DNA from: a bacterium
Lineage (GTDB): Bacteria > Electryoneota > Electryoneia > Electryoneales > Electryoneaceae
Assembly (NCBI GenBank): GCA_963669175.1
Contig: OY769902.1
Coordinates: 4,448,001-4,512,000 of the forward strand
DNA length: 64,000 nucleotides
Reading direction: 5' to 3'
Position numbers and translations under genes: made by a program. The notes under the pieces are model-generated. The model was not told the DNA's origin. It worked only from the letters and a program-made list of their open reading frames with translations, and ran no database searches. Positions 1 through 64,000 of this stretch are shown in pieces. How positions within the stretch are numbered: the stretch's first letter is position 1; each line of letters begins with the position of its first letter.

Positions 1-999
1 AAGTTGAATGATCCCCGCATAACCATGTTCATCAGAAATTCTTTGCGCCCCGTCCGCCCAGAGTGGTTCTGCTTCCCCTGAAAACCGCTGTGCAACCAGA
101 GTATGCTGTTCTTCCGAATGCCATGCACAGTAGAACCCATCCTGACCATCTGATGCAATACTGAAATAGTCTGAGATATAATATCCACAATCCGCCAGAT
201 GAAATGGTACGACCAACACGTCTTCTCCGGAACTATCAATTCCAGATATATTCGCTTGAAAAGAAAAAATATCCGTTTCAATCCGGTAAGCTATCCATAC
301 ACCATCATCTCCCCTGGGTATTAACTGACAGTCATCAACACAACGACTGTTAATTTGGTTCGCAATGACAATGCCTTCCTCTGTCCATCCTTCAGGGATT
401 TGACCGTCAGCATCAATCCTTTGGAGGAAAATCGTATAGGGATCCTGGTTGCTGTTCCGAATACTGAATAAAACATAAAGCCCACCTGTTGGGTCAGTCA
501 GACAGGTAAGCACCGAAGGACCATAGGAGGATTCCATGAGAGGCAGAATGGGAACGCCATTTCCCAATTCACCATTCTCTTCCTGCCACAGCAGCTCGCC
601 ATTGTTGTTGACTTTCTGAGCACGCCATTGACGATTCTGCGAGAAGATGACAATCCAGTTACCCAGCCCGTCAGGCGCGACAACGGGATAACGCTGCACC
701 TCGTCACCATACGCGACCGAAATACCACCGGGCCATAACGTATCGCCATCCACATTATAAAGCTGCCCATGAAGGTTGCAGGCGTTGTCTTCCGTATCAC
801 ACCAGACAACCAGCGTAAGCCCCTCCTGGCTTGCAATGCCATCATTCGTCAAATAGAGGTCATGATCCTGAAACACTTGGATCCCGTTCGTCTCCCACAT
901 GATTTCCGCTGGACAGATCGAAGCGACAAACAGGAACAACAAGCAGGCGAGTAGACAATAAACAGGTTTTCCGGAAAGACGCAGAGCTGGAGCAGGCAC
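1..999 (-). CDS. Secreted repeat (probable beta-propeller) protein, runs off the window edge
   Basis: Manually read open frame from a GTG at 999 to position 1, not in the ORF track. Signal-peptide-like N-terminus (LLACLLFLFVASICPA) and repeats such as GQLYNVDGDTLW, AQKVNNNGELLW and AQRFSGEAEPLW. Start codon uncertain. Confidence 0.7.
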   Translation of the reverse strand, partial: MPAPALRLSGKPVYCLLACLLFLFVASICPAEIMWETNGIQVFQDHDLYLTNDGIASQEGLTLVVWCDTEDNACNLHGQLYNVDGDTLWPGGISVAYGDEVQRYPVVAPDGLGNWIVIFSQNRQWRAQKVNNNGELLWQEENGELGNGVPILPLMESSYGPSVLTCLTDPTGGLYVLFSIRNSNQDPYTIFLQRIDADGQIPEGWTEEGIVIANQINSRCVDDCQLIPRGDDGVWIAYRIETDIFSFQANISGIDSSGEDVLVVPFHLADCGYYISDYFSIASDGQDGFYCAWHSEEQHTLVAQRFSGEAEPLWADGAQRISDEHGYAGIIQL

Positions 1000-1187
1000 G
1001 ATTCCCCCATTGATAAACCGGTTTCTAATCCTTGCGAATATCAATAGAGGTTAAAGTACAACGACACGGTGAGTGTGGTCAATTCCCGCTGCAACTTTCA
1101 AACTAAATATTACTGCCTGGCTTTTCGAATATCTCGAGATGCGCAAGCGCCCAGTAGTAGTCCCATATTCCACCAGGCAGCGCCTGC

Positions 1188-2150
1188 TTATGACGCTAAA
1201 ACAATATCACGCTGCATTTTGGCCGCTTCATAAAACAATGCCCATTTCGTGCTGTAAAAATCATTCCGCCAAACATAACTTGGCGCTGCTTCAACATCAT
1301 CAGGTTCTTCACTTTCTTTCCTTACAAGAGCATCATCTCGCCAATTTTTCACATTATATGCAAATGAATCACTCTCGCCATCCAACAAATAATTAAGATA
1401 ATCATTCCAATCTTCACATCTTCTTTCAAGTTTTACCGTTGGTTTGGATAAATGATAGTGTATATTATTTCTTATTTCAGGCCATGATTCATTTTCTTGA
1501 ATTTTTATCTTTTCATACATAGCATCAACCGCCTTCATATATTCATTCGTATTATCCCGTATAATTTCATCGCCATATCTATTGATATACTTCCATTTTA
1601 AAAATGGCATATCTGGATGCAAACCTGCTTCACCATGGCCAATTTGCGGTAACAACTCCCAAAGCTTTTCAAGCTCACTTTCATCCCACTCATCTTCCTC
1701 GAAAAAGCTGATATCCGATACATTGTTTTCCGGGTGATGACGCCCGGAAAATCGCTGATGCGACCAGGTATCCGCGAACGAATGAAGCGCTATTCCAGTC
1801 CTGATCAATCTTAGCAATTCGTTGTCTTGTTCAGCTAGCGCCGCATCGAGAATCTCGTTTGCCAGGTTTGAATTCGGCACGGTTACCAGAGAACCCGAGA
1901 CGCCATTGGGAGGGAGAAAGTGAAAAGGAATAAAGATATCATTCTGTATTGTTTCGGCGAATGAATTAAGGCCCAGGTATGCTGTTCTGAAAGGCATAAA
2001 TGTAGAAGAATTATCAAAGACAATGATTGTGTTTTCGGTTGCGTCATCGACGTATTGAGAAGCATATGCTATTGTAAGCGCTTCTTCAATTGTGTATCCA
2101 GCCGCCCATGCAATAACAGCCGTACAATAGTAGTGGAAATCTTTCTGCAT
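1188..2150 (-). CDS. DUF6765-like conserved protein
   Basis: N-terminal DFHYY..A..AG, ASQYVDD, FHFLP and GIALHSFADTWSHQ motifs; AT-rich. Confidence 0.7.
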   Translation of the reverse strand: MQKDFHYYCTAVIAWAAGYTIEEALTIAYASQYVDDATENTIIVFDNSSTFMPFRTAYLGLNSFAETIQNDIFIPFHFLPPNGVSGSLVTVPNSNLANEILDAALAEQDNELLRLIRTGIALHSFADTWSHQRFSGRHHPENNVSDISFFEEDEWDESELEKLWELLPQIGHGEAGLHPDMPFLKWKYINRYGDEIIRDNTNEYMKAVDAMYEKIKIQENESWPEIRNNIHYHLSKPTVKLERRCEDWNDYLNYLLDGESDSFAYNVKNWRDDALVRKESEEPDDVEAAPSYVWRNDFYSTKWALFYEAAKMQRDIVLAS

Positions 2151-2495
2151 AATGCCCCCTCTCCCTTTGTTATCCGCTGACAGAAACGACTTTGATTCAA
2201 AACGTCCGCATGTTGATATTCACGTTATTATTACTTGGCAATAACTGGTTTTTGACCTGAATGCGTTTATGTAATCATTTGTTTTTTCTTTGTCAAGACC
2301 AATCGCAGTCATTTTTTATTTAATTTGTTTGCAACTGGAATTCCTGTGGATGAAATGGGGGTTGCCAAACTGGACATCACTCCGGGACATATAAAGTATT
2401 TCTTGAAAGTAATGTCGGATACAGTCATCCCCTTTCCCCGGCAATTTTAGTATGACGGGACAAACCGTGATCCGCTATATAAACTGTTCGTATTG

Positions 2496-3131
2496 CTAAG
2501 ATTCCATTTTATCAGCATCAAGATCAGGAAACCACTTTGCGATACATTCAGGGCACATGCTGTGAGTAAAATCCGCTCCTGAATGATCCCGGACATAGAC
2601 CTCTACCTGTTGCCAGTATCCCGCATCATCACGAACCTTTTTGCAACTTGAACAGATGGGGATGATCCCTTCCAGCGTCTTCACTTTGGACAGGGCCGCC
2701 TGTAACTGTAGCACCAGTTCTTCTTTCTGTTTCAGCAACCTGTGGCGTTCCATGGCATATCGAATGGACCGGCACAGAGATACGCTGTCAAAACGTCCTT
2801 TTACAAGGTAATCCTGCGCCCCGATTTCAACCGCTTTCTGGCCGGTATATTCGTCGTCAAGAACAGTCTGCATGATCACTGGCGGTGCAGAAGTGCCACG
2901 GGCCAGAATTTTCTGAAGAATTTCCACCCCGTTCTCACCCGGCATATTGTAGTCGAGCAAAACACAATCAAAATTGTGTGAATCCAGCGCTTTAAGCCCC
3001 TCCGCGCCATCCGGCGTTTCTTCTATGATCACGTAAGCACAGGTATGATTATCAACCAGGTATCGTCTCAACCGCATACGATCTACTTCATCATCATCGA
3101 TGATCAGAATACGGAAAGTATCTTGAAGCAT
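2496..3131 (-). CDS. Response regulator with C-terminal Cys-rich (PICSSCKK...HSMCPEC) domain
   Basis: Receiver motifs ILIIDDD, LLDYNMP and DYLVK. Confidence 0.9.
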   Translation of the reverse strand: MLQDTFRILIIDDDEVDRMRLRRYLVDNHTCAYVIIEETPDGAEGLKALDSHNFDCVLLDYNMPGENGVEILQKILARGTSAPPVIMQTVLDDEYTGQKAVEIGAQDYLVKGRFDSVSLCRSIRYAMERHRLLKQKEELVLQLQAALSKVKTLEGIIPICSSCKKVRDDAGYWQQVEVYVRDHSGADFTHSMCPECIAKWFPDLDADKMES

Positions 3132-3149
3132 GTCTCCTCCCTCTCTCGT

Positions 3150-3575
3150 TTACGGTAAATCAACAAGGCGCCAGTAATTTTCAAGTGTCTGGATCAGGCT
3201 GTTCAAATTCACACCTGTATTTTCCTTTACGATATAGCCGGCAATATATCTTTCATAGGCGCGTGAGCGGTCAACATCATCCTTGGAAGTCGTTAATACA
3301 AACACAACTGTCTTATGCAAATCCGAATCTTTTCGCAACTCATCTAGGAAAGTAAAACCATCCATCCGTGGCATATTCAAATCAAGAAGCACAATGCAGG
3401 GTTTTGTCAAGCGAAGGCTGTCGTGTTGTCCACGCATGATTTCCAGGGCTTCCACGCCATCCCTTGCCCTGATGATTTCGTTGAAAACCTTTGCCTGACG
3501 AAATCCTCGCTCGATTGCCATGGCATCAATCGCATCATCATCAACCTATAGTATCTTTATCTCTTTAGCCAGCAT
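3150..3575 (-). pseudogene. Single-domain response regulator with an in-frame TAG at codon 10
   Basis: ATG at 3575 reads MLAKEIKIL*VDDDAIDAMAIER; TAG at 3548-3546. The rest is an intact receiver domain (LLDLNMP, VLTTS, YIVK). Confidence 0.75.
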
Positions 3576-6264
3576 TCCCTGATCTCCTTTCCATAACCAA
3601 CGGCCAGGTAAAGCGCACCTCTGTGCCATGTGGTTGAACCGTATGAATCGCTACAGTTCCGCCAACATTTTCGATAATCTTTTTCACCAGGGCTAGCCCC
3701 ATTCCGCTTCCCTCAAGTTCATCACGAGGTTTAAGTGTCTGGAACAACTCAAAGACCTTTTCCCTGAATTGCTCCGGGATACCCGGTCCGTCATCTTTGA
3801 TAGAAAACTCGATGAAATCACCAACAGGTTTTGCGGTGATCTCAAGCTTCCCCTTCTCCTTGTCGTGATGTTTCATCGCATTTCCCATCAGGTTGCGTAA
3901 CACCTGGTGGAATGGGGTATGCATGGTGCTGAATCGAGGCATTTCAGATACTTGTAGCGTAAAGCGTTCTTCCAGGTTCAAGCTGAAAGCGATATCCTGG
4001 ATAACGCCAACAGGATCAATATCAACAATATCGGTTGCAGTCCGTCCAACCCGTGAGAATTCAAGCAGGGCATCCAGAAGCGCTTCCATTCGATTGATGC
4101 GTCCCTTGAGCAATTCAAGATGCCTGGCGCTTTCCGGCGGGATTGTATCCGCGAGATCCTGTTCAAGCCATTCGGACAGACTGATAATCGCTCGCAATGG
4201 CGCTCTTAAATCGTGTGATGCTACATAGGCGAACTGCTCCAGTTCGGTATTTGACCTTTGCAATTCCTTGTTCGCTTCCGTGAGTAATTCTTGCCCTTCC
4301 CTGATTACTTCTTCAAAATGCTTCCGTTCAGTAATATCCTTATCCGCTCCACGATACCCTGCATAGTTCCCATCCTGATCAATGATCGGTACGCTGTTCT
4401 TCAGCAGGCATACACGCTGCCCATCTTTGGTTCGTCTCCATATTTCCAGATTCTCCATGGGTTCTCGTTTGACTGCAAAATCGCGAAAGACAATTTCTGA
4501 TTGTTCAGCATCTTCGAAGGTATCCAGTTCAAATACCCGTTTCCCGAGAACCTCCTCAGGTCTGAAACCAAGAATCCTTCTTATTCCACTGCTGCAAAAC
4601 GTGTATCGCCATTCAGCATCGACTTCCCAAATCCAGTCACTAGTGATATTAACAATATCCTGCAACCGTTTTTCGCTCTCCTGAAGTTTGTTTTCTGCTC
4701 GTCTTCGTTCAGTGATATCCCTGGCAGAGTAGAACATCAGGGGAATATTGTTTATTTCAAATGGTTGACCGCTGATCTCAACATCCAGCGTGGAACCGTC
4801 CTTGCGTTGATGAACTGTTGAGAATTCAACTCGTTTACCCCCTTTGTAATGCCCTTGAATAATGCTCACTGCATCGGCCGCTTCTATAAAAGCATCCCAA
4901 TTGGATACGTTCATTCCAAGCATCCCATCTCGACTATACCCAAGCATACTACAAAAGGCTTCGCTTGTTTCAACGACATTACCATCCAGATCGAGGACAT
5001 GGATACCATCGCTGCCGGCTTGCAGGAGCATCTGGTTCTTGGTGAATTCTACCTGTAATGCTTCCTCCGTCTGTTTACGGTCGGTGATGTCAATAGAAAC
5101 ACCAAGAATGCCCGAGACTGCCCCGGCTTCATCCTGTATCGGTATTTTGCTCGTAAGGATCGTTCGTGTGCCACCAGGCGTTTCCAGTGTATCTTCAACA
5201 TTCAATAATGCTTTCCTGCTCTCAATTACTGTGAGATCATCTTTCCAATACTTTTCAACTTCATCAGGCGTGTGAAGCTCTGCCATATTCTTTCCAGCAA
5301 ACTCTGCCTTATCCATTTGATATGATTCTGCCAGGCGCTGATTTACACGGATATAGTTCTTCTCTGTATCTTTGTAGAAAACAATTCCTGGCAGGTTATC
5401 TATAATCAGTTCAAGCTCTTCTGCGGCTTGAGTAGCTTGCTCATTTGAATGTTTGAGCTCTTCCGTGCGTAATTGCACCAGAGTTTCAAGTTCATTCTTA
5501 TGCGCCAAATCCCTTTGCCGACGTACGACAATCTCACGGATCATCCGTCTGAGTGTCCCTGCCAGCAATCCGATTTCATCGTTCCCAAGCGAAGTCGGGA
5601 TATCCACTTCCTGTCCTGCTTCAAACTCCCTGATCAATGTAATTAGCTGATTTAGTTTACGTGTAATTCTCATGGCAACCAGCCAAGCGAACAACGCACC
5701 AACAATGATAGCAATACCTCCAATGAGCACAGCCTGAGTAGCATTTTTCAGGATAGCTTTTTGTGTATTGGCGGTCGAAAACCCGATGCGAACCCATCCA
5801 ATTCTCTTGCCAGCAGACTCGAGTGGTGCGCCAACCTCAATCATCTCAGCTGTCTTGCGGAGTACACGTGTGCATTCTTCCTTGGGCAATTGAATAGTTG
5901 CGAGGGAAAGGCTCAGACTATCGACGAGATATTTTCCCACCAGTCCATCATTTGAATGGCCTATGACCTGCCCTTGCATGTCACTAATGATAATGGTTTC
6001 AACATCTGGTAGAGTACAGGAAAGATCAATGAGATTGTCAATGGCAACGAGATCATTTCCCATCACCAGCCGTAGAGAGCTCTCCCGCATTAGCATGGCA
6101 GAAGAACAACCCCGGCTGATCAACTCTTGATACAGAAGTTTAGATTGGTGCGAAATCACTTCAAACACAAGCGCGACAGTCAGGACAACATGAATGGTCA
6201 CAATCATCGTCACAAGTTGACGAGAGAGGGTTCGGGAGAAGAACCAGGCTAGTGTTTTAATCAC
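3565..6264 (-). CDS. Membrane sensor histidine kinase (HAMP, three PAS, HisKA, HATPase)
   Basis: Two TM segments, PAS/PAC repeats ending DITERK, H-box ASHDLRAPL, N box NLMGNAMKH, G boxes DDGPGI and GSGMGL. Confidence 0.95.
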   Translation of the reverse strand: MIKTLAWFFSRTLSRQLVTMIVTIHVVLTVALVFEVISHQSKLLYQELISRGCSSAMLMRESSLRLVMGNDLVAIDNLIDLSCTLPDVETIIISDMQGQVIGHSNDGLVGKYLVDSLSLSLATIQLPKEECTRVLRKTAEMIEVGAPLESAGKRIGWVRIGFSTANTQKAILKNATQAVLIGGIAIIVGALFAWLVAMRITRKLNQLITLIREFEAGQEVDIPTSLGNDEIGLLAGTLRRMIREIVVRRQRDLAHKNELETLVQLRTEELKHSNEQATQAAEELELIIDNLPGIVFYKDTEKNYIRVNQRLAESYQMDKAEFAGKNMAELHTPDEVEKYWKDDLTVIESRKALLNVEDTLETPGGTRTILTSKIPIQDEAGAVSGILGVSIDITDRKQTEEALQVEFTKNQMLLQAGSDGIHVLDLDGNVVETSEAFCSMLGYSRDGMLGMNVSNWDAFIEAADAVSIIQGHYKGGKRVEFSTVHQRKDGSTLDVEISGQPFEINNIPLMFYSARDITERRRAENKLQESEKRLQDIVNITSDWIWEVDAEWRYTFCSSGIRRILGFRPEEVLGKRVFELDTFEDAEQSEIVFRDFAVKREPMENLEIWRRTKDGQRVCLLKNSVPIIDQDGNYAGYRGADKDITERKHFEEVIREGQELLTEANKELQRSNTELEQFAYVASHDLRAPLRAIISLSEWLEQDLADTIPPESARHLELLKGRINRMEALLDALLEFSRVGRTATDIVDIDPVGVIQDIAFSLNLEERFTLQVSEMPRFSTMHTPFHQVLRNLMGNAMKHHDKEKGKLEITAKPVGDFIEFSIKDDGPGIPEQFREKVFELFQTLKPRDELEGSGMGLALVKKIIENVGGTVAIHTVQPHGTEVRFTWPLVMERRSGNAG

Positions 6265-6272
6265 AGGTAATC

Positions 6273-7196
6273 CTATAGTGGACGTACTCGGTCAGAGAAT
6301 TTCTGCAGAAATTCTCTGACCTGATCAAATGTTCTTTCGTTTGCGGGTTCGAAGCCACTATAATTCATGGCCTCCAGCATTCTCTTTCCATCAGGTTCAT
6401 TCGCAAGATCGAAAAGGATCTGCTTTACATGGGACAGAACCGGTTCGGGGACATCGTTGCGCACCACCAACCCATTATTTACCAGTTCCGGTGTTTCCCA
6501 TAGCACTTTCAATGTCGCTGCATCTTCTGGATGCATTGACTGGAACAACTCCCAAGGAGGAGGCCATGTAACCGCGACATCGGTCATCCCCGTAACAGCC
6601 GACATGATGGAGGATTCCTGATTCCCGGTAAAGATAGATGTGACATCATGTTGCACATTTAAACCATGTGTTGTGAAGAAGTATTGAGGGAGCATACATG
6701 CTGCAAGGGCGGTCAATGAGGGATAACTGATCTTCTTTCCGCGAAGATCGGTTACTCTCGTATATGCGCTGTTTATCGGGGCAAGGATAATTCCGCGAAA
6801 CTGTTCGTCGTCGGCAACTTTGCCGAAGATTGTATAGCCAGTATCAGCAGCTTTGACCGTCTCGAGGGGGTTGGGCAGAGAGAAATGGTAACGTCCTTCG
6901 CGTAAGCGTATTTCATAGGTCTCATAGTCCGGGGCAGTCTCGAGCTTGAATCGAAAACCGTTCGCTGAGGAATTCAAGCAATTGATGATGGGAGTGAATA
7001 ACTCGAAAACTCGCTGTTCGCTGAAAAGCGGGTGCGTACTGAAAATGTATACTGGTTGAATACCTTCAGCAGGAGCATCTGCATATACGGGTTCATGTGC
7101 CTCATCCTGATCTTTCCGGCATCCACTGGGCAATGTTAGGATTAGCATCATGATCGCTATCGGTGTAAAAGCGAATCGCACAGCCCGAATGAACAT
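6273..7196 (-). CDS. PhnD/SsuA-like substrate-binding lipoprotein upstream of the kinase
   Basis: Lipobox-like PSGC and phosphonate-binding-protein-like sequence; 8 bp from the kinase start; no ABC permease nearby. Confidence 0.8.
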   Translation of the reverse strand: MFIRAVRFAFTPIAIMMLILTLPSGCRKDQDEAHEPVYADAPAEGIQPVYIFSTHPLFSEQRVFELFTPIINCLNSSANGFRFKLETAPDYETYEIRLREGRYHFSLPNPLETVKAADTGYTIFGKVADDEQFRGIILAPINSAYTRVTDLRGKKISYPSLTALAACMLPQYFFTTHGLNVQHDVTSIFTGNQESSIMSAVTGMTDVAVTWPPPWELFQSMHPEDAATLKVLWETPELVNNGLVVRNDVPEPVLSHVKQILFDLANEPDGKRMLEAMNYSGFEPANERTFDQVREFLQKFSDRVRPL

Positions 7197-7453
7197 ATTC
7201 GAACGCCCCCCTGATTAACGATACCATTGTCTCTGTTTGAAGCTGTTTCAGTCGGATGGAGCTAGTGGACGAAACAGAAACACTTGCCAACGGGAAAAGG
7301 TAAGCGATCTTTGCGCCCGAAATGTACTTGCTTAGGTTGTGCGATAGGAATCTGGAGCAAAGAACATATATGCGATATGCCCAGGAGAGAGAAAAAAAAA
7401 TGGACAGCCCCCTCAAGTTCTGTCCCCGTTTCGTGTTGGCAAAATGTTGATGC

Positions 7454-8338
7454 TTATTTAATCAGCATGATCCGTGTTGTAGTCATATTCGATTCCGTCT
7501 GCAATACTGCGAAATAGGTTCCGCTAGGTAGATTCTCCCCGGAGAACAGATGAGAATATCGGCCTGCCGATCGATAGCCGTGTTCCAGAACTGTAACTTC
7601 ACGTCCCAGCATATCGAAGACCCGGAGAGTGATTTGGCCAGGCGTATCAATCGTGTATGAAAGTGTGGTAGAAGGGTTAAACGGATTGGGATAGGCGGAC
7701 AGCACCTGGTACGTTTCAGCCAGGCATTCGGATTCTTCGATGCTGTTTTCTTCGAACACGTCCACTCGAAACGCGCTGGCGGTTTCATCATTGATGGTCA
7801 ACCAGTCTTCCCCCTCACGTCGCAGGGTATGGGGACAGGTTAATGTGTGATCGCTGTTCATGCACCATCCGGTCCAAGTAAGATCTTTCGCTGATGCCCA
7901 CAGCCAATAGGTAGCGCCGGAATCGATCCATGTGGTTCCCAATCCCTCAAGGTGGATCGGTGGATCCCACTGGTTCCACGAAGTAAACTCGGTGAGCACC
8001 CATTCTTCCAGCACTTCGAACGTATCCGGAGGCAGTCCGTAGGGGTTCGCAACCAGGCGCATGGTTACCGTATCCGCATACGACGAAGACGGCACGTAAA
8101 AGAATCCGACCCATATGTCGCTCACATAGCCAGCCCCGACGGATTCAAACAACATCGCCTGTTCTACGCCGAATTGCGGATCAACATTGTCACCGGCTAC
8201 GGTCCAACCGGTATTGTACGTATAATCCCATCCGTCATGATCCGCAGCAAAATTGTTGTACACCGAAATCTGTGCTGATGCTAAACCTGCCAGCAGCAAC
8301 ACACACATCACAACCTGGACCATTTTCGCCAAACGCAT
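7454..8338 (-). CDS. Secreted protein with T9SS type A C-terminal sorting domain
   Basis: Signal peptide (LLLAGLASA-Q) and C-terminal AYPNPFNPST...LPSGTYF...RIMLIK. Confidence 0.85.
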   Translation of the reverse strand: MRLAKMVQVVMCVLLLAGLASAQISVYNNFAADHDGWDYTYNTGWTVAGDNVDPQFGVEQAMLFESVGAGYVSDIWVGFFYVPSSSYADTVTMRLVANPYGLPPDTFEVLEEWVLTEFTSWNQWDPPIHLEGLGTTWIDSGATYWLWASAKDLTWTGWCMNSDHTLTCPHTLRREGEDWLTINDETASAFRVDVFEENSIEESECLAETYQVLSAYPNPFNPSTTLSYTIDTPGQITLRVFDMLGREVTVLEHGYRSAGRYSHLFSGENLPSGTYFAVLQTESNMTTTRIMLIK

Positions 8339-8998
8339 GGTACTCCCCCCTGTCAATCTTCACAAAACAAATCTGGTAACCTCATCGGTCATTCCTGCAA
8401 GGAAAGCTTCACGGTCCGGCAGTAGTTCCGGCACCTGTATCGGTAGCTGATGCAGAAAAGAGAAATGCCCGCTGCTTCAAATGCAAAGCTATCTGTTTCA
8501 ACCTGGGAACACAAGCTTCAGGAATTCAGCAAAGGCCGGAAAACCTGTGTCCATTGCAAACTCATTTATATTGAGCCCTGGGACCAGATGCCAGCAGTGC
8601 GACAAGTCACTCCCTTATTATCATTCATCCACTATGTTTTTACCCATCTATTGCCCAGCGCGATTTATAGCGATTCACATTATTAATCCGTCATGTGGTC
8701 ATGTGCCAGATCAGTGAAAGGTCAACCATATAGTTGGAATAAAGGATAAGGATATAGAAAAAGGGGACAGTTTCCTTTTCCAGAAATACTTCAGGAATAT
8801 TCCGTATAAACGAGAGGAAAAGGATCCCGTCCCCTTTTCCCGGCAATCTCCATTATGACGGAATAAAATCGAGAACAGCGATACTTCATTCACATTAAAG
8901 TTCAGGGACAACTGAGCCTGGAACAGGACATCCAGTTGATTCGTTCAACTCCGGGCTTTGAAGTTGACCGGTTTTATCCAAGTACATGGGGGCGCAGA

Positions 8999-11900
8999 AT
9001 GCGTTATCTGGGTTCGATTTTTGGCACGACCACCATTCTGTTTTTCGCATTGATTGGAGATTCATTCGCAACCATTCAATGGCAGGAACATATGCTAAAC
9101 TCCAATTTTCCCACAGCAGAAAGAGGCTATGGATTTGATCTGGACCAGGATGGGGATAACGATATCATTGTGGCTGCCGGTGTTACTACAAACTCAATAA
9201 GCTGGTTTGAAAACACGAGTGAAAACGGCAACTTTTCGTTTTCACATCACAATATCATTACAAACCTCGATGGCGCCTGCGCTGCTGATGTGGCAGATTT
9301 GGACGGTGACGGGGATCTCGATGTGATCGGAACCGGCAGTGAAGCTTCGGGCACATTCAAATGGGCAGAAAACGATGGATCTGAGAGCTTTACTATTCAT
9401 AGTGTTAACCATACCACTTTCGGTTGCAGTGATATCTGTGCCCGGGACATGGATGGCGATGGTGATATTGATATCGTGGGATCTTCGTTGACTGATAACG
9501 CCATATACTGGTTTGAAAATGATGGCGCTGCGAATTTTACCCCCCATACCGTGACATCAGGGTATTCCTATTCCCAATCTGCATGTGCTCTGGATATGGA
9601 CGGTGATGGTGACATGGATATCCTGGGATCTGCAGCAAATCTGAATACGATAAGCTGGTTTGAAAATGATGGCAGCCAGAACTTCACAGAACATGAGGTT
9701 TCAGGTTCTTTCAGTGGCGCCAGCGAGGCAATGGGGATTGATGTCGATGGTGATGGCGACATGGATGTGGTCGGAAGCGCTAGCGAGGCCAGCGCCTTTG
9801 CATGGTTCGAGAACGATGGTTCCGAGAATTTCACCCAGCATACCCTGGGAACCGGGCTCTTCGCTCCAGACCATGTTCATGCGGGAGATATCAACCATGA
9901 CACCTTCATCGATGTCGTCGGTCCGAGCCAGCATCACCTGAGATGGTGGGCCAATGATGGCGCTGAGACATTTACACCTATCACCATGGATTTTACGGCG
10001 GAATTCGTACACATCTGCGATATTGATGGGAATGGTTATAATGATTTACTAGCAGGATTAACCGCTGAATATGGGCAGATAGCCTGGTTCCAGAACCTGA
10101 GCAATGCTCCCAACGGCTTTGCGTTCAGCCACCCCGACAGCGCCCATACAATTCATTGCGACACCTTGACTCTTTCGTGGGAAATTGCCACTGATCCCGA
10201 CGAGGATGAACTTTCCTATATCGTTCAATGGTCTGAACAAACAAACTTTCACAGCTTGAGTGCAGATACTGTTCCTGATAACTTTGTAGCCCTGGACAGC
10301 TTGCAGGATGACACCACCTACTACTGGCGGGTAACTGCTCTCGACACCAATGGCGCCGTTACAGCGGGACAGGATGGCGGGTATTGGAGCTTCAGTGTGG
10401 ATATCTATCAACCACCGGCCCCGTTTACGCTGATCGGCCCAGAAGAAACAGACACATGCTGGACGCTGGATACGTTGTTTACCTGGCAGCGTACCTTCGA
10501 TCCCGATCCTTACGACTCCTGGGTCCATTATGATGTCTGGCTGGACACCTTGGCTGATCTTTCCACAGCAGTCCTGATCGCTGACAGTATACCGGATACC
10601 GTGTGTCAAGTCCTGAACCTTCTTGATTACAGAACCTACTATTGGACCGTCCGGGCAACCGACAGCAATACAGGTGGAACCTGGGCGTCCGATACACTGA
10701 GTTTCCGGACTTACCTGCCGGAACATCCCGCCCCGTTCAGCCTGGTATTCCCGCATGACAGCAGCCGGGTGAATGAGGATACGGTGACAGTGCGATGGTT
10801 GTCCTCCAGTGACCCCGACCCGACCGATATTATAACCTATCATGTCGAATGGTCGATTGATCCAGCATTTTCGGCTTACAACTCCGCCACCACGACCGAT
10901 ACATTTTTCGCCATTACCGAGATCGCTGAGAATCTTGCCACGTTGCAGAACAGCATGAATTGGGATCTGGATGAACTCGCAGATGACCAAACCGTTTACT
11001 GGCGTGTTTGGGCGGTTGATTTGTTTGAGCTTGTCACCTGGGCGCTACCGGGTGAAACAGGATGGTCCTTCCAGGTATATATACCGCAACGTCCCATTAC
11101 GTTCGCACTGGTTGCGCCCGAAGATGAAACTGTGATGGATCAGCTTTCCTGGCAGTTTGAATGGGATAACACCACTGACCCTGACCCGGGTGATGTGGTC
11201 AGTTTTCAACTTGAAGTTTCCATGTCGCATGAGTTCCTCGATTCGCTGACTGCACACTATACTGCGAACGCGGATACGACGTTCTTTGTCCCCTGGCTTG
11301 CCGACGACACCGACTACTGGTGGCGGGTACATGCATTGGACACGAATACAAGCGGCACTTACTCCGAGCAAGTCTGGTCATTCCACACCGCTATGCCGGA
11401 ACGTCCGCTGCCGTTCGACCTGCTTACACCGTCAGATGGCGATACGCTGAACCATGAGCTGCAACTGGCCTGGCAGATGAGCTGGGATCCTGATCCGGAC
11501 GAAGATGTGACCTATGATGCTGTTTTCACGGTCTCACTTGATGACGGCTCGGATACCACGCTGGTTTTCACAAGTCTGTCTGACACAGCCTATACCGCCA
11601 GTCTGACCGATTCGCTGCACCTGGAATACTGGGAAGACTACCTGGATGTGGAATGGTTTGTCCGTGCAATCTCCGCAGGCGATACAGTCGAAAGTGATAA
11701 TGTTCTTGCATTCGTGATCGAGCCGAACAGCGCTGTGCCGGAAACAGAATTTGCCGGGATTCCGACAGACTTTTCCATCGCGGCCACCTATCCGAATCCG
11801 TTCAACTCGCGCATGACCGTCGTCATGGCGCTACCGGAACAGACCGAACTCACGCTAGAGGTGTTCAATATCCTGGGCGAACGTGTCGCGCTACTGAGCC

Positions 11901-12031
11901 ACGGCCAGGTTAAAGCAGGCTACCATCCGTTTAGTTTTAACGCAACGCTGCTTTCCAGCGGTACCTATTTCGTCACCGCCACCATGACCGGCGAGAAGGT
12001 GCAGGTGCAGAAAGTTGTATTGTTGAGGTAA
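8999..12031 (+). CDS. Secreted FG-GAP repeat / FN3-like protein with T9SS CTD
   Basis: About seven DxDGDGDxD repeats, DPD...YYWRV.A.D modules and a YPNPFN CTD. ATG at 8999 preferred as start. Confidence 0.9.
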   Translation: MRYLGSIFGTTTILFFALIGDSFATIQWQEHMLNSNFPTAERGYGFDLDQDGDNDIIVAAGVTTNSISWFENTSENGNFSFSHHNIITNLDGACAADVADLDGDGDLDVIGTGSEASGTFKWAENDGSESFTIHSVNHTTFGCSDICARDMDGDGDIDIVGSSLTDNAIYWFENDGAANFTPHTVTSGYSYSQSACALDMDGDGDMDILGSAANLNTISWFENDGSQNFTEHEVSGSFSGASEAMGIDVDGDGDMDVVGSASEASAFAWFENDGSENFTQHTLGTGLFAPDHVHAGDINHDTFIDVVGPSQHHLRWWANDGAETFTPITMDFTAEFVHICDIDGNGYNDLLAGLTAEYGQIAWFQNLSNAPNGFAFSHPDSAHTIHCDTLTLSWEIATDPDEDELSYIVQWSEQTNFHSLSADTVPDNFVALDSLQDDTTYYWRVTALDTNGAVTAGQDGGYWSFSVDIYQPPAPFTLIGPEETDTCWTLDTLFTWQRTFDPDPYDSWVHYDVWLDTLADLSTAVLIADSIPDTVCQVLNLLDYRTYYWTVRATDSNTGGTWASDTLSFRTYLPEHPAPFSLVFPHDSSRVNEDTVTVRWLSSSDPDPTDIITYHVEWSIDPAFSAYNSATTTDTFFAITEIAENLATLQNSMNWDLDELADDQTVYWRVWAVDLFELVTWALPGETGWSFQVYIPQRPITFALVAPEDETVMDQLSWQFEWDNTTDPDPGDVVSFQLEVSMSHEFLDSLTAHYTANADTTFFVPWLADDTDYWWRVHALDTNTSGTYSEQVWSFHTAMPERPLPFDLLTPSDGDTLNHELQLAWQMSWDPDPDEDVTYDAVFTVSLDDGSDTTLVFTSLSDTAYTASLTDSLHLEYWEDYLDVEWFVRAISAGDTVESDNVLAFVIEPNSAVPETEFAGIPTDFSIAATYPNPFNSRMTVVMALPEQTELTLEVFNILGERVALLSHGQVKAGYHPFSFNATLLSSGTYFVTATMTGEKVQVQKVVLLR

Positions 12032-12159
12032 ACAGGTTGTGTATTCAATCAACAGGAAATAGCCCGGAAATTTCATGAGTTTTTGATGTTTGTTTGACAT
12101 CTTGTGAAATACATCAGGAATGTTGTGACCATTCTCAATTTTTGATTGTAGCTTTAGGC

Positions 12160-12260
12160 AACCCGCTTCGGGGTTGAAAGAAAGTTGTCACTCTACCCGG
12201 GGTGCGCGCTAAACAGACAGCGCGTACCCCGGGCTAAATTATTGTACTCCTTCGGAGTAC
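12160..12260. repeat. Free-standing REP-like three-hairpin unit with AAACAGAC loop
   Basis: caacccgcttcggggttg, cccggggtgcgcgct-aaacagac-agcgcgtaccccggg and gtactccttcggagtac. Same layout as the right half of the 396-bp MITE cargo. Confidence 0.75.
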
Positions 12261-12265
12261 CTTGT

Positions 12266-12312
12266 TGTTTGGCAGTCAAAGCTGATTGGCAGTCAAGGCT
12301 GTTTGGCAGTCA
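12266..12312. repeat. Three 17-bp-period tandem repeats (tgWttggcagtca core)
   Basis: Cores start at 12266, 12283 and 12300. Confidence 0.8.
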
Positions 12313-12414
12313 GGTAAGCAGAATGTTTGACTAATAGATTGGCTGTCTTCGTTGATTCGACATTGCGTTCGTGAAATATCCGGACTAGTGGATTGATCCA
12401 TGTGAATCGGTCCA

Positions 12415-13579
12415 CTAGTGCCAGTTTAGATCAAGTCTGAGTGTTGAGTCGTTTTTGAAAGTAGTGCGTATAAGGGGTAGGTTAACAAGGAGGTTCTGAT
12501 GTCTACCCCAGTGAAGCTTCGTTCTTTGACAGTCGATGAAGGTCATTCCCTTCAACGGATTCGTGATCGTAGTCCTGATCCCGTAGCCCGTCGCCGTGCG
12601 ATGATTTTGTTGGCGACAGATACCGGCCTGTCCCCTGTGCAGCTTCAGCAGCAACGGATGGGGCATGCCAGTTACATCCGCAAGATCGTTCATGCTTTCA
12701 ATGAACAGGGTCTTTCCTGTGTTGGCAGTCAGTACAAAGGCCAGAAGCCGCTCAAGTTCGATGCTGCTGTCCAGAAGCAGATCGTTGACGTTGTTGTTAC
12801 GCCGCCAGACCATCTCGGCTTACCCTTCGGCCAATGGTCCCTGGAGAAGCTTCGCGATTATCTGGTCGCAGAAGGCATCATCGAATCGATCAGCCTGCCG
12901 CACCTGCGCTGGTTGCTGCACAAGAATAAGATCAGCTATCAGCAGAGTAAGACATGGAAACAGTCTCCGGACCCCGAGTTTGACAGAAAAAAAAACGCAT
13001 CCGACGTCTCTATGACGCGCCGCCGAAGGCAAACCGGCGCGTGATCTGCTTTGACGAGTTCGGGCCGCTGGAGATCCGGCCCCACGCGGGTGCGAGCTGG
13101 CATCCTCACAAGCAACCCGTCCGTCTGCCGGCTACCTATACGCGTACCCATGGCACGCGCTATCTGCTGGCAGCGTATGACATCCACAGTGATCAATTGT
13201 GGGGCTGGCAACGTCCAAACCAGCGGTGGCCAGAGGTGTTGGCGTTCTTCAAAAACATTCGGAAACGTTATCCGTCCACTGTCCGGCTCTACATCATCCT
13301 CGACAACCGTGGCTCGCATAAAAAAGCAGAAATCAGACAATGGGCCAAACGAAACCGGGTCACGCTGGTCTTCACGCCGACCTATGCATCATGGCTGAAC
13401 CGCATCGAAGCTCACTTCGCCGCATTGAAAAAATTCGCGCTACGAGGACGAACCTTCATGGACCATCAAGAACAGGGCCAAGCTATCCAGGCTTATCTGC
13501 GATACCGAAACAAACACAAGCTGAAAGGTCAGTCAGACCATCGCGATAAACGAGTTAACTTGATCTAAAATGGCACTAG
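12415..13579 (+). mobile_element. IS630-family insertion sequence, copy 1
   Basis: Inverted ends ctagtgccagtttagatcaagt / acttgatctaaaatggcactag, inserted at a CTAG/TA site; 1165 bp including both CTAG. Confidence 0.95.
12499..13568 (+). CDS. IS630 transposase (HTH ORF + DDE ORF joined by a -1 frameshift at an A9 run)
   Basis: ORFs 12499-13044 and 13041-13568. Slip site gacagAAAAAAAAAcgc near 12986-12994 gives FDRKK-RIRRLY...VICFDE. DDE motifs CFDE, ILDN and WLNRIE. Confidence 0.9.
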
Positions 13580-14802
13580 CTGTTAATGAGCTTTTTAACA
13601 AACCAGATAAACACACCGGTCAAGAGAAGGTTAAATGCCAGGGATAAAATGGCTACAGTCAGCACTGGGCCACCGATGCCATAACTGATGCTTAAAACCA
13701 GCACGCCAGCGCCAACTTCGCCACGTGGCCACATCCCGATGGACACCGCCAATCGTTCCCTGAGTGTTGCTTCTGTTCTGTACATGAAAACAGGAAACAT
13801 TTTGCCAAGGTTGGATACAATCGTAACCATTAGAACATGAAAAAGAATTGTCCCCCAACCCGGCATCGGTTGTGAGCCTAAAACGCTTGTCGCGGATTCG
13901 ACCATACTTTTCGCCATATCGACTGGCGCAGAGTTAATAATCGAGGGCATGCTCAACCCTACCAGCCCCATAAAAATCGCTGAGATGATCGTAGATACCT
14001 TCTGCTCTTCAGGGCTTTCCGGTCCTTCCTGATGCCCTTCACGACTGTCGTCTGAATGTGGATCAGCCCCCTGGGGATGCTTGATGATAGTACCAAGCAC
14101 AAATGCCGGCAGCAACACCTCAATGTGAATGGGGACAGAATCATCAATGAAAATGCTGAACTTGTAAAGTATCTCACTGACTGCTACGATGACCGCAGAA
14201 TACAGCAACACCCATCTCCAGGAACTTTTGAGATTGATTTTGTGCATCCATTGCCAGGCAATCCAGAGTAAAATTGCCATAATGAAGACGATGATTCCCA
14301 ACTGCCACGCCAATCCGACCATCATGATTTTTAACGGTATCATCAAGAGAACAGTATCCAGATCGTCGAATATTGCCAGGATACGGGCTTTCTTAAATAA
14401 CCAGGTGGCGGACAAACCGGCAGCGGCAAGCATTGAAAACAGGACACCCGCGGAAGTAGGTGCAGCGAAACGCCCGGCCAGCAAAGTCTCCTTCCATGCC
14501 TGCCAGTTGCCAGCCATATCGGACGGCAGCATGAAAAACAGGAAGTACATGGTCACAAATATCCAGGGAAAAGCCGCGGCAGTCATTGCAACCAGGTAGT
14601 CAACCCCGTATTGCTTCAGGTTGCCTTTGTCAATCTCAAATTCATACCCGACATGTATCATGATGAAGGAAAGAGCCACCATCATCAAAACACGGATAAG
14701 GAATGAGATATTTGCAAAACTCTCACCCAGTAATTCCGGTAAGAATTGTGATCCGATCAACCCGAAAATCAAAATCAGCGAGAACAACAAAACTTTCTTC
14801 AT
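13576..14802 (-). CDS. Cation:proton (Na+/H+) antiporter
   Basis: Multi-TM protein with APTSAG, LAIFDDLD and PRGEVG motifs. Confidence 0.85.
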   Translation of the reverse strand: MKKVLLFSLILIFGLIGSQFLPELLGESFANISFLIRVLMMVALSFIMIHVGYEFEIDKGNLKQYGVDYLVAMTAAAFPWIFVTMYFLFFMLPSDMAGNWQAWKETLLAGRFAAPTSAGVLFSMLAAAGLSATWLFKKARILAIFDDLDTVLLMIPLKIMMVGLAWQLGIIVFIMAILLWIAWQWMHKINLKSSWRWVLLYSAVIVAVSEILYKFSIFIDDSVPIHIEVLLPAFVLGTIIKHPQGADPHSDDSREGHQEGPESPEEQKVSTIISAIFMGLVGLSMPSIINSAPVDMAKSMVESATSVLGSQPMPGWGTILFHVLMVTIVSNLGKMFPVFMYRTEATLRERLAVSIGMWPRGEVGAGVLVLSISYGIGGPVLTVAILSLAFNLLLTGVFIWFVKKLINS

Positions 14803-15238
14803 GATTACCCTCACGCTTGAGCTGTAACACTGTTATTCCAACCGTTTCAAGAAACCGTGCCGCCTGGAATATCCATAGTCCGTCAGACAAATCCGAATTC
14901 TAGAAGTACGAACAAGTTCACCTGCCAAATTTAGAACCAGTTTTCAGTCGATTGACTCAAAGTGCGTTGCAGGAGCAATTCCTGGGAAAAGTGTACTTCT
15001 TCGTAAAAGTATACAGCATACAAAAAGTTAATAGCAACTAACAATATTCTCTCATTCGGGAGTCGAGAGAAGCAATGATTACTTCTTATATTTATAATAA
15101 TCAAGTGGTAATGAGATAGTTTCTGAGGATTAAGAGGTTTGAGTATCGCTTATTGGTGCAGGCGAGGACGCCTTCCAGAAAAACTGTTGTGATGTATCCA
15201 ACAACAGGCGGAAGTCATGAAAGAAGCCGGTATATGTT

Positions 15239-15490
15239 TCAGAGCAGCAGCCAGGGAAATTCTGCATCTTCCAACAGAACAGTATATTCATCAACACGTT
15301 TCACATGTTCCTTTTGAGCATGGAAGGCAGCAGTCTTGGTATTTGTGAAGCGTGCGCGCAACGTAAATGGCGGTTTCGGTGTAGACGGTTGGATAGTGCT
15401 GATTTTCTTTACCGCGCGTTTGGCCGTAGCCCGTATCAATTCATTGGCTTTCTACGGTTACAGATAAATCGCCGCAGCTTCAGTCAGGGT
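15239..15490 (-). pseudogene. Possible C-terminal fragment of an M55 (DppA-like) peptidase
   Basis: IRATAKRAV...PKPPFTL...RVDEYTV resembles the M55 C-terminus from memory; no N-terminal part present. Confidence 0.3.
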
Positions 15491-15494
15491 GTTC

Positions 15495-18143
15495 TTATTC
15501 TTCATCCACAAGCACTTTATGGATCATGGAAGTCAAAGCTTTCAGATCAAATGGCTTCTGGATAAAATGAACTCCCTGATCCAGAACACCATGATGCGCG
15601 ATAACATCGGCAGTGTACCCGGACATGAACAGGCACTTGATATCGGGATGGATTGACAAAAGGGTTTGTGAAAGCTCACGCCCGTTCATCTTCGGCATCA
15701 CCACATCAGTGATAAGAAGGTCAATCCGACTTTTATGTTCTCGAGCCAGGCTGATTGCCTCATCGGGATTCTTCGCCGCAAATACTGTATAGCCCAGGCT
15801 TTCAAGCATCTCCGTTACCATTGTCAGAATGGATTCTTCATCTTCCACCAGCAAAACAGTTTCTTCTCCTGATCTTGCAACAACCTGCGACTCTTTGGAT
15901 CGCGGCACTGATCTGGCGGCATGGCGTGGTAGAAAGATTTTAAAAGCTGTGCCATGATCCAGTTCACTGTAAACATTGATAAATCCATTATTCTGTTTTA
16001 CAACACCATAGACTGTAGACAGCCCGAGACCAGTCCCTTTACCCATCTCCTTTGTAGTAAAGAAAGGTTCGAATATCTGGGTGAGCGTTTCAGCATCCAT
16101 CCCCGAACCATCATCACTTATGGTAAGCTGAATGTATTCGCCGGGAATATAGTCTGCATGTTGCGTACAGTATTCATCGTCGAAAACAGCGTTAGCGGTT
16201 TCTATGGTTACACGTCCTACACGGTTGCCGATAGCGTCCCTGGCGTTGATGCAAAGGTTGGCCAGAATCTGGTCAATTTGCGAAGGATCCATATTGATCA
16301 AACCGAGGTTTTTGCCGGGAAGCCATGCCAGGTCTATATCCTCGCCGATGAGTCGGCGCAACATCTTGAGCATTCCCGCAACCGTTTCGTTCAGATTGAG
16401 CACTTTCGGGGCGATGGTTTGTTTTCGGGCGAAAGCCAGGAGCTGACGTGTCAGATCAGCGGAATGCTGGGCATACTTCTGGATTTCCTGGAGTGATGTC
16501 CGCACCGGGCTTTCCGATTCAGTTTTCATCAATGCGATCTCGGTATTCCCCAGGATCGCCTGAAGCATATTGTTGAAATCGTGCGCCACCCCGCCTGCCA
16601 ACCGTCCTATCGATTCGATCTTCTGCGATTGAACCAATTGCAACTGAAGCATTTCCTTCTCTGCTTCAGCCTGTTTCCGTTCAGTGATATCAATCCCTAC
16701 TCCCATTAATAACGGACCTTCTGGCGTCATAAGACGATTCATACTAATAAGATAAGGAATATGCTCACCTTTCTTATTCACTAAAGTGGTTTCAAACGCT
16801 CCGCCAATCCCTGTTTTGAGCAACTCCTTGGCTGCCACCAATCCCTTTTCAGCGTCCTCTGGTGATTCATGCCAATCCGGGATATACCAATCGGAAAGCT
16901 CATCGGCACTGAATCCCAGTGCGGTTTCATGGGCTTTATTCCAGCGCTTCAGATGGCAGGTTTGATCATAGAGGAAAAAGACTCCGGGCAGACTTTCCAA
17001 CAGCTTTTCAGTGAATTGCTTCTCTCGCAACAACTCGTTTTCTGCTTTTTTTCGCTCGGTAATGTCCTGTAGCGTGAACTGAAGAAGATGACGTTCCTGT
17101 GTCTTAAAGCTCATCAAATGCACTTCTGCATCCCAAAGCTCACCATCAGCACGTTGATGACGCCACTCGAAAACAACTTTCCCTTCTTTTAGTGCTTTGT
17201 TATTATAATAGGTAGATTTTTCTACAGAGGATGTGCCATCGTACTGTATGGGGGCAGAAAAGTCGAGTGGTGTCTTGCCGATAACCTCTGATCTTGACTG
17301 GAAACGATAAATTTCAACGGCGGCCGGGTTACAATCGATAAACTTGAATGTCGTAGCATCCATGACAACAATAGCAATACGAGAGCCATCAAAGACTCTC
17401 TGGCGAAATTCTTTTTCCAGTTGAAGCGCTGCCTCCATTTTTTTCCTGTCGGTGACGTCTCGCGCAGCAGCATAGATGAGATTCCCATTAGGGATGGATC
17501 GCCACTCAATCCAGCGATAGGAACCATCTTTGCACAAATAGCGATTTGTAAAATTCAAGATTTCCTTTTGAGATTTGAGTTCGTCAACAGCTTTAAGTGT
17601 AGCGTCTAAATCCTCAGGATGAACCAAATCGAAGAATTTCTTGCCTTCCAGGTCTTCCAACCGATACCCAAGCGCTCTTTCCCATTCTCTGTTCAATTGC
17701 AGGAAATGGCCCTCTGTATCCGCAATACATAACAGGTCAAGCGCAGTAAGGAAAAACCTCTCCAATTCCCCATCTTCATTTGGAAATCCTGGCTCGTTCT
17801 GCTTGTGACGGGCATATGGCGCTTTGCGCTTTTTGTCCAGCTTCTTTTCCAAATCCAGTTTGTCCAGCACCATCGCAAGCATTTGCACAGCGTTATTCAA
17901 CTCAGCCAGATCCGGCTCTGTCACTTGAATGCCAGTCGTTTGAGCTATATATCCATAAGTTGAATTTTTATTTGAAATCGGAATAATCGTTTTGCTCTGA
18001 CCTGGTTGGTTTTCTGCATGAATAAAAGTATTGGGCGCGAACAACCGGTTGAGACTTTCCACGAACAAAGCCATGGCCTCAGACCTGTCTCGTAGCTGTG
18101 ACAGATCGCGTAGAAGCTGTAAAAGTCCGCTGGCTTTGTTCAT
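15495..18143 (-). CDS. Cytoplasmic hybrid histidine kinase (three PAS, HisKA, HATPase, receiver)
   Basis: GRLAGGVAHDFNN, NLCINARDA, FEPFFTTK, GTGLGL and a C-terminal LLVEDE...TDVVMP...QKPF receiver. Confidence 0.95.
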   Translation of the reverse strand: MNKASGLLQLLRDLSQLRDRSEAMALFVESLNRLFAPNTFIHAENQPGQSKTIIPISNKNSTYGYIAQTTGIQVTEPDLAELNNAVQMLAMVLDKLDLEKKLDKKRKAPYARHKQNEPGFPNEDGELERFFLTALDLLCIADTEGHFLQLNREWERALGYRLEDLEGKKFFDLVHPEDLDATLKAVDELKSQKEILNFTNRYLCKDGSYRWIEWRSIPNGNLIYAAARDVTDRKKMEAALQLEKEFRQRVFDGSRIAIVVMDATTFKFIDCNPAAVEIYRFQSRSEVIGKTPLDFSAPIQYDGTSSVEKSTYYNNKALKEGKVVFEWRHQRADGELWDAEVHLMSFKTQERHLLQFTLQDITERKKAENELLREKQFTEKLLESLPGVFFLYDQTCHLKRWNKAHETALGFSADELSDWYIPDWHESPEDAEKGLVAAKELLKTGIGGAFETTLVNKKGEHIPYLISMNRLMTPEGPLLMGVGIDITERKQAEAEKEMLQLQLVQSQKIESIGRLAGGVAHDFNNMLQAILGNTEIALMKTESESPVRTSLQEIQKYAQHSADLTRQLLAFARKQTIAPKVLNLNETVAGMLKMLRRLIGEDIDLAWLPGKNLGLINMDPSQIDQILANLCINARDAIGNRVGRVTIETANAVFDDEYCTQHADYIPGEYIQLTISDDGSGMDAETLTQIFEPFFTTKEMGKGTGLGLSTVYGVVKQNNGFINVYSELDHGTAFKIFLPRHAARSVPRSKESQVVARSGEETVLLVEDEESILTMVTEMLESLGYTVFAAKNPDEAISLAREHKSRIDLLITDVVMPKMNGRELSQTLLSIHPDIKCLFMSGYTADVIAHHGVLDQGVHFIQKPFDLKALTSMIHKVLVDEE

Positions 18144-18827
18144 CAGCCCTCCTTTTGTCCCGACAAACCTGGATTGCTTTTGTTCCGTATTGAATGGAAA
18201 GAAATCCCATGCAGGCTTATTACACCGAGAAACCCGTCTGCAGGCTGTGATTAGCAGTCAGCAGCCGCTATAATATGTCCTGATTGGTCATGTTCAGGAA
18301 TAATTTCAGGTAGCAGTGCAGGAATGAGTAATAACACTCTTTTTGAGGTAGGCGAAACAAAATCAGTGTCTGCTGCGAAAAAACGACGTCAATAAACCCA
18401 ATAACAAATCAATGCAACGCTCCCAAATCCCAACAGCAAAGTGCAGTTTTTTCCACCAAAAAATCCTGCTTGTTCGCCGGTATTGGATATTTCTACGATT
18501 TTTCAACTGACGAATGTTGCTCACATTGAAAAGTTATCCCGTAGTAACTCCGAACGCAATAGAATAATTTTCTAGAACATGGCCCCCATGTTCATTCACA
18601 GATCGATCCGTACGAGAACTTCAGGAAAAGAAACGTCCTGGCGCTTCATCATCGAATTGGTTCTGTCCAAGTGGAACAATCCTCCTTTTACCTCGTACAC
18701 ATACTTGAGGCAGTATCGAGTCAAACCTGTGACTTGTTTTTCATTTGTGGCTTGGCAGGAACATTTATATACTTTGTGGTATTCTACTCTACTATTCGAT
18801 TTTTTAAAGGAACTGCAAGGATACATG

Positions 18828-19331
18828 ATGGTAGACATGCTGAGGCAACTGGTGGCGCTGGTGTTGGTAGTCGCGATGGCGACGGCCCCAGGTGTGTTAG
18901 CTACGTCCAGTCATGTAGATATGCCGGGAATCTCGTCCGAATCTGCAGTGGAAACGGTATCCTCTCCATCAGGTGCGAGTGCATCATGCTGTGCCGCATC
19001 AGGTAATCTTGACATGCCCTGCGGCTGCTGTAGCCATCCTCCGAGTTCAGGGGAAAACGACACTGAAGCTGGAAATTTCTGTCATAGTACGCATGATGGT
19101 CGCAACGAAACCGATCATCCCTGTTGTGGGTCTGATGAAGATAATGCCTGTGATTGCTCTCAGTGCGCCAGTGTGCAGGTTGTCGCGCAATCGCTGGGTA
19201 TTCTCTCTTCGAATAGTATCTTAATCACAACTCACGGTTCTGATAGAATTCACGCGGATGATAACAGCGATTGTCCGCTTCTGGCGCATCAGCGTAACCC
19301 GTATCGCCCTCCAATATTCCCTCTGTCGTAG
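18828..19331 (+). CDS. Cys/His-rich exported leader protein ending in RPP (DUF2946/CruR-like)
   Basis: Hydrophobic N-terminus, CC and CxxC clusters, C-terminal YRPPIFPLS, directly upstream of a TonB receptor. Start could be 18825, 18828 or 18837. Confidence 0.7.
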   Translation: MVDMLRQLVALVLVVAMATAPGVLATSSHVDMPGISSESAVETVSSPSGASASCCAASGNLDMPCGCCSHPPSSGENDTEAGNFCHSTHDGRNETDHPCCGSDEDNACDCSQCASVQVVAQSLGILSSNSILITTHGSDRIHADDNSDCPLLAHQRNPYRPPIFPLS

Positions 19332-19499
19332 TACTGTTCTACAACTCTGTCCCGATCTGAACGAAACATGCGCACGGCCAGCCACACCTGGTCGTCAGGT
19401 CACACGCACGAAATACGATGCGTAAGACCTGACGAAACTGAAATGCGCACTCACGTTCAGAAAAAGACAGAAACCCTACTGATTACGACAGATAGAGGG
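19319..19499 (+). promoter_or_regulatory. Long nested RNA hairpin sequestering the TonB receptor RBS
   Basis: Six nested complementary segments (listed in findings); the outermost pairs the leader stop region with the GAGGG region at 19484-19499. Confidence 0.75.
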
Positions 19500-19503
19500 C
19501 CCC

Positions 19504-21741
19504 ATGTACCATAGAAGGATATACAAGATACTTACACGTATCACAGCTATAATGGCCTTTTCGGCATTGCTTGCTGTGATACCCTTGTCCGTGATTGCTG
19601 CGGAAATAACCGGCATCGTAGTTGATGAGGATGGCTACGGTTTGGCTGGAGTGAATGTGATTGCTGTCGGCCTGGACCGTGGCGCGGCTACAGATCTGGA
19701 GGGCAACTTTTCAATTCCAAACCTGCCTGAGCGTTTGGTCACGCTTCGTGCATCCATGCTCGGCTTTAAAACCTCCGACTTGGAAGTTGATCTGGCTTCT
19801 GGTACAACAGCCACAGTTCGGATCACCCTTCCGGTTGATGCTATCGCGCTTCAGGAACTTACGTTCGAAATCGAGCGCGAACATTCCAATGTGGGCCATG
19901 ACGGCGCAGAACGTCTGGAAGTTCTGACGACAGAAGACCTTGAGACCCGTTCAAGTGATGGCGGTCTGCTATCTGCCCTTTCTGGTGGCAGCGGTCTGGA
20001 CACAAAACCCTGTGCGCTATGTGGAGCGGCGGGGATTGGGATGCAGGGACTTGATCCGAGTTATACGGAAATCACGGTTGATGGCCTGCCGGTGTTATCC
20101 GGCCTGGGCGCTTTGTACGGGCTCGATGGAATCGCTGTCTCTGACCTAAAGCAGGTAGAAGTTAGTAAAGGCAGCAGCCGTGGTGAAGGCGGAGCGGCAG
20201 CGATGGGTGGCGCTGTAAACCTTGTCACCTCCACAACAACCATGGACATGACAAACCTGCCAACGGGAAGTGTGTCACTGATGGGAGGTGAAACAGGACG
20301 GCATCGCGCCAGTGGTGAGATAAGCTTTGACGCCGCAGGAGCACCGTTACGTTTATCCGGTTCATACGCTTCCGAGCCGAGGAAGTTGGACCGTAACCAC
20401 GACGGCCTTACCGATGCACCGTCTTATGATCGTTTCAACCTTTCCGCGACACAGTCACGTCCCCTCGCAGGCGGAACGATAACCGGGCGCGTGCGTGGCT
20501 ATGCGGAAAACCGTTTTGCCGGAGAAACACGGTGGACGGAAGATGATCGTGGCAGCGCAACTGTGTATGGACGTGATATCAATACCACCCGTCTTGATGC
20601 TGGTGGACGCTTCGCTTCGGGGATGTACCCCTGGGGATCATGGTCCGCTGATGCTGCGTATGCGGCCCATCATCAGGATTCCTATTACGGTAGCACTCGC
20701 TACGATGCACGTCAGACTATCGGCATCGCCCGTTTTTCACTGAACCGTACCTGGAACCACGCTAACTCGACGCTTTTTCGAGGGCAATTCCGCTATGAAG
20801 ACTACCTCGATAACCTGAACCTGGGATCGCCGACGGACCGTATTGATCGTGTTCCGGGCTTGCTTGTGCAGCATCAATGGTCGCCGGTGATACGCTGGAA
20901 TGTCCGTGCCAGTGTGTTGAGCGAACACTATGATAACGGCGATTTCGTAGCCACACCTCGTGCGTCGTTGCTGTATTCGCCCTCCGATCACTGGACCTTC
21001 ATCGGTTCAGCCGGAACCGGTTATCGTACCGTAACCCTGTTCAGCCTAGATAAGGCCGCACACGCAGGCTTTGACAACGTGATCATACCGGCCGGACTTG
21101 AGCCGGAACGATCCGCCGGAGGTTCCCTGACCACGCAATACCAGGTCGCCACTTCCGGACGCGCCTTCCAGATCGACTTGACCGGGTATTATACACGTTT
21201 CGAAAACAAGGTCGTACTGTCGTTCGGTGATGCCCATACGGGCGCTGTTCAGTACGCCAATGCTGCGGACGCGTTCACACGTGGTGGCGAGATGCAAGCA
21301 AGCTTGGCGTTCAACGGTGGCTGGACAATACGTGCCAACGCTGCCTATACCGATGTCCAGTACCAGGATGCCGCAGGCTGGCATCGTGAAGAACTGCGTT
21401 CCCTGTACACTGCCGGACTTGCGGTTCAACATGATTGGGAATTGTACGGCCTGACTGCGGATGTCAAGGCCCATCTTTTCGGTCCCCAGGCGTTGCCGGA
21501 AGATCGTGACCGGAGCCAGTCCCCAACCTTTGTCACGGTTGATGCTGGGATCAAGAAAGCGTTCGGACGGTATTCGATTGGCCTGCAACTGGAAAACCTG
21601 ACAGACTATGTCCAACCTGATCCGGTGGTTGTTTCTGACGCTGTCAGCGGTCAGCGTATCGATGCAGCAATGATTTATGGGCCGCAACTGGGCCGTACCG
21701 CATTGTTGACCCTGTCCGCTGATTTTGGTGATTCGAAGTGA
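19504..21741 (+). CDS. TonB-dependent receptor with CxxC in the plug
   Basis: N-terminal CarboxypepD_reg-like domain, plug PCALCG...ITVDGLP...VEVSKG and beta-barrel C-terminus ENLTD...YGP. Confidence 0.9.
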   Translation: MYHRRIYKILTRITAIMAFSALLAVIPLSVIAAEITGIVVDEDGYGLAGVNVIAVGLDRGAATDLEGNFSIPNLPERLVTLRASMLGFKTSDLEVDLASGTTATVRITLPVDAIALQELTFEIEREHSNVGHDGAERLEVLTTEDLETRSSDGGLLSALSGGSGLDTKPCALCGAAGIGMQGLDPSYTEITVDGLPVLSGLGALYGLDGIAVSDLKQVEVSKGSSRGEGGAAAMGGAVNLVTSTTTMDMTNLPTGSVSLMGGETGRHRASGEISFDAAGAPLRLSGSYASEPRKLDRNHDGLTDAPSYDRFNLSATQSRPLAGGTITGRVRGYAENRFAGETRWTEDDRGSATVYGRDINTTRLDAGGRFASGMYPWGSWSADAAYAAHHQDSYYGSTRYDARQTIGIARFSLNRTWNHANSTLFRGQFRYEDYLDNLNLGSPTDRIDRVPGLLVQHQWSPVIRWNVRASVLSEHYDNGDFVATPRASLLYSPSDHWTFIGSAGTGYRTVTLFSLDKAAHAGFDNVIIPAGLEPERSAGGSLTTQYQVATSGRAFQIDLTGYYTRFENKVVLSFGDAHTGAVQYANAADAFTRGGEMQASLAFNGGWTIRANAAYTDVQYQDAAGWHREELRSLYTAGLAVQHDWELYGLTADVKAHLFGPQALPEDRDRSQSPTFVTVDAGIKKAFGRYSIGLQLENLTDYVQPDPVVVSDAVSGQRIDAAMIYGPQLGRTALLTLSADFGDSK

Positions 21742-21801
21742 TTTAAGTACAAAAGTTAAGGCCGGGTTGATGACCCGGTTGCTAAAACGTGAGGAAATAC
21801 G

Positions 21802-22329
21802 ATGATGAAGAAAAGCATGTTGATTGTGACGGCTTTTGCTGTCCTGATGACCGCAGGCGTGGTCTCGAATGTGTATGCCCAGAATTGCTGCCCACACCCC
21901 TCTGACAACTGTGCGCCGGGTTCTGACAAAGCGATGCAGGAAGGCCCGAAGGAAGGGAATACATGGACAACCAGTACGGATCATCAGGAACGGTTCACCT
22001 GCCCGGTCTGCAACATGATTCATACGGTTGATGAAGCCCAGGCGGTAGCTGTGATTGATGGTGAGAAGTACTACCTCTGCCATCCGTCCGAACAGGCGAA
22101 ACTGCGTGCCGGGAAAGAAACCTATCTCGGTGAACAGTTCTGGGTGCCGGGTAATCTTGAAGAGTGGTCGAAAAACGGCGCTACCTTCAGGGATCCGGTC
22201 AATGGCCAGGTCGCAACACTGTCCGACAATACACCATCATGCCAGATCGGCCATATGCGTTATTTCTTCGTTTCCGAAGAAACCAAGGCACAGTTCGAAT
22301 CGAAGAATAATACGGCTGACGCATCGTAA
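21802..22329 (+). CDS. Exported YHS-domain metal-binding protein
   Basis: Signal peptide, CPVCNM...YYLC and DPVNG...RYFFVSEE. Confidence 0.75.
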   Translation: MMKKSMLIVTAFAVLMTAGVVSNVYAQNCCPHPSDNCAPGSDKAMQEGPKEGNTWTTSTDHQERFTCPVCNMIHTVDEAQAVAVIDGEKYYLCHPSEQAKLRAGKETYLGEQFWVPGNLEEWSKNGATFRDPVNGQVATLSDNTPSCQIGHMRYFFVSEETKAQFESKNNTADAS

Positions 22330-22358
22330 GTCAAGATTATGAGCAATAGTTGATAAAC

Positions 22359-22399
22359 GAACACCGGGACTGACCCAATGTAGTCAGTCCCGGTGTTTC
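22359..22399. terminator. Bidirectional terminator-like hairpin
   Basis: aacaccgggactgac / gtcagtcccggtgtt perfect stem between convergent genes. Confidence 0.75.
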
Positions 22400-22417
22400 A
22401 TCTACCAAATAAATCAC

Positions 22418-22559
22418 CTCGTGATCTATTGCACCTGCTTTACCCCATGACTGCGTTGCTTTCCCTTGAAATAACCCGCTATGTCTGTGGTCAAGCGCCT
22501 TGTCCTGAGGTAAAGCGCGTAGCTCAGAAAACATCATAGCAGGTGCAATGGACCACTAG
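22418..22559. mobile_element. Short CTAG-type MITE related to 52331-52600
   Basis: Imperfect inverted ends gtgatctattgcacctgct / agcaggtgcaatggaccac(tag) and shared core gaaataacccgctatg...gcgccttgtcctga...agctcag. Confidence 0.65.
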
Positions 22560-23509
22560 TACCGTTCTCCCGCCACTCCCTGCTGGATAAGGGATTCCAG
22601 TCGGTCCAGGTGTTCCGGTTGCAGCGTGATTTCCTGTGACGCCCAGTTCTCCTCAAGGCGTGCAATTCGCCGTGTTCCGGGTATCGCTACGATGTGCGGA
22701 TTGCGTGACAAGACCCACGCCAGCGCGACTTGCGCCGCGGTAGCGCCGATATCCTGGGCCAGTTCCGCGACCAGATCGGCCAGTCGGACATTGTTGGCGA
22801 TAGCTTCCTCGGTGAACCGTGGATTTTCCAGCCGCCAGTCGCCGGGTTCAAGGTCGCTGCGTGAACGGATCGCCCCGGACAGGAACCCTCGACCGAGCGG
22901 ACTGTATGCCACAAACCCAATGCCCAGGCGTTGAACGGTTGGGAGGATATCGGCCTCGACATCACGTGTCCACAGGGAATACTCAGTCTGGAGTGCGCTG
23001 ATGGGATGAACAGCATTGGCACGTTCAATAGTCTCCGGGTCCGCTTCGGACAGGCCGAGATAACGTACCTTTCCCGCCTGCACCAGCTCTGCCATCGCGC
23101 CGACGGTTTCCTCGATCGGGGTGTTGGTGTCCACACGATGCTGGTAATACAGGTCGATGTGATCAGTCCCCAATCGTTTCAGGGAAGCATCACAACTGGC
23201 TTTCACATAGTCCGCACTACCCTTGATGCCATACCAGCTACCGTCCTCCCCACGCGACACGCCAAACTTCGTTGCCAGTATGATTTCATCACGACGCCCC
23301 TTGAGAGCTTTGGACAGCAGGAGTTCATTCTTGAACGGGCCGTACATGTCTGCTGTATCCCAAAACGTACACCCGATGTCAACTGCCTGATCCAGTACGC
23401 GTAGATTATCCGCTTCTGATGAGGAACCGTAAAAATCCGACATCCCCATACATCCCAGCCCGATGGCCGGCACGACTAGACCTTGTGATCCAAGCTTGAC
23501 CTGTTTCAT
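22556..23509 (-). CDS. Aldo/keto reductase
   Basis: [35 protein letters not shown] and IPGT motifs. Confidence 0.95.
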
Positions 23510-23677
23510 ACTGCGATCCCTCCTTTGTTCGAGCAGGTAGCATACGCCTGCTGGTTTCTCCTCATGAATCCAGTATAACACAATTTAGATTCTTCGCTGT
23601 TTCGAATGGGTAGACTGAAGAGGCCCCCGTAGTTTGGACATGTATTTATCAGTTTTAAGTGATGGTTCCTGTTTGGG

Positions 23678-24505
23678 TCATGCTGCTTCTGTTCGTTGTG
23701 TTTGCCAGTATACTTGATCTGGTGTTTGACTGTTCAGCGCCTGGTGAGGTCGCTTTTCGTTGTAGAATGTAAAATACTCTCCAATACCCTTTTCTGCCTC
23801 ACGCAAGGTCTCGTAACATTTCAGATACACATCCTCATGTTTCAGGGATCGCCACAGACGCTCGATGAACCGATTGTCTACCCAGCGGCCTTTGCCGTCC
23901 ATGCTGATCTTAATCCCTTCATCCTGCAACCGTGACGTAAACGCCACGCTGGTAAACTGTGCGCCCTGATCAGTATTGAAAATTTCCGGTGCGCCATATT
24001 TCGCCAACGCTTCGTTCAACGCGTCCACGCAAAACAGGTGATCCATCGTGTTGCTCAGCCGCCAGGACAGCACTTTACGGCTGTGCCAATCCATGATCGC
24101 CACCAAATATCCGAAGCCTCGTGCAAGCGGAATGTACGTGATATCAGTACACCAAACCTGATTGGGACGGTCAATCGTCAACCCACGCAACAGGTAGGGA
24201 AAGATCGTATGTCCCGGTGCGGGGTGACTGGTGCGTTTCTTCTTCGGATACACCGTATAGATCCCCAGGATACGCATCAGACGACGCACCTTCTTCCGAC
24301 AGATCTTGTAACCTTCGCCACGCAACAGGTCACGCAACATCCGTGACCCCGCGAAAGGATAAACCAAGTGCAACTCATCCAACCGGCGCAACAGCGTCAA
24401 ATCTCGCTCCTTCAACGGTTTCGGCCTGTAATACGCCGTTGATCGAGGAACAGACAGCAAGGCACACTGCTTCGTGACCGGGAGTGTCTCGGTGGGCGTG
24501 ATCAT
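23678..24505 (-). CDS. IS3 transposase OrfB (DDE integrase core)
   Basis: [15 protein letters not shown] and DNRFIERLW motifs. Confidence 0.95.
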
Positions 24506-24810
24506 CGTTTTACGCTCGGCCTTGCCCCAGGTCCGAGCACACGTGATAAAAAATCACGTTCCATCGTCAACTGACCGATCTTGGCATGCAGCTCCTTGAT
24601 CTCTGCGGCGGTATCATCCTGATGCACACCACGCTTGCCAGCGAAAAGACCTTCCGCCTGCTCAAGCAACTGCTTCTTCCATTGTACGATCTGGTTGGGG
24701 TGAACATCGAACTGCGAGGCCAGTTCCGAAATCGTCTTGTCACCCTTGACGGCGGCAAGCGCTACCGATGCCTTGAACTGCGCGGTTAACTTTCTGCGGG
24801 ATCGCTTCAT
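24502..24810 (-). CDS. IS3 transposase OrfA
   Basis: HTH_Tnp_1-like sequence; T TTT TTA slippery site near 24547-24553. Confidence 0.95.
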   Translation of the reverse strand: MKRSRRKLTAQFKASVALAAVKGDKTISELASQFDVHPNQIVQWKKQLLEQAEGLFAGKRGVHQDDTAAEIKELHAKIGQLTMERDFLSRVLGPGARPSVKR

Positions 24811-25234
24811 CTTCCGCTCCTTCCGAAGAACCTACGGTCCTTCAATGTAGGGCGGAACCATCAACTAAACTACTGTCCAGTTTTTGGGCCCCTCTTCAGA
24901 CCACTGGTTGATAGTATGTGATTAGGAGGAAAGGCTGTCACATCACCTCGACGAAGTGAAACTTGAATAGTGCGGGTGTATAAACCCAGGAAATACAAGA
25001 ACTACCACACCAATCGTCCCCGAAGGGTACGCCCATCTGACGAGTTTATCGGAACTTTTCCGCTCAAGATAAGAGAAATACTGGGACTGGGATTCTCTTA
25101 ACCAGCAATAGAATGAGTGTCATGAGGAGTAGATCCCGGGCAACGCTAAACGGCAGCGTTTCCGGGATGACGTGGCGATAAGTTTCGATATGTGATTAGA
25201 GTATTGATGCCCCACATAAACACAGCGAAACACC

Positions 25235-25744
25235 CTAAAAATTGATCGAATATACCCTTACCTTCGGCAGATCCTTGAATGGGGCTGTCTTTTCCAGGGT
25301 CAACCCATTCCGCAGGGCGACGTTGATTGAGGGTTGGTTTTCGGGAACGATCAGTGAGATATAGCGTTGATATCCAAATTGTTTCCTGCCATAATCCATA
25401 CATCCTTTTGCCGCTTCGGTTGCATAGCCATGTCCCCAGAAGGCCGGGTTGAACAGGTAGGCGATTTCCGGCTCAGTTTTCCCTTCGACCTCCTGCATGA
25501 GGATACCACACTGGCCAATCGCTTCCCCGGTTTCTTTCAGTTCTACGATCCATAACGAATGCCCATCATTTTCATACCGTTTCAGCCCCCTGGCGATCCA
25601 ACCACGGATTTCCTCATCATCCAGCACCTTCGGATAATGTTTCATGGCAATTTCACTGGCGAGAATAGGACGAAGAACATCCAGGTCGTCTTCTGTCATC
25701 ATCCGCAAACGTAACCGTTCGGTCTCAAACACGTACTTGTGCAT
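25235..25744 (-). CDS. GNAT (RimJ/RimL-type) acetyltransferase
   Basis: ETERLRLR, FWGHGYATEAA and ENQPSINVA motifs. Confidence 0.9.
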   Translation of the reverse strand: MHKYVFETERLRLRMMTEDDLDVLRPILASEIAMKHYPKVLDDEEIRGWIARGLKRYENDGHSLWIVELKETGEAIGQCGILMQEVEGKTEPEIAYLFNPAFWGHGYATEAAKGCMDYGRKQFGYQRYISLIVPENQPSINVALRNGLTLEKTAPFKDLPKVRVYSINF

Positions 25745-26212
25745 CTTCTCTCCTCCATGCGTCAGGCACATCAGCATTCACCCATGTGGACCAGGTAGAG
25801 TAACAGACGAAGCATATATTGCGCAAGGTTTGTGATCGTTTCACCTGTGTTCTTTGATACTGAGCCCCACTATATTGGTTTTATTGGCGTTTGATTCCTT
25901 CGAGCGCACAAGCCTCGGTAATGCACTATATCATAACATACAAATAGTCTCGCTGCCCTGCGAGTTTGCGTCTCGCCCCAATTACTAACACTGGACTTTC
26001 ACATTCGTTGCAAAGCATTCGTGTTTCATGTAACTTTTGTATTATGGGCTTATATCTTACGATAGTTTCAACCCACTGTTTATCATTAGAACCTTGTTTT
26101 CTATGCGCTTCCTACAAACTGCTCGCGTGACAACTGCCGGAAGTCATCGCCTGATCTTTCAATACGGATTGTGATTACAGGGCTTCAGCTTCACTCTAAC
26201 CTGGAGGTATCG

Positions 26213-28684
26213 ATGGAGTTAATAAATAGCACAGTCAAGCAGAATAGAGGTGGCGGTTTCTGTTTTACAGCTTTGCTTTCTCTAATCGCACTTCTTGTTC
26301 TTCAAGTCCCTCCCCTTTCTGCGGAAATCACGGTAACAGGTTCCATCGGAATTCCTGCGGCAACGACAGGAACATCTGTTCTGGTAAATGGCGATGTTGC
26401 GTATCTTCCTGCTTTTGAAGGTATGTATACTATTGACATTACTGACCCTACACACCCTGACACAATTGATTATATGGATGCTGTGGAACCTGGATGGTCT
26501 GACATTTCTACCATAGACAATTGGTTGTACTTGACGTGACTTACCGGCGGATTGCACGTGATTGCAATCACCGACCCGACGAATCCAGTTTATACCGGCA
26601 ACTACGATCCCCCGCAGGGTGGCGCCTATGATGTAGATGTTACCGGTGATTACGCCTTCCTGGCCTGCACAAATCATGGCATGCGAGTCGTATCGATGAA
26701 CAGCGCCAGGACTGTCTTCAATCTTGTGGCCGAAGCAACTCCACAGGAGAAGATTGAAGAAGTCAGAATTCGAGGCAACTACGTATATTGTGCAGCAGGC
26801 CGTGACGGCTTGTTAATTTATGATATTTCAGATGTTACAGAAGGAACGCCATCGGATTTCGGGGATGAAGATGAGGTAGGCGATGTTGATCCGGGAGCAG
26901 GGTATGCCCTGGAGCTTTCAGGCGACTATGTATATCTCGCCAATGGAGAGGCCGGAGTGTATGTAATTGATATCAGTGACCCTGCCAACCCTTCTACCGA
27001 ATACACTCTTAACACTGCTGGTAGCGCCAAGTTTTCGAAAGTTGTCGGTGATTATCTTTTCATCGCCGATGATACAGGCGGATTGAGCATCTGGGACATC
27101 ACTCCGTTACCAGACAGCACACCAACACTGGTTGAAACCTATAATGCCAATTCACCCTCGTACAATTACTTGGATGTATCGGGTTTCAACGCTTTTGTAT
27201 CAGACGGCGATGACGGCCTGCGTATACTGGATGTCAGGGACTACGATTCTCCCATGCAGAAAGGCCATCCACGTTTGCAGTATGATATGATTGGTATCCC
27301 GTCAACGGTAGCTAACGGTGATCATGTCACCTTGTTTGGTGATGATATGGGCAACACACCGGGCAGTCCTTACTGGCGTTTGAGCAGATGGGATGATGAT
27401 GCATATAAATATATCCGTCTTAATGAAACAGACAGCCGCGATACACTCACAAACGATGACCCGGCTGATTTTGCTCCGGGGCTGGGATACTGGCTCATAC
27501 AGAATACCGTCGATAACTGCGTTCTTGACATTACCGTCGAACAGAACACCGGAATTGTCAACCAGGCCACCCGGTATAGTGTTCCTCTGAGTCCCGGGAG
27601 ACCGATCGGGTCAAAAACCATGCTGGCAAACCCTTACCATTATCCTTATGACCTGAGCACCACTTATTTCAGCATTGATGGCGGCGCTGCAATTTCATAC
27701 GCTACTGCTGTTGCGGGGGGCTATATCAATGCTTTCGTGTACACATACAACTCATCAACTCAAACCTATAACGATCCTATCCCCTACAATACTTCCCTGC
27801 CTCCCTGGAAAGGCTTCTGGGTGATACAGTCAGACAACACGGTAAGTATTGATTTTCTATTTACGCCGGCTGGATACGGAGCGCTAATGGGGAACAATTC
27901 CGGCGATGATGAACTTGATGAAAGGGATTGGTTTCTGGATTTGTCCGTAGTTTCAACGGATGGCCAATACCAGGACAAAGCCAATAGAATAGGCATTTCA
28001 GCGAATTCTGATGATCTTTACGATCCCTTCGATGCGTTCGAATTCACACCAATGTCTTCCCATTTTGTGCAACTCTATTTCCCGCATAATGACTGGGATG
28101 ATTTCCCCAACAACTACACATGGGATCAGAGGTCTCTCGAATTTAACAGTGAGAAAAGCTGGGATGTTTGCATTCGCTGCTGGAATACACCTGAGACAGA
28201 GTACGTTGTAACCTGGCCAAACATTGATGAGATTTCTGACGAATACTCGTTTATTCTTGTCGACCCTGAATCCGGTGAGAAAATTGTAAACCTGCGTGAG
28301 ACAGATCAAGTCACATTCACAACCGGCGAATTTGCAGGAGATTACGAATACGCTGAATATAGCATAGTCGTAAACTACATTGAAGAAGAAGTGGACCGGA
28401 GTAACAGTGCTATTCCTGAAGAATTCGGTTTGGTCTCGCTTTATCCGAATCCGTTTAATTCGTCCATTTCTGCAACAATCGGGTTGCCGGAAACCTCAGT
28501 TCTCGAAGTTCGAGTTTATAATATTCTAGGAAAGGAAGTTGCTGTTCTGGCAAATAGAAGCTATTCAGCAGGTTATCATACAATGGTTTTTAATACTGAC
28601 GATCTGTCAAGCGGGGTGTACTTCTTAAAGGCAAGTATACCGGGCGAATCTTCAAAGGTGAGAAAAATCGTACACTTGAAGTAA
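26213..28684 (+). CDS. Secreted LVIVD-repeat protein with T9SS CTD, containing an in-frame TGA (recoded or pseudogene)
   Basis: ORFs 26171-26539 and 26552-28684 are in the same frame, separated only by TGA 26537-26539. LVIVD repeats lie on both sides; YPNPFN CTD at the end. Confidence 0.8.
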
Positions 28685-28715
28685 AGCCCTGTTTTTGCTG
28701 TTTTTGTCAAACAAG

Positions 28716-28741
28716 AAGGTGACGGTTCTCTGTCACCTTTT
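28716..28741 (+). terminator. Rho-independent terminator
   Basis: aaggtgacgg-ttct-ctgtcacctt followed by T residues. Confidence 0.7.
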
Positions 28742-28974
28742 GCTCTTCAGGGATCAGCAGTTCGGACCTTAAACAATGATACCACTCTCCTGGCCTGGTT
28801 ATTTCATAACGATACCCGAATGATTATTTTGTTTGATATTGTTCGACAACCGTGAGTTCACGGCTCGGGCAAACCGCAAAACGTGTTCTCTGATCATTGG
28901 ACCTGGTGAGCTCCTGACTTAACGAAGGGAGTTACACCAGGATTTCTGTTTATCCATTGGGGAGTGGAAGAACC

Positions 28975-30315
28975 ATGTCGATGATTACCCACAAGAAACG
29001 TCTTGGGATTCTTGTAGCAGGCGGTCCCGCACCAGGTATTAACAGTGTAATTGCCTCAGCATCCATTTTCGCACTGACAAAAGGTGTTGAAGTCGTAGGA
29101 ATCCTTGATGGTTTCAAGTACATCATGCGTGGTGATATTTCGCATACCAGGGAGCTGACGATTGGTCGTGTCAGTCGCATTCACTTTCAAGGTGGTTCGT
29201 ATATCGGAATCGCACGTGATAATCCCACCAAAGACCCCAGAGATTTACAGACAACTGTCAATTCCCTGCTCCGTCTGAACATCGACAAGTTGATTACCAT
29301 CGGTGGCGATGATACGGCGTTTTCGGCGATGAAGCTTGAGGAAGAGGCGAATGGACGTATCCGTGTCGTTCATGTCCCCAAGACCATTGACAACGACCTC
29401 TACCTTCCCCTGGGCATTCCGACATTCGGCTTCCAGACCGCCTGCAACACCGGTGTGGATGTCATTAAAAACCTGATGACGGATGCCCGGACCACTTCGC
29501 GCTGGTTTTTCGTGATCGCCATGGGACGAAAGGCCGGTCACCTGACAATGGGGTTGGGAAAGGCTGCCGGACCTACGTTAACCCTGATTCCGGAGGAATT
29601 CTCCGGGAAAAACAAAATTACACTTCCCAAGTTGGTCGATATTCTCGTTGGATCAATTATTAAAAGATTGAGCTATGGTTTTCAGGATGGGGTTGCAGTA
29701 CTGGCCGAGGGACTGCTGGAGGGAATGCCCAAATCCGACCTGAAGGAACTGGCAAAAGTAGAACGAGACGAGCATGACAATATTCGCTTCGATGAAATTG
29801 ACTTTGGCAATATTCTGAAACAGGAGGTTCAAAAACGCCTGGCCGCTTTCGGTATAAAAACAACCATTGTTGCCAAAAACCTTGGCTATGAACTGCGTTG
29901 TGCAGATCCGATTGCGTTTGATATGGAATATACACGAGACTTGGGATTCAATGCATCGCAACATATTCTGAATGGTGGAAATGGCGTCATGGCAAGTGTT
30001 CAAAATGAAAAATTTGTACCCATGAAACTAAAGGATATCCTTGATCCCAAGACAGGTCGGACACGCATCCGCCTGGTGGATATCAAGTCAGAAGGATACA
30101 ACATCCTTCGTAACTATATGATTCGCTTATCCCTTGATGACTTTGAGGATCCCCACGAGTTGGCCAAGTATGCCGCTACAGCCAACATGTCGGTTCAAAA
30201 ATTCCATGATCTTTTCCGCTATGTTGTTGAAAACGATCCCTATTACAACCATGAAACTGCCGTGAGACCAAAGAAGGAAATGATAGATGTTGTAGAAGCA
30301 GTAGAAGCTGTATAG
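28975..30315 (+). CDS. pfp: Phosphofructokinase, PPi-dependent type
   Basis: GGPAPG, GGDDT (Asp) and PKTIDND (Lys) signature of PPi use; MGR motif. Confidence 0.85.
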   Translation: MSMITHKKRLGILVAGGPAPGINSVIASASIFALTKGVEVVGILDGFKYIMRGDISHTRELTIGRVSRIHFQGGSYIGIARDNPTKDPRDLQTTVNSLLRLNIDKLITIGGDDTAFSAMKLEEEANGRIRVVHVPKTIDNDLYLPLGIPTFGFQTACNTGVDVIKNLMTDARTTSRWFFVIAMGRKAGHLTMGLGKAAGPTLTLIPEEFSGKNKITLPKLVDILVGSIIKRLSYGFQDGVAVLAEGLLEGMPKSDLKELAKVERDEHDNIRFDEIDFGNILKQEVQKRLAAFGIKTTIVAKNLGYELRCADPIAFDMEYTRDLGFNASQHILNGGNGVMASVQNEKFVPMKLKDILDPKTGRTRIRLVDIKSEGYNILRNYMIRLSLDDFEDPHELAKYAATANMSVQKFHDLFRYVVENDPYYNHETAVRPKKEMIDVVEAVEAV

Positions 30316-30380
30316 TTACCCTGTTTCACCCGGGTATGCGTTTATAGTGATTGTGAAATGCACCCCCCATTGAACGAGAC

Positions 30381-30409
30381 AAGCCTCAGTTTATCCTGAG
30401 GCTTTTTTT
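30381..30409 (+). terminator. Rho-independent terminator
   Basis: aagcctcag-tttatc-ctgaggc followed by T7. Confidence 0.85.
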
Positions 30410-30447
30410 GCTCCCCGACGACGCGACATGACGGCGCGAGATTCCAG

Positions 30448-32055
30448 TCAATATTTCTCTTGTGGGGAAACGGGATGTTCAGAAATTGGATCGAGTGATA
30501 TCCTTTTGATCCCATCTATATAATCAATACTCTCATATTGCTTCAGGTTGAGCAGTCGTTCAACCAGCAAGTCCATCCGGTCAATCTGCTCACTGACACG
30601 ATTGTGATGACGAAGGACCTCGTCTTTATTGTCCAGGGACAAGTTGGCAACTTCTACTGCGGCCTGGATAATTGCCATTGGATTCCGGAATTCATGTGAA
30701 ATAGTAACTGCGAGTTGATTGGCGATCTGGAATTTCTCCGCCTCTCTTCGCAAACTCGCACTCGCTTGTTCGGACGCTTCTTTTTCTTTCCGCATTCGGA
30801 TATCCTGCACCACGGCCAGGTTGGCCGGGGCGCCCTGGTACTCAATTCTGACTGCACGAACTTCTACCGGGATTTCTTCGCCATCACTGGCTCGCAGGAT
30901 GGTTTCATACTGTTCCGGAGCAGGTTGACCGACCATGCGATTACGATAGAGTTCCATAAGATCCGTATGCAGCCTGTCCGGGAAAAAAGTATCGAGTCTT
31001 TTACCTATCAAATCCTCAGGCTGGTATTTTAATATGATCCAGGATGCAGGATTCACAAAAACAAGGATCTCATCCTGAATAATAACAATCAAGTCCGTAA
31101 GTCGTTCTACCATACTCCGATATTTAATCTCTGATTCCTGCACTTGCTTGTGTTTTTCTTGCACTTCACGAGTACGTTCCTGGACCAGATCTTCAAGATG
31201 AGCCTTATGGTCAAGCAGGGTCTGCTCTACTTCTTTCCGCATGCGGTTTTCGACTCGCAACGATTGCAGCGTATTCGACAGGTTTTCAGCCATCTGGTTG
31301 AAAGCATCTGCCAATATGCCAAGTTCACTGTTTTGCTGAGATTCTATTCGCCCGTCCAACTCGCCTCTGGAAAGCTGGGATGCTAAATGGGTGAGCCCTT
31401 GCAACGGTCGCGCAAAACGTACTCCGAAAAACCAGCCCATAAGTCCGGTGATTGGAATGAATGCTAGAAAGATGATTGCCCCAACCAGCAAAAAGCTGTG
31501 CATTCTCGAACGAATATAGTTCGCAGTTAAATCTACGCCGACAATACCTATTTGGTTTCCCTGTTGATCTTTTATTGGTGCATACCCGGTCAACCAGGTT
31601 CCCCAGTGGTCTGTATACAAGTCCTTTTCGACCAGAACAGTATCGAGGTTTGAAGCATTTTGCCGCAGGGTTTCACTGGCGTCGAAGTATTCTTCGTTCA
31701 GATGCGCCACTCGATCCGGTTGGGTTTCAGCATCTACGACAAAACGTATCTTGCCATCCGAATCCACCCGCATGGTATACACCTCACGAATGTCTGGATC
31801 AATCCGGCGCACGTCCTGAAGAACACGTTGTATCGTACGATACTCTGAAGAGTTCTCCTGGGCGGAATCGGTCACAACCTGATGCAAGTCGGGATCGATC
31901 AAGGTGGAAGTCAGGCTGACAATATTGCGCATACGGTGGCGTATATCGCTAAGCAGATACATGCTGCTCAACTTGGAGAACGCCACAGCTATCAACAACA
32001 TGTTGACAACTGCAACAACGATGAGCCCAATACTGAAACGATGTTTTAGCTTCAT
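30448..32055 (-). CDS. Membrane sensor with HAMP, PAS and HisKA but no HATPase domain
   Basis: Two TM segments, HAMP, PAS and H-box TISHEFRNP; ends about 85 aa later with no N/G boxes. Confidence 0.8.
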   Translation of the reverse strand: MKLKHRFSIGLIVVAVVNMLLIAVAFSKLSSMYLLSDIRHRMRNIVSLTSTLIDPDLHQVVTDSAQENSSEYRTIQRVLQDVRRIDPDIREVYTMRVDSDGKIRFVVDAETQPDRVAHLNEEYFDASETLRQNASNLDTVLVEKDLYTDHWGTWLTGYAPIKDQQGNQIGIVGVDLTANYIRSRMHSFLLVGAIIFLAFIPITGLMGWFFGVRFARPLQGLTHLASQLSRGELDGRIESQQNSELGILADAFNQMAENLSNTLQSLRVENRMRKEVEQTLLDHKAHLEDLVQERTREVQEKHKQVQESEIKYRSMVERLTDLIVIIQDEILVFVNPASWIILKYQPEDLIGKRLDTFFPDRLHTDLMELYRNRMVGQPAPEQYETILRASDGEEIPVEVRAVRIEYQGAPANLAVVQDIRMRKEKEASEQASASLRREAEKFQIANQLAVTISHEFRNPMAIIQAAVEVANLSLDNKDEVLRHHNRVSEQIDRMDLLVERLLNLKQYESIDYIDGIKRISLDPISEHPVSPQEKY

Positions 32056-32292
32056 GACAATCTATCACAATATCTATAATGGCGATTGAATATACTGCAA
32101 GAGTTAACCTGTGCCTAGCAATTATTAACAATTCCCAGATTGTTAGAGATACCTTTATATTGTTGCTTTTTGGGGCACTGAATGTACAGTTTCGCGGTAT
32201 TAGCTGATACCGAGCTGCGTTTCATCGTTCAGAATATTACGCATTGCTGAAGGCATATCGGGACAAAGCAACGGATTCAGGAAGAAAAATGT

Positions 32293-32544
32293 CTATTTCT
32301 TCAAAGATTCCAGATCCATTTCCAGGTTTTCAAAACGTGCCTTCAATAATCGCGTAGAATCTGTTACTCCTGAATTATAGATTTCCAGGGCAACTGATTC
32401 CAGGAAGTGATCCAGGATGCTTCCCGCAGCGATGATTCCAATCTCCTCATCACGTTCGGTTTCGAAAAAATCGATCGTCTCCTGTATACATCTCCTTCTG
32501 GTCTCGTCGGACAGGATATCCCATTTCTTTCTGTTGTCAGCCAT
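32293..32544 (-). CDS. DUF2164 family protein
   Basis: FFETERDEEIGIIAA...IYNSGV pattern. Confidence 0.8.
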   Translation of the reverse strand: MADNRKKWDILSDETRRRCIQETIDFFETERDEEIGIIAAGSILDHFLESVALEIYNSGVTDSTRLLKARFENLEMDLESLKK

Positions 32545-32777
32545 GTTCGGTTCCTGGGAAAATGTAGGGATTTTCCGAATACTTACAGCGTATAGTATAA
32601 GGCTTCACCATCCGAAGTCAAAGAAATGACACGCATCAAATGCATTTCCCCCTCACCCCCGATAGCTCCAGAAAAACAGCGCCGTCCCAATAGCTCAAAA
32701 TCACCTCTTCCTTATTAAACCCATCCCCGTACTCCCGCGTCCAATTTTTGGATTGTGTAAAACTTGATGGAGTAAAG

Positions 32778-34544
32778 ATGAATCCGCGAAACATTCTCCT
32801 GATATTTGCAGGAATTCTGGTCCTATCACTGCTGACAGCATGTGAAGAGTGGAATCCGGCCGATTCCAACGACGAATCAAGCTCCGGAACCGGTGATGTG
32901 ACGGGGAGTGATATCACCGTTGACGATGTCCTGGCACAGAATTGTGCTGATCACGATGATGCGGGCGACTATACCTGGAACAGCAGTAATGCTGTCGAAA
33001 TTGAATTCACCGGTGAAGCGGTAAATGTCATCGGCAGCGGGGTTGCGGTAAACAGCAGTGTCGTTACCATCACATCAGCGGGGACATATGTTCTGACCGG
33101 TTCGTTCACGAATGGCCAGGTCATTGTGGACACTGAAGATGAAGCGAATGTTTACCTTGTTCTTTCAGGCGTTTCCATTACCTGCACGTCAAGCGCGCCC
33201 TTGTATATCAAGAACACCGAAAAAACGATCATCGTCCTTGATGAGAATACTGAGAACACGTTGATCGATGGCAGCTCCTACGATTTTGAGGATCCGGAAG
33301 ACCCGGAACCGAATGCCACGATTTACAGCAAAGACGATCTGACGATTTACGGCGCTGGCTCATTGGCTGTTACGGGTAATTACCAGGATGGTATAACCAG
33401 TAAGGATGGCTTGATCATAGCCGGTGGTTCCATCAGTATCACTGCGGTCGATGATGGCATACGTGGTAAGGATTATCTGGTAGTTAAGGATGGAACGGTT
33501 TCGGTTACCTCATCAGGTGACGGGATGAAATCGGATAACGAAGATGATGAGACAAAAGGTTATGTCTATATCTGCGGCGGCGATCTGGATATCGTATCCG
33601 GTGGCGACGGGATCAACGCTACAACCGACCTGCTCGTGGACGGTGGAACGATCACAGTTAAATCCGGCGGGGGCAGCAATGTCCAACCGGGGTCCGTCTC
33701 TACAAAAGGCTTGAAAGCAGGGATACAACTGGTCATTGATGCCGGCGCCCTGTCTGTGAATGCTTCTGATGACGCCCTCCATTCCAACGGCACCTTTTCC
33801 CTCAATGGTGGCTCACATAACCTCGCGTCCAATGATGATGGTATCCATTCGGACGCCGCATTGGGGATCAATGGCGGTACGCTTACGATTACCAAATCCT
33901 ATGAGGGGATTGAAAGCAATTCTGTCGTCGTGATCAATGGGGGAACGATCCATCTCGTTTCCAGTGATGATGGCATCAACGTCGCCTCAGGCAACGGTGG
34001 AGATGATTTTGGCGGCCCGGGTGGCGGTGGTGAAAGTGGAAACTTCTTCCTCTACATCAATGGCGGCTATATCGTTGTAAATGCGGCTGGTGACGGTATC
34101 GATTGCAACGGTTCTATCGTTATGACGGATGGCACGGTTATTGTTAATGGGCCCGTGTCGAACAACAATGCCGCCCTGGATCATTCCACCTTCAAGATTA
34201 CCGGTGGCAGCATCGTTGCAGTCGGCAGTTCCGGCATGGCCCAGGCCCCCAGCACCTCCTCAACCCAGTATTCTGTCATGCTGAATTCCAGGGGCACACT
34301 TCGCGCGGGAGTTATGTTCCACATTCAGACTTCCGACGGGGATGGCGTGCTGAGCTTTGAACCCGCAAAGAACTATCAATCTGTCGTCTTCTCCTCCGCA
34401 GCCTTGCAAAAAGGGACAACCTATGACGTTTACTATAGCGGAACCTCAACAGGCGCCGGCAACGATGGCTTGTACACAGGCGGCAGCTATACACCCGGAA
34501 CCCAAATCGGATCGTTTACCATCTCCTCGATTGTGACGAGGTAG
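32778..34544 (+). CDS. Carbohydrate-binding beta-helix lipoprotein (Cthe_2159/DUF4353-like)
   Basis: Lipobox LTAC, ITSAGTYVLTG and repeated DDGI/GDGI motifs. Confidence 0.85.
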   Translation: MNPRNILLIFAGILVLSLLTACEEWNPADSNDESSSGTGDVTGSDITVDDVLAQNCADHDDAGDYTWNSSNAVEIEFTGEAVNVIGSGVAVNSSVVTITSAGTYVLTGSFTNGQVIVDTEDEANVYLVLSGVSITCTSSAPLYIKNTEKTIIVLDENTENTLIDGSSYDFEDPEDPEPNATIYSKDDLTIYGAGSLAVTGNYQDGITSKDGLIIAGGSISITAVDDGIRGKDYLVVKDGTVSVTSSGDGMKSDNEDDETKGYVYICGGDLDIVSGGDGINATTDLLVDGGTITVKSGGGSNVQPGSVSTKGLKAGIQLVIDAGALSVNASDDALHSNGTFSLNGGSHNLASNDDGIHSDAALGINGGTLTITKSYEGIESNSVVVINGGTIHLVSSDDGINVASGNGGDDFGGPGGGGESGNFFLYINGGYIVVNAAGDGIDCNGSIVMTDGTVIVNGPVSNNNAALDHSTFKITGGSIVAVGSSGMAQAPSTSSTQYSVMLNSRGTLRAGVMFHIQTSDGDGVLSFEPAKNYQSVVFSSAALQKGTTYDVYYSGTSTGAGNDGLYTGGSYTPGTQIGSFTISSIVTR

Positions 34545-34716
34545 AATCTGCCAATACGATGCGATTTGATGGTGTACTCCTGACTATAGTCGTCCCTGAA
34601 AGTCTTTACCATTTCAGGTTGGCGGTAGCTTCTTTCTGGCACTGAATATCTATCTTGTATTGGGTCTGCTTCTCCCTGATTGCACTCTTTCAAAAAAATA
34701 CATATTTACTAGCGTC

Positions 34717-35324
34717 AGCAGGCTTTAGCCTGCTCCTCTTAGACCCCGGCTTTAGCCCTGTCTCTTTCCCACATCTTCTGAAAGCTGTATCAGTAAAAGA
34801 GTTGTGGACATAGCATTTTTAGAATCCCGGCGGGATTCCCTATTTTAGCATAGTGTACAGGCCGTCTGTTTGGCCTGTACACTATGTCAGGTATTCTAAC
34901 GAATAATCAACCCTGGAAGGGTTGCATAATATGCGATTCATATTAGTACGTTCAATAAATACAGGGAATAACGCATTTTATATTCTATACAAACCAATTG
35001 GGTGTAAATTATACGTTATACAACCCTTCCAGGGTTGAGATAAGGTTTGATCTTTTTCGTAGGGTAGACGCTAAACAGACAGCGTCAACCCTACGCTAAA
35101 ATATACCACCCCCTCTGGGGTGGCAGAAACACGAAGATGTGAGCAAGAGACAGGGCTTTAGCCGGGGGAACAAGGAAAACAACCGTTCGAGCGCCCTTCA
35201 GGGTGCTTTCCTGATACGTATTGATTCGATGACGTTCAAGCACGCTAAAGCGCGCTCATAGCTTTTGTTATATCCATCCACCCGGCTAAAGCCGGGTGCT
35301 AAGGGGAGCCTGCTGAAGCAGGCT
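34717..35324. repeat. REP-like six-hairpin host element A (~200 bp) containing MITE copy A
   Basis: Hairpins centred on cttTag, ctaaag, cttcag and ctgaag, arranged symmetrically. Confidence 0.85.
34758..35153. mobile_element. 396-bp MITE with Tn5/IS50-like ends, copy A
   Basis: Ends ctgtctctttcccacatct / agatgtgagcaagagacag; flanking duplication ggctttagcc. Confidence 0.9.
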
Positions 35325-35445
35325 AAATACTTACGAATCAGCAAAAATACTCGGGAACCCCTATACTTTTGAAATCCTATTTACATTGGATTTCATTACA
35401 ACACGAACAGAAACGATCCTTATTCCTACGCTGATCAAGCAAGAA

Positions 35446-36012
35446 CTAAAGATTTTCATATCTTTTAGGAAATATCCACAGTAGAACGTAGTTACGGAAG
35501 AAATTAAATATTGCCCAATACATCACTAATGCTGCTTTGATAAAGTAGAAGATTATTGTAACGGCGGCCAACACCGGCGCTGCAGCGAGACCGGAAGCGA
35601 TCCCTGGAACATAGTGTTCTTCTGACCTCAAAAAACTATGGCTGGAATCATAAACATCGTACTTGACAGTTCCACCCTTAAAAGAATCCCTGATAAGCAT
35701 GGCGAAAAAGTTTGGTTCATCTTCATTGGCCTGCTTCTTCGCACGTGCGACAAGTACTTTGATGGGTACACGGCTGGCAAAGTAGTAGAGGATTGCCCCA
35801 CCAGCAGTCAAAATGATTATTTCCCAGATCTTCCACGTTGATAAAAACAGTGTCAGTGTGCTTTCATTATTTCCTGCAAGATGCAGTTTAGCGATATAAT
35901 ACCAAATTTCTATCGCACCGACAAAAAATGGCGCTATAACCAGGAACCAACTTCCACTAAATACACGTTTGTTTCCATTATCTTTAGATTGCTTCTGTTC
36001 TTCCTTTGCCAT
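35446..36012 (-). CDS. Hypothetical membrane protein
   Basis: 188 aa with three hydrophobic segments; GGAGGAG RBS upstream. Confidence 0.75.
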   Translation of the reverse strand: MAKEEQKQSKDNGNKRVFSGSWFLVIAPFFVGAIEIWYYIAKLHLAGNNESTLTLFLSTWKIWEIIILTAGGAILYYFASRVPIKVLVARAKKQANEDEPNFFAMLIRDSFKGGTVKYDVYDSSHSFLRSEEHYVPGIASGLAAAPVLAAVTIIFYFIKAALVMYWAIFNFFRNYVLLWIFPKRYENL

Positions 36013-36731
36013 CTTTCACTCTCCTCCCCATGAAAAGAATGGAACTGCTCCCCCAGGTTACATGTAGCTGAGAAGCACGTCCCAAAGCTTTGTGACAATT
36101 GAGTTCTCCCATTGGACACATTGAAAGTTAGGCCACTTCCCAACATGTGTCAACCGATTCAATCACGAAAATATCTTGTCTTTTTATCTTTTGAAGTCTG
36201 TTTGATCCTACATGAGGATTTCTGCTTGTCAAAGGCGAATTGGTTGCAAGACGATTTCATCCAGTTATTGAGGGTCACAGAAAATGGAATCAACCAACAA
36301 ACAGTCGCCACGTGATCAGTTCGAAGGGAATGCGGCGAATAGTCCCCATATTCACCTCACTTTATGCGGTGATCAACCTTACGATTCATGAGCACCTCTA
36401 CATATGCCAAGCTGTCTACGTGGTCAGATGATACGGCACTCCGTGACTTCCAGGAGCTGAAGACGCAAGGAATCCTCCTGCAAAATCCAGGCGGTGGACG
36501 CAGTACAAGTTATAGACTCCCGCACAGGGAGAGTATGTAGGCATCTCACTTGTTGGTGAGTGGAAGATTGGGGACAGACGGAAGCTACTTTTGTGTATGT
36601 TATTGTTATATTGTTGATTAAAGATAGTGTACTACGGTTTATCCCTGGTTACTCTCACTAATTCTTGAGTCATGGCCTTATATCGCATTATTAAATGAGC
36701 CCTGAATTCTTCAATTCGTGTCGACATACTA

Positions 36732-36761
36732 TTGACAGGCATGTGTCATATGCCATACTAT
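36732..36761 (+). promoter_or_regulatory. Sigma70-like promoter for a small RNA
   Basis: TTGACA at 36732-36737 and CATACT/TACTAT at 36754-36761; no ORF downstream. Confidence 0.65.
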
Positions 36762-36765
36762 TAAG

Positions 36766-36838
36766 TACTCATCAGCCAGCTTCACAGTCGTAAGAGCTGA
36801 AGGAGATGGATCCGCCGTCTGAGCGGATCTTCTTTTTT
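36766..36838 (+). ncRNA. Candidate ~70-nt DUF3800-associated structured RNA
   Basis: Hairpin cagct-tcacagtcgtaag-agctg followed by terminator gatccgc/gcggatc-ttctttttt, immediately after the promoter. Confidence 0.6.
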
Positions 36839-37358
36839 ATATACGGTTGTTGTACTTCCGCTCAAAGTCCTGACGTTTGTACTCGCTGGTCACATAAAAT
36901 GATGTAACCAACCGGTATGAACCATTATCATACTTTTTCAGGATGACCACGAAATCTTCATCTCTGAACCATATATATGTTTTGATATCTCCGTCACCTT
37001 CTTCATAATCCCAAAACAGCAGCTCCGGTTCACACGAGTTCTCTATAAAAGCATGCACCCACGGCAGACGTTCACATCGTGATGGATCCGGCAGTCGCTC
37101 CTTGTCATCGTCTTGTTGCTGGTCGCGGTAGAACTTCTGTTTTCTTCTTGGTACGAATTGCTTACTTTGTTTTCTGGTTGTCAGGTGCCAGAATACCTTT
37201 TCTTTTCCATCTTCCATTTCCGGGAACGTCCACACCCCATCACCCTGAAAACGGAGATTCCGATCTCGGATAGTAGCGCAGAAAATCAAATAGAGCATAT
37301 CATAAGTGTCCTCAGTCCAGGGATTCACGTCAGCAGTGTCTGGGAGCCATTCACACAT
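36837..37358 (-). CDS. Conserved partner of DUF3800 (phage P1 RlfB-like, possible BECR-fold RNase)
   Basis: FWHLTT, PDPSRCERLPWV, FVVIL and LVTSFYV motifs; overlaps the upstream stop codon. Confidence 0.65.
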   Translation of the reverse strand: MCEWLPDTADVNPWTEDTYDMLYLIFCATIRDRNLRFQGDGVWTFPEMEDGKEKVFWHLTTRKQSKQFVPRRKQKFYRDQQQDDDKERLPDPSRCERLPWVHAFIENSCEPELLFWDYEEGDGDIKTYIWFRDEDFVVILKKYDNGSYRLVTSFYVTSEYKRQDFERKYNNRI

Positions 37359-38070
37359 GTTCAATCCCCCCGTTCCTTGGACGCCAGATGCAAACATTGA
37401 ACTTGCGTTCCGTAGGAAGAGTGTTCCTGTCGAGGGACAAGCCTGTACGATTTTTAATATGGTTAACAACAGCGAGTTTGGCCTGACTGGATGAAAGACC
37501 TCTGGCGTGGTATGAAACAGCGCCGATTAAAACATCGGCAAGCTGAAGCAGCCCTACGTCATGTGATTGAACATGCTGCATTTTCTGGATGATTGACCGT
37601 TCAAAATCATAGTTGGCGTTGCTTAGTACGTCACCTAGCTTCTGTAGTTTTTTCCTGCTCCTAGTATCCTTGATATCCAAGTAGATGTGGTACCTTCTGT
37701 CTGTGGCAATCAAATTCCTGATCAGGTAGAAGTACATCTTGTAATACCATTCATCATGAGTCTGATGCATCGCCTCGTGGTCCAGTACTGTTTTATCTGG
37801 AATGACCCAGGCACGAAATCCCATGCTACGGCTATCGAAGAAATAGTCCAGTAATTCCAGGTAGAAGTCCAACTTTCCTGTGGATACCTTTGTCCACTTA
37901 ATCTCGAAATATCGTGATAAACCATGTTTCTGTTTCAACGCTGCGATGGCCTGATTGTGCTGGTAAGTTCTGCTCTTCAGTGTCCACAATGCCCCAAGCA
38001 CCATAGCTTTCTCTTTGTCATTCGGCAGGTGACAACTTTCATCGCAATAGATGTTGATGATTCCATCCAT
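37351..38070 (-). CDS. DUF3800 family protein (RlfA-like)
   Basis: IYCDES, EIKW.K and LLQLADVLIGA motifs. Confidence 0.85.
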   Translation of the reverse strand: MDGIINIYCDESCHLPNDKEKAMVLGALWTLKSRTYQHNQAIAALKQKHGLSRYFEIKWTKVSTGKLDFYLELLDYFFDSRSMGFRAWVIPDKTVLDHEAMHQTHDEWYYKMYFYLIRNLIATDRRYHIYLDIKDTRSRKKLQKLGDVLSNANYDFERSIIQKMQHVQSHDVGLLQLADVLIGAVSYHARGLSSSQAKLAVVNHIKNRTGLSLDRNTLPTERKFNVCIWRPRNGGIEHV

Positions 38071-38079
38071 GCTGACCTC

Positions 38080-39333
38080 TTACTTTGGTTGTACGTACAA
38101 GTTTATCAGAAATACTTGGACTGTAACTTCACGGTCTGGATCGTCACTGCTCTTCATCTGGAAGCACCACTCGTGTGGTTGACCGGGATCAACAGTTCGA
38201 ATATAATTCGGGTGGCCTGTGAAGACTTCCGACATCTTCTCCTGGATCTTGGCGAAGTGTTTATTCTCTTTGTTAAAAAAGACCAGTGCGCCCTTACAGT
38301 CCCGCCAGGTTGAGTAGCTCAGTAGCTGGTCAATAGCGTCTTTGGCAGCTTGTTCACCATGCCAGATCTTACATTCACCTACGAAAGCAGAACGGTCATC
38401 GGTTTGAACATGAATATCGGTTTTTCCGGATTTCCTGAATACTTCTCCTCTGGCTTCACCCTTGTAGATACCATTGAGGTAAGCCACAACAACATCACGA
38501 AGCTCCTCTTCATCAAGCTTACAAAACGTCGATGGTGTCGTTTCAAATGAACGTCCTGAATGGCGAATGATAGAAAGAATTGTCTTGTAGTCCTCATCAC
38601 TGATCCCTGGCTCGGGCTTTATGTTCGGAGGCTGTGGTAATGGCTTGACGATAACCTGCCTGATTGGGATCGCAGTGTAGTCAGGTGACTCTGGTTTCTT
38701 CTTCAGGGGAATTGTCAGTTTCGCAAAGGTGTCTTCGATCTTCTTCTTCCTTGCCATACGTGCATCCACGAACATTGCCACTAATTGTTGCAGCTCTTTG
38801 TTGTGGGCTTCCACCTGTTCATTCGCTGTATTCGTGACATATTGAATGAAGTCAATATCCTGCCGATAAAGGTCATCTGTAAGCTGTTCACTACGATCGA
38901 GTGGAACGCTATACTTCATGCGAATTATTCCGAGCTCACTTGCAGTTGGGGCAGTAACTTCGGCCTTGGGTGGTGACCCCTGGTAAACACGGACAGCCGG
39001 AAAATAATCAAGCAACTCAGGATTCCCCGTGAAAGGAATAATTATAACCAGTTCAAGGCTGCTGATATTGAAAGCACGTGATCTATTAGGAATATGTCTC
39101 TGAGGATTACGACTGACGTCTATAACTCCTTCGGAACTTTCCCTGTATGGTTCATGTAGTTGAATAGGCTGAATGGTGAATCTGGAAACCACATGATCAA
39201 CTAGTTCTTGACGTAATGACTCGACAAACCGGTTGTCCTCCAGCCGTTCAACATAGGCTCTAATGCTCTCCTGCTGACCGGCAATGACCTGCTCGAGCCG
39301 ACCCTGGTTGAAAAGTTGTCTGACCATCATCAT
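38080..39333 (-). CDS. Hypothetical protein with C-terminal PD-(D/E)xK-like nuclease motif
   Basis: GE...GKTDI...FVGECKIW...AIDQL after a coiled-coil and Pro-rich linker. Confidence 0.65.
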   Translation of the reverse strand: MMMVRQLFNQGRLEQVIAGQQESIRAYVERLEDNRFVESLRQELVDHVVSRFTIQPIQLHEPYRESSEGVIDVSRNPQRHIPNRSRAFNISSLELVIIIPFTGNPELLDYFPAVRVYQGSPPKAEVTAPTASELGIIRMKYSVPLDRSEQLTDDLYRQDIDFIQYVTNTANEQVEAHNKELQQLVAMFVDARMARKKKIEDTFAKLTIPLKKKPESPDYTAIPIRQVIVKPLPQPPNIKPEPGISDEDYKTILSIIRHSGRSFETTPSTFCKLDEEELRDVVVAYLNGIYKGEARGEVFRKSGKTDIHVQTDDRSAFVGECKIWHGEQAAKDAIDQLLSYSTWRDCKGALVFFNKENKHFAKIQEKMSEVFTGHPNYIRTVDPGQPHEWCFQMKSSDDPDREVTVQVFLINLYVQPK

Positions 39334-39436
39334 GGTTGATCCTCTGTATATCTGTTTATAACAACAATTCTATCAATTGTATGATTCGACAGTGCTTCGT
39401 AAAAAGCAGGATATGAGCGTATCTCTTTTAAGTAAT

Positions 39437-39625
39437 TCATGCAGTTGTATCCTCACCTGCAGAATCCTCAGCAGTGTGTTCTGCGGCTTCGAATTGAATG
39501 ACAGGCAATAGTTCCTTCAGAGCATCAACGAGGGGTTGACCACTTTCACTTTTCAAGAACCTTTTTACTTTGCTGTGGTATGAGCCGGAAGCATACTCCA
39601 GTTCTTTCTCTGCCGTTGGACGCAA
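39437..39625 (-). pseudogene. 3' fragment of an unknown gene
   Basis: Coding-like 62 aa truncated upstream at an aaaactag repeat / gggacagacgg boundary. Confidence 0.35.
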
Positions 39626-39749
39626 AACTAGAAAACTAAGAAAACTAGGGACAGACGGTAGTTTCTTTCAGGTTAAGCACCTGACATGTCGCTGTTTGCA
39701 AATAATACACTACCATCTATCTTCATTTTACCAGCTTCCTTTTTCCCAC

Positions 39750-40080
39750 AACACGTTTAGCCTCATCATTCACCAGCAGATGTACTCAGCTGCTCTTCAA
39801 CAAAACGGCCATCTTTCCAAACAGCAACACCAATCCCCAATCTGCTCGCTTTTTGCCGAGCTTTTTCGCTGCTCGCTTCATGGCGATTTCCGCCGATACC
39901 ATAGCCTGATCACGCTTTCGCTGCACTTTATCGGGTTCGAGGTTCTTTTCGCTCATCGATTGCCTCCTTCTTCGATCAGTTCCGGTTCATTGCTGGAGTT
40001 ATCATAGAGCACCCAATCATCCACCAGCGGTTTGTACAGGTTAATAAAGTCACGAAATCGTGCATTACTGAAGTTACGCA
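39750..40080 (-). pseudogene. Remnant of a zeta-toxin-like ATPase C-terminus plus a frameshifted small partner gene
   Basis: ...FINLYKPLVDDWVLYDNSSNEPELIEEGGNR* overlaps (ATGA) with MSEKNL...AEIAMKRAAK, which continues in another frame as ARQKASRLGIGVAVWKDGRFVEE. Confidence 0.5.
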
Positions 40081-40325
40081 ACGCATGGAAAATGCCGGTA
40101 CAGCCACCTTTTCGCAACATGTTTTCCAGCAATCAATAACCATGCTCATAATAATAACATAGCTAATAATTCACGCTATTCACAAGCGAAAAGTGTGGCA
40201 GTCCCCATTTTCCATCAGATATTTCCTTTTTCTATAGTAATGACACCCTAGAGAATAAGATGGAAACACATAGTCGCGCCTGTGCCGCTAATCCAATAGA
40301 AACAAGGGTGCGACACTCCGATGAA

Positions 40326-40748
40326 TCATTCCTCCGCAATCTCAACCCCATTTTCCTTGGCCCATTCACGGAGTGCATTTTCCAAGCTCTGTTGTTCGAA
40401 CTTAAACCAGTTGTCGAGCTGGCCGATTGAATCAAGGAAGCCTTTGAAACGGGAGTAGGCGCCACGTCTGGAGAAGATCTCGCGGACGTGATCGTAGTGC
40501 TCATGATCGAGGTGGGTGTAGGTAAAATCCATGACGAGTCGCTTGCCGAGGTCGAGGTCGTATTTGCCTGGAATGGCGACCGTGTTTTCGTCTTCCCACA
40601 TTTCTTCAGTAATTTCTTGTTCGTCGAAATCTTCCGAATGCCAATAGATCTTGCCAGTCGATTTGTCCAGCAGTGCGCAATTGTCAATGGAACCATCAGA
40701 ACTGACGAAATAATAGGCCATCTCAAGGTCGTTGTACTTTACTTTCAT
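40326..40748 (-). CDS. UPF0158 family protein
   Basis: LDKSTGKI, RGAYSRFK and W.KFE...LREWA.ENG motifs. Confidence 0.85.
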   Translation of the reverse strand: MKVKYNDLEMAYYFVSSDGSIDNCALLDKSTGKIYWHSEDFDEQEITEEMWEDENTVAIPGKYDLDLGKRLVMDFTYTHLDHEHYDHVREIFSRRGAYSRFKGFLDSIGQLDNWFKFEQQSLENALREWAKENGVEIAEE

Positions 40749-40859
40749 GCCTTGTCCCTTGTGAGTGTTCTGTTTCCATGCGACTGCAACAACTTGTGGA
40801 CTGTTTTACCTGATCTGGCTGAAACTGAGCTGCACTTCGATCCGCGTGAATCGGACCAC

Positions 40860-43433
40860 TTATTTTACCAACATAACTTTGTTTACCTGTTCCAGATGTC
40901 CGTGTATAGAGGTTCTGATCAAATACATCCCGCTGGCGAGTTCTGAACCGTCGAAGATGACATTGTTTGAACCGGAATTCATCACTCCATCTCGTAAAAC
41001 CGCCACTTGCTGCCCCAGAATATTATGTACTGTAATCCTGACTTTGCTTGTAACCGGCAGGTCAACCTTGAGCGATGTTTCCGGGTTGAAGGGATTGGGA
41101 TAGGGAGTGGAAATGCTGTATTCGCTGGGAAGTTCTGATTCTTCGACAGCCTGACTGTTCCAGGTAACCTGTACCGGGTCGCAGGCATAACCGGCATGTG
41201 GATAATAGGTATAAACAAGAAAGTAATAGTAACCGTATCCAGGTAAAGTCACCTCGTAAGTTCTTGTATTATCCGTAATTTCGGCAAGATGTGACCAGTT
41301 CATGGTTAGAGTAAAACTTTGCAGCGAAGTTGGGCCGTCAATGACTTCAGGTTCGGCCGTCCGGATACGGATCATCGGGTTTCCGCCAGCGCTCATATTC
41401 GTCCAACTGCCGTTTTCAAAGAAGACTGCCCAGCCGGGTTCCAGCGTACCATTATGGTCACGTCCGAGGTTTGCACCTTCCTCGTTCGCCCAGTCAACCG
41501 CCACCCAGGCAACACTGCCCGCATCCAGCTCTTTGACAATATCCGGCAGCTCAAACCAAAACCAGCCTGCCGATTCAGGGCTGAGAGTTGCTGATGTATA
41601 TACCGGCTCGCCGGGAAGATCGTCGCTGTCAAGGTAGAGCTGGAACCTGATTTCGGCAGATTCAATATTCTCGTCGTCAATGAAGTAAGCGCCAACAGCG
41701 GTAACGATCCTGTCCTCAGGAATTACGATTCTGCGTGCGACAGTGAAAGTGTCCGTATTCTGTGGAGGCGCCAGTGAGGATTCCGCGCTGCCGTCGTCCA
41801 GCGCAATTTCCTGATCATTAAAGAGTTGCCACCATTCCAATTGAACAGTACCTGCGCTTCGGTCGGTTAATTCTGCGTGAAAGAAACGTACCGCTTCACC
41901 TTCATACCAGTTGATACTGACTGCTTCTGAAGGGTAAGAATACGTATCCGTCCAATGCGATTTTACTGTGATCTCATATTCACCGAAATCTGCAAGAGTC
42001 ACAGAAAGTGTATTACTTTCGGTTGTGCCAAGCTGTTCATCGTTGGTAAAAACAGTATACCCGAGGAAATCGTCGGTTGTGTTTATACCGTCCCATTCAA
42101 CAACCAAAGTCCCGTTGGCAGGGTTAAGGGTTGCATGTACATTCTCCGGTGGTACAGCTTCGTAGCGGAATACCAGCTCTGCGTAACCCGGCATGACAAA
42201 ATCCGGGATTTCGACCGGTGTTGTTGTACAGACAGCGTAATGATCGTTCGTAAAATCAATTACCTGGAAATCGTCAATTGTGCCAGTGATTGCATTTGAG
42301 CGGAAATCCTCTGTTGCGAAGAAGAGCTCGTTCGGGCCTTCTTCTGCAATATGTTCATGTAAATCGGTAATGTCGAGCAACAGTACAGCGTCATCCGGAT
42401 AAGCACGACAGGTTGCCCGGTCATACCCCCAGTCGTAAAAATCGATAGAGTAGTCCGGGGCCCCGATATTGCCGATCCCGAAAGTATGGACAAGCTTGTA
42501 ACGATCCCCGTGGGTGATTTCCACACGTGCCGCCAGGGTTGGTTCGTAATCAATTTTATCTTCAGCGTAAATTGCAAAGCCACTGTTCATGGTTGCGCTT
42601 GCGATGGCTTCATAACTCATCCACCAGAAGCCCTCGTCACCCCAGCCTGTCCCCCAGGAATTGACCAGTTTGAAAGCGCCAACGCCGTCCGCGGTGACAT
42701 AGTCATCGTCAAACCCGACCACTGTGACGACATGACCACCGATCAGAGTACCGGAATGATCAGCGATACAGTACGTGTTATCGTAGTCTTCGATGTCCAT
42801 GAAGTTCTGAAAAACGTAAATATGGATCACCGCAATATTGCCATCCAGCAGGTGTTGTTTCAGGGCGTTTCGTCCGGTCTGAGTAAAGAGATTCAGGGAG
42901 TATGTTTCGTTGATACGGTATGTCATTGCGTCCCGGAATGTCGCCTCGCTGGGGAAGCTGAGGTAGTCACCTGCGCTATAGGGCATATCGGCCAGTGTCC
43001 CGCAGCCAAGCTTTTCGAAAACCTCAAAACCGTCGTAAGGTGTCGCACCGGCATCCTCACCACCGTTGATGGTGTTATACACAAAAGCCGGGCTCATGAT
43101 ATGTTCCGGCACGGTCAAATCCCAGCCGAATTCCTGCCCTTGCAGGTATGTCAGGTAATAGTAACCGGTCCCCCAGCCCGAACAACTGTTCTGCGAGGAT
43201 TGATTCCCTACCGGCGGCAGTCCTGCGGAATTGTCGCAGGATTCGTCCAGCTCGTCCAGTTCCAACGGTTGATCCATCAAGGGAGAAGGGTGTATCCACT
43301 CCGGCAGCGGTGTGTCCACAATGCCGCCGAGCCCAAATTGTGAATAATCACGCGCCAGGCAGGTTTGCGATGGTAGTGACAGAAAAACAAACAGAATAAG
43401 TCCAAGGACTGAATACAGAGTAACCTGCTTCAT
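40860..43433 (-). CDS. Secreted papain-like (C1A) cysteine peptidase with T9SS CTD
   Basis: PVGNQ..QNSCSGW (Q and C), GGHVVTVVGF (H), NSWG (N) and YPNPFN CTD. Confidence 0.9.
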   Translation of the reverse strand: MKQVTLYSVLGLILFVFLSLPSQTCLARDYSQFGLGGIVDTPLPEWIHPSPLMDQPLELDELDESCDNSAGLPPVGNQSSQNSCSGWGTGYYYLTYLQGQEFGWDLTVPEHIMSPAFVYNTINGGEDAGATPYDGFEVFEKLGCGTLADMPYSAGDYLSFPSEATFRDAMTYRINETYSLNLFTQTGRNALKQHLLDGNIAVIHIYVFQNFMDIEDYDNTYCIADHSGTLIGGHVVTVVGFDDDYVTADGVGAFKLVNSWGTGWGDEGFWWMSYEAIASATMNSGFAIYAEDKIDYEPTLAARVEITHGDRYKLVHTFGIGNIGAPDYSIDFYDWGYDRATCRAYPDDAVLLLDITDLHEHIAEEGPNELFFATEDFRSNAITGTIDDFQVIDFTNDHYAVCTTTPVEIPDFVMPGYAELVFRYEAVPPENVHATLNPANGTLVVEWDGINTTDDFLGYTVFTNDEQLGTTESNTLSVTLADFGEYEITVKSHWTDTYSYPSEAVSINWYEGEAVRFFHAELTDRSAGTVQLEWWQLFNDQEIALDDGSAESSLAPPQNTDTFTVARRIVIPEDRIVTAVGAYFIDDENIESAEIRFQLYLDSDDLPGEPVYTSATLSPESAGWFWFELPDIVKELDAGSVAWVAVDWANEEGANLGRDHNGTLEPGWAVFFENGSWTNMSAGGNPMIRIRTAEPEVIDGPTSLQSFTLTMNWSHLAEITDNTRTYEVTLPGYGYYYFLVYTYYPHAGYACDPVQVTWNSQAVEESELPSEYSISTPYPNPFNPETSLKVDLPVTSKVRITVHNILGQQVAVLRDGVMNSGSNNVIFDGSELASGMYLIRTSIHGHLEQVNKVMLVK

Positions 43434-43937
43434 AGTCCTTCCCTCCACTATGTAGCTACAGCCGGCTCGGTGAGCTATAACTTCAGGCAGCATTATCAAC
43501 GTAAAGAGCTGATGGATGATTCTCAAGATGGCACAGAGCAGGAATGGAAAGAATGTGGAATGAATTTTGGTTCAAATGTGGGGCAACAGAATTGAGGTGA
43601 AGTATTTTATGGCTGTTCACAAGAATTTGTACATACTATCGACGGGCGCGTTCCGTCAGGTCTTTGCGTGATGCCGTTTTCTTGTTTCTCTTCTGAATTT
43701 CAGACACCTGTCCAACTTCGCGCATGCAAAAACTATCATCAGGCATCACGTTGTGACCTGACGGCGAGAATGCTGATACAGGTAGCAGGTCACAACGCGA
43801 CAAAAACAGGGCGAAAGGTGGTTTTCGGTATCATCGTGCATTCTTGCAAGCATAACGAGCGCCGAAAGCGGGATGTCGCGTCAAGACCTGCCACAATATT
43901 GCCCGGATGCACAAATACATGTAGAGAATCATTTTTT

Positions 43938-45200
43938 TTATTCTGAGCTGGCTATTCCCGCCATACGTCCGGTTGAGAAAGCTGCCTGGAGATTATAGCC
44001 GCCTTTATCGCCATCCAGATCAAGAACTTCGCCGGCAAAATAGAGCCCGTGGACAAGTTTGGATTCCATCGTTTTCGGATGTATTTCCTTCAGATGAACG
44101 CCTCCGGATGTCACAAGCGCTTTGTTATAAGAACGGTGCCCTGTTATGCTGAACCTGGCTTCTTTTAACCAGCGCCGGAGACGTTTGCGCTCTTCTGCGG
44201 TCACCTGGTGTCCCAGTTTATCTGGGTCTATTCCATTCATTTTGAGGCAATATCCGATTATTCTTTCCGGTAGCAGCTCACGTAATATGTTGAATATTCT
44301 TTTTTTGCCAAACTTCTCGAGATAGTGCAGCAGTTTCATATCAAGTTGTTTTGCATCCATAGCCGGCGCCAGATCCAGGGTGATCTCCACCCTGGATTTT
44401 ACTTCCAGGGCCAGCACACACTGTTTGCTCATTTTGAGAATCGCTCTGCCACTCAAGCCCGTCCTGGTGAATTCAATCTGCCCACGTTCATCATTCACTT
44501 TTTTGTTATCAACCCAAAGGCAGACCTGCACATTTGGCATTTCGAGATCTTCTACTTCAGCGGGGATCTGTTCTTTCGTAACTAGCGGTACAAGTGCCGG
44601 GATAACAGGTGTTATTGTATGCCCAGCCTCCCTGGCCCAACGGTATCCGTCACCAGTTGAACCAGTTCCAGGATAACTCTTCCCCCCTGTAGCAACAATA
44701 ACTTTCGCTGCAAGAATATCTTCCGACCTGGAATTCCCTCTTTCAACAATGTTACATCTTATGCCTTCTATGGCGCCATTCTTGATCATAAGGCCTGCTA
44801 CTTCCACATCATTGCGGAAAATCACCTGGTTTTTAAGGTTATATCTCACCAGTGCATCCAGAACATCCTTCGCGTTTTGGCTTTTCGGAAAGATTTGTCC
44901 ATTATTCTCTTCCATTGTCGCTACACCCAGATCATGAAAAAGCTGAATTGTCTGATTCGGTGAAAACCCTTGTAACGCCTGACGAAGCCAGCGTCCATTT
45001 TTGCCGTAATGTCCATAATACTGTTCGATGGGCTCACTGTTGGTGATATTGCACCGTCCCATTCCGGTAAGGATGAGCTTCCGTCCCGGACGGTTCATCT
45101 TTTCCAGCAACAATACCCGGGCGCCACGTTCCGCGGCTGTTCCTGCGGCAACCAGTCCGGCCGCGCCCGCGCCGATGACAATGAGATCAAAATTTTGCAT
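43938..45200 (-). CDS. HI0933/BaiN-like flavoprotein oxidoreductase
   Basis: GAGAAG, GRK..LTG.GRCNITN, ATGG.SYP.TGSTGDG and GGYNLQAA motifs. Confidence 0.95.
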   Translation of the reverse strand: MQNFDLIVIGAGAAGLVAAGTAAERGARVLLLEKMNRPGRKLILTGMGRCNITNSEPIEQYYGHYGKNGRWLRQALQGFSPNQTIQLFHDLGVATMEENNGQIFPKSQNAKDVLDALVRYNLKNQVIFRNDVEVAGLMIKNGAIEGIRCNIVERGNSRSEDILAAKVIVATGGKSYPGTGSTGDGYRWAREAGHTITPVIPALVPLVTKEQIPAEVEDLEMPNVQVCLWVDNKKVNDERGQIEFTRTGLSGRAILKMSKQCVLALEVKSRVEITLDLAPAMDAKQLDMKLLHYLEKFGKKRIFNILRELLPERIIGYCLKMNGIDPDKLGHQVTAEERKRLRRWLKEARFSITGHRSYNKALVTSGGVHLKEIHPKTMESKLVHGLYFAGEVLDLDGDKGGYNLQAAFSTGRMAGIASSE

Positions 45201-45402
45201 GGTTGAAGGTTCTCAACTGCTGATGAGTCGGTCTATCTCGCAATGCCAAAATAGCCATAACAACTTTGTATGTATAGGGTTTCTCGAGAATACTTGCTGT
45301 TTATACTGGTCGTAAACGTTCCTTGGTTCGAGTACTTATCATTATGAAATTCTTCCCTAATGGAGACTTTGCTGGACTGTTATTGTTCAAATCTGCTATC
45401 TA

Positions 45403-46567
45403 CTAGTGCCAGTTTAGATCAAGTCTGAGTGTTGAGTCGTTTTTGAAAGTAGTGCGTATAAGGGGTAGGTTAACAAGGAGGTTCTGATGTCTACCCCAGT
45501 GAAGCTTCGTTCTTTGACAGTCGATGAAGGTCATTCCCTTCAACGGATTCGTGATCGTAGTCCTGATCCCGTAGCCCGTCGCCGTGCGATGATTTTGTTG
45601 GCGACAGATACCGGCCTGTCCCCTGTGCAGCTTCAGCAGCAACGGATGGGGCATGCCAGTTACATCCGCAAGATCGTTCATGCTTTCAATGAACAGGGTC
45701 TTTCCTGTGTTGGCAGTCAGTACAAAGGCCAGAAGCCGCTCAAGTTCGATGCTGCTGTCCAGAAGCAGATCGTTGACGTTGTTGTTACGCCGCCAGACCA
45801 TCTCGGCTTACCCTTCGGCCAATGGTCCCTGGAGAAGCTTCGCGATTATCTGGTCGCAGAAGGCATCATCGAATCGATCAGCCTGCCGCACCTGCGCTGG
45901 TTGCTGCACAAGAATAAGATCAGCTATCAGCAGAGTAAGACATGGAAACAGTCTCCGGACCCCGAGTTTGACAGAAAAAAAAACGCATCCGACGTCTCTA
46001 TGACGCGCCGCCGAAGGCAAACCGGCGCGTGATCTGCTTTGACGAGTTCGGGCCGCTGGAGATCCGGCCCCACGCGGGTGCGAGCTGGCATCCTCACAAG
46101 CAACCCGTCCGTCTGCCGGCTACCTATACGCGTACCCATGGCACGCGCTATCTGCTGGCAGCGTATGACATCCACAGTGATCAATTGTGGGGCTGGCAAC
46201 GTCCAAACCAGCGGTGGCCAGAGGTGTTGGCGTTCTTCAAAAACATTCGGAAACGTTATCCGTCCACTGTCCGGCTCTACATCATCCTCGACAACCGTGG
46301 CTCGCATAAAAAAGCAGAAATCAGACAATGGGCCAAACGAAACCGGGTCACGCTGGTCTTCACGCCGACCTATGCATCATGGCTGAACCGCATCGAAGCT
46401 CACTTCGCCGCATTGAAAAAATTCGCGCTACGAGGACGAACCTTCATGGACCATCAAGAACAGGGCCAAGCTATCCAGGCTTATCTGCGATACCGAAACA
46501 AACACAAGCTGAAAGGTCAGTCAGACCATCGCGATAAACGAGTTAACTTGATCTAAAATGGCACTAG
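45403..46567 (+). mobile_element. IS630-family insertion sequence, copy 2
   Basis: Same 1165-bp length, same ends and identical ORF translations as copy 1; CTAG target. Confidence 0.95.
45487..46556 (+). CDS. IS630 transposase (-1 frameshift)
   Basis: Translations identical to those of 12499-13568. Confidence 0.9.
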
Positions 46568-46775
46568 TATTAGCGGGCTTTAGCCCGCTCTTTTTAGCAC
46601 CCGGCTTCAGCCCTGTCTCTTACCCACATCTTCTGAAAGCTGTATCAGTAAAAGAGTTGTGGACATAGCATTTTTAGAATCCCGGCGGGATTCCCTATTT
46701 TAGCATAGTGTACAGGCCGTCTGTTTGGCCTGTACACTATGTCAGGTATTCTAACGAATAATCAACCCTGGAAGG

Positions 46776-48087
46776 CAGAACTGTCCGGTTTAACAGATCA
46801 TTTTTCTTGCTGACGTAGTGTCAGCCATATTCCGTTTTCGTTTTGTTCTTTGAGATTCTTGCCACGCATGGTTTATCGGCGTTTGCATCAACGCATGGAC
46901 AGCCAGGAACACCATCAGCCGATGAGCAGTGATTGCTTGATTGGGTGCTTGTTGCTCGATGATTCGCACCATCAGGTAGGCGATCATGGCGATCCAGACC
47001 TGGATCAACACTGCATTCATGTCGGTTCCCAGGTAGGTCTTGATCTTCAGGTTCTGCTTGATCCATTTGAAGAACAGTTCGATCTGCCAACGTTCCCGGT
47101 ACAGGTCGGCAATCACCAGCGCATCCACATCAAGCAGGTTGGTCAGGAACTCAAGATCGTTGCCGGTTTCGGGATCGACGAAGCGGATCAGGCGCAACGG
47201 TTCGGGGCAGTTAACGCCGCAATCGCCGTCGAGATAACCAATCCAGTCACGTCGAACACCTGCTTTTCGGTCGCAGTGACGTCGTTCTTCATACCCGAAG
47301 CCGATGTTACGCTTGATCCGCGTGACAAAGAAAACACCTTGGTTGCATAACTGGTAGAACCAAGCGCTATCGAAGTACCCTTTGTCGAACAAGACAGTAT
47401 CGCCTGGATGGAAGCGGAACTTTCGTCCCTGGGGCATATCGTGGCCTCGCGCGGCGGTCACCCTGATGACACTTGGGATGTAGCCATCATGATCGAGCTG
47501 GGTGTGCAACTTCATCCCGCCCTTGCGTGTTCTGTATTCAGCCCAGCCGAACAGGGTCTGACACAAGGGGATCACAGTGCTGTCCAAGCTGAACAGTTTT
47601 CCGGGCACATCGAACGTATGACGCGGAAATTGATCCTTGACTGTTGCGAACAGGCTGTAGAACAGATCGCGGTAGAACATCCAGGGAACACGAAGATTTG
47701 CCTCTGCAAGAGTAGAACGGGGCGTCTGGCGTATTCCACAGCGACGTTGTACAGGTGTCAAAGCTACCGTCGCCTGCTCAATCTGGCGGAGCGATGGCAG
47801 TCCGGCCAGTTGCGCGAAAAGCATAACCGCGAAGTGCGCGCGGGCCGTCATCTTCCGAACACCTTTGTTGACCTGATACTGCGTAGCAAGATTATCAAAG
47901 AGCACAGGTTCAATCAGGGCAAGCATTTGCCCCAGAACAATGTTACCTTTCGCCATGGCTTGGTCCTCCGGTCGTGGTGAGAAAACTTGTGCAAAAGCAA
48001 TCTCAACACACGAACCTCTGGATTCAAGCCATTATTATTTCAAGAGCTCCATGGCTCCATATGCAAATCACGAACCGGACAGTTCTG
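46776..48087 (-). mobile_element. IS4-family insertion sequence
   Basis: 15-bp inverted ends cagaactgtccggtt / aaccggacagttctg; 9-bp duplication cctggaagg. Confidence 0.95.
46790..47956 (-). CDS. IS4 transposase (DUF4372 + DDE_Tnp_1)
   Basis: LDST, GMKLH, FDKGY and the YREK-type motif YRERWQIELFFK. Confidence 0.95.
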   Translation of the reverse strand: MAKGNIVLGQMLALIEPVLFDNLATQYQVNKGVRKMTARAHFAVMLFAQLAGLPSLRQIEQATVALTPVQRRCGIRQTPRSTLAEANLRVPWMFYRDLFYSLFATVKDQFPRHTFDVPGKLFSLDSTVIPLCQTLFGWAEYRTRKGGMKLHTQLDHDGYIPSVIRVTAARGHDMPQGRKFRFHPGDTVLFDKGYFDSAWFYQLCNQGVFFVTRIKRNIGFGYEERRHCDRKAGVRRDWIGYLDGDCGVNCPEPLRLIRFVDPETGNDLEFLTNLLDVDALVIADLYRERWQIELFFKWIKQNLKIKTYLGTDMNAVLIQVWIAMIAYLMVRIIEQQAPNQAITAHRLMVFLAVHALMQTPINHAWQESQRTKRKRNMADTTSARKMIC

Positions 48088-48651
48088 CCTGGAAGGGTTG
48101 CATAATACGCGATTCATATTAGTACGTTCAATAAATACAGGAAATAACGCATTTTATATTCTATACAAACCAATTGGGTGTAAATTATACGTTATGCAAC
48201 CCTTCCAGGGTTGAGATAAGGTTTGATCTTTTTCGTAGGGTAGACGCTAAACAGACAGCGTCAACCCTACGCTAAAATATACCACCCCCTCTGGGGTGGC
48301 AGAAACACGAAGATGTGAGCAAGAGACAGGGCTTCAGCCGGGGTGAAAAGATACTGAAAATCATTCTGAGCGCGCTTTAGCGTGCTTGCCTGTTACAAAT
48401 CCTGGTTCTGGAAAGCACCCTGAAGGGCGCTCGCCACTTCTAAATTGCCATGAACACCCCGGCTGAAGCCGGGTGCTAAGAAGAGCCTGCTGAAGCAGGC
48501 TGAAAACTGTTAAATCTACACAAACTTCAGGTAATCATAATAATATGGATAAATCTTCATTTCGAAGTAAAGGTCCGTTGCCGGGTTGCTGAGAACACAA
48601 AACGCGCCGTACCACTAAAAAAGTCATAGAAGCAAAAGCCCCTCTCACCAC

Positions 48652-48688
48652 TTGACAGTATGCTGTCAATTTGGTAATATGCTGTCAA
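48652..48688 (+). promoter_or_regulatory. Promoter overlapped by tandem palindromic (MarR-type) operators
   Basis: TTGACA-17 bp-TAATAT with TG extension; palindrome ttgacag-tatg-ctgtcaa plus an imperfect second copy at 48671-48688. Confidence 0.8.
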
Positions 48689-48721
48689 GTTTACTTCACA
48701 TCCAACAAGGGAGATTGCAGC

Positions 48722-49363
48722 ATGAATTCCGAAAACAAAACTGGTTTGAAAGATGTCCACTTGTTTGTGCTGGATACCATGGCAGACTGGGAGCCGGCAT
48801 TTGCTATCGCTCATATAAACCGACCCGCGCCAGGTGTAGCATCTGAATTCCGTGTGAAAACGGTTGGGATCGATCGAAAAATGATTCGATCTATGGGTGG
48901 GATAAACATTCAACCTGATATGTCTTTAGATGAGCTGACACCTGAGAAAAGCTCGATGTTGATCTTGCCCGGTTCAGAACTATGGACTGAAACATGTACA
49001 GATCCCGCACTTGCAAAAGCACAAGAGTTTGTAGATTCTGGAGTTCCGATTGCTGCCATCTGTGGCGCCACTTTTGGTCTTGCGCGAGTTGGGCTTCTGG
49101 ACAATCATCGTCACACGAGCAACGATCCCAATTGGCTTGCCTCGAGCGGATATCGTGGGATGGAAAATTACGTACTCGAACCGGCGGTTGATGATGATGG
49201 CATTATTACTGCCTCTGGGACTGCTTCACTCGAATTCGCCAAACTTATCCTCGGCAGGCTTGGAGTCGTTTCATTACCTGCACTAGCGCCTTGGTATAAC
49301 TTGTACAAAACAGGAGACCCTAAGTACTATTTTGAATTTATGGAGGCTTTGAGTCATGAATGA
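48722..49363 (+). CDS. DJ-1/PfpI family protein
   Basis: ADWE, LILPG, AAICGA and HTSN motifs. Confidence 0.9.
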   Translation: MNSENKTGLKDVHLFVLDTMADWEPAFAIAHINRPAPGVASEFRVKTVGIDRKMIRSMGGINIQPDMSLDELTPEKSSMLILPGSELWTETCTDPALAKAQEFVDSGVPIAAICGATFGLARVGLLDNHRHTSNDPNWLASSGYRGMENYVLEPAVDDDGIITASGTASLEFAKLILGRLGVVSLPALAPWYNLYKTGDPKYYFEFMEALSHE

Positions 49364-49826
49364 GCGGAACAGGTCATCCGTTGAAGTCGTAAACGGCATT
49401 GTATTAGACGTATTTAAGTTGAATGGCTATTTTGTCAAGGCGGCAGACTGTCTTACAAAAGGGAGTGAATTGACATCTGCGCGCTGGCAAGTCCTTGGCA
49501 CCGTCCTGCATGAGCAACATACAGTGCCAGAAATAGCGAGAAGTATGGGATTAACGCGTCAAAGTGTGCAACGTATTGCGGATAAACTTGTGTCGGATGA
49601 GTTGGCTGAGTTTCTACCGAATCCTGCACATAAACGCGCACAGCTCTTATCAAGTACCGAAAAAGGACTGAACTCGATAAAAACAATACGCCCCAAAGTT
49701 GTTTCATGGGCAGAAAAGGTGAATGAGCTAATCGGAGAAGGTGAGCTACATGATGCCGAAAAGGCAATCAAAACTCTCCTTGCAAAACTGATGGTAGCAG
49801 AGGAACAGCTTATTAAAAGGTGCTGA
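49356..49826 (+). CDS. MarR family regulator
   Basis: LTSARWQVL, TRQSVQR and NPAHKRA motifs. Confidence 0.9.
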   Translation: MNERNRSSVEVVNGIVLDVFKLNGYFVKAADCLTKGSELTSARWQVLGTVLHEQHTVPEIARSMGLTRQSVQRIADKLVSDELAEFLPNPAHKRAQLLSSTEKGLNSIKTIRPKVVSWAEKVNELIGEGELHDAEKAIKTLLAKLMVAEEQLIKRC

Positions 49827-50055
49827 TTTTTGGGGAAGTAAATATAATTGGGGGTTAAGTAGAAACGGCGACAGTTCCATGTCGCCGATTATTGCTCCCC
49901 AGAAAGTTGCTTATAAAACTCTCTCTAAAATTTTTCGCGGCTTGTAACTTGTTGTTATTATGATACTCCAAAATCAACTTGGGAAAATATTGGTAATTTT
50001 CAATGTAGATTGACGCAAGCAAATTTATAACTAATTCAATTCTACAACTGTATAT

Positions 50056-50988
50056 CTACTTCTTCTCATTAAACAAATCAATTTGGGGTTTTCGTTGTTC
50101 ATTATCGGTTTGACCATAAATATCTTTAACGGATATTTCGAAGCGCTCAATTGCATCTCTGTGATTTTTCAAGAACCACTTCTTGTGATCAGTAAGATAT
50201 TTCTCTCTATGTTCTGCATTCCTTAAATCTAGCGGTACTCTTTCCATTCGAGGATCAATACTGTCAAATCCATTGAATTCTTTTTTCAAACGATCCTTTA
50301 TCGTCTTACCATAATCTGGATTAATTTCAATCCCAATTGCATCTCGGTCTGTCTGCTGGCAAACCCGCAAAGTGGTACCGCTTCCAGCAAAAGGATCTAA
50401 TATTCTATCACCAACATCCGAAGAAGCTAAAACCATTCTCTCGATTAAACCCTCAGGTTTTTGTGTAGGGTGATTTTGACGATTTCCATTGCAATAATGA
50501 ACATGCGAGAATTCCCAAACATCTCCAGGATTTGCACCTCTCATGTTATTTCTCTGGCGATAGTATTTTTGAGGGATGCGAATATCATCTAAATTAAATT
50601 TGTAACTCTTTGATTTCGAGAACATTAAAATATCATCATGTCGAGGCGAAAATCCTTTCTTCTTACCTATACCCTGAGTATAGTGCCAGACAATCCAGTT
50701 TACAAAGAACATTTTATTATCGCGATCAAGAATATCATAAAGGTATGATATAAAACGAAATCCCATGAAAACATACAAGGTACCTGTTTCTTTCAGAATT
50801 CTATTAGCCTCTGAAAGCCAGATTCTTGAAAACTCAAGGTATTCCTCGAATCCTCTAATATCGTGATTATTACCATAATCCTTCCCAAGGTTATAAGGAG
50901 GATCTGCAATAATAAGATCAATACTGCCAGACTCTATTGCTTTCATCTGTTCAGCAGCATCCCCAATGATGATATCAGTTTTACTCAT
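50056..50988 (-). CDS. N6-adenine/N4-cytosine DNA methyltransferase (beta class)
   Basis: DPPY precedes HPTQKP and DPFAGSGT. Confidence 0.95.
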   Translation of the reverse strand: MSKTDIIIGDAAEQMKAIESGSIDLIIADPPYNLGKDYGNNHDIRGFEEYLEFSRIWLSEANRILKETGTLYVFMGFRFISYLYDILDRDNKMFFVNWIVWHYTQGIGKKKGFSPRHDDILMFSKSKSYKFNLDDIRIPQKYYRQRNNMRGANPGDVWEFSHVHYCNGNRQNHPTQKPEGLIERMVLASSDVGDRILDPFAGSGTTLRVCQQTDRDAIGIEINPDYGKTIKDRLKKEFNGFDSIDPRMERVPLDLRNAEHREKYLTDHKKWFLKNHRDAIERFEISVKDIYGQTDNEQRKPQIDLFNEKK

Positions 50989-51757
50989 CTGTCTTGATCC
51001 AACCATTATTCACTGCTAACTCGTACCACTGATCAAATCCTTTTTTCGAACTAATGAATTTTCTATCTAATAATTGACAAAATTCCCACGTAGTTCTAGT
51101 GGTAAGTGAAACATAGTGAATATCTCTAACTTGTATTTGTCCTGTTCCAAGTGCCGGATTATAACTAATATCAGAATTTGATAGTAATTTTAGATCATAT
51201 GCATTGTGACCAACAACTTCCATTATTCCATCCATCAAACCGGTTTCACCGTTTTTATTTGAATATACTCTGTGTTTTAATGATAAAATGATGAACAAAT
51301 AGTCAGGGTCTTCAATATAGGCTGTTCTAATTCTTTTAAATGAAGTAATATTTGGCGATTTACCGCTAGATTCAAAATCTTCTGAAGTAGCTTTAACATC
51401 CACTTCAGCTGTAACACCTGATTCTAATTTTCTCGTCATTCTAAACTGTAAGATAATATCTGCCATATTGAGGCGTTGTTGAGCCTCAACATTAATGAGC
51501 TGATATTTGTTTTGTTTGTCTTCCATAACATTATGAAACGTCTCACAAGCCCAAGCCTCGACCATTGGGCCTGCAATCTTGTTGATGTTCTCCATAGGAA
51601 GACCCAGCTTCAAATTCGTATTGATGATTATTTGGTTTTTACCTTCATCAATAGCCGTTTGCATAATTTCTTCTATTGATTTGGTGACAAAATTCGAACA
51701 TTGTTCGTAATCATAACACTGCTTTGGAATCTTGAAAATCAAATCGTCGTAGCTCAT
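50981..51757 (-). CDS. Putative type II restriction endonuclease
   Basis: Overlaps the MTase start; E...MAD...DVK PD-(D/E)xK-like pattern; AT-rich. Confidence 0.7.
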   Translation of the reverse strand: MSYDDLIFKIPKQCYDYEQCSNFVTKSIEEIMQTAIDEGKNQIIINTNLKLGLPMENINKIAGPMVEAWACETFHNVMEDKQNKYQLINVEAQQRLNMADIILQFRMTRKLESGVTAEVDVKATSEDFESSGKSPNITSFKRIRTAYIEDPDYLFIILSLKHRVYSNKNGETGLMDGIMEVVGHNAYDLKLLSNSDISYNPALGTGQIQVRDIHYVSLTTRTTWEFCQLLDRKFISSKKGFDQWYELAVNNGWIKTDE

Positions 51758-52330
51758 ATGATCACACTTTCTTGAAAAAATGGGGTTTTTCTGCGTCCTA
51801 GGTTCTGACTAAATGTATTGGTTTTCACCCTCCTTTACAACCGTGAAATTTGCCAGAGCTATTAACCAACGGGTTGAAAAATTCTTAGAGTTTTTTGAGT
51901 CTGGCGTTTTTGACTGGTTTTAAACTCTATTTTCTGTTAACCAGAAAGTGGCTTATAAAACTCGTGAAAATCGCGAAAATCGCGAGCCTATGAGAATTGA
52001 AAAGAACTTAAGAGTTTGATAACTAAAAGGTTGGAAACAGTAAAACCCCTCTCAAAAGGGGCTGTTAACTAAAAACCCAGAGAGTTTTATTTATTATATG
52101 TGATGCTTGATGGAATGGCCAGTACAAGAACCACGGCATTGGTTCCCTGAATTAACCCATCGCCCAGCGCCGTCTGTTTGGCGCTCACGGTGGGAATGGG
52201 GTGTACGCTACTTGCCATCCCCTGCAGCGGGTTGCCCCTGCCAAAGCGGTTTCAGAAACTCAGCCTCAGTTTGCCAGCGAAATAGGGAATACACTCAAAG
52301 GGATACCGGAGCAAACTATACCCTGAAGAA

Positions 52331-52600
52331 CTAGTGGACCGGATCACATGAATCGAGGTATTCTGCTTGTCACGGGCGAGTTGGGTGCAAGGCGATTTCA
52401 TGCAGGTGTAGCGGGTTACTGTAAATAAAATCAACGCAGCAGACAGCAGCCTCGTGACAAGCCCGAAGGGAGCGCGCCTCATCGTTCATGACGTCGTTCC
52501 ATTCCTTTGAAATAACCCGCTATGCCTTCAGGAATGCGCCTTGTCCTGAACGATGATGAGCAGCTCAGGATCCATCGATTCATGTGATCCGGTCCACTAG
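52331..52600. mobile_element. 270-bp MITE with 26-bp perfect inverted ends beginning CTAG
   Basis: ctagtggaccggatcacatgaatcga / tcgattcatgtgatccggtccactag. Confidence 0.85.
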
Positions 52601-52651
52601 ATGACCATTCGCTTGTTGTCACTTCCATACAATCATTTTACCTTCCACAGT

Positions 52652-55357
52652 ATGGATATTGAACTGAACCTCACTCCCACAGGCCATCTTCTTTTGCAAG
52701 GGCCAGACGTTGACGCATCGATTTCTGATCGTTGGATGAAGCGGGTTGTGTCAGGATTTTCGGTATCGGAAGCGGAAGGATTGTTTGCTTTGGCTGCTAC
52801 ACAGCCATCCATTCCTCCTCCCGCAGCCTTCAGCTATTGGCGTGAGTTCGCTGGCCGATATTTAGCCGAACTCTGTCGCACCCCCAATCCGGAGGGACAG
52901 TCATTCGACCTGATCGCGCCTCCCGATGAAAGTGAACTTGCTACGTTGCTTCTTTCCGCCCCACCCATGCCAGGAGGTGAATACCTCACGATCAATGTAT
53001 TCCGTGATCTCTGGGCGGAGTTGGACCTTTGGATTCGTGGAAAAATTGCTGAGTCCGGACAGGAATTGAGCGCTTGGCTGGAATCAAACGCTCCTACCTG
53101 GCGAAAAGTCGGCAGAGTCTGTTTTCACCTTGCCGAGAACAAGCGTGATCCGGACTACCCATTTGCCTTTCTGGCGACTTACGCACCACGTCTCTCCCGT
53201 GGCGGAGTTGTGCAGTACCGGCCTCTTGGAAAAGCACTTCAGGAATATGCTGGTGAAGGGAACAAGAAAGCGCTGCTGAAACTTCTTGAGCCAGTTTCTA
53301 ACGCTGCTGAACACGTCGAATTTGTGCGTGATATGGTGGAATCCGGCGAGATCTATCATCCAATAGCCTGGACCCCTGAGGAAGCCTACCGGTTGCTGAA
53401 GCATGTCCCTGATCTGGAAAAGAGCGGCTTACTCGTACGTCTTCCCGACTGGTGGCGGAAGCGTCCTCGTCCACAGGTTTCAGTAACCGTGGGAGAAAGA
53501 CAGAAGAGCCAGTTTGGGGTTGACGCCTTGCTCGATTTCCGTGTAGCGCTTTCCCTCGGTAACGAGGAACTGACGGAAGAGGAATACCACGCGTTGCTGG
53601 CTGCAGAAGACGGTCTGGTCTACGTCAAGGGCACATGGGTTGAAGTGGACCAAGAGAAATTGTCCGAGGCGCTAAAGCATTGGAAGCGGATCGAGGCAGC
53701 ATCGGACGAGGGCGTCTCATTCATCGAAGGGATGCGTCTGCTGGCAGGCGCGCCGGCAGATCTGGGCGCTAAAGCAGAATCCGGCACTCGGCTCAGCGAT
53801 TGGACGGACATCCGTTCCGGCGACTGGTTGCGAGATGTACTCGCCGGGTTACGCAATCCAGACCTGCTCACCCAGGACGGCCCGAGCCCGAACCTGCGCG
53901 CTACCCTCCGCCCTTATCAGCATGTGGGGCATAATTGGCTCTGGTTCCTCAGTAGCCTCGGTCTCGGCGCCTGTCTTGCTGATGATATGGGGTTGGGCAA
54001 GACAATCCAGTTACTCTCGCTGTTGGTCGCATTGAAAGAACGGCGCCCTTCTCCAAAACCATCGCTGCTCGTGTTGCCGACATCGCTGCTCGCCAATTGG
54101 AAAGCCGAGATCGAACGGTTTGCACCGACACTGAAGGTGGTATTCGTCCATCCATCGGAAACTGATCCCGCTTTACTTGATACACTTGCGGAAGATCCCA
54201 AAGGCACTCTGGCGAGCGTAGACCTCGTGCTCACCAGCTACGGTATGCTATCGCGGCGCATGTGGCTGCATGATGTGGAGTGGCGGCTCCTGATTCTCGA
54301 CGAAGCACAGGCGATAAAGAACCCTGCCACTCGGCAGACACGGACTGTGAAGAAGCTAAGAGCCGACACTCGCCTGGCGCTTACCGGCACACCGATTGAA
54401 AACCGACTCGGCGATCTTTGGTCGCTGTTCGATTTTCTTTCCCCAGGCCTGCTCGGATCGCATACAAAATTCAAAGGATTCGTTAAAAGCCTGGATTCTC
54501 GAGAACAGGACAGGTACGCTCCATTACGCAACCTGGTCGGACCGTACATCCTGCGCCGTATGAAAACAGATAAACGGATCATTGCAGATCTGCCGGACAA
54601 GACAGATGTGAAGGCGTATTGCGGTCTCGCCAAACGCCAGGCTGTGGTTTACCGTAAATCAGTTGAAGAACTCGCAGCAGCGCTGAATGGTCGGACGGGC
54701 ATTCAACGGCGTGGGCTTGTGCTTGCCTACCTGATGCGTTTCAAGCAGATCTGCAATCATCCGAGCCAGTACCTCAATGACGGCATCTTCAAACCATCCG
54801 AGAGTGGGAAATTTCAGAGGTTGCGTGAAATCGCTGAAGAACTGGTAATTCGCCAGGAGAAAGCGCTTATCTTTACACAGTTTCGCGAAATGACAGAACC
54901 GATAGCGGCCTTCCTTGAAACGGAGTTTGGGCGAGATGCCATCATATTACACGGCGGCACACCAGTAAAACGCAGGGGAGCACTGGTTGACAGTTTCCAG
55001 CAAGAGGATGGACCGCCTTTCTTCATCCTGTCGCTGAAAGCGGGCGGAACCGGGCTGAACCTCACTGCCGCCTCGCATGTCATACATTTTGATCGCTGGT
55101 GGAATCCAGCGGTTGAGAACCAGGCGACGGATCGAGCGTTTCGCATTGGACAGCAAAGAAATGTGCTTGTCCACAAGTTTATCTGCCGCGGCACCATCGA
55201 AGAAAAGATTGACGCCATGATCGAGGAAAAGTCGAACCTCGCAGGTGACATCATCGACACGGGAGCGGAATCCTTGCTTACCGAGATGAACGATGAGGAA
55301 CTGATCGACGTGGTTACGCTTGATATAGATCGAGCACTAACAGGAGCTGACGAGTGA
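52652..55357 (+). CDS. SNF2-family DEAD/H helicase
   Basis: LADDMGLGKT, DEAQ, LTGTPIEN, SLKAGGTGLNL and QATDRAFRIGQ motifs. Confidence 0.95.
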   Translation: MDIELNLTPTGHLLLQGPDVDASISDRWMKRVVSGFSVSEAEGLFALAATQPSIPPPAAFSYWREFAGRYLAELCRTPNPEGQSFDLIAPPDESELATLLLSAPPMPGGEYLTINVFRDLWAELDLWIRGKIAESGQELSAWLESNAPTWRKVGRVCFHLAENKRDPDYPFAFLATYAPRLSRGGVVQYRPLGKALQEYAGEGNKKALLKLLEPVSNAAEHVEFVRDMVESGEIYHPIAWTPEEAYRLLKHVPDLEKSGLLVRLPDWWRKRPRPQVSVTVGERQKSQFGVDALLDFRVALSLGNEELTEEEYHALLAAEDGLVYVKGTWVEVDQEKLSEALKHWKRIEAASDEGVSFIEGMRLLAGAPADLGAKAESGTRLSDWTDIRSGDWLRDVLAGLRNPDLLTQDGPSPNLRATLRPYQHVGHNWLWFLSSLGLGACLADDMGLGKTIQLLSLLVALKERRPSPKPSLLVLPTSLLANWKAEIERFAPTLKVVFVHPSETDPALLDTLAEDPKGTLASVDLVLTSYGMLSRRMWLHDVEWRLLILDEAQAIKNPATRQTRTVKKLRADTRLALTGTPIENRLGDLWSLFDFLSPGLLGSHTKFKGFVKSLDSREQDRYAPLRNLVGPYILRRMKTDKRIIADLPDKTDVKAYCGLAKRQAVVYRKSVEELAAALNGRTGIQRRGLVLAYLMRFKQICNHPSQYLNDGIFKPSESGKFQRLREIAEELVIRQEKALIFTQFREMTEPIAAFLETEFGRDAIILHGGTPVKRRGALVDSFQQEDGPPFFILSLKAGGTGLNLTAASHVIHFDRWWNPAVENQATDRAFRIGQQRNVLVHKFICRGTIEEKIDAMIEEKSNLAGDIIDTGAESLLTEMNDEELIDVVTLDIDRALTGADE

Positions 55358-56589
55358 GTTTCTACGGCTGGTATCCAAAGGAAACCGTCGCCATGAAACG
55401 TGCGCGGGCGATAAAACAGATTAACAAACTTCGTAAACAGGGCCGCGAGATTCAACCTGTCGCTATCGAGGGCAAGACAATCGCACGTAGCTTCTGGGGC
55501 AAGGCGTGGTGCGAACATTTGGAATCGTTCAGCGACTACGAAAACCGGTTGCCGCGAGGACGAACCTACGTACGAGCGGGCACCGTCTGCCATCTCGAGA
55601 TAAATGAAGGTGTGGTTGACGCACTCGTAAGCGGAACGAGTCTATACAAAGTACATGTAGAGATTGCTCCGCTCTCACCTGAGAACTGGCAACGAGTAAA
55701 ACGCAATTGCTCGGGGCAGATCGGATCACTTCTAGAACTATTACAGGGAAAATTGTCTGATCATGTAATGGCATCAGTCACAGACCGTGAAAATGGGCTT
55801 TTTCCACTACCCGGTGAGATGAAATTCAACTGCAGTTGTCCGGATTGGGCGACAATGTGCAAACACGTGGCCGCAGTTCTATATGGTGTGGGCGCTAGAC
55901 TGGATAAACAACCATCGCTGCTTTTCACATTGCGCGGCGTCGATCACCAGGAACTGATCGCCAGTGAACTGAACATCGTCTCAACTGTGTCGCCATTGGA
56001 TAAGCGCCGTAGAATTGACGATGACGCTCTCGGTGACGTATTCGGGATTGATATTTCCGATGAGGCCGATGATCCGGAGGCGCCAGTTATTCGAACGTCC
56101 ACCAAAGGTAAGCCTAAAGCAAAGAAGAAGACAAAACCGGCGCCTTTAAAGGAACAGACTGCGAGAAAAGGAACAGCGAGTAAAAAGACATCCCGCTCCA
56201 AACCTCCTGAAAAGCAATCGGAGAAACGGAAAACATCGCGGAAAGCCAAGTCCATCCAGAAGAAGAATCCCACGTCGACAACGAGAAAGACGTTGGGAAA
56301 GGAAAAACAAGGGTATCGTGGTCCTGCGCGTATGGCGCCGCCCAAGCAGAAATCCCCGGGCGCTTCACCGGTGACCGGCAAGAAAGTCGCTGACTTGCGC
56401 TCGAAATTCCATATGACGAAAATCCAATTCGCAAAGCTGATCGGCGTATCCACACAATCGATAACAAATTGGGAAAAGAATACTGGATTATTGAACCTTC
56501 AAGACCGCACCTTTGACTCATGGTGCAAGGTCAAGAAACTTTCTCGGCAATCAGCATGGAAGACACTGGACAAACAAGATCGCAGGTAA
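55354..56589 (+). CDS. SWIM zinc-finger protein with Lys-rich linker and C-terminal XRE-like HTH
   Basis: CSCPD...CKH and LRSKFHMTKIQFAKLIGVSTQSITNWE. Confidence 0.9.
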   Translation: MSFYGWYPKETVAMKRARAIKQINKLRKQGREIQPVAIEGKTIARSFWGKAWCEHLESFSDYENRLPRGRTYVRAGTVCHLEINEGVVDALVSGTSLYKVHVEIAPLSPENWQRVKRNCSGQIGSLLELLQGKLSDHVMASVTDRENGLFPLPGEMKFNCSCPDWATMCKHVAAVLYGVGARLDKQPSLLFTLRGVDHQELIASELNIVSTVSPLDKRRRIDDDALGDVFGIDISDEADDPEAPVIRTSTKGKPKAKKKTKPAPLKEQTARKGTASKKTSRSKPPEKQSEKRKTSRKAKSIQKKNPTSTTRKTLGKEKQGYRGPARMAPPKQKSPGASPVTGKKVADLRSKFHMTKIQFAKLIGVSTQSITNWEKNTGLLNLQDRTFDSWCKVKKLSRQSAWKTLDKQDRR

Positions 56590-56637
56590 TAGAATGGATC
56601 TCGATACACAGAAAACAGTTAACAGTAGGAAAAGGTC

Positions 56638-57321
56638 ATGAATTTACAGGACAAATTGACTAAGAACGAGCTGGACAAACTGGAAGATTTCCTGCTCTCC
56701 GATAGCACCCCGGAGAACTGTATGGATATCTCCATGCTTGATGGGTTCCTGACTTGCCTTGCCATTGGTCCGGAATTGATACCACCGAGCCTATGGATAC
56801 CTGCTGTCTGGGAACCATTTGGAGGAGGTGAAGTAGTTTGGGAATTTGAGGAAGAAGCAACATATATATTTAGCCTTTTGGTGCGATATTATAACTCGAT
56901 TATAGATACTTTTAGAAAGAATCCCGGTTCTTTCAGTCCAATTGTACATGAAAACACGAATGGTGAAGTCTTCATTGAAAGCTGGTGTATTGGTTTTTTA
57001 CGAGGTATCGCTTTCAATACCAATAAATGGGATATAATGATGGATATCCCGGAAGAGCAAATAAACCTCCTTCCGATTCTCATACACGGAACGACAGAAG
57101 GTTGGAATGCACTCGAGTTGAAAGAAACCAAGGACATTAGCCGGGAAGAATGGCTTGATCTGATGATTGTGTCAGTCGGCCGCATTCATGAATTCTGGCT
57201 GCCCTATAGGAACGAAATTCAGGGCAAACAGCCTCATCGCCAAGCCAAGCAAAAAACTCGACGCAACGATCCCTGCCCTTGCGGATCAGGAAAGAAATTC
57301 AAACACTGTTGCATGAAGTGA
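56638..57321 (+). CDS. YecA/UPF0149 family protein with SEC-C motif
   Basis: LDGFLT..AIGPE, WCIGF and RNDPCPCGSGKKFKHCC. Confidence 0.9.
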   Translation: MNLQDKLTKNELDKLEDFLLSDSTPENCMDISMLDGFLTCLAIGPELIPPSLWIPAVWEPFGGGEVVWEFEEEATYIFSLLVRYYNSIIDTFRKNPGSFSPIVHENTNGEVFIESWCIGFLRGIAFNTNKWDIMMDIPEEQINLLPILIHGTTEGWNALELKETKDISREEWLDLMIVSVGRIHEFWLPYRNEIQGKQPHRQAKQKTRRNDPCPCGSGKKFKHCCMK

Positions 57322-57331
57322 AGAGGATAAC

Positions 57332-58282
57332 ATGACCACACTTGCCCCCACAAATCCCCGGTCTCCTCTTGGCAGGTTGATTCAGGAGCGATTACTGGCT
57401 CACGGCCCCATGAATAAACAGACAATGCACAGGATTATCCAGGAAACCATTGAGGAATACAATCGATCTTCGCGGGATGAACTCGCAGGACTTTCGCCTG
57501 AACAGGTGCCAAAACTATTATCGTCTGATTATATCAGCGAAGATTCAGTCGTTAAACTGAATCCGGACATCCCATTTGAGCGTCTGAAAGATCACGAACT
57601 TCTGAACAATGCAAGGAACTTCTTGAGTTTGTTGCAACTGGAGAACGGCACAAAAGCGACAAGTTATGGCTACCTGAATAGGGCGTTTGTGGCAAAAGCT
57701 ATAAAAGTGATGGTCTTTCCCGAGGAGTACCTAGAAAAGATATACCGAGTGAAAAAGGTCATCAACGAAACGGACGTATGGAGCCTGCATCTCGTCAGGG
57801 CTCTCCTTGATACGAGCGGAATTGTCAGGAAGTACAAGGGAAAATTCATCGTTTCGAAGAAAGGGAAGCCCTTTACAGATGAAAAGAATGCCGGAAAGCT
57901 GTTGTATGAGTTATTCCTCGGATTCCATGGAAAGTTCAATCACGCTTATCTTGACCGCTGGCCTGAAACAATGACAACCCGATATGCATTCCCCTTTTCG
58001 CTCCGCTTCGTGCATTATCGAAGAAACACCTGGATTGATAGAAATGACTTTATAAAGCTGCTTCCTCCCGGTGTGCTGGAACATGAGTTCAGTATTGAAC
58101 TTGGAGAATTCAATGAGCACCTGCCTACCAGTATCATTACTACCAGAATAATCAATCCACTAGAGATGTTCGGCCTTATCGAGAAACGGTACATTCCTGA
58201 TCCCAAGTTCCCTGGAAGCACCATACTTTCGGCTATCAAATCCACCAAACTGTTTGAAGAGTTTGTCCGTTTTGAGCTCTAA
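57332..58282 (+). CDS. Hypothetical protein
   Basis: 316-aa ORF with an AGGA RBS, 10 bp after the preceding gene. Confidence 0.75.
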   Translation: MTTLAPTNPRSPLGRLIQERLLAHGPMNKQTMHRIIQETIEEYNRSSRDELAGLSPEQVPKLLSSDYISEDSVVKLNPDIPFERLKDHELLNNARNFLSLLQLENGTKATSYGYLNRAFVAKAIKVMVFPEEYLEKIYRVKKVINETDVWSLHLVRALLDTSGIVRKYKGKFIVSKKGKPFTDEKNAGKLLYELFLGFHGKFNHAYLDRWPETMTTRYAFPFSLRFVHYRRNTWIDRNDFIKLLPPGVLEHEFSIELGEFNEHLPTSIITTRIINPLEMFGLIEKRYIPDPKFPGSTILSAIKSTKLFEEFVRFEL

Positions 58283-58653
58283 TATCATGTAACAGAAGCA
58301 TCCGACGACTTCTTTTCGGTCTTCCATGTAGCAATAATTCTTACCAGTTGACGTCCTTGTATGGAAGATCGCTTTCTGCTTTTCTATCAAACTGGAAACA
58401 TATCACTGAAAAAAAACTATCAGTAGGAATTCAAGTGGGACAACAATGAAGAAAGTCAGGAGTTTTAACAGTATAGATTTTATCGATGGATTCACCGTAG
58501 ATCGCATAAACGGTAAACATAAATCTTCCTATAAATACGAAAAACCCCAGTTTTCACTGAGGTTTTCTGGCTCCTCAATAGGGGCTTACTCGGCCCCCCC
58601 CCTTATAATCCCCAAATTTCGCCAGGTTTTTCAATGTTTGGATCATCAAAGCG

Positions 58654-59976
58654 CTACAAGGATGCAATCCAATCCGGCATCATCTCTTTTATCTCGATTT
58701 TCAACTCATCCAAGTCATCTTCTTCAATCAATTGTTTTTCCTCCAGCATGAAGGTGTAGAACTTCTTCAGACTGGCAGCATTCTCCCGGATACTTGTAGC
58801 TGACGCCCATAGCGCTTTACGGATAAACCAGTATCCCAGAAAACCATTTACGTGGTTTACTCCCTCAGCAGCCGTGGTGGTATCGTCGTAGAGCAAGTAC
58901 TGGTTCACATAGAAGTAAATATTTTCATAGTGTTTCCGGACAGTTTTCTCTGACAATCCTTTTCCACGCAACCAGAAGAGAAAGTCCGTCAACAGATTCT
59001 CATTTTCGTTACGAATCTTCTCGCATTCCTTCTCGAAGGTCTCATAATCGAAAGAAGCATGCGCTTCATTCCCCTGGACTCCTCCTATAAACCCTGAATC
59101 ATTGATTGATATGATTCGCGCATTCATACCTTCATCATTTGGCTCCAGGTTCGTGTCATAATCCATGATTTCACGAATTGTGCGTAAAGATGATGACGGC
59201 GCACGCTTGGTCGATTTTTGCTGCCATGCCATAAACATGTTTCTTAGTGTCCCTTCAGCGCTTGCATTCTTTCCGTCCATAAGTTGTTTCAGAACAGGTC
59301 GAACGTCTCCCATCGAAAGCACATCCAACCATTTTTCCACATCCTGTTGTAGAGAGTCGTCAGCCTGGTCTGTAGCGTTATCTTGCAGCGCATCTTCCAC
59401 AAGATCGAGATCCACTTCCAGAAATTCAGCCAGCGCTCGCTGGGCATTTGTTATTTTCCCCAATCCTGTAACACAGAATGGCTCCTTATCATCGTCGTCG
59501 AAAAAGTCATACAGCACAGCCATGAACCAGCCAATATATACGCTTCGATAATCTCCTCGAAGCAATTCCTCACGGATCGCCGCAAGACGTATCATCCACC
59601 CCTCGCCATCCTCCATGGCAAAACGATCATCATCATCTCCTTCCTCAAGATGCCAGGTCAGAATGATATGTGATTTCGTAAACGTATAATAGAAGAACTC
59701 ATTCGCTGCTGCCTCGACAATCTCGCGTGGGATTGCTGAGAGTGGCACTCGAACCATCAATATTGCCGTCCGCCAATTGGCAACATAGATATGAACATCG
59801 AAATAGCGTTTCATCAGCGCTTCAGGATTGCCTTTAAAATCTCCCCAATTGTATACAGTGGTAAAACTTGTTGGTGTAATACGGGCTCGTGAATAAACAG
59901 ATTGCAGAGCGTCAATATCATCCTCAGAAAGAGGTTTCTCTATCGCCAGAAACTCGTAGTACTGAAATTCACTCAT
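58654..59976 (-). CDS. Hypothetical two-domain protein with integrase-SAM-like C-terminus
   Basis: MSEFQYYEFLAIEKPL N-terminal domain; C-terminal F..WL..KGLSEKTVRKH...SLKKFY.FM. Confidence 0.7.
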   Translation of the reverse strand: MSEFQYYEFLAIEKPLSEDDIDALQSVYSRARITPTSFTTVYNWGDFKGNPEALMKRYFDVHIYVANWRTAILMVRVPLSAIPREIVEAAANEFFYYTFTKSHIILTWHLEEGDDDDRFAMEDGEGWMIRLAAIREELLRGDYRSVYIGWFMAVLYDFFDDDDKEPFCVTGLGKITNAQRALAEFLEVDLDLVEDALQDNATDQADDSLQQDVEKWLDVLSMGDVRPVLKQLMDGKNASAEGTLRNMFMAWQQKSTKRAPSSSLRTIREIMDYDTNLEPNDEGMNARIISINDSGFIGGVQGNEAHASFDYETFEKECEKIRNENENLLTDFLFWLRGKGLSEKTVRKHYENIYFYVNQYLLYDDTTTAAEGVNHVNGFLGYWFIRKALWASATSIRENAASLKKFYTFMLEEKQLIEEDDLDELKIEIKEMMPDWIASL

Positions 59977-60304
59977 CACCGGATTCCTTCTTTTTTTTGA
60001 CTGCACGAAAGGAAGAATTATCGCCGAAATGAAAGTAGATTCTCCCGTTCAATTCACCGTTTTCTATGCAAGCCCACCCACGCCCACAGGCTGGATCCAT
60101 CTCGTCACTTCCATCCCAGGTGAATTCAATTCGTTCCTGTCCATTTGAACCTTCAACCTGGCAATCCATGAAGCCAACGACCAATCCGAACTGAAAATCA
60201 CCAGTTCTATCAGTGTTAAATTTCAGATATCCTGGTACTTCCATATCAATGAAGCTTTTATCCCACAGCTCCATTTCTTCGATCATCCATGTCCCGGTAA
60301 ACAT
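59969..60304 (-). CDS. Conserved hypothetical protein
   Basis: GTW.I.EMELWD...FQFG.V.G...WDG.DEMD...GRGW; overlaps the next gene. Confidence 0.75.
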   Translation of the reverse strand: MFTGTWMIEEMELWDKSFIDMEVPGYLKFNTDRTGDFQFGLVVGFMDCQVEGSNGQERIEFTWDGSDEMDPACGRGWACIENGELNGRIYFHFGDNSSFRAVKKKKESGDE

Positions 60305-60582
60305 GCCCTCCCCCGCTATGACTGTTTATACCTTCTCAAGTAATAATACTTGATAGTAGAAGCATCCACAATCTCAGAAAGGGTTATAGTAGTAGATTCC
60401 TTCTCGAAGATATCTACGCATTGTGTGATTTCTGCTTCATCGCCTCTTCAATTCCTCCTCGTTTATCTCTTTCCTGAACAATTCTTTCATCCGACCTGAT
60501 TCAAATTCATCAGAATTTTAAGCTTTGCATCCCAATCTTTCGCACGGATTGCATTTTGACGAGGCACAACCAGAATCCTGAA

Positions 60583-61326
60583 TCAGGAGGATGTGTTCCC
60601 TGGTCTCATCTGGATGATCCTGGTTTTTGCGAGCCACTGAATCACCGGGTAAGCCGGATCAAACTCATGCGGTTTTGCGGCAAGGTTGGGATTACCTGGA
60701 TCATGGTGGTGGTTATTCTGAAAGAGTTCACCCAGGGTGAGAAAGTCAACTGGCAAGGCGTTTGTGGAGCGATCCGGGTTGTCGAAGTTACGGTAGCCGT
60801 ACTTGTGGCCACACCAGTTGACAATTGCACCATGTACCGGCCCCATCACAACCTGTACTGGCAACAGCAACCAGTGCCACCAGCGATTGGCAAAACGAAT
60901 ATAGAACAGCAGGTACAAAAGAATAAAAACTAGTGGATAAACGACATTACCTGTAATGATACGGTCAAATGTTTTCCATTCGGGGACATTTAGATCAAAC
61001 TGCTTTCCCACTTCGGACCGTTTGTAAAGGATATCGCTGTAAATCCTGTAGGTACGCAACATCATATCCATGACATTTTTTGAATGGACCGGTGAGTGGG
61101 GATCCTCTGGTTTGTCGGCGTGGGCGTGGTGCAGACGGTGCAGGATGGCATAGGCACGTGGGTTGAGATAAGACGACCCCTGGGTTACAAAGGTGAAGAT
61201 GTAGAAAAAACACTCCCATCTTTTACTCATAATGAACATCTTGTGGGATCCGTAACGGTGGAGAAAAAAGGTCTGAGCAAAACCCGCCAGCATCCAGTGC
61301 GCAAGAAAAAATGCCAGGATTGCCAT
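60583..61326 (-). CDS. Acyl-CoA (delta-9-type) fatty acid desaturase
   Basis: His boxes HRYGSH, HRLHH and QNNHHH. Confidence 0.9.
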   Translation of the reverse strand: MAILAFFLAHWMLAGFAQTFFLHRYGSHKMFIMSKRWECFFYIFTFVTQGSSYLNPRAYAILHRLHHAHADKPEDPHSPVHSKNVMDMMLRTYRIYSDILYKRSEVGKQFDLNVPEWKTFDRIITGNVVYPLVFILLYLLFYIRFANRWWHWLLLPVQVVMGPVHGAIVNWCGHKYGYRNFDNPDRSTNALPVDFLTLGELFQNNHHHDPGNPNLAAKPHEFDPAYPVIQWLAKTRIIQMRPGNTSS

Positions 61327-61425
61327 GGTATCCTCCCCAGGTTTAGCCTTCCTGTTGTTCGAAAAGACCCCTCAGACTGCCGATCTTCTTCCAGCAGTAC
61401 ACGTTGGTTATTATAAACCTGCTTA

Positions 61426-61453
61426 TAGCAATTAGCAATTAGCAATTAGCAAT
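61426..61453. repeat. Heptamer tandem repeat (TAGCAAT)x4
   Basis: Read directly. Confidence 0.85.
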
Positions 61454-61705
61454 TTACTATCAGCTATCCAGAACAAACCTTGCTTTTCCACTACCATGTG
61501 GATAAAACAGGGATATAATTTACAGGACAAGGCCAAAAACTTCAGCAAAGTCAAAAGAATCTAACTATCCTCAGAGTCTGTTCTTTACAACAACCAGGTC
61601 AATAGTATTTTCGTTCTTGAAAGTATAGCGGTTGCCGAAAGTTTCTGCTGATTGAATAGCCGTTAGCCTGCTTCAGCAGGCTCCTCTTAGCACCCGGCTT
61701 TAGCC

Positions 61706-62101
61706 CTGTCTCTTACCCACATCTTCTGAAAGCTGTATCAGTAAAAGAGTTGTGGACATAGCATTTTTAGAATCCCGGCGGGATTCCCTATTTTAGCATA
61801 GTGTACAGGCCGTCTGTTTGGCCTGTACACTATGTCAGGTATTCTAACGAATAATCAACCCTGGAAGGGTTGCATAATACGCGATTCATATTAGTACGTT
61901 CAATAAATACAGGAAATAACGCATTTTATATTCTATACAAACCAATTGGGTGTAAATTATACGTTATGCAACCCTTCCAGGGTTGAGATAAGGTTTGATC
62001 TTTTTCGTAGGGTAGACGCTAAACAGACAGCGTCAACCCTACGCTAAAATATACCACCCCCTCTGGGGTGGCAGAAACACGAAGATGTGAGCAAGAGACA
62101 G
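61706..62101. mobile_element. 396-bp MITE copy C
   Basis: Ends ctgtctcttacccacatct / agatgtgagcaagagacag; duplication ggctttagcc. Confidence 0.9.
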
Positions 62102-62266
62102 GGCTTTAGCCGGGTGAAAGGAGATAAGCGAAAATATGAGCGCGCTTTAGCGTGCTTGCATGTGACAAAGAATATGCATCTGAAAAGCACCCTGAAGGGC
62201 GCTCGATTAACTGGACATATGTTACCCATAGCTAAAGCTGTGGGCTAAGAGGAGCAGGCTAAAGCC

Positions 62267-62661
62267 CTGTCTCTTACCCACATCCTCTGAAAGCTTTTTC
62301 AGCAAAAGGATTGTGGACATCGCATTTTTAGAATCCCGGCGGGATTCCCTATTTTAGCATAGTGTACAGGCCGTCTGTTTGGCCTGTACACTATGTCAGG
62401 ATTTCTAACGAACAATCAACCCTGGAAGGGTTGCATAATGAGCAGTCAATATTAGTTTATTCAATTATTACAGGTAATAACGTAATTTATATCCTTTATA
62501 AATCAATTGGGTATCAATTATACTTTATGCAACCCTTTCAGGGTTGATATGAGGTTTGATCTTTTTCGTAGGGTAGGCGCTAAACAGACAGCGCCTACCC
62601 TACGCTAAAATATCCCACCCCCACGGGGTGGCAGAAACACGAAGATGTGAGTAAGAGACAG
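62267..62661. mobile_element. 395-bp MITE copy D (diverged)
   Basis: Ends ctgtctcttacccacatcc / agatgtgagtaagagacag; duplication ggctaaagcc. Confidence 0.9.
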
Positions 62662-62983
62662 GGCTAAAGCCTGCTAAACTAGCAAGTTATTTGTTCCCAT
62701 AGGATTGTAATTCATGATATGCTATTGCCGTGGAACCACTGCTTTGTTATAGATACTCAGCCAAAGGCAGCCCTGTTATCAACCTGAAACAGCAAGGACT
62801 TCCAAGAAATACTACAAGTTGTGATGAATGCGCTTAAACGTCATTCCCGCGAACCGTAGCGAAGCGACGTTTGCGGTGTGCGAAGCACAGCCGCACATAT
62901 ACTCCCTTCGAAAAACAGGAGGAGAACCCTGATCAAGTCAAGGATGACCTAACCGGAACTTACTTTCAAGATTGACTATAGCG

Positions 62984-64000
62984 TTAGTTCAATTTACTGA
63001 AAAGATAATGACTCACATACCACTCCTCACCATCGCGGAAGCGAAAAAGTTCTTCGCAGGCCATAAAGAAAAGTCTCCAGCGTTGCAGCCATTTCTTTGC
63101 CTGGTCTTTACCGTAAGTCTTCTCAAACAGGGCTATTATCTCTGTACGGTTGTTGTCCAGTTTGTCCAGCCAGGCACGGCTGGTCCTGGCGTAGTTCATA
63201 CCGTTAACCTTCCAACTGTTTTCATGTTCCAGCTCCTGGCGGAACTCGGGAAGAAGGTCATGAGATGGCATCTGTCCGCCGGTGAAAAAGTGACGAGCCA
63301 TCCAGTCGTCAGGACCGCTGTCTTCATAGGGGTAGGCATACCGGTCGTGGGTGAAAATATGGACAAAAAGCTTACCACCCGGTTTCAGCCAGCTCCCGAC
63401 TCGGGACATCAGCTCCTGGTAGTTCCGCATGTGCTCAAACATCTCCACGGATACAATCCGGTCAAAGGTTTGCCCGGGGTTGAAGTCATTCATGTCTGTT
63501 GTGCGAACCTCGATGTTTTCCAGTCCAATCATTTTAGCCCGTTTCAGGATGAACTGCTTCTGATCGCGACTGTTTGAAACTGCGAGAATGCGGCTGTTCG
63601 GGTAATGCTCAGCCATCCAGAGGGTAAGGGAACCCCATCCACAACCAAGTTCAAGAATCTCCTGGCCATCCTCCAGTTCGGCACGTTCAGACGTGAGGCG
63701 CAACATGGCCTCTTCGGAATCATCCAGTGTACGGACTTCATCCGGCCAGTACCCGCTGCTGTACTTAAGGCGTTCACCAAGCACCTTCTCGAAAAACAGG
63801 GGCGGCAATTCATAATGCTGTTCGTTTGCTTTTTCAGGTACCAGGGCTACCGGACTGGTTTTCAACTCTTCAATCCAGCGGTCACGCTGCTCGAGTGCAA
63901 TCACCTCGGTTGGAGCACCCACTTTATCCAGTGTTTTTCTGAGACGGTGACGAATCCCGATCCGAATCAGAAAGTCGGGTATTATACCCTGTTCAACCAG
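62984..64000 (-). CDS. Cyclopropane-fatty-acyl-phospholipid synthase-like SAM methyltransferase, start beyond the window edge
   Basis: ANEQHYE, LKYSS, LELGCGWG and SVEMFEHMRN motifs; frame is open to 64000. Confidence 0.9.
   Translation of the reverse strand: MVEQGIIPDFLIRIGIRHRLRKTLDKVGAPTEVIALEQRDRWIEELKTSPVALVPEKANEQHYELPPLFFEKVLGERLKYSSGYWPDEVRTLDDSEEAMLRLTSERAELEDGQEILELGCGWGSLTLWMAEHYPNSRILAVSNSRDQKQFILKRAKMIGLENIEVRTTDMNDFNPGQTFDRIVSVEMFEHMRNYQELMSRVGSWLKPGGKLFVHIFTHDRYAYPYEDSGPDDWMARHFFTGGQMPSHDLLPEFRQELEHENSWKVNGMNYARTSRAWLDKLDNNRTEIIALFEKTYGKDQAKKWLQRWRLFFMACEELFRFRDGEEWYVSHYLFSKLN

Follow-up and report, generated by a model that had tools for sequence, protein, structure and literature searches.

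A MITE family with IS50/Tn5-type ends and a strong bias towards REP hairpin apices in an Electryoneaceae genome devoid of the cognate transposase

Tn5 duplicates 9 bp of its target and has been described with weak target preference, and IS1397 is one of the IS elements that target REP sequences. As far as the accessible portions of the cited sources go, the ends of the IS10 and IS50 subgroups have a 5'-NT extremity and most of the IS50 subgroup is at home in proteobacteria (PMC2266710), while Tn5 itself favours palindromes in which G/C pairs bound the duplicated stretch (PMC1525189). The same portions describe ISRm22 from Sinorhizobium meliloti, an autonomous IS4-family element of the IS4Sa subgroup with 6-bp repeats, as inserting at the axis of palindromy of REP sequences (PMC1525189, PMC2266710); some of its direct repeats are imperfect, which its authors ascribed to recombination between copies (PMC1525189). 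REP sequences are also given there as preferred insertion sites of the IS110 elements ISPpu9, ISPpu10 and ISPa11 (PMC1525189), and IS110 elements use an RNA guide (PMC11208160). These REP-targeting IS elements of other families rely on other recombinases and do not generate a duplication of one helical turn. Bacterial MITEs such as Correia, RUP, Chunjie and QMITE are small, gene-less, mostly intergenic and strongly folded elements of high copy number with terminal inverted repeats and a target duplication, and the accessible part of the review that describes them mentions IS50 solely in the legend to a Tn5 figure (PMC10969869). Within the literature text available to us, no description of an IS50-type MITE or of a MITE targeting REP apices was found.

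The MITE family described here shares these general properties of bacterial MITEs and is new; together with the enzyme lineage to which we connect it below, it represents a variant among IS4-family elements and REP-targeting IS elements such as ISRm22, and no new kind of system. Its resemblance to IS50/Tn5 is manifold. The ends start with CT, and both CTGTCTCTT and CACA recur in the engineered mosaic end and in the inside end of IS50; left end and right end are unlike each other, as are the outside and inside ends of IS50. The preferred target is symmetric, its duplicated stretch being bounded by G/C, and the cognate-lineage transposase has the domain order of the Tn5 transposase and aligns end to end with its solved structure. 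In contrast to IS50/Tn5, however, the duplication measures 10 bp instead of the 9 bp stated for Tn5, target choice is far stronger, the transposase is only approximately 42% identical to that of IS50R, the hosts belong to a phylum other than the proteobacteria, and the element itself is a gene-less 396-bp derivative. In three metagenome copies of IS50, no duplication was visible and the flanks were unmatched. From ISRm22, with which it shares insertion at the REP axis and the occurrence of some imperfect repeats, the family differs in that it consists of MITEs, has IS50-type ends and is flanked by repeats of 10 bp.

Four copies are located in the window, i.e., the whole stretch of 64,000 nucleotides analysed, all at the coordinates and on the + strand reported in the initial annotation; genome-wide, the uniform orientation does not hold, since 26 copies lie on the + strand and 18 on the - strand. 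Copy 1 (34758..35153; subfamily A, 396 bp), in whose left end the tenth base is a T, lies between the two copies of GGCTTTAGCC (34748-34757 and 35154-35163). Copy 2 (46613..48329; subfamily A), with GGCTTCAGCC at 46603-46612 and 48330-48339, is split by a nested IS, its 1717 bp corresponding to 396 + 1312 + 9 bp. The nested IS (46776..48087, - strand; 1312 bp) has ends unrelated to the MITE (CAGAACTGTCCGGTT), a 9-bp duplication of its own (CCTGGAAGG at 46767-46775 and 48088-48096) and an ORF at 46790-47956 (- strand) for a transposase of 388 aa with DDE_Tnp_1 and DUF4372; a second copy in the genome was recognised through a PF01609 match at G000 2421005-2421631. The previous statement that the copies contain no transposase is therefore correct for the MITE itself, in which the longest complete ORF spans 38 aa (copy A) or 61 aa (copy B), but not for the 1717-bp copy. 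Copy 3 (61706..62101), flanked by GGCTTTAGCC at 61696-61705 and 62102-62111, represents the master sequence of subfamily A and is identical to 12 other copies in the genome. Copy 4 (62267..62661; subfamily B, 395 bp), which terminates in ...ATCC, is 89.6% identical to copy 3 and interrupts a host hairpin of the GCAGGC...GCCTGC type, with GGCTAAAGCC at 62257-62266 and 62662-62671.

Across the whole genome, 44 copies with both ends and 4 ends without a partner were identified, which bears out the proposal of a natural MITE family with IS50/Tn5-type ends. All copies have inverted 19-bp ends beginning with CTGTCTCTT, which are alike at 16-17 of 19 positions, and 42 of the 44 are 395-398 bp long, the remaining two being longer due to nested insertions. 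The elements are thus short, bear terminal inverted repeats and a target duplication of fixed length, and lack a transposase gene of their own, as is characteristic of MITEs. They form two subfamilies that are approximately 90% identical to each other: A, with approximately 31 copies that are 98.5-100% alike, and B, with 12 copies. Contig depths in run X1 (approximately 720 for subfamily A and 275 for subfamily B, versus approximately 25 for the flanks) agree with 31 A and 12 B copies. A search of 40 relatives for the MITE DNA returned a 53-bp internal hairpin in G001 as the sole match, and an Rfam search of the MITE yielded nothing at the gathering score, only weak hairpin look-alikes of miRNA precursors.

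The left terminal repeat of copy 3 (61706..61724, + strand; CTGTCTCTTACCCACATCT), the presumed site of transposase binding and cleavage, and its right counterpart (62083..62101, - strand; CTGTCTCTTGCTCACATCT) each match the respective end of an autonomous IS in the metagenome locus L038 at 17 of 19 positions. When the two 19-mers were searched with up to 3 mismatches, 8 matches were obtained in the window, versus 0.01-0.05 expected from shuffled sequences. The references were the ends of IS50 itself (L045) and the mosaic end as it occurs, letter for letter, where contigs of G032 terminate, and against these the similarities noted initially hold, with the left end at 17/19 to the Tn5 mosaic end and the right end at 16/19 to the mosaic end and 17/19 to the IS50 inside end. 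Ends so close to the mosaic end could represent remnants of Nextera/Tn5 library adapters or an assembly artefact rather than genomic DNA, and such remnants do exist in this phylum: two public genomes, G032 and G026, have contigs terminating in the unaltered mosaic end, which is contamination. However, 2-3 fixed positions separate the MITE ends from the adapter, and the ends occur as 44 inverted pairs 396 bp apart inside a one-contig genome, 36 of them with a perfect 10-bp duplication. Moreover, the difference between left and right ends is the same as in autonomous IS elements of sister genomes, and diverged forms of the MITE occur in marine metagenome contigs assembled from the runs of two other studies. 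The adapter explanation, to which we give practically no credence, is thus refuted by the anatomy of the MITE, whose ends are internal, paired and flanked by duplications.

For each copy in the window, the flanking 10-mers are indeed equal on both sides, with TT, TC, TT and AA as the centres. Genome-wide, the 44 copies have 42 distinct flank pairs, and of the 8 copies with imperfect duplications, 2 carry reciprocal pairs of flanking 10-mers. While the palindromic nature of the targets had initially left 6 or 8 bp as alternatives, non-palindromic targets such as GACTTGTGCG, GCCGTTAGTT, ACTATAAACC and GATATATAGC exclude these and thereby set the length of the duplication at 10 bp. A flip of the centre, with TC on one side and GA on the other, occurs in some flanks; it was considered as a mechanistic signature and rejected, since exchange between oppositely oriented copies in like repeats suffices as an explanation, as proposed for ISRm22 in the accessible part of its description (PMC1525189). 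For the centre flip in L038, a chimeric metagenome assembly is another possible cause.

The tabulation of flanks across the genome revealed that these are non-random. The site GGCTNNAGCC, which occurs just 223 times in 5.4 Mb, harbors 24 of the 44 insertions, and 26 of the 44 lie exactly on a palindrome axis compared to 0.9% of 200,000 random positions; under a relaxed axis criterion, these values are 29 of 44 and 3.3%. Complementary flanks were found for all 24 occupied GGCTNNAGCC sites compared to 118 of 178 unoccupied ones, a comparison in which the REP copies are not independent and which is confounded, as non-palindromic sites may sit in genes, where insertions are selected against. Hence, the strong target specificity at hairpin apices proposed in the initial annotation holds as a strong bias, but it is a preference and not a rule, since 15 of the 44 sites are without a stem of at least 5 pairs near the centre of the duplication. 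Beyond this genome, 29 end-flanks could be compared, with G at position 1 of the duplication in 24 and C at position 10 in 23, as well as CT at positions 3-4 in 19 and AG at positions 7-8 in 21. The target is a symmetric, GC-clamped site, composed of (C)CCGG, GG-C/T-T-W-W-A-R-CC and CCGG(G), and its best and commonest matches are the apices of host REP-type hairpins, above all CCCGGCTNNAGCCGGG.

The target would be recognised by its sequence or bendability. It is possible, albeit somewhat doubtful, that structure is selected instead, with insertion into the tip that an extruded cruciform or a single-stranded hairpin presents. The stem sequences vary (CCCGGC/GCCGGG, GCAGGC/GCCTGC, GGCCGCC/GGCGGC, GATCCCCGG/CCGGGGATC and CCCGGT/ACCGGG), with complementarity and centring being kept; the duplicated 10-mers of G009 and G007 are non-palindromic and yet lie between complementary stems; and the complementary flanks of the occupied GGCTNNAGCC sites point in the same direction, subject to the confounding with intergenic location. 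On the other hand, hairpin-less sites such as ACTATAAACC, GATATATAGC, GGTATAAACG and CTAATATACC are used as well, and these still match the consensus in bases, GC-rich at the ends and AT-rich in the centre. Furthermore, the CT..AG core is repeated across genomes, as expected of base-specific contacts by a symmetric dimer, and a preference for palindromes bounded by G/C pairs is already described for Tn5 itself (PMC1525189).

The host repeats comprise the 178 unoccupied and 24 occupied GGCTNNAGCC sites, mostly in two hairpin types. Two of the 10 PF01797 (Y1-transposase) genes are bordered on both sides by clusters of the host palindromes and are candidates for the RAYT type rather than for IS200-type TnpA; with abundant short extragenic palindromes accompanied by such a candidate transposase, as in REP/BIME systems, the repeats can be addressed as REP-type. 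A further idea is that the MITE copies spread mostly as passengers of host REP clusters, by RAYT-driven copying, gene conversion or recombination. The presence of these genes is in line with this, as are two pairs of copies that have identical 30-bp flanks on both sides and share 670-760 bp at 95-97% identity, one pair also having a private end variant in common. The distinct flank pairs of the family, however, include many sites outside REP clusters, each with its own 10-bp duplication, so that this route explains only a few copies and is highly improbable as the main one.

The genome consists of one contig and is complete, at 95.9% by markers. Searches with the PF02281 and PF14706 profiles gave 0 matches in it, a profile built for the cognate clade likewise found nothing at E<=1, the best tblastn E-value was 0.55, and a scan for end pairs enclosing 0.5-4 kb found none beyond the two copies with nested insertions. 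Accordingly, the IS50-like transposase that was suspected elsewhere in the genome is not encoded here, while the enzyme family was predicted correctly (see below). The resident PF01609 proteins (12 matches) belong to four IS types, all with open frames, but cross-mobilisation of the MITE by one of these DDE_Tnp_1 elements is scarcely credible, given that their ends (CACTGCTGTCCGGT, CAGAACTGTCCGGTT, GTCGTCTCTGAAG and CTCGGTTTTG) are unrelated to those of the MITE, that their duplications, where readable, differ in length and sequence, and that none contains a Tn5-type DNA-binding domain. Furthermore, empty sites were sought in G001, the sole genome of the same genus, which is fragmented and approximately 73% identical in coding DNA, with intergenic DNA that does not align. 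Queries of 16.8 kb and 14.5 kb, together spanning five insertions, aligned in coding blocks only and to many small contigs, without any site being bridged. Contigs of runs X1, X3, X4 and X5 contained the repeat and diverged variants, but no clean joint lacking one MITE and one copy of the duplication; the joints listed at 61705 lead to other copies of the host repeat.

Matching ends on autonomous IS elements were found outside this genome: IS50-like copies, intact or decayed, occur in metagenomes and in four sister genomes belonging to the family. Roughly 50 IS50-like elements were seen in metagenomes. The transposase of this cognate lineage comprises 463 aa; its full-length homologs of 459-464 aa contain PF14706 and PF01609 and share 41.8% identity with the transposase of IS50R, of which the alignment covers 97%. 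The G009 protein, encoded at L118:1474-2862, has matches to PF14706, PF01609 and NF033590, with PF02281 just below the cut-off, and its residues 11-460 align to the Tn5 transposase 1MUS (E 1.2e-88) with retention of the DTT, DREAD and Y..RW.IEE.HKAWK motifs. G009 contains two 1476-bp IS copies, whose 10-bp duplication GGTTCCATCC is enclosed by stems of CCCGGG or CCCGGT, the IS in G003 is inserted in cacccGGCTTCAGCC, a host-repeat type also found in the MITE genome, and the 1485-bp IS in L038 lies on a hairpin axis. In a genome of the family, the end CTGTCTCTTACGCGGATCT adjoins a decayed gene with a Tn5-type Tnp_DNA_bind domain. Wherever both flanks of a cognate IS could be read, 10-bp duplications on a hairpin axis were found. 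Different MITEs that have these ends occur in G005, G004 and G007; those of G005 (L015) and G004 lie at a hairpin apex with a 10-bp duplication, and the G007 copy has flanking 10-mers that differ at one position. The length of 10 bp is thus common to this genome, G009, G004 and G005, and all ends examined, from MITEs, sister IS elements and metagenome IS elements, begin with CT. A YREK-type DDE transposase, ends starting with CT and a duplication of about one helical turn place the lineage in the IS50 subgroup, in which an IS50-like lineage of strong site selectivity is apparently undescribed. The MITEs of G004 and G007 share approximately 40 bp of left subterminal sequence with the MITE studied here. 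A blastn comparison of both subfamilies with all retrieved IS loci gave matches confined to the outermost 18-21 bases; with the likeness limited to approximately 21 terminal bases, descent of the MITE from an autonomous IS by internal deletion is not supported.

Taken together, the family is very probably a non-autonomous MITE that was moved in trans by the Tn5/IS50-like DDE transposase lineage of this bacterial family; this lineage would have moved the present copies, by cut-and-paste. A transposase dimer would bind both 19-bp ends (CTGTCTCTT-NNN-CACATCT), as in Tn5, excise the MITE and link it to the target, whose strands are cleaved with a 10-bp offset, with gap repair giving rise to the 10-bp duplication. 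The expansion was recent, with the subfamily of 12 copies being older. As the genome now contains no cognate transposase, the MITE family is orphaned here. It should be noted that a very recent burst, visible in 13 identical copies, is awkward for this explanation without a source of transposase. These identical copies, along with star-like variants of 1-2 bases, indicate very recent movement, and the enzyme lineage occurs in metagenomes as well as in sister genera belonging to the family; the MITE family might thus still be active, with a transposase whose replicon or subpopulation, such as a plasmid, phage or variant cell line, is missing from the assembly, or that is supplied by repeated horizontal transfer. 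We consider this unlikely, since the one-contig genome lacks any fragment of the gene and since no decayed remnant was seen here, unlike in G015 and G014. Under the preferred reading of trans-mobilisation by the IS50-like lineage, the MITE is an example of a parasite of REP clusters that has persisted past the loss of its enzyme, and, with 44 near-identical copies of 396 bp, it probably provides substrates for rearrangement.

The findings also reveal a wider natural IS50-like family with ends 17/19 identical to the mosaic end, so that adapter-like strings inside genomes are not always contamination. Tn5 is a workhorse of genomics, and a natural relative that is approximately 42% identical, strongly prefers a symmetric site and uses a stagger one base longer renders target recognition in the Tn5 family directly testable. 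A speculative and rather doubtful extension is that evolution has brought a natural Tn5-like lineage close to site specificity, with insertion at GC-clamped hairpin apices and a stagger of 10 bp; it may read extruded or bent structure rather than the bases, and, given how near its ends come to the mosaic end of the laboratory, cross-reaction of the two systems is possible. If this were true, the Tn5 family would gain a tractable target-capture complex, and the lineage could serve as a starting point for targeted tools of the tagmentation type.

The MITE, a gene-less element of approximately 396 bp with IS50/Tn5-type 19-bp ends, occurs in the window at 34758-35153, 46613-48329, 61706-62101, and 62267-62661 (copies 1 to 4), always on the + strand. 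This confirmed the positions and orientation in the initial annotation, as well as its identical flanking 10-mers for all 4 copies (GGCTTTAGCC on both sides of copies 1 and 3, GGCTTCAGCC for copy 2, and GGCTAAAGCC for copy 4). With up to 3 mismatches, each 19-mer end matched 8 times in the window, compared to 0.01-0.05 times in shuffled sequences, and all targets are hairpin tips of the form CCC-GGCTNNAGCC-GGG or GCA-GGCTNNAGCC-TGC within a multi-hairpin host repeat. The copies had been described as a single family lacking a transposase. While all 4 are indeed copies of the MITE, copy 4 represents a second subfamily, and while the MITE itself is gene-less, the 1717-bp copy 2 is an ordinary 396-bp copy interrupted by an unrelated 1312-bp IS (46776-48087; ends CAGAACTGTCCGGTT, own 9-bp duplication CCTGGAAGG) that codes for a 388-aa DDE_Tnp_1 and DUF4372 transposase. 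The insertion point of this IS is an internal hairpin of the MITE, and its second genomic copy, located through a PF01609 match at 2421005-2421631, has the duplication AACCAACAT. Furthermore, terminator-like hairpins with T-runs face inward from both ends of copy 3 (61770-61796, +; 62043-62073, -) and are found at the same places in copy 4; the 10 terminator-like sites between 61600 and 62750 (0.8 expected from shuffles) are consensus matches only. Judging from their sequence, the inward-facing hairpins could block read-through from either side.

Across the genome (G000; 1 contig of 5.447 Mb, G+C content 50%), in which the window occupies G000:C1:4448001-4512000, 44 inverted end pairs and 4 unpaired ends were identified with up to 3 mismatches. 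The span is 395-398 bp in 42 pairs, and the remaining two, of 870 and 1717 bp, are longer because of nested insertions. As 26 copies lie on the + strand and 18 on the - strand, the common orientation seen in the window is a local feature. Subfamily A comprises 29 short and two long copies that are 98.5-100% alike, and subfamily B comprises 12 copies with 88.9-90.2% identity to A; one further copy (92.9% identity) looks, by its sequence, like an A/B hybrid. Contig depths in sequencing run X1 (approximately 720 for A, 275 for B, and 25 for unique flanks) agree with the genomic copy numbers. This read evidence consists of contigs, which rare empty alleles would escape. Diverged variants also occur in marine metagenomes, in contigs belonging to runs of two other studies. 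Folded as single-stranded DNA, the MITE reaches -90.1 kcal/mol (z -13.3), far beyond shuffled sequences. Its longest ORF measures 38 aa in subfamily A and 61 aa in subfamily B, and no Rfam family matched it at gathering score. From the same-genus genome G001, whose intergenic DNA does not align, no orthologous empty site was recovered; this only same-genus genome contains a single end identical to the right end of the MITE (CTGTCTCTTGCTCACATCT; G001:C24:26040-26202). It opens into unrelated sequence, and the contig breaks off after 163 bp.

It should be noted that the 870-bp copy (G000:C1:847595-848464) holds a hairpin-rich 474-bp element of another kind, which interrupts the loop of the MITE's long internal hairpin and has GCTAA as its apparent flanks. 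The unpaired ends are located at G000:C1:518119 (-), 2154927 (-), 140818 (+), and 1393000 (-). A truncated main-MITE copy accounts for one of them, and two open into different hairpin-rich interiors; one of the latter ends, CTGACTCTTACACACATCT, is nearer to the IS50 outside end, and its interior reuses MITE hairpin modules in reverse order. G000 may harbor additional MITE families with these ends.

A perfect 10-bp duplication flanks 36 of the 44 copies. Since GGCTNNAGCC is palindromic, its length could not be fixed from the window, and 6 or 8 bp had been considered as alternatives. Non-palindromic targets such as GACTTGTGCG, GCCGTTAGTT, GACTTGAGTG, CTAATATACC, ACTATAAACC, GATATATAGC, and GGTATAAACG fix it at the proposed 10 bp, and base 11 does not prolong the duplication. 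Among the 8 imperfect duplications, three differ solely at the palindrome center. Copies 1750582-1750977 and 3926219-3926613 (G000:C1) carry reciprocal flank pairs (AA/TC and TC/AA), and two other imperfect copies have one odd flank pair in common. We infer, by analogy, that imperfect flanks would result from exchange between near-identical copies, the account also given for imperfect repeats of ISRm22 in PMC1525189; mismatched flanks possibly also reflect MITE-mediated genome rearrangements. Mismatched flanking 10-mers are also present at G000:C1 271929, 1183775, and 2144036. Moreover, identical 30-bp flanks on both sides are shared by G000:C1:4233277-4233672 and window copy 1 (34758-35153), which also agree in a private base at position 10 of the end, and by the copies at 2747524 and 4207394. 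Both pairs are alike over only 670-760 bp (95-97% identity), and the MITE may have been copied along with its REP cluster.

The hairpin apex had been proposed as the target, which holds for the window copies and most genomic sites, but 15 of the 44 sites lack a 5-pair stem. Centered exactly on the duplication, an unbroken run of 5 or more complementary pairs was found at 26/44 sites, compared to 0.9% of 200,000 random positions; with an axis shift of up to 1.5 nt, it was found at 29/44, compared to 3.3% of 100,000. GGCTNNAGCC, which occurs 223 times in G000 (84 expected from composition), is present on at least one side of 24/44 insertions, and another palindromic repeat, which is less perfect (aatagcgcgg-N10-ccggg), harbors several additional sites. 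Without an adjoining MITE, 178 GGCTNNAGCC sites remain (72 in CCC|GGG and 42 in GCA|TGC context); occupancy is 20/92 for the CCC type and 3/45 for the GCA type. Within the host repeat, the MITE is found both ways round, which a symmetric target would predict. The target may be recognized as an extruded hairpin, a reading favored by stems that vary yet remain complementary and by non-palindromic loops in the sister genomes G009 and G007. Fully complementary 3-bp flanks are also more frequent at occupied (24/24) than at unoccupied GGCTNNAGCC sites (118/178; Fisher p 1.8e-4), although this comparison is confounded, since non-palindromic sites may be genic and REP copies are not independent. On the other hand, hairpin-free sites fit a base consensus (at the 21 non-GGCTNNAGCC sites, G at positions 1-2, T at 5, A at 6-7, and C at 9-10, with C-rich and G-rich flanks), and a CT..AG core recurs. 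We prefer the reading that the target is recognized by its sequence or bendability.

The host palindromes are REP-type: 2 of 10 Y1-transposase (PF01797) genes, at G000:C1:1503099-1503437 and 5361261-5361596, have GGCTNNAGCC hairpin clusters on both sides, the classic REP-RAYT layout, and one MITE copy is located approximately 130 bp from such a gene. Just beyond the former gene are short tandem repeats of approximately 27-40 bp (1502401-1502500 and 1503600-1503800).

Among species-representative genomes, CTGTCTCTTNCNCACATCTTC was found in 7 stretches. Three of them, in Clostridiales/Lachnospiraceae MAGs, lack repeat structure and may be due to chance; three are in a Calditrichaeota MAG (G005), which contains 365-bp MITEs (ends CTGTCTCTTACCCACATCT and CTGTCTCTTACTCACTTCT, 10-bp duplication GACTTCAGTC), and one is in an uncultured bacterium (G015), where the end CTGTCTCTTACGCGGATCT, beside GACTGAAGTC, adjoins a decayed gene with a Tn5-type Tnp_DNA_bind domain. 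Contig numbers and coordinates identify these two genomes as G005 and G015, both of which belong to the family of the window. Full-length homologues of this gene encode 459-464 aa with PF14706 and PF01609, and share 41.8% identity with the IS50R transposase, 97% of which is covered by the alignment. An IS50-like protein was detected in 5/79 genomes of the phylum: within the window's own family, as two full copies (G009), one copy interrupted by a contig end (G003), fragments (G015), and one fragment (G014), and in another family as a weaker match (G077). The G009 protein (residues 11-460) matches the Tn5 transposase 1MUS with an E-value of 1.2e-88 as well as NCBIfam NF033590, and keeps the DTT, DREAD, and Y..RW.IEE.HKAWK motifs.

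The 1476-bp G009 IS (ends CTGTCTTTTAGTCACATCT and CTGTCTCTTAGTCACATTT) is flanked in both copies by the duplication GGTTCCATCC, enclosed by CCCGGG or CCCGGT/ACCGGG stems. In G003, the IS adjoins ctcctcttcgcacccGGCTTCAGCC, of the host-repeat type seen in the window, at its left end, and caccccGGCTGAAGCC at its right end, which lies on another contig. A 1485-bp metagenome IS (L038) is inserted on the axis of ggtggcccggGACTTCAGTC..., and its ends match those of the MITE at 17/19 positions for both left-left and right-right comparisons, and at 15-16/19 crosswise. Shorter MITEs of approximately 240-250 bp with the same ends, located at hairpin tips, are present in G004 (10-bp duplication GACTGAAGTC) and G007 (flanking 10-mers differing at one position), and have approximately 40 bp of left subterminal sequence in common with the window's MITE. 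The end motif occurs in 9/15 other genomes of the family. In the 10-mers adjacent to 29 ends outside G000, position 1 is G in 24 and position 10 is C in 23, with CT at 3-4 in 19 and AG at 7-8 in 21. Sister genomes thus host an IS50-like enzyme lineage with the ends of the MITE, and 10-bp duplications were read wherever both flanks were available. The link between the MITE and these enzymes consists of approximately 21 terminal bases, left/right correspondence, duplication length, and the common target; as judged from sequence, ends and target consensus are common across the IS lineage.

The likeness of the MITE ends to the engineered Tn5/Nextera mosaic end raised the issue of contamination, which we rejected in favor of homology via a common IS50-like consensus. 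IS50 ends (CTGACTCTTATACACAAGT, or CTGACTCTTATACACAAAT in L052, and CTGTCTCTTGATCAGATCT) were found on the metagenome loci L045 (E-value 1.9e-299 to the Tn5 transposase), L051, and L052, and many metagenome IS whose transposases are approximately 40% identical to the clade have the ends CTGTCTCTTATACACAAAT and CTGTCTCTTGATCACAAGT. Together, these ends establish CTGTCTCTT...CACA as the consensus that the IS50-like group has in nature, to which both the mosaic end and the ends of the MITE come close. The widespread group with CTGTCTCTTATACACAAAT/CTGTCTCTTGATCACAAGT ends (L042, L047, L049, L053, L058, and L060-L067; approximately 1.5 kb) has a left end identical to the mosaic end at 17/19 positions, and apparent duplications among its loci are 8, 9, or 10 bp. 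By contrast, two public genomes from this phylum contain the exact 19-base mosaic end at contig ends, no more than ~50 bases in (G032 C49, C134, and C258; G026 C102 and C106), which is adapter contamination; G032 has it at two further positions deep within other contigs as well.

In the Tn5 paradigm, a dimer synapses two ends, excises the element, and then inserts it. By analogy, a transposase dimer would bring the two ends of the MITE together, excise it, and insert it with a 10-bp stagger. The MITE combines Tn5-type ends, a fixed 10-bp duplication, and a symmetric target in a gene-less element. The IS50 subgroup is defined in PMC2266710, with 5'-NT ends and family duplications of approximately one turn, and REP sequences are presented as known IS targets in PMC1525189, where ISRm22 (IS4 family) is described to insert at the REP palindromy axis with 6-bp repeats, in contrast to the 10 bp of the MITE. 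In full-text literature searches, we found no description of an IS50-type MITE, a REP-apex-targeting MITE, or an IS50-like lineage combining a 10-bp duplication with this target.

An IS50-like transposase had been expected to lie elsewhere in G000, but this assembly gave no support for it. Neither the Tn5 dimerisation and DNA-binding families nor a profile of the cognate clade matched G000 at E<=1, tblastn of four clade members gave a best E-value of 0.55, and the 12 PF01609 matches represent four IS types with ends unrelated to the MITE. Likewise, end-like site pairs 0.5-4 kb apart comprised only the two MITE copies with nested insertions. The full identity of 13 copies implies that the MITE moved recently, and its orphan state may reflect a recent loss of the enzyme, an enzyme residing on a replicon or in cells absent from the assembly, or one that came and went by transfer.
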